Below are positions 1 through 64,000 of a DNA stretch of 64,000 nt, piece after piece. How positions within the stretch are numbered: position 1 is the stretch's first letter; every line of letters begins with the position of its first letter. Below the pieces are notes generated by a model. It did no database searches and was not told where the DNA came from. It saw only the letters and a list, made by a program, of their open reading frames with translations. Source of the DNA: Mytilus edulis (lineage: Eukaryota); contig NC_092349.1 of NCBI RefSeq assembly GCF_963676685.1, forward strand, positions 54,746,001 through 54,810,000, given 5' to 3'. The translations under genes and the position numbers were made by a program.

Positions 1-311
1 GACAACATTTTTCATTCCTGGATCTGACTTGGTTGTATCTATGGTCTGAGGCTGCTCAATTTTATTTTCATTACTTTTTTTTTTAAAGTTTTTATTAGGA
101 TTACAGTCGATATCTTCTAAGTTCGGTACAATAGAAACTGTACGTTTGTCTTTGTTTGGAATTATTAATTTTCCATTTAAGTATTCATTTGCAGGCGTTA
201 TTGTGTTTTTGAATGTTTTTTTTTCTTTTAAGATATGATATTTCCTGGTCTTTGTGAATATTAACAGCATGACCTTTGTACTTGTTTGGCTTTATAAATA
301 TTTTGATATGA

Positions 312-355
312 GCGTCACTGATGAGTCTTATGTAGACGAAACGCGCGTCTGGCGT
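312..355 (+). ncRNA. Minimal type I hammerhead ribozyme (Penelope/retrozyme-like)
   Basis: Stem I GCGTCA/TGGCGT, core CTGATGA (318-324), stem II GTCT-tatgt-AGAC, GAAA (338-341), palindromic stem III ACGCGCGT, cleavage triplet GTC (347-349). Lies in a repeat of about 270-390 that recurs at about 60295-60435. Confidence 0.85.
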
Positions 356-694
356 ACTAAATTATAATCCTGGTACCTTTGATAACTAACTATCATAGAT
401 TCAAATAGTTCGGTAGAATATACACAGTACCCACATTTGAATTCCGCCATAGCATCAGCACTGAAAATAAAATTACTCAGTATAACCATATGATCGAAAT
501 AAAAGCTTGCTAACAGTTCTTCTTCTTCTTCTTCCAGGTAAGGAACCGGATTCATTGCTGAATGTTAATGGTTCCGCGCGAAAAACTGTACGCAGTGTCG
601 GGCAACACAGAAAGATTTCTCTTGGCTATTTACAAATTACATTTAAAACGTTCGCAGAAAAATATACAATTAAAATTATTTACAACTGGTTTTC

Positions 695-3600
695 CTACTT
701 CCTTTCAGAGCATGCCTTCAGGGCAGCTCTGAATCCCTCAACGGTGTTGGTCGCTGTAACTGTTGTTGGTAGGTTGTTCCAGTCCCTGATTGTCCTCGGG
801 AAGAAAGATTGGCCGTAGGTGTCTGTACTTGTTCTTTCTTGGAAGAAGCGGTTTTTACCTCTGGTCCGGTTATCATTCGGCGTCAAATATTGGTGACGGT
901 CTATATCTATAAGTTCATGCTGGATCTTGAATAGCATGCACAATCTATTTGTTTTCCTCCGTTTTTCGAGGCTTTCCCACTTTAGATTTTTAACCATATT
1001 TGTGAGTCTTTGTGACACAGCCAGGTGTTCGGTCTGTGTAGTTGTTATTCACAAATCGTGCAGCTCTTTTCTGAACCTGTTCAATTGCCTTGATTTTATT
1101 TTGAGCGGTTGGGTCCCATACTGTGCTTGCATATTCCACTGCAGGTCTTACCATGGACACATATGCAGCTGCCTTTACCGGTTTTGTACAGCCTTTGAGG
1201 TTTCTACGTATAAACCCCAAAGTTCTGTTTCCTTTGCCTACTGTATTGTCTATGTGTTTATCCCATGTTAGGTTGTTACTGATGGTTACTCCAAGATATT
1301 TACTTGCTTCCTCTGTGTCTAGAGTATGACCGTGAAGATGGTACGATGTTTGTATCACTGGTCTATTTTTGGGGGATATTCTAATGACAAGGCATTTTTT
1401 GGCATTAAAACTCATCTGCCATTTGTTTTCCCAGTCTTCCAATGCTGTTAAGTCCTTTTGGAGAAGTTCACTGTCAGCTTGGTTGGTGATGGTACGAAAG
1501 AGAAGGCTGTCATCCGCGAACAATTTGGTCTCTGATGTAGATGCTGTTTCTGGCATGTCATTAATGTAGGCCAGGAACAGTAATGGACCAAGGACTGTGC
1601 CTTGGGGTACACCAGAGAGTACTGGTACTTGTGAAGAGACGGCACCCTCTAATATCACGCTCTGCTTTCTGTTATGTAGGAAAGAGCGAATCCATTTATT
1701 GGTTTTGGGGTTGACGCCGTAGTATTCCAACTTGTGTAGGAGGCGGTGATGTGGTACCTTGTCAAATGCTTTTGCAAAGTCAAGCAGGATGATGTCTACT
1801 TGGCCGCTACTTTTTAATTTCGATGCAATGTCGTTGATGGTTATAATTAGTTGGGATTCGCATGATCGTCTTTTGCGGAATCCGTGTTGTGCATCAGTTA
1901 GTATTTTATTTTTGTCAAAGTGGTCCATGATGTTGCTATGTACAATATGTTCTAAGACCTTACATGTGATGGAAGTTAGAGATACTGGTCTGTAGTTAGA
2001 CGCTAGGTGCCTTTCGTCTTTTTTAAAAAGTGGAACTACATTGGCATCTCTCCAATCTTGCGGGACTTCACCAGTGTTCAATGATGTTTGATATAGGTCT
2101 GTGAGTATAGGAGCAAGTTGTTCTGCTGCTGCTTTCAGTATAAAGGCTGGTATTGAATCGGGACCAGTAGCTTTATGCGGTTTCAGGTTTTTTAATAATT
2201 TGTGGACTCCGTTGGTACTAATTTTTATGTCCTTCATGGTGGAGTATGGACTTTTTCCTTTATCCGGAAAGTTATTTAGGTTTTCTTTGGTAAATACTGA
2301 CTGGAATTGGTCGTTTAAAATGTCAGCTTTACTCTTGTTGTCACTTTGCAGAAATCCCATTTTGTTTTTTAGCGGTGCCACTCCTGTCCACTCCTGACCT
2401 TTGCTCTTGATATAAGACCAGACAGAATTTCTTTGCATTATCTCTATAGTCGGAACTGACCTCTTCCATATACTTCTTGTTGGCTTGTCGGACCTCCCAC
2501 TGCACTTCTTGTTGTAGTCTTTTATACCTGTCCTTGTCTCTTTTCTTTTTATTTTTTCTCGCCTTCTTGTGTGCTTTCTGCTTTAGGTTTATTTTGCGTC
2601 TAATGGTTGTATTGATCCATGGATGAGTGTTTCTTCCAAGGGTCATTTTCGTTGGTACTCTTTTCTCTATGGTGGTTTGTACAGTTGTTTTAAATGCCTG
2701 CCATAAAGACTCAACGCTTCTATCTTTGATGTTTTTGAAGGTAGTTATAAAGTTTTGTAGATCTTCCTTTATATTATGTATTTCAGCTTTTTTCCATAGA
2801 AATATTTTTCTTCTGACTGGTTTAGGTTTAAGTGGTTTACAAGCCATATCTAGGAGGACGATGTCATGGTCGCTGTTTCCTATTGATGGTAATGGTTTGC
2901 ATCTTAATTTAAATGAAGGATGAGATGTAAGCAATAAATCTAAGGTATTCTCTTTTCGTGTTGGAAAGTCCACAATTTGTTCTAGCCCGTTGTCAGCTAC
3001 AAGTTCCAAGAATGCCTGGTTGGTTCTGGTGGGATACTGTCTAAGGTCTATAGTTTGTTCTGCCCAGTTGATATCGGGTAAGTTGAAATCGCCACCAATA
3101 AGGAATATGTCTTTTTGATGTTTTGCTCTGATGTTATTTATTTCGTCTTTCATTTTATTCAAGTATGTGTCATCTGTTTTATCAGGTGGTCGATAAAAAG
3201 CGCCTATAAGCATTTTCTTTTTTCCTTCTAAGTTAATAGTGCCAGTTAGTAGTTCTATTTCTGTGCTTTTTATGATGTTACCCAGCTGTAATGTTTGTTT
3301 AGCTGCTATCAATACCCCTCCATGGGGGTCCTTTGGGCAATCTCGGCGTTCCGTGTCATAATGGAAGTAGTCTGGTAAAATCTCGCTTGATTTGATGTTT
3401 GGATCAAGCCAGGTTTCCGTGCCTATTATTACATCTGGCTCAGTTGACTCAATGACTGCTTCGAGTAGTTTTCCTTTTTTCTGAGACTTTGAAAATTGAT
3501 GTTCAATATTCTTAACTGTTTTTTAGTGACTGGTTTGGTTTTAGTTGGTTTTGGTGATGATGTCATGATTGGTATATCAGTGCTGAAAGATGTTGTGTTA

Positions 3601-4256
3601 AATGATGGTGAATTAATGCTGGAATCTGATGTTGATGGTATTGATGCTTCTGATATACTGTCCATCATTAATGGATTGGTCGATATATTTTGTATTGAGT
3701 GCTTGCTGTCATCTCCATTTGGTATAAAATATATTTTGGTTGAAGAATTGTTTGGTTTGCAGCAAGATGGGCAAGTCCATGTGTCTTCACTTTTGCCTAG
3801 GTTGCTGTATTCTGATGTTGACATACCAATGCAGTTTCTATGTGTCCACTTATCGCAGTCGTCACAAGCTATGGATTCTATTTTACATGCTTTTTGGCAT
3901 ATCGTGCAAGGGAATCTTGGTCGTCTTGGTCCTGGGTTTGTCTCTATGCCACTCAGTAAGAGTAAGATTAGTCTTTGTGTACTCCTCTCTCGGACAGTTT
4001 TGAATTTTTGTTGAGTCAATTGAATATGTTTTTTACAGCTTTTTATCCAGTAGTAAGTTTGTACAGATGTTGTTACTGGGCTTAGATGGTGTTCAGATAG
4101 GTATATGTTTACCCCTTCTAGAGCATTATTTTTGTAGATGCAGTCCTGATGTGTTGGTTTGTATTTATGTTGTGGGGTAAGTATTACTTGGTGAACAGTA
4201 AAAGCTTGTCTTGTCCAAAGAGTAAGTGTAAGCATAAATACAGTATAATAAAACAT
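695..4256 (-). pseudogene. LINE ORF2 (leader-2A-PHD-APE-RT), broken by three frameshifts
   Basis: PHD CTIC..CDDC..H..C..CPSC; APE motifs NINFQS, GTETWL, YRPP, GGDFN, LDL, SDHD; RT motifs QHGFR, LDFAKAFD, GVPQGTVLGP, FADD, YLGV; C-terminal SFFPRTIRDWN. Frame breaks near 3478, 2425 and 1008. Confidence 0.9.
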
Positions 4257-4541
4257 TTCGGTTGATGATAATGTATCTTATACTAACGGTACTTACAATA
4301 TTATGGGTGTTCCAATCTGAGTCTTTGTGTTATTTTCAATCTGAGTCTTTGTGTTCTTTTCAATCACTTCAAGAGTCCAGTTCTGGAAGAGAAAACATTG
4401 GTTGAGTGTTTTGTGTGGTGATCCTATACAAGAGGTAAGTATCAAAACCTGATAAGATTAACTCACCTAGAATTTTACTACTCGTCTTGTCTGTTCACTT
4501 TTGGCACCCAGTTTTTTTTCTTGGTAGCTTGAAGATGTTGA

Positions 4542-5321
4542 TTAGAATAAGGAGTTCAATTCCTCTTGTTCAACTCGGATTTGAATAAATTCAGATTCTT
4601 GGTCAATACTGAAGCATTCGGTGTAAGTGTCCAGCAAGATGTTTTTAGTAATCGCTAGACTCAGTAGACGTCCAGGATGTATGCCGTCCTTGTTGTTGAT
4701 CGACAGGTTGACTGATTTACGTGTTTGTCCTTTCCTTCTCTTGCGCCCTCTGAAAAAGTATTTGCTTATTTTGACTGATGTTTTGTTGAGTCTTCTGTTG
4801 AGTTCATATATTTTACCATTTAGTTCCTGTATTTGTTTTGTCGCTAGGAAATCCTCAACTTTGTATGTTTCTGGTCTTTTATGTCCTTTACTCTTGTTCC
4901 AGTTTGATATAGAAATAAGTGGGCAATCGATAAATTTTATTTCAGCATGTTGATAACTGTCAATAATACTTATAGCTCTTTTGTATTGATCTTCTATAAT
5001 TTTGATTGCTCTGTTGTTATGAAATTTCAATTTTATATATTTTCCTTCCTTTGTGGTGAGATCACAGGTCCCGGACCAGAGGTAAATAATGATGTGGTGG
5101 TGTCGCTTGATGGCTTTTGCAATTCTAGTTTTTATCAGGTTAACAAGTACTTCGGTTGTTGCCCCCGATTTACACCAAGTTTCTAGTGGAAATTCTTTTT
5201 GCAAGCAATTGTTCCGTAGGGTATAGCCTTTGCTGTCTGAGACTAAGATTGCAGTTTTGTGTTGGAAGCCAGGAGGAAATTGTGGCTGGTCTGCAATGTA
5301 TTTTTCTAATTTTCTGCTCAT
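4542..5321 (-). CDS. LINE ORF1, SGNH/GDSL esterase-like protein (259 aa)
   Basis: Blocks ILVSDSKG (GDS-like), KSGATT, LWSGTCD (GxND-like) and DGIHP (DxxH). Open frame upstream of ORF2. Confidence 0.75.
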   Translation of the reverse strand: MSRKLEKYIADQPQFPPGFQHKTAILVSDSKGYTLRNNCLQKEFPLETWCKSGATTEVLVNLIKTRIAKAIKRHHHIIIYLWSGTCDLTTKEGKYIKLKFHNNRAIKIIEDQYKRAISIIDSYQHAEIKFIDCPLISISNWNKSKGHKRPETYKVEDFLATKQIQELNGKIYELNRRLNKTSVKISKYFFRGRKRRKGQTRKSVNLSINNKDGIHPGRLLSLAITKNILLDTYTECFSIDQESEFIQIRVEQEELNSLF

Positions 5322-6465
5322 GTGGTCATTTGGTGAATTGATTTATCCCGCTAGATTGTTTACATAGAGATAAACCGGAAGTTGGATTGTCAAACAAAGA
5401 GGTACGTTCCCGCCAGTTGTCAAAATTTTGAAATCAAATTTGTGAAATAAAGATCGAAATTTTGTTTAAATGTGTGTAGTGATGTGTCTTACACCCTGTA
5501 AATATACAAATGTATATAAATATTCTCTACAATGGTTGTAGATCATGAAATCTTCAAATTTTTCAGGAGCCGTCAGAGAAAACAGCTGTCTTGCCCGAGC
5601 ATGCGCACCTGTCTTTTTATCACTAACGATAGAGTAAAACAACACTTTTTGAAATAATTAGTAAAAAGCGTTTATTCTGTTACGGGTGTGAAATTTTACT
5701 AGTTTTATAAATTGACCATAAAACTAAAAATATTTTGCTTTGTTATTAAACTTGAGAATTAAGTTTCCGGTTTTCTTAACATACAATGTGACTGGTTGTA
5801 TTTATTTTATATGATAAAACTATTGCAATTATATTAGGAAAATATAGCATTCATTATTTTTTTATATTAAAAAATAATCGCTGTGATATTAGACAAATAT
5901 CCCTTTGATATTATAAAATATAGCAGAATTATGGAATTATAGGTGGTTTTGTTCAAGATAACAATTGAAATCATCAAATTTGCATTCCACTAATTTTGTA
6001 ACATGATGTTAAGTAGACATTTGCAGAAACTAGGTATATACCTATGATTACACTTAGACTTACGATCACAGTTGACGAAAGTAAGGGGTCCTCTCAAATT
6101 TAAAAAAAATCCCAATTAAGATACATAGTAAAATTAAAAAAAATATTTTCATCATGTAAAGTCTTATCGACGACACACAAATGCAAAAACGTATGGTCAC
6201 AACAAATGTGAATCCAGGGAAAAGCATATGATCCCGACCGGTTCTCTGTCGTAAAAGACCATTAACATCCGCTTCAATTTGAAGTAACATTTCAGGAGTT
6301 TCACTTATAAAAGGAATATCGGGGTTGCTTGCAAAACACGTGACCAACACATCTCTCCCAGTCCAAAAGTGTACCTCATTGCCTATAATATTTCCCTGAT
6401 TGTACAAGATTGGTCGTTGGTCAAGCTAGGACTACCAGGGTAAGAATCATACGACGAGTCTAAAT

Positions 6466-6545
6466 GTGACCTTCTGCTGGTTTTTTTTTCTATGGTCGGG
6501 TTGTTGTCTCTTTGGCACATTCCCCATTTCCATTCTCAATTTTAT
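6466..6545 (-). repeat. Short interspersed repeat, family copy 1
   Basis: Reverse complement of the AATTGAGAATGGAAATGGGGAATGTG-AAAGAGACAACAACCCGACC motif also seen at about 19432 and 41372. Confidence 0.7.
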
Positions 6546-7126
6546 TATCTGGTGGAGTCTGCATCAGGGCAGGTAAAGCTGCCATGATGGTAAACCTGTG
6601 TTCTTCATAAGGAGGAAAATAAAATAAATGCGTGAAATACACTTATAATTTATTCATTCTCCGTATTAATAGTTTCAATCGCTTTAAAAAATCAAGCGGT
6701 ATATTGTAAAAAGGTGTCGTTCGTCTTTTATACGATAACACTTTTGTATCTACAAACAAATGCTTCCTAAACGACTTAAATAGTGAATGTTTGTTTTAAC
6801 AAAAACGTTCAAATCTTGCCAAATAATATAAACGGTATTTTTATACTGTTTTTGACGTAGTAAATAACGCGTTGGCGATTTTTTTTAAATATCAGCTTAT
6901 AATGTATTCCTAATGAAATTTGAAAATATCTCGTTATAAATGATGTGTTATGTGTTTGATTAAGATTCGGATCCACTTAATATTCGTGTCCATTCAAATA
7001 TCTATACAAGCAAAGAGCATTTAAGTCAAGAATGAAGTAAAATAATTTTATGTGATAACATATTACTAAATTATCATGTTTATATTTAAAGAAATATAAA
7101 AAAAATCATCGTTTAAGAAAATTGTT

Positions 7127-7340
7127 TGACTTGCTATAAATCTTGAGTTGCATGGGTTCACATACATCCGTGTACTTTAAAAAAAAAACTTGGATGCTTT
7201 GATTTGCAATAAATCTAAAATTGGGTTCACAGCTAGCATCCGTGTACTTTAAAAGACAACTTATGTGCTTTGACTTGCAATAAATCTAAATTTGGGTTCA
7301 CAGACATCCGCGTACTTTAAAAGACAACTTGGGTGCTTTA
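7127..7340. repeat. Degenerate tandem repeat, about 3 copies of 73-76 bp
   Basis: The unit GACTTGCAATAAATCTAAA..GGGTTCACA..CATCCGTGTACTTTAAAAGACAACTT..TGCTTT recurs three times. Confidence 0.75.
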
Positions 7341-8358
7341 AGAATATTTAAACGAAATTCTTGGGGATCTATACTTTAAAATGCTTGGTGTAATTTCAAC
7401 TCAAGTTACTTTTATTTATTTTTTAAACAAAACGATGAAAAGGGGCATTTAGAACCCATAAATCAAGAAAAAGAAAAGACCCCACCGTTGGCAAAATTAA
7501 AATGACGAAAATACAAATAAAAGTCCACAAAAACTCCACAAAGAAACATAGTGTTCATTTCTCGATGACGATAAAAAAAATCAACTGATTTTGACGAATC
7601 ATGATATATGTTTTCCAATTATTATAACGGTAACGTTTTAAATTAAATGATTGACACCTCTGACAAATAACTAAAGGATAATTTTACAAACCACGATAAG
7701 GCATTTCAACCATCTTGAAAGATTTCAAGGATCATTTATTACAACACGGGCTCGTAAATGTAAAGAGGAATATACTATATATATGCTTTATATTTTAATT
7801 GCATTGAAAGATAGTTGTTGTTTTATATTTCTTATTGATCTCGTTAGGCCGTCATAAAACAATTTATAGTAACAGAACTTAATGAAATTTATCAAACTGA
7901 CAAGTTTTCACAGCTAGCTAAGATGGTAGGTTAGGGGAAACTGAGAGGAAAACAAATCCAGACAAAAACAAACAAAAATTATATAAAACGTAAAAACCAC
8001 GAAAAGCTACTGGTCTGACAGGTGTTTCAAACTGGTCCGAGTTGTCTTTTCACCCCTAGATTCCACCTCAAGCTGCCAAGAAGCCATTTTTACAGATATT
8101 TCGTAGAAATCCCGTTGTTCAACTATAGAAAACATCACAGGAGTTAGTCTTTGTTTTGAACCGACGGTTTATATTTACACTTTGAAACGACCCAAGATTT
8201 AAATGGTACCTGTAAGTGTAATTGTAATCCATATCGTAGATGTATAACAGTTTCCGCAAATGTCTACTGATAATACACTCTACAAATCATAAATCGTGCG
8301 TTTATTTCTCATTTATTCAACATGTCGATTGTCTTGTATTTAGGTAGATTCATGGTAT

Positions 8359-10267
8359 TATGGCCGGGTGAAATGGCGTTCCAGCTAAATGTAAATCAAG
8401 GAGGAAGATTCGCTCCTTAAACTTTTATTTCAGCAGTCCGGCAAGACCGAACAACAAACTCCAAACTAAATGTAATGTAACATACAAACAATAACAATAT
8501 ATATAAGCACAATCAATTAAAGGATTAAGAAGATTAACAGATGACAAATTAGAAATAACAATAGATTAAAAGAGTAATTAGTGTCCGACACGTATTTGAA
8601 AATTATAGTCCAAACTGTCACATAGAATGAATAATGAAATAAATAGAGTAAATGCATTTAAGACCTTTGTCCAAGATTATGACACATAATCCGTGTAAAA
8701 CACTTATATGCCTAAATTTACGACAAAGTCTAGAATAATTAAATACATGCAAAACCTAAATATATTAAAACAATTGAATAACTAAAATGTTGTTCAAAAA
8801 CTATTTCATTGCACTGTCCAAATTGTCCGGTCATATATTCCCGCGGCCTCTGAAGACACGACCCGGGTCTTAATATTATGTTCATCTGAAATTGTTCCGA
8901 AAGTTTCTTCTGTGATTGTGGCGTCCTCTGTATCGATAGTTTTGATTTGAATGGTTATCTTGTCTTGTATTTTCCCGAATATTGTCCAGTTCGTCTTCTA
9001 GTGTTGTAATGCGATTCAACATACGTTCTTTGTCGCGCTGTAATTGATATTGCTGGTCGATGGCTTTACATCTTTGATCGTATATCCGAGAATGAACTGC
9101 TTTAAGATCCGTATTGCGTTCCTGTAATTTTTCTATTTCTTTTTTATCATCTGCACCTTGTTTTTGAAATTTTTCTAAATTGCGAATTACACTGTTATGC
9201 TCTTGTTTCAGCTCTTTGAATTTCTTTTCGTAATGAACACTTTTGATTTCAAATTTGACTCTCTCTGAATGCACTCGGTCGTACCTGAGTCTAACGTTGT
9301 CGATATATTCCTTGTTATAGTCTAAAGTTGGGAAGAAATCCATGAGTTCTATTGTATTCAGTTCGGCACATGGAAAAATTGACATAGCTTTATTTTCTTT
9401 GAAAATTCTCATCCTTTCTGCGTCGCGGCGTAACTTTGATTTAGATTTAACTTTGACAACTTTCACGTCCGGTTGTCTGTTAAAACTACACATTCTGGCA
9501 TAATGTCCAAAACTTCTGCACTTATAGCAAAATGACGTTTTTGCTATACATTGTACAAAATGAAATTGATTGTTTACAGTCTTTCCACAAAACTTACATA
9601 GGCAGTTGTCCATATGTTGTGTTGAATTTCTGGTCTGAAAGGTAGCTCCATTATCAGACATCTGGTATCTCCAGTTTCGGCCAAAATTTCTGGTTCTATG
9701 AGTATCCATTTTTCTGTTTGCTGGGGGATCAGCTTCACAGGTAGAACAAGGTATCCGAAAGATCCGTTGCCCGTACGTCCTAACACCAGATATGGCCGGG
9801 TGAAATGGCGTTCCAGCTAAATGTAAATCAAGGAGGAAGATTCGCTCCTTAAACTTTTATTTCAGCAGTCCGGCAAGACCGAACAACAAACTCCAAACTA
9901 AATGTAATGTAACATACAAACAATAACAATATATATAAGCACAATCAATTAAAGGATTAAGAAGATTAACAGATGACAAATTAGAAATAACAATAGATTA
10001 AAAGAGTAATTAGTGTCCGACACGTATTTGAAAATTATAGTCCAAACTGTCACATAGAATGAATAATGAAATAAATAGAGTAAATGCATTTAAGACCTTT
10101 GTCCAAGATTATGACACATAATCCGTGTAAAACACTAATATGCCTAAATTTACGACAAAGTCTAGAATAATTAAATACATGCAAAACCTAAATATATTAA
10201 AACAATTGAATAACTAAAATGTTGTTCAAAAACTATTTCATTGCACTGTCCAAATTGTCCGGTCATA
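8359..10267 (-). mobile_element. Non-autonomous 1.9-kb LTR retrotransposon (Gypsy/Mag-like derivative, no pol)
   Basis: Two 477-bp LTRs (8359-8835, 9791-10267) with one difference seen. Termini TATG..CATA, 4-bp TSD GTAT (8355-8358, 10268-10271). PBS TGGTGTTAGGA 2 nt after the 5' LTR on the minus strand, purine-rich tract before the 3' LTR, single internal ORF. Confidence 0.9.
8882..9709 (-). CDS. Zinc-knuckle / coiled-coil protein (275 aa) of the mini LTR element
   Basis: Double knuckle CKFCG..H..C-x6-CYKCRSFGHYARMC, long E/K/Q-rich heptad region and R/N-rich tail. The intact ORF fills the inter-LTR space. Confidence 0.8.
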   Translation of the reverse strand: MDTHRTRNFGRNWRYQMSDNGATFQTRNSTQHMDNCLCKFCGKTVNNQFHFVQCIAKTSFCYKCRSFGHYARMCSFNRQPDVKVVKVKSKSKLRRDAERMRIFKENKAMSIFPCAELNTIELMDFFPTLDYNKEYIDNVRLRYDRVHSERVKFEIKSVHYEKKFKELKQEHNSVIRNLEKFQKQGADDKKEIEKLQERNTDLKAVHSRIYDQRCKAIDQQYQLQRDKERMLNRITTLEDELDNIRENTRQDNHSNQNYRYRGRHNHRRNFRNNFR

Positions 10268-12346
10268 GTATACCGCCATCTTGGATTGTACAATCACAGT
10301 ACAATATCGGTCTAGTTATTTGCCTAAATCTAAGCTAAGTTTGGTTTAAATGTTTATAGGCTGAAATAAGTAGATTGATAAGTTTTGTGATTTTTTTTTA
10401 TAAAAATAGGGGGATGTGGTATGGTTGTCAATGAGAAAGGTATCCACCAGAGTTCAACAAATGACGAAGACATTTTATGCAACTATAGGTCATCGTATTT
10501 CATTGCATTATTTTAGTCATACTCTTGCATTACCCGTTATATATCTTCCTTTAGTCAAACATATATGACTTTTAATGTGTCCACATCAATGAAGCCCTTG
10601 TGTTATCAAAACATCTCACCGATATAATAGGACAAAATGAATGACTATAATGTTCATGATGAAGACATATTAAACTTGTTTTAAGTATATTTAAATAGAA
10701 TTTGGTTGTCATGATGATATTTCTGTTTAATTTGAAAACATATTTTATGCATCAATATCAAATATTTAAAGTGACAATTCAGTCAAAATGGTAGTATGAA
10801 GAAATTGCAAAAAAAAAATACATTTGCGGTTACCATAGCAACCAAATCAAAATAAATAGTTTCATGTTAATTGATGGAATATTATTTTACAATAAATGCA
10901 CAGCATACATACCCTCTTTACTGATCTTTACTCCGTTACCATGGCAACCACATTTTAAACCGGGGTATATACCATCATCAGTACATGTTACCATGATACA
11001 CATAATATGTAAATATCAACATGATTCTAAAATGGGCCAGAAATTACCTTTAATGCCCCTACTCCTTTGGAGACAGATTTGCAATTCAATAGTTAGACTG
11101 TTTTTTTTTCTATTTTAAGAAAACTTGTTAATTAATCGAATGGTTAGACTGTTTTTTTTTCTATTTGAAGAACACTGGTTAATTAATCGTATAATACAAA
11201 ATATTTTAACACATATTTTTTTTTTTTTTTTTTTTTTTAAATATTTTTTTTTAAATGAGCCATTTAAGGGGAGATAACTCTTTTAGTACAAAATTTAAAC
11301 TGGGCTAATAGGGATTTTTTTTTAATTTTTACTTGTAGCAAGAAAACAACTTCAATGACACCATGTTTTCTTTTCATTTTCTAAAAACATATTATGAAAC
11401 CTTTCTTCTCACAATTTATTTCAAAATTCTATCTCATAGAATTTTTTTTATGCACAATAACGTTTTTTTCATGAACAAACTAACCAAATTTTGGTAATTT
11501 TCAAGGCCTCATAGCTTGAAAAATAGCACGGTGACCCATACTTTTTATTAATTTTTTGAAAAGAGCATAGTAAAATCTTCATTTTGGCAAATTATAAAAA
11601 AAAATCTGTCTCAAAAAATATATACTTGTGATCTACCTTAATACAGCTTGCTTGTTGTTATATTACACAATTTATGAAAAAATTACAGGCAGACGGTTGT
11701 CGTGTTTAATTGTACTCTGTTTGAAGAATAATAGACCATTTAATTTACTTACCGAGAAAATCTTCGTTCCTTCATTAAAATGTAAACATTCGTCTGAAAT
11801 TTCCCACATTGCAACTCGTTGATATAAGACAATATCGCTCTTTGATATAAGAAAAGTTTTTATCGAATAGCTTCTTCCAAAAACTGGGTCTTGTATCAGA
11901 GGCCGTCCTGAATGAAGGTCGAAGAAAACGGGAAAGTGACTGCAAATTGGAGAGGGATGAAATTTGTCCTTGGAACATGCCATATATCGACCCCTCAAAG
12001 AGTAATTAGAATGGTAAATAACGTACAAAGAGCATTAAATACTCTCTACACGAAGCATCTGTTTAACGTTCCAATTCTGACCGAATTTCTGCATTTAAAC
12101 TTTTATTTGAAAGGTTGCCACGTGACCAACGAGAAAAAATAAGGCGCAATGCATAATGAGAGCTAATTACTGCAAATGAACCTGGGTCAATATAATTACT
12201 CAATGTACTTCATAAATATTACGCGAAAATCCAGCGTGTACGAACATAATTAATATTAAATAATGAATGGAGTATTGTGCTTGTTGTGGGGAGCAGTTTC
12301 TTAAAAGGAAGAACAAAAGGGTTATGAAAGAACAAGTATAAATTAA

Positions 12347-12510
12347 GAAATAATTCATGGAAGCCATAGATTTGTTGGAAATTTACACATGGCCTGGGCC
12401 GTGATATTCGAATTTTATCCTGAGCGTTAGCGAGGGATAAAATTAACGAATATCACGGCCCAGGCCATGTGTAAAATTACAACAAATCTATGGCTTCCAT
12501 GAATTATTTC
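12347..12510. repeat. Long near-perfect inverted repeat (164-bp hairpin), probably the terminus of a non-autonomous DNA element
   Basis: Arms GAAATAATTCATGGAAGCCATAGATTTGTTG..ACACATGGCCTGGGCCGTGATATTCG and their reverse complement around a central GAGCGTTAGCGAG. Confidence 0.8.
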
Positions 12511-13892
12511 GATTCTAATAGGACAAATACAATCATTAAAAAACTGAAGCGATGATGGGTATACCGTGTGTGTGGCTGTTCTATTTTACCCACTGTTCGA
12601 TAAATGTAAAACAAATTTAATAAACCTGCATGAATGATTAAATTTTCTTAACTAACCGCTAGAAAAAAAATGTGATTCCTTTTGTTACTTCTCAGTAAAC
12701 CTAACATTTGCAATTTTAAATTTACATTTTTTATAGTAAGCTACCGTCAAATTCACTGTTGACATGTTGTAACCAAGGAGCCGCCATGTTGACTTGCTGA
12801 AATCAGTAAATGTGCGAATAATGCAATAGAACAGAAAACAAGCAACACCTACCTCAATAATTTATTTTAATGCAATTGTATCCGAGTTTAGTAAACGCAA
12901 TAGAAAAACCTTCAGCTTTGACGTTTTCATACGTATGACGTCATGTTTTGAAATGACGTTAATGCGCCATAATCATTACTGGAATTTCGCGGAATTTTAT
13001 TTTTTTTGTTATTGTCCATTTTTCCTATCTCTAATGTGTAAATTCTTTTTGTTATGCGTCAGAATCAGAATAAATGTTCTGTAGGGTTTTATTCAATTGT
13101 AATTGTTAACACAGCGAAATCCACAACCGTTTACACATAGGTTACGATACATGTGGATTTACGTGGGAGGCATATTTAAACAGCCATTTGTGTACATCTT
13201 GGAGTCTGCGCTAAGTATAGATATATCGAGAATTTTATCACGGTGTTGCTTACAAAGCGAAAGAAGCACGTCATATTAGAATGTTAAGCAAAATTATACC
13301 TTGGTGAAATTTGATCCGGTGGAAAAAATGTCACAGCAGTTGTTATTTTTTTACCCGAAGGAAAATATTTCCCTATGATATTTTTTCCTTTGCCATGAAA
13401 TTTTATCCGGGAAGTCAAACTATTGAAAAATTATTAAAAAAAAACTTAATCTTACAAATACTATGAAATAATAAGTGTATTCGAATTTAAGCTAAATTGT
13501 TAAAAAAAATATGTTAAAATGGTAAATAATTTCAGATTATCATTGAAAATAACATCCTGAAATATTCAAGTAAATGTCATTCTATTAAAAAGGAGAATGA
13601 AGCATATAAAAGAAAACCAGAAGTAATTTCAAAGATCATTATTGTGAAATAATATCATGAATAATTCAATATATATAAAATAAGGTAAGTTACATCCCAG
13701 CTCCTTTGTTCTAACAGGGGTGATCTGAGCCGGATCACCCCTACCAGATCACCCCAGTTTGAGTTTCTTTGTTATGCATGCTTTCCTTTGTTCTGTAACA
13801 TTTTGCCGGGAATGTAAAATACACTATAAAACTTATAATTAATTATACGGAAAAGACTATCTATCAAAATTCACGTAGAAAAAATCCAGTGT

Positions 13893-13962
13893 ATATGCTG
13901 GGATTCGAACTCAAGACCTTTAGCATATCAAGCCACGACACATACGACTACACCAGGATGAC
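13893..13962 (-). repeat. tRNA-derived sequence (pol III A/B boxes; SINE head or tRNA pseudogene)
   Basis: The minus strand has A-box-like TGGTGTAGTCG and B-box GAGTTCGAATCCC. The acceptor stem is not convincing. Confidence 0.5.
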
Positions 13963-15257
13963 TGGATACGAAATGATAAGAATCTGACATACTTGAAGGA
14001 AGCAAGATCTTTATATAAGTGGGGCGAGTTGTCAGACCTTTATTCAGTGGGGTTTTAACCTTTTTCGTTAATTAGTGAGTTTTCAGACTGATTGTTCAAT
14101 TTGATTTTACACTGTTTCAAAGTGGGGCAGGGCAAGTCGATAACAAGAGTGGGACGATATTTTTATAAAGTGGCGATATAGTGTGGACGATTGGCAAGTG
14201 GGGCGAGTTGACATTGTTTGATATCTACTCATCGTGTTTTTGGGTCAAAAAGGGTATACATCATATAGTACAGCTGAGTAGTATTAACCTGTGAAATATT
14301 ATCTGTCTTATTAAATCATGTTTTAAGTCATCTGTTTATATTAATGAATATAATAAATATGATTCAGGAAAAAGTATCACTCTGAAATAGTTTCGGGAAT
14401 ATAGTATTAATATCTTTAAAATAAAAAATACTCATAATTACCTCCCTTTGATTGGAAAATTATGCAAATGTTCTACCTTTTTGAAACATTTATCATTATA
14501 ATCAGGTATATATTGATTGCGAGTATCTTACATAGTAGTTTATGGGACTCTATTTCACAAGGTTCTGTGAAATATGCAACGAATACTATATACTGGTACA
14601 TACTATCCGCATAACACAGATACATTTTCACTCCTCTGGAAAAAATCGACCTGTGAAATAACATGTCTGGAAAATAAATACTGGGACAAATTATCCCCAG
14701 GATAAAATATCACGGTCGGTTGTTATATAAAATTATATAAAAACATTGTAATATAATTTTGGTGTATTTATACATACCGCCATTGTGTTCATCGTGCTAT
14801 CATGTCAAGGGTAATTTGGAATAAAAAAAATTGTATTGTTTACGTTAGTCTTCGACCGTCATTTGAACCCTGGCCAAAAATTGCTGTCCGGGGTGTACAA
14901 TTTCGCAGAATCGTTTGTACAGTGGTCAATTGAAATTCGAGACTTGTGTAAAAAGAGAGCCTTACTCTTTAGACGTTAAGAATCGTTGCATCATCTCGTT
15001 GAGGGGTCTGTAAGTGGATTATTGCAAGGCAAAATGTATGTTCCTATCTACTATACCATTAATTTCCAGTGGAAACCAAAACTTTCCCGCTCTTCGTCTG
15101 AGACTGCCTCTATTAGGGACTTACATTGTATTTGTTGTTACTTTGAATTCATTCTGAACATGCATGAAATATTTGCCAATGGACGTTACGCAACAAGTAA
15201 GCGAATGTGTTAAAGGTAGTTTGATTTACGAATTAAAGTTAAACATGCAGCTCCTAA

Positions 15258-15496
15258 GGGACGACATTAAAAATTCATTGTAGGATAAAAAAAACTTAAT
15301 TCATATATTTTTTTTTCACTGACCCCCCCCCCCCCCCCTACCCCCTCTTAATTTAAATTGGGGCAAATTGATTGACCAAGAAGGATATATATAAAATCGA
15401 TGTCAATTGAACAAAACTTGCAGCAGTTTTGACCCCCATCCCCAAACTATTTGAATTAAGTTTTTTATCTTTCAATGATTGTTTTGATGTCGTCCC
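15258..15496. mobile_element. PIF/Harbinger-like MITE
   Basis: TIR GGGACGACAT..ATGTCGTCCC with TAA on both sides. Related copies at 37907-38139 (inverted) and about 49647-49872. Confidence 0.75.
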
Positions 15497-16059
15497 TAAT
15501 GTAACATAATCTATCACGCGCCAATTAAATGCTTAACATGTGGTGGTATTAATCTTTGATATACGCTTTCCATTTACAAAATAAATGCATCGGGATTAAA
15601 ATTCCTATTGTAGCTAAAGTTGTTCCGCTCTTATTTACTTGTTCAAAACTATACTGACTCTTCTATTACATAATCAGATCAGTATCCTTACACTTGGTTT
15701 AATACTTTAAAATCATCTGACTAAACGAACTAGTATGACCCATTTTTAGACATTATATTCAATGCCAAATAATCAAACATTTATTTAAAACACTTATATA
15801 CATGTACGCATGACACTGGTATTTATAATATAAAAAACAAAAAATACCATGCAAATTTAAAACAAAAAGGCTTTGAACTGGTTATTTTAACTCCTGTCGG
15901 TGTACGATATACCTGTTTTTAGTATTAAACCGTAATGGAATAATATTTAACATTCAATTTCATTTAAATGTAGATTGAAACGGACAGTTATATTTAAGTT
16001 TGAGTTTTTATGTGTAATACATGTAATAAGTGTTCACACTTGTTTTTTATATCGTCTGG

Positions 16060-19000
16060 ATGTCATCGAAGAAGGAACCCGGGGGTGGCTGGGGATGGAT
16101 TATCACACTCGCGTGTTTTATTGAACATATTTTATATATTGGATCTATAAACACATTGGGAATTTACCATGTTTATATTATGGATGAATTTAACGAAGAC
16201 ATTACGGCTGTTACATTAATTGGTGCATTGTATATTTCAGTATCAATTTCGGGTGGTGAGTTATTTATAGTGGCTGTTTCTAAAAGCAAGGTTTAGTAAG
16301 TGATAATTAATAAAATAATCAACACTATTCATTCTTACTTTTATGAAATTCAATATAAAAATCAATACATGGTATTCACAGTGTTGTATTGTCTTTTATT
16401 TTTGAATATAAGGAAACATATATTGCTATGATTGATTGATTGATTGTTGGTTGCTTAACGTCCAGTGGCAAATATTTCATGCATATACAGGACGAGAACA
16501 AGTTCACAATAAATACAATAGGTAGGTCTTGTCATAATAGAGGCCAACAGGGATTATGGTCGGGGAAATTTCGACTGCCACTAGAAAATGAGGGTATATT
16601 GGATAGGGACAGAAATTTTGCCTTGCAACAGGCCACCCACGGGCCCTCAAAGAGTTGTTGCAAGGGTTCTTAACGTGCAAAGGACGCCCCACTTCGGCAA
16701 GCGTTTTACTGCCAGTCGGGAGAAGACCAAGTGACCGTATTTCTATTCCCCATTCACCCTTGGGGGTATACATTGCTATGTACTAGTATCGAAAATACAA
16801 ATTCCCATGTGCAAAAATGTATGTTATGTATAGTATGACAAAATTTAATAAACGTAACAAGCTAAAAAAAAACATCATTTTAATTCAATCCCTTGGCGTA
16901 GCTGTGTATACCAATCCTAAACTTAAATTAAAACAGGCGAGAACTTTTAATTAAAATCTAACTATCAATTATTGTTTAAATGGTTTAAAGTTTTCAATTT
17001 GTTACAATAGGTAGAAATTATAAGCGACTGTGTATAAAAAGGGTGTATGTCAGGAAGGCAGTTTAAGAAAAAATTATCCCTTAATTAGTTTATATATAAT
17101 TCGATATTGAATATTGTAAACGTTTTAGGATAGAAACTGTATCAGCATGCATATATTCATCAATTATTTATTAATAATTACTCGACACTTTTATCATTGC
17201 AGCAATCTTTGCAGTTCTTTTAAATGAAAAGTTTGGTGAAAGATTGGTTATAATGTCCGGAGGATTTTTAGTGTTCATCGGCTACGCCTCCTCATTCTTT
17301 GTGACGGCGTTTCCTGTGTTATATTTGACAATGGCGATTATACCAGGTACAAAATTTAATCTGTACTACTGTACTTATATCATTTAAGAATTAAATACTA
17401 AAAAGAACAGTAGTTTTAAATTTTAAGGATAGTTAGTAATCATACGTGTTTCAATTTGAGTTATGTATTTTTGTACCTAACCATGCTTATAATAGAATGT
17501 TTAATTTTGTATGTGATAATTTTGCCTCAATACTTTCAAATCAATGTCAAACACAGGCTTATTTCTTAACAAAGACTAGCTTCTAAATAAGTAGCATTGT
17601 TAATGTAAAAGTTTACATATTGGTATTTGTATAATATTTAAAACTATTTAAAAATTGTATAGAAAAATGTCTGTTGAACAGAATTATATCGATATATATT
17701 TTTGAAACATGATCTATAAACATTTAACAAAAACTATTTCCCAATACATATATAGTTTAAAACGATCAATAAAGATTAAACGTAGTGGCGGATCCAACCA
17801 TGTTCATAGGTGAGAGCTGACTGCCTTAGAGGGTCATGCTTAAGCGAATTCAGTGAATTTGTAAATAAACCAATGAGTTTTTCCACCAAAAGAAATGGTG
17901 TGAGCACCACCCTAAATCCAACCATTGAGATGAGCAGACTCAACCATGTATTGTATCTTAGATGTGACTTATAATGGGCATTAGGTACTTGTGGAGATTT
18001 GTCTCATTGACAATTATACCACATCTTCTGTTTTATATATTAGTAATTGTAAATTCAAATATTATTGTGTGCATTTATTATAATAATTGCAATTTTATCC
18101 TTTTTTGCGATATTGAGAAAAATCTTTTAAAAATTCATATAATTTTTTTCTAAATGCGAGTTTAAAGTATTGCGATTATGATCCTGTCGCTTTTTTCGCA
18201 ATAATTTCTGAATTTACAGTATACTGTGTATAACGGTGTCATTCAAGGAGGTAAACCTAGGTTACGGGAAATAACTCTTAAAATCATCAGTACGTTTGTG
18301 TCAGCCATTTTCATAAATATGTTCTAAGCATCTTGGATACATAGATTATTTCCAATCTGTTTCAGGTAAATGCTTAAAATTCATTGCCAAACTTCACTTT
18401 TACAAACGCATAACTATTTTAAAAAGTTATCTCCCTAAGTCAAGGTCTACCCCCTTAAAAAACAGATATCGCAAACTTCGGCAAAACGCCGTACGTTATT
18501 TTTTTTTTCTTTCTCTCACCTATATGTGTACTATAAAAGAGGCTAATCAATTGCATGTCTTGCTTTCTTTTTGTAAACAAAGTGTACACATAAACACTAA
18601 GAAACTATTTTTTTTATTTCAGGTATTGGAATGTCATTTTCTTATTGCAGTTTATTAGTAGCGGTAGACAAATATTTCACTGAGCGCAAATTTATCGCAA
18701 TGTCTTTAGCAATACTAGGTGGATCTTTTGGCATGGTAATCATGCCTATTTTAGTTGAATCTCTTTTACAAAAATACGGTTTTCATGGTGCTATACTGGT
18801 TCATGCAGGGATATCGCTAAATGTGATTGTCTGCGGGGCAGTTGTGTTTCCACTTCCGACAGGTAAGCTTACTGTTTAATTCAAGAGCACCAAAGTACAG
18901 CTACTCCTGGATTTATATAGACCCATCGTTACATTTTGTGGTTATTTTTATGCCCCAGTTATGGGCATAATAAATATGTTTTCTGGTTTGTGGGTCCGTC

Positions 19001-22000
19001 CATTCGTCCGTCTGTCCATCTTCGGGTTAAAGTTTTGGTTAACGATTTTGGTCGAGGTAGATTTTAAGGAAGTTGAAGTCCAATCGACTTGAAACTTAGT
19101 ACACATGATCCCTATGATATGATATTTCCAATTTTTATGCCACATTACAGATTTTCCCACATTTTCACGGTCCACTGAACACTGAAAATGATAGTACAGA
19201 TGGGGACATATTCTTGTTTTAACTCTTTCTTTTTATTCTTTTGGTCAATGCGTTTTCTGTCTTTCTTCCGACATCAATGTTACTTTCAAATCCGTTTTTT
19301 TGCTTGTATTGTCATTTTGTTAAAATATTTGTTTCGTTAAAAAATTCCGAAAATTTTACGGATCTAGTGTCAAATCAATGACGTTGTCCGTCAACTGATG
19401 AAGGTAAGTTCTGATTTCAGCCGATATTTAAAATTTAGAATGGAAATGGGGAATGTGTGAAAGAGACAAAACCCCGACCATACAAGCAGAAAGCAGCACC
19501 AGGACACCAAAGGGTTTTAACGTAGCGACATTCGATTGTCAGACGTTATGCCTTTTATCGGATATTACATGTATAAGTTTCAAATAAAGCAAATGCTACT
19601 GCTTTATTAGATTATTGCAAGTCATAAAATTGATAATCATTGTTTGTTCGGTTCGATTGATTTATAAGTGCCCAGTGGCAAATTTATTATACTTATTCAG
19701 GACGAGAATAAATGTAACAAGACATGCATTAGGTACGTTACATGTACTCAAAGTGAGTCTACCAGAATGAAAAGCGACAAATTTAAACAATAACTTTACA
19801 AATCGAAGAGTTTGTTGTGGAAAAGGACACTAAATTAAATAAATTCGCTCGAATATAGGACATAACTAAACTATTTTACTAAACTATCCTTTACAATCAT
19901 TTCTTATACAGGGAATGTGAATTGCAAGAATAGGAAGATATTTATGGTATACATGTAATTGCCAAAATGAGAAAACTGTAAAACTTTCAACCAGGAACAA
20001 GACCCATATATTATACCTCATAGTTAGCCACGTAATCACTATATAAAAAGCCCCGATATGACAAATGTAAAAACAGTGTAAACGAGAAAACTATTGGCCT
20101 GATTTATGTATAAAAAATCAACGAACAAAATATAAATATGATACAGAGCAACAAACAACTACCACTGAACTACAAGACTCGAGATAGGAACATATAGAAT
20201 ATGATAGGGCTATACATGTCACCGTCGAAATTGTCATTAAATAAATGTTAATATAATTTCTACCAATCTCCTATTTTCTATTTTCAGAGATTGTTCCCAT
20301 CAATTGTAAAACTAATAAAAAAGTAGACATGAAGTTTTGCAAAGAACCAAAATTTATTGTTTACCTCATCACAAACTTTCTTTTTATTCCTGCACAATAT
20401 ATACCTGCTACTCAGCTACCGGAAACGGCGGTCTCTATCGGAATCGGTATGGACGAGATCTCATTGGTAGTGGCGATGCTTGGTGTCGGAAGTGGATTTG
20501 GACGCTTATTCTTTGGTTTTATATCTCATTGCTTTTTTAACCATGTGGTAAAATTCTGGATTGTATTCTTGGCAGGAATGGGATTGATGCTGTTAATGGT
20601 ACCGTATTCGACAAAAATAGAGCAATTTCTAGTTTTTGCAGTTTTATACGGATTCTTTGACGGTATGAATTGCACAGTAAATTTAATAATATAAGTTCGG
20701 ATATTAAAGGCTAACATCTATTTTCAGGTCGACATTTATAACAATAGACAACTTTCGAGTTCGATGCATTTCCGTCAAAAACTTGTTTTAGTGAACATCA
20801 CTCGTATTAGGTACGTCGTGACTTCCGTTTCAATGTTAAGCGAGTGGTTGAAAAAAAAAAAACTATAAAGCTATATTGCACGAATTATATTCGGCAAATA
20901 AAATTCTCATAATTGACAATTTGCACCTCTGTCATTAGGGAATTGTTAATAAGTACCTACTGAACAAAGTTTATTTCTAGTTTATTCTGCACAATGACGA
21001 TCACTAAGATGCTTGATGAACGTTTATATGGCAGGGATACAGGCGAGTCCCTCTATCTGGTAAATGACGTCACAAAGGCGCGTATAATTGACGATTTATT
21101 TCCGGTGACGGATGAACTCGAAAGTAGACTATTACTTGAGATACAGTCATAGAAAAGTAATATATACAGATCAGAACCATGGCCATTTGAGGAAATCTAT
21201 AAAACTAATTGGCGATTTATATTCTTTCTGGAAACTACTTATTAGTATACAAATGTACACAGTGACATATTTTATAACTAAAAAAACACTTCATTTCATG
21301 TTTATTGGTCGACGAACGTGGCAATTTACCCTTGAACCCTTATCATTACTCCTTTCTTTGAAATTACTTAACCAACTCTACACAAACCTGGGGGGATTAC
21401 CCTGCATGTAAGTTCTTTAATAAAAGTTCCAAAAAATAATAAATAAAAAAGAATGAAAACAGGGACGGTGTCATGAGACAATAATCAGGCCAAAGAGCAG
21501 CACGAGGCCAGTAATGCGTCTTCAACGTTGCACGAAAATCCCGCATCTGCAGGCGGGTTTCAAGTGCCTAATAAAAATAATGTACACCCGTAATTCTCAA
21601 CTAAGAACCAAACACTCAAGACTGACAAAAGCTAGATGTTCATGACTAGGAATGGATATGCGCAAACCAGTAAATTGACAAAGTTTCACATTTTCAAATA
21701 TATAAAATGATGTAAAATTATATTTTATAGGAGGAAACAACGTAGGATGGAATCTTTCATTGAAGAACCTTCTAGAGCCTCAGTATTACGGTAGAGCTAT
21801 GAGTTTGGCCTTACTCGTAGAGGGAATTGGGTGTGCAATAGGAAATCCATTAACAGGTAATGTGTAAGAGATCTATGAGTTTGGCCATACTCGTAAAGGG
21901 CATTGGATGTGCAATAGGAAATCCATTAACAGGTAATGTGTAAGAGAGCTATAAGTTTGGCCTTACTCGTAGAGGACATTGGGTGTGCAATAGGAAATCC

Positions 22001-23309
22001 ATTAACAGGTAATGTGTAAAATGAGAATAAATATACAAAAGGGATGGTAAATTTCATAAGTGGAAAACGAACTGACAATGGCTAAATAATGAAACAAACA
22101 ACCGTCTTTAAAACATAACATGGAAAATAAAACACCAAGAAACACGGACCCTATCAAAATGCGGAGAATCCTGCTCTAGCTATAATATTTCCCCTCTAAC
22201 ATATATTTTTCAGTTACAGACGAGTAAAACGTTCCTGCTTATAGTTGAAATGTTGTAAATAAAGATCATGAGAACATAATGTGTGTTTACAAATGACGAA
22301 AATCAAAATGCAATGTGGTGTGGAATTATACTAATAATTGTCTTGATAGATAGCGAATTAAAGAAATATCTATTTAGCAGACCATGCAAATATTAAAATA
22401 TTATATGTTCGATATCCGTACGAGGTTCCACCAAACAATAGTTACACCGTATATCGAAATGCAGGATTTCTAATTTGGTTGGTGGGCATTGTATGTTTTG
22501 CATATTTTGACTTTGGTTTTCCTCATATTTAAACAAATTTGCCTGGGAGTCACCATTACCAGTGAATATGCCTCAAATTTACCTCTTTGGTATTTGCCAT
22601 TTCGGATATTCCTTGTTTACCCTTGCGAGTTTCTTCCCGTCAAAATAATTCGGAATCTTGCTCACCTAATCTCGAAACACTCAGATATACCATTTATGGA
22701 GGGGTATTTACAAAAAAATACCAGTCTTTTGATCGACTAGCGGCTCGAGACATTTAAGTCTATCGACTGGTATTTTACTCTTAATAACATATCATATATG
22801 TTCGGTACACGAGTGGAAGTAACAAAAATATTACTGGTTCATGTCTGCATGTATAAATTTATACGTGTCCAAAATTGTGAATGGCACAATCGTTAATTTT
22901 GCGATCTTTTTGTGAATAACCATAAGTAAAGAATTTATATTTTACTAAGCTTGATTCATGTCATAACAAAAGTAGCAAATGTATGACTATGTGTTTCGTC
23001 AATAGAATTGTCAATTTTAACACCCTTATCATTTCATCAAAATTTCTTTTGTTTTCAGCTTTCCTGAGAGAAACAACAGGATCAGGCGGTATACCATATT
23101 TTATTGGATGTGCTATACTGTGTGTCAGTGCTGTTATTTTAATTCCATTTTCAAATGTGAAGCAAACTTTTCAAGAACAAGAAATTATAATCTTTGACGA
23201 AACAGGTTCCGAATTAGAAAAATTCAAAATCCATGAGGATTGTTATGAGAAATATATTAAAATAAACGAATCTACATGTATATGCAAAAAGGAAATAATT
23301 GAGAACTAA
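16060..23309 (+). CDS. Monocarboxylate transporter family (SLC16/MCT, MFS) protein, 6 exons, 443 aa
   Basis: Exons 16060-16255, 17203-17346, 18623-18862, 20288-20662, 21731-21856, 23059-23309. All introns are GT-AG and phase 1, and the joined frame is open (1332 nt). MCT signatures PGGGWGW, KFGERLV, KYFTERKFIAMSLA, KYGFHGA, GFGRLFFG. Confidence 0.9.
16431..16770 (-). repeat. SINE-like repeat with (AATC)n tail in MCT intron 1
   Basis: The minus strand ends CATGAAATATTTGCCACTGGACGTTAAGCAACCAACAATCAATCAATC. Fragments of the same end occur at about 15155-15200, 19655-19710 and 37705-37765. Confidence 0.55.
18247..18454. mobile_element. MITE with imperfect TIRs (Kolobok-like, TTAA target)
   Basis: GGAGGTAAACCTAGGTTACGGGAAATAACT versus AGTTATCTCCCTAAGTCAAGGTCTACCCCC, with flanks TCAA/TTAA. 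Confidence 0.5.
21793..22020 (+). repeat. 3 x 76-bp tandem repeat spanning the MCT exon 5 splice donor
   Basis: The unit AGAGCTATGAGTTTGGCC..CCATTAACAG|GTAATGTGTAAG occurs three times, with donor GT at 21857, 21933 and 22009. Confidence 0.9.
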
Positions 23310-24096
23310 AAGATTTTTCGTGTTGTGTTTCCTATGCAATTATAGTACATGTATATTTGGCTATAACCGATTTGATTCAGTTTGTTTCCCTTTGGTCCTG
23401 TAGACTGGTTCTATCTGTTTAAGTAATTGAAAAAAATGAACTTAACATGCAAAGCATATATATAAAAAGTAAATTAAAGTCATACAAGGCGTTTGAACGA
23501 AATTTTAACAAAAAACAACTTACATTAATTTAGATAACAAAAGTTTTTCGTTTAAAAACAGATCATATTTGAAAAACTGCATTCCACCTGGATATATTTG
23601 ATAATTCCGCTTTCATAATTCATAGAAAAGCAACTAAAACAATAGATGTCTAATTACGGGGTCAACTACAAGAGACGGATTTATGGAGGTGTCAGCTGGC
23701 CCGGTCCCACCCTTTTTTTTTGGGGGGGGGGGGATAAATGCTTATATTGGAAATCACTGAAGCATGACTGGAGCGGGCCCCTTCTTAGGCAGTTAATGGG
23801 TACCCACTTATGAAAATTTCTAGATCCGCCACTGACTACGGAACTTGAATCAGACTAGTATCTCTATGATTAGTTAAAAAATAAGTTCTGAAAGGTGGAC
23901 GGCGACCCAACCCCGTGGATTACCAGGAGAAAACGTTCCCACAATTAAATAATAGTAAATATTTTTTTAAATAAAAAAAAAGTATATTTAACCCCCGGAA
24001 ACTCCCCTCCCAACCTGCCCTTCAATTTCCAAACACGTAAGAGCTATTGTACTGACAATAATACATTTAAAAGGTGATTGTCGATCTACTAATGTA

Positions 24097-25625
24097 TGGG
24101 TCATTTTCAAAAAATGTCGAATTTTGAAATTGAAAAAAATATTAAAAGTTACTTATTCAAACAACCCTCTACATAAACAAATCAAAACAAACAGTACTTT
24201 AAGAACACCATATTAAAAGATGCAATCTTAATGATGTCATACAAGAATATGTTGAAACATTTTTTGATCGGTGGTACATTATTTTGTCTATCCTGTTACC
24301 ATTTTCAAAAGAAATTTTGGGTTATTAAGAAAAGGTTTAGATAAAATGTTAAGCTTGTTTTAAGTAGACAATTAGATGGGTTTCAAGAGAATAAACTTCT
24401 ATATATATTCATTCTGTAATATGATAGATTATTTGCCAATTTTCCAGGTTGTACTGAAAAATGCCTCTAAAAATTGGTTTTCAAAGGTTGTAAAAATTAC
24501 CACCAGTAATGCAAGTCTAAGATAGCAATTTATATTGTTCGGCATTTTTTCACCCTTTCAAATAAACCCAACATCAAGTAAATCCCTCATAAGTTAGTTT
24601 ACTTTTCTCTATATTTCATTGGTAACAGGAACGTACGTTTCTGATATATTACTATATAAAAGTCTATCCTGTTACCTTTTTGTCTATCCTGTTACCGATA
24701 TCAGTATTGCACCTGCGAATGCTTAATTGGGAAAATTAAGACGTTATAACCTTAAGATGACTTCAAAAAACGAAATATTTCATTCGTTTTGAACCTATAT
24801 GTTAAGATAAAAAAATTAACGACGTTTTTGTCTACAATTGTCTATCCTGTTACTGTAACCATAGTAACCATAGTAACAGGATAGACATAACAGGATAGAC
24901 AAATTTCTTCGTTTTTGATTGCTGTTGTGAAATAACTACTCCCTTTGGTGAAGTGATTATGTTTTTCTATTGTGAATTTGGTTTCCAACACGTTATTGCA
25001 CTTTTTACAAGTATACTGTTGGTGTATTTTATCAAAATTGGTGGTAACAGCATAGACATGAAAAAAAGTACGCTATATTTTTTTCACTAAATGTCTTGAA
25101 ATTTCTTTTCTCTACACTGTCGTTCAAGAAACGAGGCGTTTTAAATGTAAAGATTACTTTGTACTTTTGAGATCAACACTGACTGATTCAATATTCATAG
25201 GGAGAATAATTTAACGGCTGATTTAAGTAGCGGTAACAGGAAAGACATGAACCTCCTGTACGCAGATTCGATTTAGTTTGTAGATAATATGTTACATACA
25301 ATGATATAGAAGCTACGATTTTTCGTTAAAGTAATATTTAACGTTCTTAAAAAGTCCCTTTTGCAGATATCAAGCCGATCAGAAAATCGCAAAAAAATCA
25401 TTTGAAATGTGATTTTCTGACACTGTACGCAGACAAATACCCCCAAAATGGGTCTTAAATGCAGTTTAATCTTATCAAAATAGATGTAAGGTGTGTTTAT
25501 TATTAATGTTCTGAATCACAAATCTGACAAGCTTTCATTTAAACCATTACAACTGAAATTTCCATTAGAAATAAAAAAGTTAGCATGGGTGTACTGAAAA
25601 TTCGACATTTTTTGAAAACGACCCG
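24097..25625. mobile_element. Non-autonomous DNA transposon, TA TSD (Tc1/mariner-like)
   Basis: TIR of about 29 bp (T/C)GGGTC(A/G)TTTTCAAAAAATGTCGAATTTT, TA on both sides, internal repeated motif GTCTATCCTGTTAC in both orientations. Confidence 0.8.
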
Positions 25626-27499
25626 TATAAGAACCATTATACTGCCATCAATACATTCTTGTGTTGCCCTACCGACCTACCAATACATGTATTTTTGGTA
25701 ATTGTCTAAATCATAGCGTAAACGTAATGCATTTTCTAAAATGCCTTTCATTTGTGCAGACATTTTCTTAAATGCCTGAATCGTACATACATCTAAGAAA
25801 ATGCCTAAATTAAAAAAAACAATGCATGTAACAAATGTATACTACGTCTAGTAAACTGTCTTGAATACATTCTTATGTTTCTGTTTTCTAGATTTAGGTG
25901 CGTACGTTCTTTTTTAAACTTTAAGGCCTAACTATGCTTTTTTCGAACTTTCTTGGTTCCGTATACGATGCAGGAAATGGTTACCCTTCCGGAGCACCTG
26001 GTTTCACTCCCGGTTTTTAGTGGAGTTCGTGTTGTTTCTTAATTATTATTTATAACTGTTGAATGTAAATGTCCTTTGGTTTTGTGAGTCCTTTCTACTC
26101 ATTGGTTTTGATTTTTATTGTCTTTTGCACGTATATTATTTCCCCATTTGTTTACGTTGGTACAAATTTGTAATACTGAAACTATTTGTCCCTATATCCT
26201 ACTTCGGAGTCCAGTTAGATACATATTTAATGAAATCAAATAACAATAATTCATTAACCATGCAGATAACTTAAACAATAAGCATGATAAGTATATCAAA
26301 TACTTTGAATTCGGGCTTTATTTACATTTCAAATATTTGATCATTTAATATGTGTTTGACTTTATAATTGAAATTTGACCTCACGCCTACCACGCCCATT
26401 AAAATTACTAAAATTCTTAGTATCTTACCATTTTATTAACAATTTGATTATTTACAAAAAAAAAGAAGACTAAAGTATTACATAACACTACTTAAAATAA
26501 AACAAGTCGTTGGATTTCGATCTCAAACGAACTATCTTACTGAGAGTTACCTTGTAATGCCCTTTTTGTGCAAACATATATCATGCTAATGACACGCGAC
26601 TTCAACCGCGTGTACATGCACTTTCAATTGTTTATCTTTGCTACGTTTACAAAAAATGCTGATTCTAATGTTTAATGCTTATATGATAACCTTGATATAA
26701 ACTAAAATATGCAGTAACTACGAATAATGACTTAACAGCAATCCAATAGTGCGTCGGGAAGGTTATCCAACATACATGTACTTTAACGAACCAATTAAAA
26801 TCTATAATGTACTAAATGTGTTTTTCAAAATCGAATGATTAACATGATTAAGTCTTAAGTGTTAATTCTCGCTAGGGAGAAGAGCCACAACAGAAGGTCA
26901 ATTGACCACAACAAAACAGTGAATATGGAATACTTTAAATGAATTACAAACTGTTTTGGTTAATTATTTTGATGAATACAAAAGTGTCCAGTAGCAAATA
27001 TTGCATGCATACATGTATTCAGAGTATTGTTAAATATCTTTACTCTTGAGTTATATTTCACCTACGCACTAATTTGATGTGTGCACCTGCTGCTTACAGC
27101 TCACATTCGAAAAGAAATGGACCCCTATCGACATTGACATAACATTTAGAGTCTTCATGATGATATGTGGATGTTTAGAGTCCGACTATCCTGTCTGGAT
27201 ATCGCGGACTGTAGCAACCTATTTTATAGACTGAAGTCTGTCTGTCTTTTGGCCTTCATTTTACTCCGACTGCGTTGGTGTTGCTGGTACGGAGTATCTG
27301 GCCGTGCTGCTTGTATGGCTGATTGTATTGCCTCTTTGGAGTTGTAGGGACTGGTGACAATATCCCTATTGACTACAACCCCAACTGGTTCCCCTTTGTA
27401 CTTAGTTGGTGTTAGTACGTGTCCAACTACGCTGTCTCTTGCCTCTGTTTGTGTGATGGTGGTTTGTTGGACTTTGTCAGCAGGTATCACGGCTGTTTT

Positions 27500-29451
27500 T
27501 GTACTGTTACCAGTGTTGATTTTTTATTGTTTAACAGAAATTCTATCGATTTTTCATAAGTTTTCCCGGACTATTTTTTATTGCTAGATTTTTGTACTTT
27601 GAAGTTCGTTACTGTCCCCCTTACTTTTTTGTTTCCTAAATTGAAAGCATGAACGTGGTCACAGCAAGGCCGTAACTACCCTTGAGGCATTGCCTCACTA
27701 AAATTTCGACACTGATTACATTAACCTAGTAACGATAATCATCATGGATCTCTAGTTAAAAACAGGCTCTTGCAGAAAAAGGAAAAGCTAGTTTTTTGTG
27801 AACAGAGTCTGAGTCTTGCATATAACTTCGTTAGAACAATCCAAAAACGATAAGTAGACTGACAAATCAAGTACAGGTCTTCGGAAGGGGGCAGTCCTGT
27901 CTGCGTATTCATTTCTCCGTTTTCACCAACTTTTGAGAAATCAAGTACTGGGCATCGCAAGGGGGTAGTCCTGTCTGCGTATTCATTTCATGGATTAGTT
28001 TTTATCCATGTTTCTTTAACCTTAAAAATTTAAAGAATATATCCCATATTCCAATTTGATATTATTGAGAAATGGTAGAACCTTTAACACAGGATTTTGT
28101 CTTTACTTATTCGGGACTATGGAATTTCGTTTCTTTATATTCGGGTTTTCGGAATCGGACACCCCAACCACTAAATTTATAGATTCTGGAACTAAAATAC
28201 CACCAACTATTTCCAGAAATAATTTTAAATTACGGACCTACATGTAAACGTCAAAATCTCCATTCCAATTCCCCTGTACCCATATCATATATACTTACTC
28301 TATAGATAGAATCATATACATGTATCTTATCTCATTCTATCCCTAGTTTGTCTACTCTATGTCAGCATTAAAGCGAGTTTAATATTTTGTAACTGCGACT
28401 GTATGATGGTGCTTACAGGAAAGCTTAATTCCCTTTTGCAAACGAAACTGTTGCTACCGAATTGCTAATGGAGTAGGAATTGGAAGAAGACATTGATCAT
28501 TGTGTTGATGATAATGTGCTACCTTTCGAAACACAGACTGCCCTGAAACGACTGAAAACTTGGAAAAGAGCATGCATGAGTGGCGAGAGATTGTGCAGTC
28601 TTGCCATGCTCCATGTTAATCGCGATAAGGATATCAGCAGACCAAATTATGAATCTGAAACGATTTGGCTGAACCGGCCATAGAAAAATTTGGCAAACTC
28701 TACTAACTCGATGTTTATTCTATGTTCTGGCAGCAGACTCAAATCAGTGAAATTTGGATGATTATCTTGCATATAAATTTAAATAAAGTTGTTAAAAATT
28801 TGGTGTTAGCAAAAGTCTTTAAATATAAAAAAATATATATAAAAAGTGTCCAAATTCAAAACATTATCAAAGTCTCTAAAAATACCTAGAATGCAGGATT
28901 TTGCACCATTCATTTCATACCCTCCAAAAAAAAAATTCGCCTCGCTTCGCCTCCCTTCGCTCGGCTCAATTATTTTGCCTCACTAAAATAAGATGCCTAG
29001 TTACGGCCTTGCACAGGCATTTAAAAGTATCGTAAACTACGCCAACTCACAATGTAAGTTTATAATTCATAGTTTTTAATGATTGTATGATGAAAGTTAA
29101 TATGTTTCCACATCAAGATAAATTTTGTATATGTGTATATCAGCCAAAAGTGAAATATGATGATTGTTAATTTTGTCACTGTTTTTACAAAAGTATGGAA
29201 AGCCATTTGGTGCTATAATTTTTGAATGATTTGATTGAAAATTCATTTTGATACATAGATTTGAACTGTTAGTTTTATGATTTTTGTAGTCATGAGTATG
29301 ATGAGTTAGCTAAGGTTTTGTTTTTGTTTTTTGTAGCTTTTTACCAACATCACAGCACACATATGTAGAACTTGTTATTTCATGGTTTTCGAAATAAAGG
29401 ATATACATTACTGTGGCTTATGGTTATACTAGTATGCACTGAGGCAGAATA
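27500..29451 (+). repeat. BEL 5' LTR, interrupted by a hAT derivative
   Basis: Matches the 3' LTR on both sides of the 27665-29011 insertion. Differences seen are a 7-bp indel and one substitution. Ends TG..TA. Confidence 0.9.
27665..29011 (+). mobile_element. Non-autonomous hAT-derived DNA transposon nested in the BEL 5' LTR
   Basis: Perfect 14-bp TIR CAAGGCCGTAACTA/TAGTTACGGCCTTG and duplication CACAG; the empty site is visible in the 3' LTR. hAT C-terminal dimerisation remnant ALKRLKTWKRACMSGERLCSLAMLHVNRD at about 28540-28630. Confidence 0.85.
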
Positions 29452-29463
29452 GTAAAAAGATTG
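29020..29463 (+). promoter_or_regulatory. BEL LTR core: TATA-like box, intra-LTR intron, poly(A) signal and non-tRNA primer-binding site
   Basis: TTTAAAA 29020-29026; donor GTAAGT at 29054; branch-like GCTAAG, T-rich tract and acceptor TAG ending 29336; AATAAA at about 29393; GTAAAAAGATTG 29452-29463 abuts the LTR end. Confidence 0.6.
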
Positions 29464-29521
29464 CAAAGACACAGTTCGATACAGAATAACATGCAGTAGT
29501 TCCTACAAACAATTTTATGAA

Positions 29522-32500
29522 ATGGCTCAATCACAACCACTTCCGCCTGAAACAACAGTAACACATGAACATAAAATGACAGAGAAAGGTAAAGAACTTT
29601 ATCATTCACATAAGATAGAATACCTTAAGCAAATTGACGGTTCGTGGGAAACTATAGAAAATTTACTCGAAGAATTATCAGAGTGCTCGAAGGAGCTGAA
29701 ACCTCTACGCAAACTAGAGAAAAACATTTTGAAGTCTCGTGAAAAATACTGTGAAAACTCAAATCAATATATTGAGTTTTTGACACGCAAGAATAATGAA
29801 GACAGTAATGACGCATTACCCACCTTTAAGACTGAGTTTAAAAAGTGCAATGAAATCATTGACAATACATTACAACAAATTAAGACATTGAAATTAACCG
29901 CAGCTGAAACTATGTCAGTAGTTCCTGTAGAGTCTGTCCGTTCAAACAATAGTGGTAAAAGCGGCTCAATTTCGAGTTCAGCTATGGCTAGGAAGCGTGT
30001 AAATGCTGAAGTTCAACGAACAAAGTTACAATATGCGGAACAACAAACAAAATTAATTAAGCAAAAAGCAAGATTAAGTGAATTAGAAACACAGTCTAAA
30101 GCTTTAAAGGACCGTGAAAAAGCTGAAGTTGATGCAGATCTAGCACTGCTTAAACAACAGACAGAAGCCGCTGTCGCAGAGGTCGAGGTCAAAGTTTTAG
30201 AAGAAGCCGAGAGCGATAGAAGATCCTTGTCGTTACAAGAAGACAAAGAGTATTTACAAAAAGTGAAAATGACACTAACAGAAAAGTAATACTATGTAAA
30301 TGAACAATTTAATGAAGTGGAACAACTCAAATCTCAAGACAAGAATAATAATGTTCCGCAAGATATTCCGAACAATCAAGACAAATTTAGTTCACATACT
30401 CCGGCACCTCGGAACCAGTTAAACATAATTCCTACGTCAAGGAATTTGCCAAAATTTCAAGTCGACGATTTGGATCGATCGATAGTTGAAGATATTAAAC
30501 CAGAAATTCGGCAAAAACAAACATTTAATCCTTATGCAGCTGATTTTGAATTAACTCAACCACCACTGCCACCAAATCATGATCAGTCTGTAGTGTCTGA
30601 CTTGACAAAGTTTTTGTTGAAGAAAGATTTATTACTTTCTAGATTTCAGAATTTCGATGACTGTCCCGAAACTTATGCTTCATGGAAAGCTACCTTTAAA
30701 AGTATTACTGAAGAACTCTCAGTTACGGCTTTCGAAGAAATGGACTTATTAGTTAAATGGCTCGGCCGTGAATCTTCAAAGTTTTCGCAAAATATTCGTG
30801 CGTCAAATGTGAACAATCCAAATGCTGGTCTTCGTCGTATATGGGAGCGTCTTGACGAACGCTATGGTAGACCTGAGATGGTAGAAGCTGCAATTAAAAC
30901 AAAACTACAGAAGTTTCCAAAGTTAACAAACAAGGATCATAGTCGACTTTATGAGCTATTAGATATTCTCACACAAATAGAATCTTCGAAAGAGAATGAG
31001 ACATTTTCAAATTTTTGTCATATTTCGACTCTTCTTCTGGTGTTTTACCAATTGTGGACAAATTACCATATAATATACAAGAGAAGTGGACAACACGTGC
31101 ATCGCAATACAAACTGAGGAACAACGTACCATTTCCACCTTTTTCGTACTTGGTGCAATTTATCAGAGAGGTTAGTGCTGTCAAAAATGATCCCGCGTTT
31201 ATTTATAGTAATACTGAAACGTCGTATTCTAGGAAAAATGAAACACGGAAAGTTAACCATGGTGCAACGTCAGTGTTTAACCGAAAAACGGATGTTAATA
31301 TTAAACAGAAGGAAGAGAAAGAGACAGTACGTTGTCCTATTCATAAAGCCAATCATCATTTGAATACTTGTCGAGCCTTTAAAGCAATGACTTATGAAGA
31401 ACGCAGAAAGTATCTGAAGGACAATAATATTTGTTTCAAATGCTGCCATTCGACAACTCATATGTCACGAAATTGCACTGTAACTGTAAAATGCGATCAT
31501 TGTGGAAGTAATTATCATATAACCGCTATGCATGTAACTGCAAAATCTAGTTGTCCTGACGGCGGAGAGAAATCATCTGATACAACGCAAAATGCTAATG
31601 ATCAAACAGTGTCATCCAAGTGCACGTTTTTATGTGGATTTAGTGGTAAATCATGTGGAAAAACCGTTCAGGTCCGTGTGTACCCGAAGAACTTCCCAGA
31701 TAAAGCCGTTAATGTGTACGCTATACTGGATGACCAAAGTAACAGAACTCTTGCTAAGACTGAGCTGTTCGATCAATTAGGTATAAATACATCGGCCATT
31801 CAGTATACTATGTCGTCTTGTGCTGGACGCACTATCATGAATGGTAGATGTGCAGAAAGTCTGATAGTTGAGTCATTGTCTGGTAATGGAGAACTTGAAA
31901 TACATTCAGTAATAGAGTGCAGTGCAATCCCAGACGAAAAATCAGAAATTCCGACTCCGGATATTGCTAAATCCTATCCCCATTTACGGGAGATAGCTCA
32001 TCAAATGTTAGATTTGAATCCAAATATAGACATTCAACTTTTGATTGGAAGAGATGTCCCAGAAGCGCACCACGTGTTTAGACAGTTGACAGGACCGAAG
32101 GGCACGCCATTTGCCCAGGAGCTCTTTTTCGGTTGGGTAATTATAGGCGATGTTTGCTTAGGCAAAGTACACAAACCAAATTTTGTCAATGTCAATAAGA
32201 CTAATGTAATGAACAATGGTAGAGGAACTATATTTGAACCTTGTATTAACACTTTGTATGTAAAGGAAAACACTGAATTGGCTCATATCAGAGATAATGT
32301 TCATTCACAAAGATGTAACAATGACCCATTGTTTATTAAAACCAAAGATGACGACAAGATTGGCACATCAGTCCAAGACCGCTTGTTCCTTAATCTCATG
32401 GATTCTGAATTTAAGAAAGATTCAAATGGGCACTGGACTGCACCCCTCCCTTTTAGACCAAATAAACAACGATTGCCGAACAATAGGAGTCAAGCATGGA

Positions 32501-35500
32501 AAAGGGCTCAAATACTCGATAAATCTTTCCAACAAAATTTTACAAAAAAGACTTATTTTGTAGAATTTATGCAAAAAGTATTAGTTAGCGGAGCAGCGGA
32601 GGTAGCTCCCATAATCACAGATGAGGAGTGTTAACGTTGGTATCTCCCCCTTTTTGGCGTTTACCACCAGAACAAGCCTAACCAGATAAGAGGCGTATTT
32701 GATTCCTCAGCATCTTTCGAAGGAGTATCTCTCAATAGCGTTATGATGTCAGGACCAGATCTCACTAACAACCTACTTGGTATTTTGTTGCGTTTTCGCA
32801 GTGACCAGTTTGCGGCCACTGCTGATATAGAACAAATGTTTTATCAATTCTACGTGAGAGAAGAAGATAGAAACTTTTTGAGGTTCTTTTGGTACAAGGA
32901 CAATAACCCAGATAATCCGCTTATAGAACATCGGATGTGTGTCAATGTTTTTGGCAATAGCGCTTCTCCTGCAGTGGCAACGTATGGATTACGTAAGACA
33001 GTTGAAAACTCTAATGAAACGTTCGGCTCAGATGTTAAGACTTTCGTTAACAGGGATTTTTACGTAGACGATGGGCTCATTTCCTTGCCTGAAAGTGAAC
33101 AAGTAATTGATCTTATAACAAGAACGCAGATGGCGCTAAAAACAGAAGGTAACATTAGGTTACACAAGATTACATCAAATAGTAGCGACGTAATGAAGGC
33201 TTTCCCTACCGATGATATTGGAAAGGATCTCAAGAATTTAAACTTGTGTGAAGACTATTTTCCGGTACAACACAGCCTTGGCCTCGCTTGGGACTTAAAC
33301 ACTGATAGCTTTATATTTACCCCATTACAAGATGATAAACCCTGCACCCGTAGAGGTATTCTTTCGTCATTGAATAGTATTTTTGATCCGATTGGATTCT
33401 TGTCACCACTCACAATTAGCGGAAAGATTTTGTTGCGAGATGCATCCCCACCGGGTACTGATTGGGATGAATGTTTATCACAAAGTTTTCAAGAGAAATG
33501 GAATGAATGGAGGATCTCTGTTTTGTCACTTCGAGAACTTAGTATACCGCGTATGTATATACCTATGTCAATCAGTGTTATGGACAACTTAGAAGTACAT
33601 GTATTTTCAGACGCTTCAGAGAAGGCAGTTGCGGCTTCGGCATATTTAAGAGCTATCGACACATATGGGACCAGTACCGTAGGATTTATTATGGGAAAAT
33701 CGAAACTAGCACCTCTTAGCGGAAACACGATACCAAGATTAGAGTTATGTGGGGCTGTCTTGGCAACCGAAATTGGAAAAATAATATCTGAAAATTTAGA
33801 TGTTCCGTTGGACTCTATCAAGTATTATTCTGATAGCAAAATTGTGTTAGGATATATCACTAATCAGACCCGACGTTTTCACACCTACGTGTCAAACAGA
33901 ATTGAACGCATTCTGAGTGTATCGTCGTCAAATCAGTGGCAGTTTGTCCCAACACATTTAAACCCATCAGATTGCGGTACACGTTCCTCAATATCTGTTG
34001 ATATGGAAAACAATCCATGGCTTCTTGGGCCGAAGTGGATGAAGAACTCTGACGAGGAAGCTCAATGTGATGTCAAAATATTATATCCGTTAGTTAGTCC
34101 AGATAATGATAAAGAGATTAGAAAAGAGATAAGTGCATCGAAAACGTCAATAGATGCGCTTGCGCCAATAGTAGGGCGTTTTAAAAAATTCTCTAGTTGG
34201 AGACGGCTTGTGAAAGCTATATCATTTTTGCAACATGTGGCTCAGTCATTCAGTTTAAAGGATAAGTCGTGCCAAGGTTGGCATTTTTGTCAAAATGTCA
34301 TGTCAGTTGATACTTACCAAAAAGCGGAATTATTTATCTTGAAGGAATGTCAGAAGGAAGTATATTCGCAAGAGATAGAATGTTTGGCTAGAGGCACAAA
34401 CATTTCAAAACAATCATCTTTAATCTCTCTTTCGCCATTTTTGGATTCACAAGGTTTGATTCGTGTAGGAGGACGTTTGGAAAAGGCAAAGTCTTGGCTT
34501 CCGACAGGAGAAATTAACCCAATTATCATTCCGAAAAATAGTTACATTAGTAAGCTTCTTATAGACCGCTATCACAATTCAGTGAAACATCAGGGTAGAC
34601 ATTTAACTGAAGGTGCGTTAAGGAGTGCAGGATACTGGCTAATTGGAGCTAAACGATTAATTTCTTCATTTATACAAAAGTGTGTAATATGCAGGAAACT
34701 TCGAGGAAAGTTCCATGAACAAAAAATGGCGGACTTGCCTTCTGATAGACTAACACCAGGGCCTCCGTTCACATTTGTAGGTTTGGATACCTTCGGACCT
34801 TGGCAAGTATTAACTCGTAAGACACGTGGAGGTTCAACAAATAGTAAAAGGTGGGCTATTTTATTTACATGTATGACTACGAGAGCAGTTCATATAGAAG
34901 TGATAGAATCATTAAGCAGTTCCTGTTTTATAAATTCACTTCGTAGGTTCCAGTCATTACGCGGACAAGCCAAAGTGTATCGATCTGACCGTGGGACAAA
35001 TTTCATAGGTGCCACAGATGATTCAAATATTGAAGCTATAAATGTTGAAGATTTGACAGTTAAAAACTTTCTATGTGAATCTGGTTCAGTATGGAAATTT
35101 AACCCTCCCCACTCTTCCCACATGGGAGGAGTGTGGGAAAGGATGATAGGTGTCACACGAAGAATATTAGACGCTGTTATCTTAACTTCTAGTAGTAAAA
35201 GTTTGACTCATGAAAGTTTAACAACATTCTTAGCTGAAGTGACCGCTATTATTAACGCAAGACCCATTGCACAGATATCATCAGATCCGGAAATGCCTTT
35301 GATTCTAAGTCCATCAATGCTCTTAACTGGAAAACAAGACTACTTACCTGTGATAACGGACACATACAATCTCAAGGATATGTATCGTGCACAATGGAAA
35401 CATGTGCAAATTCTATCAGATATATTCTGGAAGCATTGGAGGTCAGATTATTTACAATGTTTGCAACAGAGACGTAAATGGCACGTTGACAAAGACGATA

Positions 35501-35691
35501 TCAAAGTTGGTAATGTAATTCTTATGAGAGACAAATCTATTTACCGAGGAGAGTGGCCACTAGGCATTGTGGAGGAAGTTTTCAAAAGCGATGATGGAAA
35601 AGTACGCAAGGCTCGCCTCCGCATTTACAAGGAAGGAAAAGCTGTTACATATACTAGACCGATTAGTGAGATGGTTTTATTGGTAGACTGA
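29522..35691 (+). pseudogene. BEL/Pao gag-pol polyprotein, disrupted (frame breaks near 30290 and 31015, stop at 32632)
   Basis: Gag with three Cys/His knuckles, protease YAILDDQS, RT (ADIEQMF, FGNSASP, FYVDD), RNase H (VFSDAS, TIPRLELCGA, SDS), integrase (HHCC, LDTFGP, SDRGTNF, WERMI) and a GPY/F-like C-terminus. Confidence 0.92.
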
Positions 35692-35892
35692 TTGTGAATA
35701 TTGACAATATTGAACAATTTATAAAAGGTTTAAGTGTTGTTTGTATTTTTAGTGTGTTTTTTATGCTGAAGGAATGTTCTTCGATAGCATTGATTTTTCG
35801 TAATAGTCAAAATTGTGACTTATTTTTACATTTGGTATATTTGCATAAATTTGTTGTAAAATATTATCATGGGAATGATAATAGACGGGGAG

Positions 35893-36499
35893 TGTACTGT
35901 TACCAGTGTTGATTTTTTATTGTTTAACAGAAATTCTATCGATTTTTCATAAGTTTTCCCGGACTATTTTTTATTGCTAGATTTTTGTACTTTGAAGTTC
36001 GTTACTGTCCCCCTTACTTTTTTGTTTCCTAAATTGAAAGCATGAACGTGGTCACAGGCATTTAAAAGTATCGTAAACTACGCCAACTCACAATGTAAGT
36101 TTATAATTCATAGTTTTTAATGATTGTATGATGAAAGTTAATATGTTTCCACATCAACTGACAAGATAAATTTTGTATATGTGTATATCAGCCAAAAGTG
36201 AAATATGATGATTGTTAATTTTGTCACTGTTTTTACAAAAGTATGGAAAGCCATTTGGTGCTATAATTTTTGAATGATTTGATTGAAAATTCATTTTGAT
36301 ACATAGATTTGAACTGTTAGTTTTATGATTTTTGTAGTCATGAGTATGATGAGTTAGCTAAGGTTTTGTTTTTGTTTTTTGTAGCTTTTTACCAACATCA
36401 CAGCACACATATGTAGAACTTGTTATTTCATGGTTTTCGAAATAAATGATATACATTACTGTGGCTTATGGTTATACTAGTATGCACTGAGGCAGAATA
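35893..36499 (+). repeat. BEL 3' LTR (607 bp)
   Basis: Starts TG right after the PPT and ends GAATA before the TSD. Contains the same intron-like segment (36095-36384) and AATAAA (36441-36446). Confidence 0.92.
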
Positions 36500-37906
36500 G
36501 TTTTTGTTGCCATCCACTGGTCAAAACGCTTTGCGTCTCTTCTGTTGGATGGTGGCTTACTTTTCAGGGCCGGCTTGGATTTACTAGAGGATGCCTCTGG
36601 CTCCTTAGCCTTTGTCTTGGTCCACGTCAACTGTACTGACACCTGGTCATGATGATTTGTCCAAAAAGTGAGTAGTGTTAATTAAGCAGTGATCAGTACG
36701 AGTACTTCAATGAAAAAGTTTTCATTGAATAATTACATATTAATTGTTTGTTGTATAATCACCAACCCCTCTAATTGTATGGGTGTATATCTTTTTGGCT
36801 TGGATGGGATCGAATCTACACATTTTGATTTGATTGTTGATTGATCCATTCAAGCATATAAAGAAAGGGATCAACTAATAGTTTTGAGTAATGTGTAAAC
36901 CGTATGGATGGTGTTTTTTATCTGCCACTGGACAAGGTAAACAAAAAAACGCTTTATTTTTCAACTTCGACTACAATCTTAATTTATTAATGTCGGAAGA
37001 ATAATTTTAACATAGGCTAATTGATATATCTGTTTACTAAATTGATCTACACGTTTTAAATATATTGACCGACAGCAATCTGATAGTGCATTGGATAGTA
37101 AAATCTACTTTTAAACATACCAAAATACAAATTAAAAGTGGAATTTTCATAGACACAAAACCCGACTACCGAGCAGAAAACAGCCAAGACTTCAATTGGG
37201 TCGATCCTTTAAGTTAACGCAAAAAAACACCAGGAGGCTTCAATTGGTCTCTAGACAATACTATATGAAATATTTCAGCGAAATGAACGCCACACCAAAG
37301 TCCACCTCATGCTTGGATGTTTATTAAACCCAGGAAGAATAATTGAATGATTGGTAATTCATTCGTGCAATAGAGAAAAGAACACCACTATAGTCTACAG
37401 TATCGTTTTAGTAAATTAAACATATTAAATTATGAATACTTATGTCCAGCATCAAGTATTTCATATTTAATTGTTGTTGTAGAATTTTACCTAATTGTGT
37501 TAACAGGTCATGTATCGCTTGCGATGACTGTGTGCAGCACATGTGCACCAATTAATACTGATATACAACATTCAGAATATTTGAACCGCGACCAGTCTTA
37601 GTTCTTACTTTTAAATATTGCTAGATTCTCATATAAGCATTTACTTGTACAAAAGTGCCAATCTTAAAATAACTTCGTTTGGTGTGGGAACTACCCATTT
37701 TGATTTGATTATTGATTGCGTAACAGCCATTGGCAAATATTTCATGCATATTTTGGACGAGAGACATTGGAAAGGATTATATTGGATAGGGCTGAAACTC
37801 AATTTAATACGACCCCACCATCGGGTTTGCACGGATTTTTAACGTACAGAAGACACTTAGCCTATGCGTTACATAGTATTTCAGTTCCTTATACCGATTA
37901 AACTAA

Positions 37907-38139
37907 AGGACGACATCAAAAAAATAAATGAAGGATAAAAAAAAAACTTAATTCAAATTGTTTGGGGGTGGGGGTCAAAATTGCTGCATGTTTTGATTAA
38001 TTGACATCGATTTTATATATATCTTTATTGGGCAATCAATTGTTCCCAAATTAAGTTAAGAGGGGTAAGGGGGATCAGTGAAAAAACTATATATATGAAT
38101 TAAGTTTGTTATCCTAAATTGAGATTTTAATGTCGTCCC
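37907..38139. mobile_element. PIF/Harbinger-like MITE (same family as 15258-15496)
   Basis: TIR (A/G)GGACGACAT..ATGTCGTCCC with TAA flanks. The internal sequence is the reverse complement of the 15258 copy. Confidence 0.7.
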
Positions 38140-38293
38140 TAAGCTTGACAGCGTATTTAAATATCCCATACAGTCATGATACATTTGTAGTGGCCCTCAT
38201 TTATAGCCTATGTTTACAGATGTACAGAAAGACTGAGCTAGTTAAGTCCTTCCCTTTTTTATAAGTCGTATTTTTTAAAAATGTGATTTCTTT

Positions 38294-38732
38294 GGTCCGA
38301 GACCACAATTGTCGTCCCTTGATTTTCGTTATAGTCCCTAGTGTTGACAGTGGGTTACTTGCCATTAACTTCTGTACCCCTTCCAAATTTATTTCTCTGT
38401 GTTTAATGCCTCAAATTGCAAGTAGGGGGTGAAATTACACTGTAAAAAAAATTGGGTCCAGAATTTTAAAGGAAAGTAGTGATTTGGTCCAGCTAAAAAA
38501 GGTTAAAAATTAGCACTTCGGAAGCTGTCAAAAGATTTCAAGACGCCCTAAACATTAAAATTGTCTATATTTTGAGTTAGAGCCGATGAAGTTTTCTATA
38601 ATTTTGATATAATTTGTCCCAAAAGTAGTACAACACACTAAAAATTTCATTGAGAAAGCGCAGTTGGGATTTCTTAAATTTTCATTTATGTTCTAAAAGA
38701 AATGCACTACGAAATAATTGTGGTCTCGGACC
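38294..38732. mobile_element. MITE
   Basis: Perfect 17-bp TIR GGTCCGAGACCACAATT/AATTGTGGTCTCGGACC; TSD not clean. Confidence 0.7.
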
Positions 38733-38767
38733 TAAGATTTGGATGAATGGGCTGACTATATTTACTC

Positions 38768-41360
38768 TTTTTAGCTCACCTGGCCCAGAAGCAAAGTGAA
38801 CTATTCTCATCACTTAGTGACCGTCGTTGTCGTCTTTTAACTGTTACAAAAATTGTCTCAACTAAAACTACGTTCTAAGCCAAACTTTACCAATCTTATT
38901 CACAATCATCATTGTGGCATCTAGTTTTTGAAAAATGTGTTTGTTCTGCAACCCGACATGGCTAAAATTAGAACAAACTGGTAACATGTAACTGGAAACT
39001 TTGTCGTGTTTGGTGATTATCTTGAATATTATTATCCGCACAGTAAGATCTACAATGAGTTAGCATGACCAAAATTATCAATTGACCCCTTAAGGAGTTA
39101 AATTTCTTGATAGGCAATTTTTTTTTATTATTTGTTTTTTTACAACAATCTTCTCTGAAAGTACTAGAGCAAATGTTACCAAACTATGCCATAACCATCA
39201 TATCCAGTTTTTAAAAATATTTCCAATGACACCGTCTGCCTCATATCCAGTTTGAATTAAGAATGTTTCCAATGACACCGTCTGCCTCATATCCAGTTTG
39301 AATTAAGAATGTTTCCAATGACACCGTCTGCCTCATATCCAGTTTAAAGAATATTTCCAATGACACCGTCTGCCTCATATCCAGTGTAAAGAATATTTCC
39401 AATGACACCGTCTGACTCCTATCCAGTGTAAAGAATATTTCCAATGACACCGTCTGCCTCCTATCCAGTGTAAAGAATATTTCCAATGACACCGTCTGCC
39501 TCCTATCCAGTGTAAAGAATATTTCCAATGACACCGTCTGCCTCCTATCCAGTTTAAAGAATATTTCCAATGACACCGTCTGCCTCCTATCAAGTGTAAA
39601 GAATATTTCCAATGACACCGTCTGCCTCCTATCCAGTGTAAAGAATATTTTCCAATGACACCGTCTGCCTCCTATCCAGTGTAAAGAATATTTCCAATGA
39701 CACCGTCTGCCACATATCCAGTGTAAAGAATATTTCCAATGACACCGTCTGCCTCATATCCAGTGTAAAGAATATTTCCAATGACACCGTCTGCCTCATA
39801 TCCAGTGTAAAGAATATTTCCAATGACACCGTCTGCCTCATATCCAGTGTAAAGAATATTTCCAATGACACCGTCTGCCTCATATCCAGTGTAAAGAATA
39901 TTTCCAATGACACCGTCTGCCTCATATCCAGTGTAAAGAATATTTCCAATGACACCGTCTGCCTCATATCCAGTGTAAAGAATATTTCCAATGACACCGT
40001 CTGCCACATATCCAGTGTAAAGAATATTTCCAATGACACCGTCTGCCAAATATCCAGTGTAAAGAATATTTCCAATGACACCGTCTGCCAAATATCCAGT
40101 GTAAAGAATATTTCCAATGACACCGTCTGCCAAATATCCAGTGTAAAGAATATTTCCAATGACACCGTCTGCCTCATATCCAGTGTAAAGAATATTTCCA
40201 ATGACACCGTCTGCCTCATATCCAGTGTAAAGAATATTTCCAATGACACCGTCTGCCTCATATCCAGTGTAAAGAATATTTCCAATGACACCGTCTGCCT
40301 CATATCCAGTGTAAAGAATATTTCCAATGACACCGTCTGCCTCATATCCAGTGTAAAGAATATTTCCAATGACACCGTCTGCCTCATATCCAGTGTAAAG
40401 AATATTTCCAATGACACCGTCTGCCTCATATCCAGTGTAAAGAATATTTCCAATGACACCGTCTGCCTCATATCCAGTGTAAAGAATATTTCCAATGACA
40501 CCGTCTGCCTCATATCCAGTGTAAAGAATATTTCCAATGACACCGTCTGCCTCATATCCAGTGTAAAGAATATTTCCAATGACACCGTCTGCCTCATATC
40601 CAGTGTAAAGAATATTTCCAATGACACCGTCTGCCTCATATCCAGTGGAAAGAATATTTCCAATGACACCGTCTGCCTCATATCCAGTGGAAAGAATATT
40701 TCCAATGACACCGTCTGCCTCATATCCAGTGGAAAGAATATTTCCAATGACACCGTCTGCCTCATATCCAGTGGAAAGAATATTTCCAATGACACCGTCT
40801 GCCTCATATCCAGTGGAAAGAATATTTCCAATGACACCGTCTGCCTCATATCCAGTGGAAAGAATATTTCCAATGACACCGTCTGCCTCATATCCAGTGT
40901 AAAGAATATTTCCAATGACACCGTCTGCCTCATATCCAGTTTAAAGAATATTTCCAATGACACCGTCTGCCTCATATCCAGTTTAAAGAATATTTTCCAA
41001 TGACACCGTCTGCCTCATATCCAGTGTAAAGAATATTTCCAATGACACCGTCTGCCTCATATCCAGTTTAAAGAATATTTCCAATGACACCGTCTGCCTC
41101 ATATCCAGTTTAAAGAATATTTCCAATGACACCGTCTGCCTCATATCCAGTTGACAGAATATTTCCAATGACACCGTCTGCCTCATATCCAGTTGACAGA
41201 ATATTTCCAATGACACCGTCTGCCTCATATCCAGTTGACAGAATATTTCCAATGACACCGTCTGCCTCATATCCAGTTGACAGAATATTTCCAATGACAC
41301 CGTCTGCCTCATATCCAGTTTAAAGAAAATGGTCGACATAGCAAACAATAGAAAATAGGA
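38768..41360 (+). mobile_element. Helentron/HINE-like non-autonomous element hosting the minisatellite
   Basis: Begins TTTTTAGCTCACCTGGCCC followed by a (GTC)n microsatellite-like tract and two diverged core repeats (about 38880 and 39175). Family assignment is from recall of bivalve repeats. Confidence 0.5.
39199..41326. repeat. 42-bp minisatellite, about 50 copies
   Basis: Unit CATATCCAGTGTAAAGAATATTTCCAATGACACCGTCTGCCT; variants occur in contiguous blocks. Confidence 0.97.
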
Positions 41361-41368
41361 ATAGACTA

Positions 41369-41545
41369 TAAAATTGAGAATGGAAATGGGGAATGTGTCA
41401 AAGAGACAACAACCCGACCAAATAAAAACAAAAGCAGAGGGTCACCAACAGGTCTTCAATGTAGCGAGAAATTCCCGCACCCGGAGGCGTCCTTCAGCTG
41501 GCCCCTAAACAAATATATACTAGTCCAGTGATAATGAACGCCATG
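41369..41545 (+). repeat. Short interspersed repeat (same family as 6466-6545 and 19432-19530)
   Basis: AATTGAGAATGGAAATGGGGAATGTGTCAAAGAGACAACAACCCGACC..GGTCTTCAATGTAGCGAGAAATTCCCGCACCCGGAGGCG. Confidence 0.7.
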
Positions 41546-42802
41546 CAGTTTTTACTCATATTTCTAAAACTAGCCGGTTTTGGGGTTGCTGCACTTGAAT
41601 TTGTAATTTTAATGGTAATTTGGCAGTTTCTGGTTATTACATGTATCTTGAATATTAGTATATATATAGAGACAAACTGTGCCTGTCCTAAGTCAGGAGC
41701 CTGTTATTCAGTGAATGTCGTTTGTTCATGTGTTACATATTTGTTTTCTCGTTTGAATTGTTTTAAAACATATCTTTGTCATTTCGGAGCCTTTTATAGC
41801 TGACTTTGCCTTGCAGCAGACCACCATCTGACCCTTAGTAATTGTGTACAAATACAAATGGGAATTTATTTTGGTATTGGGATTTCATAGAACTATTAGT
41901 AATCTTTTTTTTTTTTTTTTTTAAAGTAATGCGTCATTGGCTTTGCTCATTTTTGAAGGCCGTACGGTGACCAATAGTTCTAAATTGCTGTTTGACGTGG
42001 TTTCTTGTCGAGAGTTGTCTCATTGAAAATCATACCGCATCTTCTTATTTGTATGTTTATGTTTCAATTGGATGAAAAGGCAGGTGTTTGTTACGACCAC
42101 CCAATAAATCAAACTTAAACAATGTTTTGTCTTCAATTGGTCGAGATAAATGTTATTTTATATACATGTACATGTAATAGTCACATACATGTATGTCCCA
42201 AAACTTTATTCTAAAAAGATTTTGACAGTTTAGAACATTAAGCATTTTTTATATAAATGTTAGGCAGTTTGTTATGATGTATAATTGTTCATGTTTCCTC
42301 AGACCTGCTAGCAAATATAATATTTATACTCGACTTATCAATGAAGACACATTTGCAATCGTTATCTGCGTTCACTGATCCCCCAAATTGTCAAGAAGTA
42401 AATGTTACTCTGTCTTTTTTGTCACCATGAAGTAAGTGTTAAAGGGTTTTTTTTTTTTTTTTTTTGTCATAACGTTTTTAGCCTCATTTCGACTCGGTAG
42501 TTATGTCTAATATTACACCTCTTTTTCGTAAATCGTACGGTGACATTTAATGTTTTGTGGACTCAAAATTTGAAACTGTGGAAAAAGAATAAATCATGGC
42601 ATAAGGGAAAGAAGTCATGATTCAAGTTTAAAATATACTCAGTATTTTTTACTTGAACCCCATCAACCGACGACAGGAAGCAGAACAATATGTGTGTGAA
42701 GTTTCTTTACATTTATTTCGGCCCTTTAATTTCTCTATGCCCTATGCCAGGACCATTAGAAATTAAAACACATAATGTATGTACACTGTTATATTTCATT
42801 TA

Positions 42803-43867
42803 TTAGAAAACCCTAAAACCAGAATAAGAAGACCAGAAATCAGTTAGTTGTTTTGCAGCATGTCCATGCGCTGCAACATTGGCTACGTCGCCTTTCTTGA
42901 GTTCCACTACAACGGTCTTAGTTGCTGGATGATAATCGCTGTCGTTGTAAGCGCTGGCACGATTTCCTGCAACAACTTTACCGTTGACTACAAAATCAGT
43001 CTCAAAACTGCTGTTTGGTGGAGTCAATGCTGTCCAAGTAAAGCTATATACACCATTCTCAGGACAAGTAAACAATCCGTTTAAAGGGTTGTAAGCCTTT
43101 CCAATGTTAAGAACAACTCTGTCAAATACTACAACCGCTTTTGGACTCAAATTTCGCAATTTCGTACCAAGATTAGCATGAAATGCAACATTTTTTTTGC
43201 GAGGACCTCTGAATTCACACGCGTGATCTGCAATGAAAAACAAGATTAAAAATACTTTTCTTCTTTTGTTTTTTTCACTCAATTCTTCCTTCTCAGATAA
43301 TCAATAAAAACCAGGTGTACCTTTTGGCCGATCCAATTCAATTCATATGATAATTGCGCTGGAACTTTTCTATAATACTTTCAGTTCTGCGTTAATTAAA
43401 TCAGTTTTCAGTTTAATACGAAAAATATCTCTTTTAAATTTGTGAATATAGATAAAAAGCCATACACGCAACGACTATATGCCACTAACTTGACTACATG
43501 TATACTATGTCACTTACTTTACTTTAACAGTATATGTCACTTAATTGACTACATGTACATGTCACTGATTTGATTACATGCATGTATAAGCTACTTACTT
43601 GACTACATGTAAGTCATCTCGTGTGCGAGAAACAATTTTACACGGTTTACAACACAATGAGCATACATAAAATAATTTACTGTTAACAACATGTTAGTTT
43701 TAATTTACAGAAACCTCACCATGTTCTCTTTGTTCAATTTCTTCTAAACGATGTTTCACATTTTCAAGAAGTTCTTTTATGCTTAATTTATGACTATCGC
43801 AACTCTTTTCCGAAGCACTAACAGAGAATAGGAACATGGCAATCACAAGTAACCATGTTGTCTTCAT
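42803..43867 (-). CDS. Secreted C1q-domain-containing protein (C1qDC), 2 exons, 190 aa
   Basis: Exon 1 (43867-43720) encodes signal peptide MKTTWLLVIAMFLFSVSA plus a short coiled coil. Phase-1 GT-AG intron. Exon 2 (43227-42803) has gC1q motifs VAFHA, VVFDRVVLNIGKAYNPLNGLFTCPENGVYSF, VELKKGD, SSYSGF. Confidence 0.92.
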
Positions 43868-44649
43868 CCTAAAGGATTAAAAGAGATGATGGATTTAGTA
43901 ATAATATGTATTTAGTAAGATTGAAGTCGGTTTTAGCTAGATTATAGATACGGATGCTTTACAACTTATTAGTTATAATGTATAGACGCGTACAAATGTA
44001 CGTTAAGCACGTTATTGCGTCAATATCGTGTAATCAACCAGTCCACATTAATAAACAGATTTTCTATAACATCATAACAGTTAAGTTATATAAAATTTAT
44101 ATCCACAGACTAGACAGGTAAATACTATTCCGAAAAAAACTACAAATTGTTTTATCATATTTTACAATAGTCTAAAATAAGGACAGCATATTGACAAAAC
44201 GTCAAAAATATGCGTGTCAGACGTAACAGACTATACACATAATTACCTTAGCAGGGGTGTTTGTGTTCTTGAAAACATTGTTATATCCGCGAAAATTCGA
44301 ATTGATGATGTGCTTTATTATTAAATTATTACAATATTGCTAAATATGCGTTCCTGTAACTACCAACGCTATTTTTTGGCAAAAACAATTAGTGTACATT
44401 TTGGTCAGATTTAGGAAATTAAATGTTAAGTTATCAAAATTTATAGGTTTTAAAATATAAGATTATATGAAATTTCGTTTCTGTAAATCATGATCACAAA
44501 GGTACATAGAAAGACCATATCAAAATCGAATTTTTGATGTGAAATTAAACTCTTTAAATAATCGACTCTTTCCTATTCCGTCACCACACTAAAATAAGAA
44601 CTAAGCTTAATTAAATTAAATTTCCAAACACAAACTCTATTTTAATAAG

Positions 44650-47380
44650 CATTTTTTATCGTCCACCGAGTTCATTTCAATCTTGGATTGATTCAGCTGA
44701 AAAAGAAATAGATAAAGCGTCTGCAGAATACAAAGAAATTATACTCTTAGGAGATTTTAATATAAACTTTTCACATATAAATCATACAGTTGTCGGAAAT
44801 CAAAAATGGAAGGACTGTATTAATTTGTATGGTTTACAACAAATTGTACATAAACCGACACGAGTAACAGATAAATGTGCAACTACCATAGACCATATAT
44901 ATACATGTACGACCGATGTAGACCATATTATAGAAGTAAAGGTGCCTAGTTATGCTGTCAGTGATCATTATCCTGTTTGCGTAACAAAAAAACTTAACCC
45001 CAAAATAACAAAAATGGAGCATTTGTCCATAGAATATAGATCATTCAAACAATTTGATAAAAATAAATTTATTGAAAATTTAACAAATACTCCTTTTTAT
45101 CTCATTGAATCGATTGGAGAAGTTGATGAAGCAGCTAATTATTGGTATAATTTATTTCTGAGCACCCTAGACAAACATGCTCCTAAGAAAATTAAAAGGG
45201 TGAAAAATACCCAACAACCAGAGTGGTGGACTTCTGATATAAATATCGCTAGACACCAAAGAGATTATTTTCAAAGAATTGGTGATATAATTATATAATT
45301 ATAAAATTTGGCGTAATAAGGTTACATTTTTAGTAGAACAGGCAAAGAAAAAATATTTCCAAAATGCTATTTCAAATTGTAAAGATAGTAAAACTATTTG
45401 GAAGTATGTCAAAAGTCTAAATCCTAAAAAAAGTACATAATAATATCACGCATTTAGAATATAAAAATAGTGTAATTCAAAATGATGTTGATATAGCAAA
45501 TACATTTAATGTGCATTTCACAAATATTGCTGAAAGTATAGTTGATGACAAATTATGTAATAATGATGATGGTGCCAGATTTGATGCATTCAATAAATTT
45601 GTAAAATCAAAGTTACAAACGGGTAGTGAAAAATTCATTATACCAGAAATGAGTATTTTAGATGTAAACATGTATTTAAAAAAAACTTGACAAGTCTAAA
45701 GCAACTGGTTTAGATGATGTCGGACCAAATATTTTGAGTATGTGCAGCGATGTCATTGCACCAGCCTTGACATATATATTTAATCTAAGCATCAAAAGTG
45801 GTAAATTTCCAAGTATTTTTAAAACTGCAAGAGTTTGCCCAATTTTTAAAAGTGGCGATGCCTGTAATCCTGATAATTATAGACCAATAGCAGTTTTGCC
45901 ATGTCTCTCAAAAATCATAGAACGACATATAGCTAATAGTTTGTATATATTTTTAAATAGTAATGACCTTCTTAATACTACACAGTCAGGTTTTAGACCT
46001 AAACATTCGTATACTACTGCACTTACTAAATTAGTAGATGAATGGTTGGCAAATATAGATAATGGAGAGATAAACGGAGTTATATTTTTAGATTTAAAGA
46101 AAGCTTTTGAGCTGGTTAATCATATAATTTTATTGAAAAAACTTGAATATTATAATGTTTCAAATTGTACACTAGACTGGTTTAAGTCATACTTGTTTGA
46201 ACGAAGCCAACAAGTTAAGGTCAATAACGTCATGTCTAATACTAAATGCATAAAAACTGGGGTACCACAAGGTTCTATCCTGGGCCCTCTGTTATTTATT
46301 TTATATATCAATGATTTACCACTTAATATAGAACATTCATTAATAGATTTATATGCAGATGTAAAGGTAATAATTTACTTCAGTTAACTTCTAACCTTCA
46401 AAATGATATTCATGTAATTGAAAACTGGTGTTCGCAAAATTGTATGAAATTAAATGTCAAAAAGTGTAAATCAATGATTGTTGGTTCAAAACAAAGACTT
46501 TGTTCAACTGGAAACAGTTTAGATATCAATATTTCAAATGAACAAATAGAAAATGTAGATTGTGAAAAACTTCTTGGTTTATATATTGACAAAAACCTAA
46601 ATTGGAATCAGCAAATAGATAAAATGTCATGTACTATATCAAACAGAATCAATTTATTACAAAAGATAAGAAAATATTTACCTATGCATATACGTATTAT
46701 CTATTTTGATGCTTATATTCTGCCATTATTTGATTATTGTTGCAATATATATGGGGAAGCTGTTGTGAAAGTGGAATAAATAAACTTAATAAGTTATTAA
46801 AGAAATCTGCTAGGGTTATAGTAGAAGCTGACATAATGACATCATCCAGTTTATTGTTTTATAGTTTACGCAGCTGGTTAAATATGGAAAAACGCATTCA
46901 ATACCAAAAGGCAATACTTGTATCCAAAAGGCAATACTTGTATTTAAATCATTAAATGGTATGGTTCCTAACTATTTACAAGAAAATTTTCATTTTACTG
47001 ATAATCAAATTTATAACTTACGTTCAGCTGATGAGAAACTATTAAATCTTCCAAAACCAAAAACATTTTTTTTTAAAGAAAACATTTACATATTCAGGTT
47101 CTCAAATATGGAACAGTTTACCAAATGAAATAAAAATGAGTAATACTCTTGTATCTTTTAAAACAAATTGTTACAAATTTTTCATCAATTGTGCAAATTA
47201 ATATGCATTTTCATTATTATTTAAATACAATTGTATATTGTGTATAATATAACTTTATAATACTCTATGTACTTATAAATATGTTATTATTATTTTGAGG
47301 ACTCTCAGGAAGATTAGTTTTAACTAATGGGATCATCCTCTGGAAATAAAGATTATTTATTTATTTATTTATTTTATTTA
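44650..47380 (+). mobile_element. 5'-truncated, degenerate LINE (CR1/L2 group)
   Basis: APE motifs YRPP, LGDFN, TIDH, SDHYP; RT motifs NYRPI, QSGFR, FLDLKKAF, GVPQGSILGP, LYAD; several frameshifts and stops; AATAAA plus (ATTT)n tail at 47345-47380. Confidence 0.9.
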
Positions 47381-48079
47381 ATTGAATAATTAATTTGTTT
47401 GCATAAGGTCTATCTTTATCCGACGCGGTGATTGATTCTATAAAACATCGGTCATGTTAATTTTTTAACCCTGAAACTCAAGCAAACGTGGATATCATAA
47501 CGATGGACCTGAAAGCCTGGATGTTTTTTTTTAATCGGTAAACAGCAGGCTGGACAAAGTTTAATTGCTTAGAAACAAATTTGAAGACATAATACAAAAA
47601 TTATTATGACTGTCGTCAAAATTAATATCATAAAACAAAAGTACATCAGTAAAATCTTAAAACTGTAATGAAAATAATTTACATTGATTGTAATTAATTT
47701 ATAAAAAATAATATAATTTTACCAACCTGTTTGCTTCCGGAACTATTTATATGGAGATTTTGATCGAGTCTCAGTGTATGTGGCTGTGTAAAGGTACATG
47801 TATGCACTATAATACAAAATGATTTGCAAAGTGAAATAGTATAACTTTGACATTACAAATATCTTGTCAAATTCGAAACTTGTCACGGAATAGGCTAATT
47901 AAGGGAATGTACCATACTTGTAATAAACTTGGTATTATATTTTTTTTTAAACGGGCATTCTCTCCCCCTCACAATTACATAACGTTATATGTTATTAATA
48001 TAATGTTTCATCACAAAATGCGGTTACTTGGCAACTTTTAATTACATTTTGACATTTGTAAATGTTTTATAATATCTAA

Positions 48080-49017
48080 AGCTGGGGTCACACATTCCCG
48101 ATTTTTACTGCCACCCTTGACAGGATCATTCCCGATTAAAATGTATTAAAAGTCTGATCAAGTCTTAGATCCTGTGAATCGTGGATGGAAATTCAAACTT
48201 TAATTAAAATTTGTAAAAAAAATAATTTAATCACGACAACAATCAGATATTGTTCAGGAAGCGTCGATATTTAACCGTTTCCAAGCGAATTTATCCCGAT
48301 AATCCCGTTCTGAATCCGCTTGTAATCCGATTTGTATTTTTCGCCAGGTAAAATTCGACCGAGTCTGTCACGATGCGTCCCGATTCTACCGAATGTAAAC
48401 TGTCGGCATATTCGGGATGATCAGGTACTGTCGGAACGTAATCCTACCACGGTCCGCTCTATCGCATTGTAAACGGCTTTGTCTGATCTCAGTCATATTG
48501 TATTCTGTAATTGTCGGGACTCTGACGTGGGTATCATTGACGAATTTCGAATCAATAACGAGACTGTTCGGAACGGTTTTGCAAAAACGGTTCGCAATCG
48601 ACAAGATCTGGATGCAATCTGGACTCAATCGACAGAAAAACAGCCATGAAAAATTCCTCCAGATCTTTCCCGTTCCACAGAACACCGTCCAGAATACACA
48701 GAACATTGTTCAGAATTCGATCCGATACAGCAGAATTTGTCACGACATAGCCACGATTGTAATCCGACTAGACAGAATCGACTGAGTTTCCCCGAATGTT
48801 ACGGGACGCACCTAACTGTCGGTGTGCTTTGTCGAACTATTCGGACCCTTCCCGACCCGTAGGAATCTGCTACGAACTAAAACGACTGCGTTAAGACAAT
48901 GATAGGACGTTCCAGATACATTTAATTGAGGATACTAATCCGACTTGTTCACTTTTCGTGTCGTATCGCTATCTGATCTCAAACGGGAGCAATAATCGGC
49001 AATGTGTGAACCCCGCA
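48080..49017. mobile_element. PIF/Harbinger-like MITE A (CpG-rich)
   Basis: TIR AGCTGGGGTCACACATTCCCGATT / AATCGGCAATGTGTGAACCCCGCA, TAA on both sides. Confidence 0.7.
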
Positions 49018-49020
49018 TAA

Positions 49021-50606
49021 TACCGCAGTTCCACTAGGCCACGATCGCACTACGATCTGTGAAAAAATGCAAATGTTGTTGATCGTAGTACGATCTTGTA
49101 GATCGCAGTAATGTCGTACCAGGGTTATGGTGAGGTCTTCAAGATCGTGATGAGCGTGGCCAACTTTGAATATGTTCAAAACAATCGTGGTGCGATCGTG
49201 GCGAAAGCAGGTCGTAGTAGAAGCGTAGTGAGAGCTCACTAAGATCGTAGTCAGATCGCAAAGGTCGCTATACCATCTTAGCGACAGCGTGGTTCTGTGC
49301 GGAGAGACTGCGCTACGATCTCACAGCGAGATTATAACGACCTGACTACGATCATTACGTTCTTACCGCGACCCAACTACGACTATATCACTCTGTTCAC
49401 GACCATAGTACGATTCTAGAACGCACTTGCCGTCCTCATCACGCTCTTCTCACGACCTGAATACGTTCATACTACGACCCTCATTGTTATTGTCATTTTC
49501 ACATAAAATATACAAAAAGCTCTCAAGAATTTGTTTGTCTGTATGTAATTATTCATTTGCTCTAACGGCTTTTCATTTTCATATAGAATGGAGCGTTGGT
49601 TTTCTCGTTTGAATGGTTTTTACACTTGTATTAATTTAATAAAGTAAGGGACATAGTGAATGATAGTCATTACTTAATTCACATAGTATTTTTTTTTGAT
49701 TGACCCCTTTCTTAACTTATTGAGGAAAAAAAAATATTGACCAATCAAGATAAATGTAAAAATCAATGTCGAGTAAACGAACGAAACTTGCAGTTTACCC
49801 CCCCCCCCCCCCTTTCCCCAACTATTTGATTTAAGTTTATTTTATCCTACATTGATCTTTTGATGTCAACCCTAAGATCACGATATGAACGTAGTATAAT
49901 CGTGGTAAGAACGTGCTATAATCGAAGAAGAAGCGTGGTAAGATCGTGTTGCAATCGGATAACTCGTGGCATGCTCTTAGTGAGAACGTGAAGAGCGTAA
50001 AAAGATCTTGAGAAGCGTAGTGAGGTCGCAAAATAAGCGCGATGAGAACGTGGTATGGTCGTAACGGGATCGTTGTAGACTTAAGGATGTATTTGTATCG
50101 TGAAAGCAACCAATCTAATTAAAAACCGATCTCTCATCGCTCCCGTTTTCTGGGAGATCTAACGCAATCGGCTTTGAGGTCACATGTGAGTGAACTAAAA
50201 GTAATGAATTTATAAAGATATGCAAATGAGTTGACGACCTATTATTAAACCAATCAAAAAAGTTTATGAATTATTTTGAATGACGATTTCGTCGTAAATA
50301 AAATGAGTTACACCCCTTTGCCTTACCATGCTTACGTTAAACTTTCAAGATCGTGGAAGACTCAATTTTGTTGGTCGAAAAAGACACACCTACGAGGTCA
50401 CTCACATGTGACCTCAAAGCGGGTTTTGTTAGATCTCCCACGCGACATATCAGAAACAGGAGCGATGAGAGATTGGTTTTTAATTAGATTGGAAAGCTAC
50501 GAACATTTACATTTTCATGCCGATCATACTGCGACCTTACCACGATGTGAATTTATTCTACATCGCGGTGAGCGTGGTGCAATCGTGGTCTTGTGGGACT
50601 TGGGCT
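49021..50606. mobile_element. PIF/Harbinger-like MITE B with nested insertions
   Basis: Imperfect TIR CAGTTCCACTAGGCCACGATCGCACTACG / CGTGGTGCAATCGTGGTCTTGTGGGACTTG, TAA flanks, many ACGAT/ATCGT motifs; interrupted by other repeats. Confidence 0.6.
50110..50492. mobile_element. Foldback MITE with long TIRs nested in MITE B
   Basis: CCAATCTAATTAAAAACC..TCTCATCGCTCC..GGGAGATCTAAC..TTTGAGGTCACATGTGAGTGA mirrored at the other end; imperfect 7-bp flank duplication AAAGC(A/T)A. Confidence 0.75.
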
Positions 50607-50946
50607 TAAAATGTAAAGGGTTTAATAAATGTTTGTACATAAACGATTTATTTCATTATTTTCATATTGACTTTATTACAAATGAAACAGCTTTGGACCA
50701 CATTTTATACTGAAAACACTGGTAGACAAATTATACAACAGTAAGGAGGTATATACCATATACTAGTACTTGTTTTGTAGACTTCCACTAATCGTTTGAT
50801 AGTTTTTAATAAGTTTTACTGGTACTCTATTTAATTATATCAGTCATGTCAGATGTGTAAATGTATGTCAATAGTAAAAAGCATGCGAGTTTCTCTCTCT
50901 TATTTTTAGAACATTCAATAATAAAATTAACGGTACAAATTGTCTT

Positions 50947-50990
50947 GCACCAGATACACATTTCGACAATACATGTCTCTTCAGTGATGC
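50947..50990 (-). ncRNA. Minimal type I hammerhead ribozyme, second family
   Basis: Minus strand reads GCATCA CTGAAGA GACA-tgtat-TGTC GAAA TGTGTA TC TGGTGC. Confidence 0.75.
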
Positions 50991-52036
50991 TCGTGGCCAA
51001 TAAGGTGTAAGCTAAGGAGACCTGCCGAGCCCTGCCGTGTTTAAATTACTAGTAGTTTCGTGATTGCTAATCATCTTTATTTACCACACCTTAAAATACA
51101 GATACATGTAGAATACATAGAATAGCACTAGTAAGTGTGGACCAAAAGGCATTTTACAACTCGCCAAATATTGTGCAAGAAATATGAATTTACACAAAAT
51201 CTTTTTTTTAACTCTTTAATTTTTTTATATATGTATACATACAATGTAGAAGGATACTAAAATTTGATCACACAAACTGAAATGTAATTCATCCTCAATT
51301 TCATCAGAACATAAACTACAGATTTTAATCTTAATTTTTGTCTTGAAATTAGAGAGTAACTTCCAACTTCTTTAGCTAATTAAAATTGGAACTACTTTGT
51401 CTTATTTAAATGAACTGCATTTTACCCCTATAAATGCTTGATAAATCTAGTTTTTAGCAAAGTTAACTGTTCTACCAGCTGAGAACATAACTGATTTTGT
51501 TATGTCTTTCCCCTTTTTTGTCTTCAATTTTGACATATATTGTTAATGTTTAATCTCTATAACTTTTCCACTCTAAATGGTGCCTACAGTGTTGTTTAGA
51601 GAACCCCGGAACCCTTTTTTGAAAATCTTGGATCTGCAATTGAAATGCATGACGCATATGCGCGCAACCATCGAGGTTGTAAATATTTGATATAAATTGC
51701 ATCACATGTACAAGAGAACGACACATGAGAAAATGTGGTATTAAAAATACTGGCTGTAAATTCAGAAACTATTGCGTGCATTTATATATTAAATACTAAA
51801 ATGCGATTTTAATTTTTGCGATATTGAGAAAAAAAAGTTCAATTCACTTAAAAAACAAATGTGAGTTTAACATATTGCGTTTATAACCCTGTCGCATTTT
51901 TCGCAATAATTAAAACATCGCAATAATTTCTGAATTTACAGCACCTTGAAATATTTTGATAAAGTTGCACATATATTTAGCGATTTAAAAACGAATACTC
52001 TGCTGTAGACTTAATTGAATAGCATGTCACTATTTG

Positions 52037-52906
52037 TTATGACTGAGGTTTAATACTGTTGTTTCTTTTGGAAAGCTTCTCATGATTTATCTTAACACGA
52101 TTTTCAAAATTGCGGATATCTTGCATTCTTGTATAAAACGTATTGAAATTTGTCGCAATGATGGCAATAGGCATTGCAATTATTATAACTCCACAAACGG
52201 CACAGCATGCTCCAACACATTTTCCAAGAACTGACTTCGGGTAATGATCTCCATAACCAACTGTTGTCATAGTAATAACAGACCACCATATTCCCTCAAA
52301 AGATGACGGGAAGGTTGTGGACTCGGACATTTCGGCGAAAAATATTATGTTAGCGAAAAACATTGCTAACATTAAAATTGTTAAGAATAACATAACCAAT
52401 TCTTTGATGCTCTCTCTGATGGTCGTAAGTAGTATTTTCAGTCCATCAAATTGCTTCGAAAGACGCGTTATTCGAAACATACGAAATGATATTGACGCAA
52501 AACATAATTGGTTTATTGCAAGTAGTGTGTTGTTTTTTAACAAAATTGTAAAACCAAACTGTCGAACGACGAATCTAAACCACATTGAAACATCCTATAC
52601 GACATCCAGTATATTTAACCCGTCTTTTAGAAATGTTAGTTTTGACGGAGAAGCTGCAAATCTTGTACAAAATTCGAGTGTGAAAAAAACTAGCAAGCAG
52701 TCATCAATTATATACCACCAAAGTTCAAGTTCTGTCGTTAGAAAAAATACAGCCTTTGAGCTATTCATATCTCTCAAGAGTCCAATATTCTGCATCAAAG
52801 TAACATTGTTCGTGCTTTCCAAGGGAATTCTAAAATATGGACTGGTGAACAGTAGTTCCATAAATACAGACAGGATCACAACCAGACAGTACGCAAAATT
52901 GTAGCA
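52037..52906 (-). pseudogene. Duplicated terminal exon of the Kv channel gene with a premature stop
   Basis: Same 870-nt length and intact acceptor as 56794-57663, but TTG>TAG at 52595-52597. Exon 1 is not part of the duplicated unit. Confidence 0.85.
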
Positions 52907-55702
52907 CTGAAAAAAAACCAAGGAATATTGCTTGAAATATCATGTCTGAAATTAAAAAAAACATACTTAAGGACCAATCAATCGATCAATCTTAACAATC
53001 AATCTACACTAAATGTTAAACTCCATCCTAATTGGGATGCTTGTTCAAATTCAGAAAGACCACCAGTGGTTGTTGTGGATTTTCATATGTGCTGTAATTA
53101 AAATAGGATTGAATCATATAACAAGGTGTTTTATACCGCATTCAAAATGATCTTTTGAAATATTTAACTTTAAAACATACACTATATCAGTCTATATGTA
53201 TTACACATTAATAAATTACTAAAATATATATTTAAAGTACACCAATTACTTGCATTCCTCACCATTTGCACGGGACTCTGACGTGGGTATCATTGACGAA
53301 TTTCGAATCAATAACGAGACTGTTCGGAACGGTTTTGCAAAAACGGTTCGCAATCGACAAGATCTGGATGCAATCTGGACTCAATCGACAGAAAAACAGC
53401 CATGAAAAATTCCTCCAGATCTTTCCCGTTCCACAGAACACCGTCCAGAATACACAGAACATTGTTCAGAATTCGATCCGATACAGCAGAATTTGTCACG
53501 ACATAGCCACGATTGTAATCCGACTAGACAGAATCGGCTGAGTTTCCCCGAATGTTACGGGACGCACCTAACTGTCGGTGTGCTTTGTCGAACTATTCAG
53601 ACCCTTCCCGACCCGTAGGAATCTGCTACGAACTAAAACGACTGCGTTAAGACAATGATAGGACGTTCCAGATACATTTAATTGAGGATACTAATCCGAC
53701 TTGTTCACTTTTCGTGTCGTATCGCTATCTGATCTCAAACGGGAGCAATAATCGGCAATGTGTGAACCCCGCATAATACCGCAGTTCCACTAGGCCACGA
53801 TCGCACTACGATCTGTGAAAAAATGCAAATGTTGTTGATCGTAGTACGATCTTGTAGATCGCAGTAATGTCGTACCAGGGTTATGGTGAGGTCTTCAAGA
53901 TCGTGATGAGCGTGGCCAACTTTGAATATGTTCAAAACAATCGTGGTGCGATCGTGGCGAAAGCAGGTCGTAGTAGAAGCGTAGTGAGAGCTCACGAAGA
54001 TCGTAGTCAGATCGCAAAGGTCGCTATACCATCTTAGCGACAGCGTGGTTCTGTGCGGAGAGACTGCGCTACGATCTCACAGCGAGATTATAACGACCTG
54101 ACTACGATCATTACGTTCTTACCGCGACCCAACTACGACTATATCACTCTGTTCACGACCATAGTACGATTCTAGAACGCACTTGCCGTCCTCATCACGC
54201 TCTTCTCACGACCTGAATACGTTCATACTACGACCCTTATTGTTATTGTCATTTTCACATAAAATATACAAAAAGCTCTCAAGAATTTGTTTGTCTGTAT
54301 GTAATTATTCATTTGCTCTAACGGCTTTTCATTTTCATATAGAATGGAGCGTTGGTTTTCTCGTTTGAATGGTTTTTACACTTGTATTAATTTCATAAAG
54401 TAAGGGACATAGTGAATGATAGTCATTACTTAATTCACATAGTATTTTTTTTTGATTGACCCCTTTCTTAACTTATTGAGGAAAAAAAAATATTGACCAA
54501 TCAAGATAAATGTAAAAATCAATGTCGAGTAAACGAAACTTGCAGTTTAACCCCCCCCCCCCCCCCCCCCTTTCCCAACTATTTGATTTAAGTTTATTTT
54601 ATCCTACATTGATCTTTTGATGTCAACCCTAAGATCACGATATGAACGTAGTATAATCGTGGTAAGAACGTGCTATAATCGAAGAAGAAGCGTGGTAAGA
54701 TCGTGTTGCAATCGGATAACTCGTGGCATGCTCTTAGTGAGAACGTGAAGAGCGTAAAAAGATCTTGAGAAGCGTAGTGAGGTCGCAAAATAAGCGCGAT
54801 GAGAACGTGGTATGGTCGTAACGGGATCGTTGTAGACTTAAGGATGTATTTGTATCGTGAAAGCAACCAATCTAATTAAAAACCGATCTCTCATCGCTCC
54901 CGTTTTCTGGGAGATCTAACGCAACCGGCTTTGAGGTCACATGTGAGTGAACTAACAGTAATGAATTTATAAAGATATGCAAATGAGTTGACGACCTATT
55001 ATTAAACCAATCAAAAAAGTTTATGAATTATTTTGAATGACGATTTCGTCGTAAATAAAATGAGTTACACCCCTTTGCCTTACCATGCTTACGTTAAACT
55101 TTCAAGATCGTGGAAGACTCAATTTTGTTGGTCAAAAAAGACACACCTACGAGGTCACTCACATGTGACCTCAAAGCGGGTTTTGTTAGATCTCCCACGC
55201 GACATATCAGAAACAGGAGCGATGAGAGATTGGTTTTTAATTAGATTGGAAAGCTACGAACATTTACATTTTCATGCCGATCATACTGCGACCTTACCAC
55301 GATGTGAATTTATTCTACATCGCGGTGAGCGTGGTGCAATCGTGGTCTTGTGGGACTTGGGCTTAAAATGTAAAGGGTTAATAAATGTTTGTACATAAAC
55401 GATTTATTTCATTATTTTCATATTGACTTTATTACAAATGAAACAGCTTTGGACCACATTTTATACTGAAAACACTGGTAGACAAATTATACAACAGTAA
55501 GGAGGTATATACCATATACTAGTACTTGTTTTGTAGACTTCCACTAATCGTTTGATAGTTTTTAATAAGTTTTACTGGTACTCTATTTAATTATATCAGT
55601 CATGTCAGATGTGTAAATGTATGTCAATAGTAAAAAGCATGCGAGTTTCTCTCTCTTATTTTTAGAACATTCAATAATAAAATTAACGGTACATATTTTC
55701 TT

Positions 55703-55746
55703 GCACCAGATACGCATTTCGACAATACATGTCTCTTCAGTGATGC
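55703..55746 (-). ncRNA. Minimal type I hammerhead ribozyme, second family (duplicate copy)
   Basis: Minus strand reads GCATCA CTGAAGA GACA-tgtat-TGTC GAAA TGCGTA TC TGGTGC. Confidence 0.78.
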
Positions 55747-56793
55747 TCGTGGCCAATAAGGTGTAAGCTAAGGAGACCTGCCGAGCCCTGCCGTGTTTAA
55801 ATTACTAGTAGTTTCGTGATTGCTAATCATCTTTATTTACCACACCTTAAAATACAGATACATGTAGAATACATAGAATAGCACTAGTAAGTGTGGACCA
55901 AAAGGCATTTTACAACTCGCCAAATATTGTGCAAGAAATATGAATTTACACAAAATCTTTTTTTTAACTCTTTAATTTTTTTTATATATGTATACATACA
56001 ATGTAGAAGGATACTAAAATTTGATCACACAAACTGAAATGTAATTCATCCTCAATTTCATCAGAACATAAACTACAGATTTTAATCTTAATTTTTGTCT
56101 TGAAATTAGAGAGTAACTTCCAACTTCTTTAGCTAATTAAAATTGGAACTACTTTGTCTTATTTAAATGAACTGCATTTTACCCCTATAAATGCTTGATA
56201 AATCTAGTTTTTAGCAAAGTTAACTGTTCTACCAGCTGAGAACATAACTGATTTTGTTATGTCTTTCCCCTTTTTTGTCTTCAATTTTGACATATATTGT
56301 TAATGTTTAATCTCTATAACTTTTCCACTCTAAATGGTGCCTACAGTGTTGTTTAGAGAACCCCGGAACCCTTTTTTGAAAATCTTGGATCTGCAATTGA
56401 AATGCATGACGCATATGCGCGCAACTATCGAGGTTGTAAATATTTGATATAAATTGCATCACATGTACAAGAGAACGACACATGAGAAAATGTGGTATTA
56501 AAAATACTGGCTGTAAATTCAGAAACTATTGCGTGCATTTATATATTAAATACTAAAATGCGATTTTAATTTTTGCGATATTGAGAAAAAAAAGTTCAAT
56601 TCACTTAAAAAACAAATGTGAGTTTAACATATTGCGTTTATAACCCTGTCGCATTTTTCGCAATAATTAAAACATCGCAATAATTTCTGAATTTACAGCA
56701 CCTTGAAATATTTTGATAAAGTTGCACATATATTTAGCGATTTAAAAACGAATACTCTGCTGTAGACTTAATTGAATAGCATGTCACTATTTG

Positions 56794-58886
56794 TTATGAC
56801 TGAGGTTTAATACTGTTGTTTCTTTTGGAAAGCTTCTCATGATTTATCTTAACACGATTTTCAAAATTGCGGATATCTTGCATTCTTGTATAAAACGTAT
56901 TGAAATTTGTCGCAATGATGGCAATAGGCATTGCAATTATTATAACTCCACAAACGGCACAGCATGCTCCAACACATTTTCCAAGAACTGACTTCGGGTA
57001 ATGATCTCCATAACCAACTGTTGTCATAGTAATAACAGACCACCATATTCCCTCAAAAGATGACGGGAAGGTTGTGGACTCGGACATTTCGGCCAAAAAT
57101 ATTATGTTAGCGAAAAACATTGCTAACATTAAAATTGTTAAGAATAACAGAACCAATTCTTTGATGCTCTCTCTGATGGTCGTAAGTAGTATTTTCAGTC
57201 CATCAAATTGCTTCGAAAGACGCGTTATTCGAAACATACGAAATGATATTGACGCAAAACATAATTGGTTTATTGTAAGTAGTGTGTTGTTTTTTAACAA
57301 AATTGTAAAACCAAACTGTCGGACGACGAATCTAAACCACATTGAAACATCCAATACGACATCCAGTATATTTAACCCGTCTTTTAGAAATGTTAGTTTT
57401 GACGGAGAAGCTGCAAATCTTGTACAAAATTCGAGTGTGAAAAAAACGAGCAGGCAGTCATCAATTATATACCACCAAAGTTCAACTTCTGTCGTTAGAA
57501 AAAATACAGCCTTTGAGTTATTCATATCTCTCAAGAGTCCAATATTCTGCATAAAAGTAACATTGTTCGTGCTTTCCAAGGGAATTCTAAAATATGGACT
57601 GGTGAACAGTAGTTCCATAAACACAGACAGGATCACAACCAGACAGTACGCAAAATTGTAGCACTGAAAAAAACCAAGGAATATTGCTTGAAATATCATG
57701 TATGAAATTAAAAGAAATAAACTTAAGGACCAATCAATCAATCAATCTTAACAATCAATCTACACTAAATGTTGAACTCCATTCTTATTGGTATGCTTGT
57801 TCAAATTCAGAAAGACCACCAGTGGTTCATTGGTTGTTGTGGATTTTCATATGTGCTGTAATTAAAATAGGATTCAATCATATAACAAGGTGTTTTATAC
57901 CGCATTCAAAATGATCTTTTGAAATATTTGACTTTAAAACATACACTATATCCGTCTATATGTATTACACATTAATAAATTACCAAAATATATATATATG
58001 TTTAAAGTACACCAATTACTTGCATTCCACACCATTTGCACAATCTAATCGGAGTTTTTTAGAGAGTATACATGAATGAGACAGACACCCACCGACACAT
58101 TAGAAAAAATGACTCACAGTAGTGTACCCTCCCGGAATACTTGAGTTCAACTTCGATTGTACAGGGAACCATGTTGATAAATCTTTAGTGTGCTGTGTTT
58201 TGAGGTCTGTTGTTTTTCTCTATCTTGTTTTTAGTTGGGTTTTTTTTCGTTGACCGTTTTTCCTGAACATTAGGCTCATTATTATACCTTTGGTATAATT
58301 TCTCCTAGTTAAATCAAAATGACAGGACTCTAAATAATCTGAATACTCAAACAGCTTATAGCATGACTGTGTATTGTGATCTAACCGGAGCTGTAATGAA
58401 TTCGAATAGTATACTTTTAAGATGTGTCTTTACCTTGGCTGGTGTTGATGACAATGGTTCATTAACAAATAACCATATCTTCCGCTGTAATCCATTTCCA
58501 CATTTAGTAACTCCATCGAAAGCTAAAGGAATTTCTGTTGATATTTTCAGTTTTTGAAATGTCTTTAAATCGGTTTCTTTCTTTAGTATTGTTGATCGAC
58601 AGCATTGTGGAATATCGCTGTATTGAATCTCCCAGTAATCTAACTCTTTCTGTATTAACTGACTGCAGCAGTTGGCTTGCAAATGCATCTCATCGTTTCT
58701 ATAAAAATCTAAAATACGAGAAAACAAATCCGGACTACGGTCGAAAAAATAAAAATGTTTTTCAAGAACATATTCCGGAGATGAAGTAGTTAATCTTCCA
58801 AGACGTGTTTCGGGGTACTTTTTCAGAGTTGACATGCAGGTCAAAAACGTAGTTCCACCAATATTTAGTGTTATTATGTTATCCAT
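56794..58886 (-). CDS. Voltage-gated potassium channel subunit, Shaw/Kv3-like, 2 exons, 440 aa
   Basis: Exon 1 (58886-58434) encodes the T1/BTB domain (LNIGG, PETRLG, YFFDRSP, ELDYW). Phase-0 GT-AG intron. Exon 2 (57663-56794) encodes S1-S6 with FFTLEF, NILDVV, S4 RMFRITRLSK and pore TMTTVGYGD. Confidence 0.92.
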
Positions 58887-59318
58887 TACTGTTCAATACA
58901 TTTTCTAGACGTGTAACAATCTAATGAGAAACAAGACGAATCTGTCGTATCCTGATAATAATTACTAAATTCTTCAGTGCATGGTATTTAAATAAAAATC
59001 CAAATATTCCCATGGGCTAACCATTAAATTGCATCTTGTGTCAAGTTTCAGGCTTTTAAATTAAAAATTCCTTGCTGTAACAAAAATAAATGATTGATAA
59101 ACACGTACCAGACTTTTCAATAAATAAATAATAAGCCAGGATTGTTCATTGTATTACAATGTGATTATTTCATTTGATAAAAATGATAAAAACGGGAATA
59201 ATAAATCTTGAATTGACAATGTAATATAACATTGCATTATTGCTTATTATGTTAACGTTTGGATAAAATCAATTTTATGATTTATAATTAAACAAAATAT
59301 TAATAAAAATGTTCCATC

Positions 59319-59912
59319 TGTTACGGCCAGAAATTGCCTTTAAATTATAGCCAACAAAAGACACAAATCAATGATAAAATTTAACAATATTTATTATACA
59401 AAAGTTTACAAGAAGTATTACACAAATATTACTGTCAACTTAACTGTCAAAATATGAGTCCAATCGTTTATCTTTATCTATATCCGGATATCTTTCGGAA
59501 TCCAATCTGAATATTACGTTCACTACTAAGGTCACAATCCAGTATGATGTTGTTTGTAGAATAAAAGTGTCAATCCGAATGCTGTAAATGCTAATGTCTA
59601 TCGATGTCTAAGTCTAAGTCCAAGAGTGAGTCTTTAACTTTAGTGTCTGTATATATATAGTTGTCATGGAAGATTCTAGAACAGTCTATAATGGAACATC
59701 CTAGAAAGTTACAACAGAAGTTTCTAGTAAAATGTAGAAGTTTATATAACGCATCTTTTATTAGGATCATTCTGGAAAGTTCCAATCATTCTGTAATTGA
59801 TCCAGTGATTTCTAAACTGCACAGTTCTAAGATTATTCTGTAAACAACTATCAGGCCACACAACACAAATCAGGCCAACATAAATAAATACAATAATTAC
59901 AATATCATAACA
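59319..59912 (-). mobile_element. Solo LTR (594 bp, Gypsy-like)
   Basis: Termini TGTTA..TAACA and 4-bp TSD CATC (59315-59318, 59913-59916). A TATATATA tract at about 59650-59659 followed by AATAAA at about 59390 on the minus strand suggests the orientation. Confidence 0.75.
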
Positions 59913-60351
59913 CATCCCCTAAAGGATAGAACAAAACAGATAATTGTCATGGGTATATTCTGTAATTGAATTTTTTGTTTTATTTCAAATTTCAAGCAAA
60001 TTCATCATTTTAATTAATTGATTCGTATTTTCTCGACTTTTATAAATATTGCATGCTTATTCAGAGAGAAAAATATGGAATTCCAAGGTATTTCCAAAAA
60101 ATGGCCATTTATAGCAATTGACAGAGTCAGACGTTATACTTTATCCATCAACAAAACGAGTGGAAAACAACTATGATATTCTTGACTTTGTACAGGCATT
60201 TCCCGACGAAAATATTTGGCTATACTTTATTACAGCTACATCATAGCTAAACCTACCACTTGTGTGACAGTTGTTTATAATGTCGTATTTTGGTCCTCAA
60301 TGCTCATCAACTTCGTAATTTATTTGGCCATTTTAATTTTTTGGAATTCGA

Positions 60352-60395
60352 GCATCACTGATGAGTCTTTTGTAGACGAAACACGCGTCTGGCGT
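60352..60395 (+). ncRNA. Minimal type I hammerhead ribozyme (same family as 312-355)
   Basis: GCATCA CTGATGA GTCT-tttgt-AGAC GAAA CACGCG TC TGGCGT; one mismatch in stem I and a broken stem III palindrome. Confidence 0.75.
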
Positions 60396-60970
60396 AATTA
60401 CAAAATTTAATCCTGGTGTCTATTATGAGTTTATGTATTGACAAAGCTAGTTGCCTTCAAGCAGATCGGTTTTAAACATCAAAATTCTTAGAAGTACAGA
60501 GACGGCAGTAGATGGTGTAAATGTCTCCTTTAATCCACCATTTTCTACATAATGTCTGTACAAAGTCAGGAATATGACAGTTGTTATCCTTTAGTTTTAT
60601 GTGTTTTAACTTTTAAATTAATTATACCATTTGCTTAGGGACTCTCCTTTCAGAATTATTTACTCGGAGTTCCGTAATTTTTATTCCACTGAAGGACATT
60701 CTTTTTTATTTAATTCTTTACTTTTTTAAAAAGGATTGCCAACAGCCAGAGGCTACGTGTGTGTCTCCTCTTTGTATTGGGAAGTGATTTTGGAATCCAG
60801 TCAACTAATTAGTAATAATTGTGTGGCTCACAAATTGGCTTTGGCTGTAAAAAAAGCTGCAGACAACAAACAGGACATACAAGAAATGTAATCTAGACAT
60901 TGATTTTTAATAAAATGGCAACTTAAAAATATATTAAAAAATATGAGCATGAAAAACAGCACTGTACAAG

Positions 60971-61042
60971 GACAACAATGTTACAGAGAAAATAAGACAA
61001 CAATGTTACAGAGAAAATAAGACAACAATGTTTCAGAGAAAA
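60971..61042. repeat. 25-bp tandem repeat x3
   Basis: Unit GACAACAATGTTACAGAGAAAATAA. Confidence 0.85.
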
Positions 61043-62543
61043 AGGGACATACCAAAGAAAGTTTGAGGAATTTAGCTGATAATACTAACTAGTATAATAC
61101 GAAAAAGATTCTGAAAATATATCAAAAAATAGAAGAGATAAGCCGACAGAAAAGTTCTTTTTGTGGTTCACGTTTCAGTAAAGCGACCTTAGCTTATGAA
61201 TTTAAACCAACAGCAACTCGTGAGTATTTTATCTTGAAAAACAATTAAGTCTAGATAAATAAAGTCTTCATGCATAGCAAGAACTACGAAAGACGGAAAG
61301 TCCTCTTTTGATCGAAGATCTAGGGAACATATAATATCGGATGGAATAAGAAATTCATACTGTTTATATTTTCCGACAGCAAAAGGTAGCCATAACCAAA
61401 AATAGATATTAAAATGCAGTTCTATTGACGGATCAAACAGGCTTTTAGTCTTCGTAAAAGACAAGTTAAATGAATGCCATGCACATCAAATAAGAGGACA
61501 GTTAAGGCAGAAAACCAGGTAGGCATTTATCTATACGTGTATCTGAAAAACAAACAAACATTTCAAACTAGTAGTATCTTTCATTGTACCAGACTCAAGG
61601 TAGAATCCACTTTTAGCAGCTAACTTTTATGATATGTCTTAAAAAAATTCTATACGACCAAATGTTCAAAAAATCTCAAAATCTTAAAAGTTAACTATAA
61701 TATCACCTCTTTTGACAGCAGAATCAGATATATCACGTCTTGTAGCGATTCTCATATGATGGAAATATTTCATTTCAAAATCAAGCATTATACTGGAATG
61801 AAACAGTGTTCCAACGTATCAAACAATGCGCTCAAATGATATTACTACGAGTTATTAGCAGGTGTTTGTTGTAGGATTTTGGCTTAACGAATTTTGAAAG
61901 TCAGATTAGAAAATATATATGGCCCTGCAAATGTATCTGTAACACATCAAGTAAACAGCGACAACAGTATGGCATTTATCCTAACTGCTCTATCTGAGTT
62001 AAACTACGAAACCTCACACATTTCGAAACAGGGTATATAGATGTGGATTAGTAACCGTTGCTGCAAAAGAAGATTGAAATTTTCCTCATACAATTCTGTC
62101 ACATAATATTGGTTAATTTCGCAAAATTGTTTATGATCACTTAAAACAAATTACGATTTTGGAATGTACTGTTTCAGTAGTTAAGTAAGCATGGTTATAC
62201 TCACAAAGGTAAAGAAATTATAACGAATAATGTATCATGCGTATTACTTTCTCTTATCCGCCGTTATAGACAAAAACGTCTAGTGGGGTGCATTCGTTAT
62301 ATTCAACCAAAATATTTTACCTTAGAAATGTTGAGAGAAGCCATGTCAACAATGTGTGTGTAGACAGTTTCTATATTCAGTTGATCAGAAAGTAGGATTG
62401 TTGTGTAATGAAGAAGTCAATCCATATTTCTTCACGAAAGTGGATTCTGGTATCAGATCTTTAAAAAAAATACATTATGTAGCAAATAGTATCTTACAGA
62501 CAGTTAGGAGTGAGATGGAAGAATTGCTGTACGCATGTTATTA

Positions 62544-62640
62544 GAAAATTACCGAGACACAAATTAATTGAAAATTACCTAGACACAAGGTATTTGAAAA
62601 TTACCGAGACACAAATTATTGAAAATTACCTAGACACAAG
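62544..62640. repeat. About 26-bp tandem repeat x4 in alternating A/B variants
   Basis: GAAAATTACCGAGACACAA alternates with GAAAATTACCTAGACACAA. Confidence 0.8.
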
Positions 62641-64000
62641 AGATATTCCCCTGTTCTTGTGGATAAGATACACAAATTATACACATCTTAAATAAGTGAC
62701 GTACAAACTCATTACTTGGAGACCTGACAAGACATGACAAGAATAAATCCAGGGAACATACAATATGGGATGGAATAAGAAAAGCAAATTCATTGCTTTG
62801 TATATATTTTTTGATGGAACAAGGTCATGAAGTACCAACAAAAGAGGGCGTTTTCCGAGATGAAGGAGAATGCAAGTTTCCAGATTGCATTACAAATTAC
62901 AACATGTGCAAGTATTACAATCTTTTAATCTTTGTGAAACACAAAATAATGGAAAAAAGCACATCCAATATATACGTGGACAGTTAAGGCAGAGAACCAG
63001 ATAGGAATTGATCTATATAATAAAACACAAACAAACTTTATCCACATAAGTTAAAAGCATCATCACTTGATATTGAAATGACTACACGTTGTTTTTTTTA
63101 ATTATGGAAACACAACATGAACATTTCAACAAATGTTAAGATAATAAAGAAAAATCTAATTAAAGCAGAATTGGAAAGTTTATGTATGCTCGCTAAGGAT
63201 AATAAAAGATGAACTATTGGGGGAAATGATTTCAGAATTTCAGTACACATTGCAAGTCTTCGATATTTCAAAATCAAACAATATATTGGCATGAAATATA
63301 CCGTATTCTAAGTTATCAAAAATGCAGTGTTCTAAGATTTCAAATGTTTTTTTATGAGAAATAAGAAAGTTTTTGTGGTAAGATTTGGGCTTTTCGAAAT
63401 TCGTAAGTCAAAAAAGAAGATATATGGCCATGCAAATGCATCTGTACCACATCAAGTAAACCATGTAAACAGCGACAGAAGCATGGCGTTCATCCAATCT
63501 GCTTTATCAGAGTTTTACAACAAAAATATTACACATATCCAGCATATAGATCTGGACAAATAACAGGTGCTGCTGAAGATGGTGGAAGTTTTCCTCATGC
63601 CATTCCTTCACATGATATGGGTTAATTTCGCAAGATTGTTTATGATCACTACAAACAAATTATGATTTTGGAATGTACTGTTTCAGTATTTTGGTAAACT
63701 TTGCTACACTCACTGGAAAAAAGTTTGTTTCTGGTTTTTGGAGAAAAAAATCATTTGTTTCACCCTCGGCTGCCACTATTTGTAATGCTAAAATTAAAAG
63801 AAAAAAAATGTTTTCGACTTGTCGCCAAACAAATAGATTGTAATTGTTAAGTTTGCTTTTTGTCTTAATGTGAATGACGTATTTAAAATGTGTCTCAAGT
63901 ATTGTAATTCTGTATTTAGGTCAACATTTGGTCGACCTCACTGATTTTTCTATGTGGAAATCACCACAATATTTGATTTGTATATACCATTGCATTAATT

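What the first reader, a model, noticed from the sequence alone, without database searches (positions are those of the whole stretch)
29020..29463. Candidate splicing-dependent self-priming in a BEL/Pao retrotransposon: an LTR intron whose splice junction builds the RT primer
Seen: no TGG-type tRNA PBS follows the 5' LTR, whose end (29451) is fixed by the TSD; the adjacent bases are GTAAAAAGATTG (29452-29463). Both LTRs contain an intron-like segment with donor GTAAGT (29054), branch-like GCTAAG, a T-rich tract and acceptor TAG (29336); the 3' LTR copy is 36095-36384. Joining the exons gives CACAAT|CTTTTTACC. CAATCTTTTTAC is the exact 12-nt reverse complement of the PBS-position sequence, with 4 nt from exon 1 and 8 nt from exon 2, and pairing stops exactly at the LTR boundary. 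A TATA-like TTTAAAA at 29020 would put the start site near 29049, so the spliced RNA would begin almost exactly with this 12-mer. Established: fission-yeast Tf1 self-primes by pairing the first 11 nt of its transcript to a PBS abutting the LTR, followed by RNase H cleavage. Inference: this element self-primes similarly, but the primer exists only after splicing of a very short first exon, and the intron must be inherited through the unspliced 3' LTR copy or the primer supplied in trans. I know of no description of this for BEL/Pao but cannot verify novelty.
Basis: partly seen in the sequence, partly recalled or inferred. Interest (0 to 1): 0.95.

Follow-up and report, generated by a model that had tools for sequence, protein, structure and literature searches.

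The report
Retrotransposon primer assembled by splicing
A mussel BEL/Pao retrotransposon, together with at least seven other families in the same genome, has an intron inside its LTR whose exon-exon junction is the exact complement of the primer-binding position, so the element most likely primes its own reverse transcription with an RNA that exists only after splicing.

Summary
The element (27500-36499) is a young BEL/Pao copy with 607-bp LTRs. No TGG-type site follows the 5' LTR. The only consensus splice donor in the LTR and a textbook acceptor would join CAAT to CTTTTTAC, the exact complement of 29452-29463.

Comparison supports the interpretation. Seven more BEL/Pao families of this genome (a Mytilus mussel; gag 34% identical or less) have the same layout: one consensus donor, one acceptor, and a site abutting the LTR end. 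Their junctions differ, and each site differs to match. Total pairing is 11 nt in six families, 12 here and 14 in one. Swapping exon-1 ends between families leaves 0-2 nt paired.

Two independent LTR copies lack the intron at the predicted junction, to within about one base, which indicates splicing followed by reverse transcription.

RNA evidence could not be obtained, so the transcription start, exon-1 length and primer use remain inferred. No held paper describes self-priming in BEL/Pao elements, and the ICTV profile calls them tRNA-primed. The scan's first stage noted the same idea (11 nt) on another piece of this genome (s1-838826).

The parts
27495..27499 (+). Left target-site duplication gtttt
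   Evidence: the same 5 nt follow the 3' LTR at 36500-36504.
27500..27664 (+). 5' LTR, left part (U3 start, TGTACTG...)
   Evidence: 100% identical to 35893-36057.
27665..29011 (.). 1347-bp insertion with terminal inverted repeats (CAAGGCCGTAACTA...TAGTTACGGCCTTG) that splits the 5' LTR; TSD cacag at 27660-27664 and 29012-29016
   Evidence: absent from the 3' LTR and from the other copies.
29012..29451 (+). 5' LTR, right part (end of U3, exon 1, intron, R, U5)
   Evidence: matches 36053-36499 with one substitution and one 7-bp indel.
29020..29026 (+). TATA-like TTTAAAA, about 30 nt upstream of the CA at 29048-29049
   Evidence: sequence only. Function not tested. An AT-rich box at a comparable distance is seen in only some other families.
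29050..29053 (+). End of exon 1 (CAAT), which pairs with 29460-29463
29054..29336 (+). LTR intron, 283 nt: GTAAGT donor, GCTAAG branch-like site at 29309-29314, T-rich tract, TAG acceptor
   Evidence: It is the only GTRAGT in the LTR. It is absent at the junction, to within about one base, in the related LTR in L023.
29337..29344 (+). Start of exon 2 (CTTTTTAC), which pairs with 29452-29459; the predicted primer 3' end is C29344
   Evidence: CTTTTTACC or a covarying variant follows the acceptor in all eight families.
29393..29398 (+). AATAAA polyadenylation signal, which places exon 2 in R
   Evidence: A signal lies between exon 2 and the LTR end in 7 of 8 families.
29452..29463 (+). Primer-binding position GTAAAAAGATTG, abutting the LTR end
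   Evidence: Identical in all 7 full copies of the family.
29522..35691 (+). gag-pol region, broken into four ORFs in this copy (29522-30289, 30317-31117, 31015-32634, 32743-35691)
   Evidence: Peptidase_A17 (E 1.3e-43) and DUF5641 pass Pfam's curated cut-offs; DUF1759 and Integrase_H2C2 fall below them.
35871..35892 (+). Polypurine-rich tract directly upstream of the 3' LTR
   Evidence: sequence only.
35893..36499 (+). Intact 3' LTR (607 bp): exon-1 end 36091-36094, intron 36095-36384, exon-2 start 36385-36392
36500..36504 (+). Right target-site duplication gtttt

Best explanation
The element is a BEL/Pao LTR retrotransposon that primes minus-strand DNA synthesis with a piece of its own RNA, as fission-yeast Tf1 does. 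The difference is that the priming sequence is split in the genome by a spliceosomal intron inside the LTR.

Inferred sequence of events:
1. Transcription starts in the LTR a few nucleotides upstream of the donor.
2. Removal of the 283-nt intron from the 5' copy joins CAAT to CTTTTTAC.
3. This 12-nt junction folds back onto GTAAAAAGATTG, which abuts U5.
4. A cut after ...TAC, by RNase H by analogy with Tf1, leaves a 3'-OH.
5. Reverse transcriptase extends it through U5 and the exon-2 part of R.
6. After transfer to the 3' R, synthesis continues through the unspliced 3' copy of the intron, so progeny LTRs keep the intron.
7. If the 3' copy is also spliced, progeny LTRs lack the intron.
8. Plus-strand copying of the primer rewrites the PBS in each cycle, which would keep junction and PBS matched.

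Shown here: the complementarity, its covariation across families, its position at the LTR boundary, canonical splice signals, and intron-less copies. Inferred: the transcription start, cleavage, priming, and whether the primer acts in cis or in trans.
For: (1) There is a 12-nt perfect junction/PBS complement ending at the independently fixed LTR boundary.

(2) The architecture recurs in seven other families of the same genome with different sequences:
- AGT|CTTTTTAC with GTAAAAAG-ACT (families A and B)
- AGA|CTTTTTAC with GTAAAAAG-TCT (C)
- TCAATAT|CTTTTAC with GTAAAAG-ATATTGA (D)
- CGTG|TTTTTAC with GTAAAAA-CACG (E)
- AGC|TTTTTCAC with GTGAAAAA-GCT (F)
- TGTCAA|TTTAC with GTAAA-TTGACA (G)
A family's own exon-1 end pairs 3-7 nt. 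An exon-1 end swapped in from another family pairs 0-2 nt (A and B share AGT).

(3) In seven families the pairing donor is the only GTRAGT in the LTR; in G it is GTACGT, one of two GTRNGT sites. The same scan gave 0 hits on the reverse strands of all loci and 0 in 20 shuffled sets.

(4) Total pairing stays at 11 nt in six families although the exon-1/exon-2 split varies (3+8, 4+7, 6+5). Tf1's primer is also 11 nt (PMC7175516).

(5) Intron-less LTRs joined at the predicted junction, to within about one base, occur twice: L023/L062/L063, a roughly 80% relative of this family still attached to its pol tail, and the 5' LTR in L043, about 98% identical to intron-bearing family-B copies.

(6) The leader has no TGG and Rfam finds no known RNA family.

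(7) A polyadenylation signal lies downstream of exon 2 in 7 of 8 families, and exon 2 alone already closes the R-U5 domain onto the PBS in the minimum-energy folds of families A-D.

(8) An exact exon-2...LTR-end/PBS pattern occurs 68 times in the genome against 0 for the reversed control.
Against: If the complementarity starts at the RNA's 5' end, the first exon would be only 3-7 nt, which I believe is unusually short for spliceosomal recognition (own knowledge, not tested here).

The model needs the 5' copy of the intron spliced and the identical 3' copy unspliced in the same RNA, or a primer supplied in trans. No feature that would make the two copies behave differently was identified.

Old, decayed relatives (L019-L021) have lost the donor GT.

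A TATA-like box at the expected distance is visible in only some families.

In this element's own fold the 8-nt exon-2 part pairs with the PBS only in the centroid structure, not in the minimum-energy structure.
Confidence: 0.78

Rival explanations
1. The spliced junction is the primer, but it comes from a different molecule or a different end than the reader proposed. It could be supplied in trans by a separate spliced transcript (for example the co-packaged partner RNA), or it could come from the spliced 3' LTR junction, with the exon-1 side of the RNA much longer than 3-7 nt.
For: This variant removes the need for one RNA to be spliced at the 5' copy and unspliced at the 3' copy, and it removes the need for a micro-exon. 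The covariation and the intron-less fossils fit it equally well.
Against: The constant 11-nt total despite variable exon-1/exon-2 shares is most simply explained by a primer whose 5' end is a fixed RNA end. A primer taken from the 3' junction would make intron-less progeny the rule, yet all 14 LTRs of this family and most LTRs of the other families keep the intron.
Confidence: 0.08
2. The pairing between the junction or exon ends and the post-LTR sequence is real and selected, but it serves something other than priming. It could bring the splice sites together in the pre-mRNA, or control packaging, dimerisation or translation. The true primer would then be unknown.
For: Covariation demonstrates pairing, not priming. 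The segment could pair with both exon ends before splicing as a three-way junction.
Against: In all eight families the pairing begins at the first nucleotide after the LTR (fixed by TSD and 3' copies here, by TGT..ACA or TG..TA termini elsewhere). The U5 end is, by established LTR replication logic, where minus-strand synthesis starts. The polarity puts the 3' end of the paired RNA next to U5. No other PBS candidate exists in the leader.
Confidence: 0.07
3. This is ordinary unspliced Tf1-type self-priming. Transcription starts at exon 2 (29337), only the 8-nt CTTTTTAC primes, and the intron is a U3/3'-UTR intron unrelated to priming.
For: Exon 2 to PBS spacing (89-202 nt), the polyadenylation signal and the R-U5 folds resemble a Tf1-like layout. 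The 8-mer core is the most conserved part. Intron-less fossils would also arise from splicing of a U3 intron.
Against: It cannot explain why the 3-7 nt before the donor, 213-535 nt upstream of exon 2, complement the distal PBS in every family and covary with it. Contiguous pairing in unspliced DNA is only 5-8 nt. It would also require the start site to coincide with a splice acceptor in eight families.
Confidence: 0.04
4. A host small RNA (a tRNA, a tRNA fragment or another RNA) ending in ...CTTTTTAC is the primer.
For: The PBS core GTAAAAAG is shared by several families, as would be expected for a common host primer.
Against: The distal PBS differs between families and matches each family's own exon 1. 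There is no TGG for a CCA end. A run of five T would act as a Pol III terminator inside a tRNA-type gene (own knowledge). The host small-RNA repertoire was not scanned.
Confidence: 0.02
5. Chance complementarity in AT-rich sequence.
For: For this element alone, allowing any GT..AG pair, P is 0.14-0.33%. That is small but reachable in a scan of many windows.
Against: Eight families show about 30 nt of family-specific exon-1/PBS pairing with a single consensus donor each, and the reverse-strand and shuffle controls give 0 hits.
Confidence: 0.01

Closest known systems
Tf1/sushi-type self-primed reverse transcription (S. pombe Tf1/Tf2; also proposed for the Tcn1 and TAR lineages)
   Same: There is no tRNA-type PBS. 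A PBS abutting the 5' LTR is complementary to a short stretch of the element's own R region, roughly 90-200 nt upstream. The pairing is 11 nt in six of eight families, the same length as Tf1's primer (PMC7175516). The polarity requires an internal cut to create the 3'-OH.
   Different: Tf1 and its relatives are Ty3/gypsy chromoviruses (TAR is Ty1/copia); this element is BEL/Pao. In Tf1 the 11 nt are contiguous at the start of R. Here they are split by a 213-535-nt intron and become contiguous only after splicing.
BEL/Pao (Belpaoviridae, Semotivirus) as described by ICTV
   Same: Pao peptidase A17, DUF1759, DUF5641 and integrase zinc domain; LTRs, a polypurine tract and a 5-bp TSD.
   Different: The ICTV profile describes an 18-nt PBS complementary to host tRNA-Arg or tRNA-Gly and replication primed by a host tRNA, and it lists vertebrates, insects and nematodes as hosts (PMC8742986). 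These mussel families have no such site.
Ogre (plant Ty3/gypsy) intron with partial splicing
   Same: It is an LTR retrotransposon whose life cycle depends on a spliceosomal intron removed from only part of the transcripts (PMC6317226).
   Different: Ogre's intron lies between gag-pro and RT-RH-INT and restores the reading frame. It is not in the LTR and has no link to priming.
Retroviral splice donors in R or the leader (own knowledge: HTLV-1, foamy viruses)
   Same: A splice donor close to the cap inside or just after the LTR, with the unspliced form needed for inheritance.
   Different: Those donors pair with acceptors far downstream to make subgenomic mRNAs. Here both splice sites lie inside the LTR and the product carries the primer.

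Membership tests
BEL/Pao LTR retrotransposon | Pao-type aspartic peptidase (Peptidase_A17) with RT/RNase H/integrase in gypsy order, and the DUF1759 and DUF5641 domains | tested here: met
   Peptidase_A17 at E 1.3e-43 and DUF5641 at 3.2e-23. DUF1759 and Integrase_H2C2 score below Pfam's curated cut-offs.
BEL/Pao LTR retrotransposon | Direct LTRs, a target-site duplication and a polypurine tract before the 3' LTR | tested here: met
   607-bp LTRs, TSD gtttt, purine-rich 35871-35892.
BEL/Pao LTR retrotransposon | 18-nt PBS complementary to the 3' end of host tRNA-Arg or tRNA-Gly (ICTV profile) | tested here: not met
   no TGG anywhere in the 70-nt leader. This feature describes the known members rather than defining the group.
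Tf1-type self-priming element | No tRNA PBS; the PBS next to the 5' LTR is complementary to the element's own RNA upstream in R | tested here: met
   11-14 nt in eight families, ending at the LTR boundary. The complement is bipartite in DNA.
Tf1-type self-priming element | The complementary stretch is the contiguous first 11 nt of the transcript | tested here: not met
   Contiguous pairing is only 5-8 nt; the remainder lies upstream of the intron. The transcript 5' end is unknown.
Tf1-type self-priming element | RNase H cut at the end of the RNA duplex and extension of the released 5' oligonucleotide | not testable with these tools
   This needs primer mapping on strong-stop DNA.
Tf1-type self-priming element | Membership of the Tf1/sushi chromovirus lineage | tested here: not met
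   Pao peptidase and DUF5641; no chromodomain hit.
Spliceosomal (U2-type GT-AG) intron | Consensus donor, branch-like site, pyrimidine tract and YAG acceptor | tested here: met
   GTAAGT, GTGAGT or GTACGT donors; T-rich tracts; CAG or TAG acceptors in eight families; GC content 23-32%.
Spliceosomal (U2-type GT-AG) intron | Removal at the predicted junction in vivo | tested here: inconclusive
   The evidence is indirect: two independent intron-less LTR copies joined at the predicted sites. L043 carries a 1-nt gain at the junction and a 1-nt loss after TAC. No RNA reads were available.

The most novel reading that the evidence does not exclude
The first exon of these elements is a capped micro-exon of only 3-7 nt, so the 11-14-nt primer is the entire 5' end of the spliced RNA. 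Splicing of the 5' LTR intron would then be the switch that turns a transcript into a reverse-transcription-competent genome, while the unspliced 3' copy carries the intron to the next generation. This host-spliceosome-dependent priming would be ancestral to a large clade of molluscan BEL/Pao elements rather than a quirk of one family.
Probability: 0.35. Interest if true: 0.95.

Novelty: new variant of a known kind. Interest (0 to 1): 0.9.

Why it matters
Self-priming has been an exception tied mostly to the Tf1/sushi lineage, and BEL/Pao elements are described as tRNA-primed. If this finding holds, three things follow.

First, it extends self-priming to a third LTR superfamily and to animals in which these elements are abundant: at least 68 such 5' LTR/PBS units in this genome.

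Second, it adds a new principle, in which the host spliceosome builds the primer. That couples RNA processing to the choice between translation and replication.

Third, it poses two questions that can be tested directly: how a cap-proximal donor only a few nucleotides from the RNA's 5' end is used, and how two identical introns in one RNA are treated differently.

It also has practical value. LTR annotation tools that look for tRNA PBS will misjudge these families. The junction/PBS rule gives a simple signature for finding them.

Tried and rejected
RNA evidence
The DNA around the Mytilus coruscus, M. edulis and ENA relatives found (named) could therefore not be fetched.

More genome sequence
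- As a result the 3' LTRs of the other families, the 5' end of the intron-less element in L023, and the 68 pattern hits could not be read in full.

Spliced model
- Complementarity was computed from the two exons separately.
- For the same reason the 12-mer was not searched genome-wide against possible host small RNAs.

Near-identical copies
- The seven copies of this family are 97-100% identical in the leader and carry the same PBS, so they say nothing about covariation.

Script errors
- A first enumeration script timed out. A second had a logic error. Only one search counts.
- Allowing any GT as donor produced spurious longer matches in three loci, so donors were restricted to consensus sites.

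Other dead ends
- MAFFT misplaced the short exon blocks across the large intron gap. The junctions were read from BLAST segments and the raw sequence instead.
- A strict search for a conserved intron motif shared across families found only this element's own copy.
- Rfam found nothing in 27000-37000.
- Seven literature searches found no description of BEL/Pao self-priming or of a splice-built primer. The BEL/Pao survey paper does not mention a PBS at all. Subscription journals are largely missing from that library.
Full report
ANATOMY

The window holds a BEL/Pao LTR retrotransposon at 27500-36499. Pfam finds the Pao peptidase A17 (E 1.3e-43) and DUF5641 above its curated cut-offs, and DUF1759 and the integrase zinc domain below them. 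The coding region is broken into four ORFs in this copy.

The 3' LTR is intact (35893-36499, 607 bp). The 5' LTR has two pieces, 27500-27664 and 29012-29451. They are separated by a 1347-bp insertion with terminal inverted repeats and a cacag duplication. Apart from it, the two LTRs differ by one substitution and one 7-bp indel, so the copy is young.

The element is flanked by gtttt. Six other 3' or solo LTRs of the family end at the same ...CAGAATA followed by unrelated flanks. The LTR boundary at 29451 is therefore firmly set.

THE OBSERVATION

- 29452-29463 reads GTAAAAAGATTG.
- The 70-nt leader contains no TGG.
- CAAT|GTAAGT lies at 29050-29059.
- GCTAAG lies at 29309-29314, followed by a T-rich tract and a TAG ending at 29336.
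- Exon 2 begins with CTTTTTAC at 29337.
- Exon-1 end plus exon-2 start is the exact reverse complement of the 12 nt, and pairing stops at the LTR edge.

When any GT and any AG in the LTR are allowed, a junction match of 12 nt or more arises for 0.14% of pseudo-PBS 20-mers taken from the element's interior, and for 0.33% of composition-matched random 20-mers. The LTR has only one GTRAGT donor.

ORGANISM AND COPIES

The genome is 1.37 Gb. Proteins 97-98% identical to this gag come from Mytilus edulis and M. galloprovincialis, and more distant ones from M. coruscus.

The family has seven full copies, 97-100% identical in LTR and leader, all with the intron and the same PBS. They say nothing about covariation.

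THE DECISIVE COMPARISON

A gag search of the genome returned many other BEL/Pao families, all 34% identical or less. The loci include 1.5 kb upstream of gag.

In each of seven further families the same layout appears: an LTR beginning TGT, one consensus donor, a pyrimidine tract with CAG or TAG, exon 2 beginning with a T-run, usually a polyadenylation signal, an LTR end ACA or ATA, and then a site beginning GTAAA. The junction and the site differ between families and match within each:

| Family | Junction (exon 1 \| exon 2) | PBS (proximal-distal) | Paired nt |
|---|---|---|---|
| A, B | AGT\|CTTTTTAC | GTAAAAAG-ACT | 11 |
| C | AGA\|CTTTTTAC | GTAAAAAG-TCT | 11 |
| D | TCAATAT\|CTTTTAC | GTAAAAG-ATATTGA | 14 |
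| E | CGTG\|TTTTTAC | GTAAAAA-CACG | 11 |
| F | AGC\|TTTTTCAC | GTGAAAAA-GCT | 11 |
| G | TGTCAA\|TTTAC | GTAAA-TTGACA | 11 |
| this element | CAAT\|CTTTTTAC | GTAAAAAG-ATTG | 12 |

Controls:
- Replacing a family's exon-1 end by that of another family leaves 0-2 nt paired. A and B are the exception because they share AGT.
- Unspliced DNA gives only 5-8 contiguous nt.
- The same scan gave no hit on the reverse strands of all loci and none in 20 shuffled sets.
- Because each LTR offers one consensus donor, the roughly 30 nt of family-specific exon-1 pairing cannot be a product of choice.

Of the 23 sampled loci, 17 show the full architecture with a GTRAGT donor and one more (L055, family G) shows it with a GTACGT donor. 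One (L043) is intron-less. Three (L040, L044, L058) keep the exon 2/PBS pair but have a damaged or interrupted upstream LTR. One (L052) is unclear.

Genome-wide, an exact pattern of acceptor-AG plus CTTTTTACC, a gap, the LTR end and GTAAAAAG occurs 68 times against 0 for the reversed control.

FOSSIL cDNAs

Two LTR copies lack the intron.

L023, duplicated as L062/L063, is a roughly 80% relative of this family. It is still attached to the homologous pol tail. In it the homologue of exon 1 (...cataat) runs directly into the homologue of exon 2 (catttaaaaatatcatagcac...). The BLAST segments end at the last base of exon 1 and resume three bases into exon 2.

L043 is a family-B copy about 98% identical to the intron-bearing L041 and L042. 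Its 5' LTR reads ...ggcacagt-t-ctttttac-gtttac..., so the 535-nt intron is gone.

Deletions that coincide with GT and AG at both ends, twice and in different families, are the signature of reverse-transcribed spliced RNA. So the intron is real, and spliced transcripts do enter the replication pathway.

MECHANISM

The U5/PBS boundary is by definition where minus-strand synthesis starts. The pairing begins there in all eight families, with the 3' end of the paired RNA (..TAC) next to U5. [quoted passage not shown]

If the primer is cut after ..TAC, strong-stop DNA covers only U5 and exon 2 downstream of the primer. After transfer it is extended on the 3' LTR, so the intron is inherited from the 3' copy if that copy is unspliced. 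Intron-less progeny result if it is spliced. This matches what is seen: intron-bearing LTRs are the rule and intron-less ones are rare.

Plus-strand copying of the primer would rewrite the PBS each cycle. That explains the strict match and, I infer, why pairing stops after 11-14 nt, namely at the primer's 5' end. On that reading exon 1 is only 3-7 nt long.

Some features are compatible with such a start site. The sequence before the pairing is ..CAC in five families. In this element the TATA-like box sits about 30 nt upstream of CA at 29048-29049. But other families lack a clear box, so the start site remains open.

Exon 2 alone already closes the R-U5 domain onto the PBS in the minimum-energy folds of families A-D. 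In this element it does so only in the centroid structure.

WHAT IS NOT SHOWN

Splicing in living cells, the start site, the cut and the priming itself are therefore inferred.

COMPARISON WITH WHAT IS KNOWN

This element works like Tf1-type self-priming but is not a member of that lineage: it has a Pao peptidase and no chromodomain. It also fails the feature that the primer is contiguous at the start of R.

It is a BEL/Pao element by its proteins. It departs from the ICTV description of that family as tRNA-Arg/Gly-primed (PMC8742986).

Plant Ogre shows that an LTR retrotransposon can depend on partial splicing, though for frame restoration rather than priming (PMC6317226).

Seven searches of the held literature found no report of self-priming in BEL/Pao or of a primer assembled by splicing. 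The library lacks most subscription journals, so novelty is probable, not proven.

The scan's first stage made the same suggestion, with 11 nt, for another piece of this genome (s1-838826). That agrees with families A-C found here but is not independent evidence.

VERDICT

Confidence is 0.78 that the spliced junction is the minus-strand primer. It is a new variant of self-priming, of high interest, and awaits RNA-level proof.

Noticed in passing
window 27665-29011: A 1347-bp non-autonomous element with terminal inverted repeats (CAAGGCCGTAACTA...) and a 5-bp duplication (cacag) is inserted in the 5' LTR, 8 nt upstream of the TATA-like box. It is absent from the 3' LTR and from the other copies. 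Its superfamily was not determined.
   Followed up: partly
L043:1140-1180 compared with L041 and L042: At the intron-less junction of the family-B copy, the 8-nt primer core is flanked by two small changes relative to a clean splice: one extra T between exon 1 and exon 2, and one C missing right after ..TAC, which is the predicted primer cleavage and strand-transfer point. These may be scars of reverse transcription or plain mutations.
   Followed up: no
loci L039-L061: Total junction/PBS pairing is 11 nt in six families even though the exon-1/exon-2 split is 3+8, 4+7 or 6+5. This suggests a fixed primer length rather than a fixed splice position.
   Followed up: partly
L015, L016, L017 (minus strand, about 1666-1710): In an approximately 80% relative, exon 2 starts CGTTTTAC and a perfect complement GTAAAACG lies 21 nt downstream inside R, forming a local 8-bp hairpin. 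In the window element that local complement is degenerate (GTAGAACT).
   Followed up: no
P0008 (Mytilus coruscus CAC5410022.1), residues about 80-115: A gene model reads through the LTR end and PBS of an 88% relative: ..TEAEQLKDCKD where the window encodes TEAE**KDCKD. This implies an LTR end GAACA (as in L023) and a changed third PBS base. The DNA could not be fetched to check the matching exon 2.
   Followed up: partly
L022:458-665: A related LTR fragment matches the window LTR from base 3 to the last base of exon 1 (..ctcacaat). It then continues ctgtatcc.., whose first four bases equal that family's exon-2 start (ctgtttac), before an inserted inverted-repeat element. It may be a third intron-less remnant, but the region is too rearranged to call.
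   Followed up: no
window 29191-29222; L041 about 880-915 and 1050-1085; L015: A motif inside the intron (aagtatggaaagc.att.gtg..ataattt) recurs by eye in the introns of otherwise unalignable LTR families. A strict mismatch-only search did not recover it because of indels. It might be an intronic regulatory or packaging element.
   Followed up: partly
L019-L021: Old relatives, about 78% identical, keep ..CTCACAAT but have GG or AA in place of the donor GT. These are decayed copies with a dead donor.
   Followed up: no
L015 (minus strand) after the LTR piece; L023 1790-1900: The same short repeat (..cacacacagaaacgaa.. / ..ttcgtttctgtgtgtg..) is inserted in or next to two unrelated LTR remnants. 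It is probably a common small mobile element of this genome.
   Followed up: no
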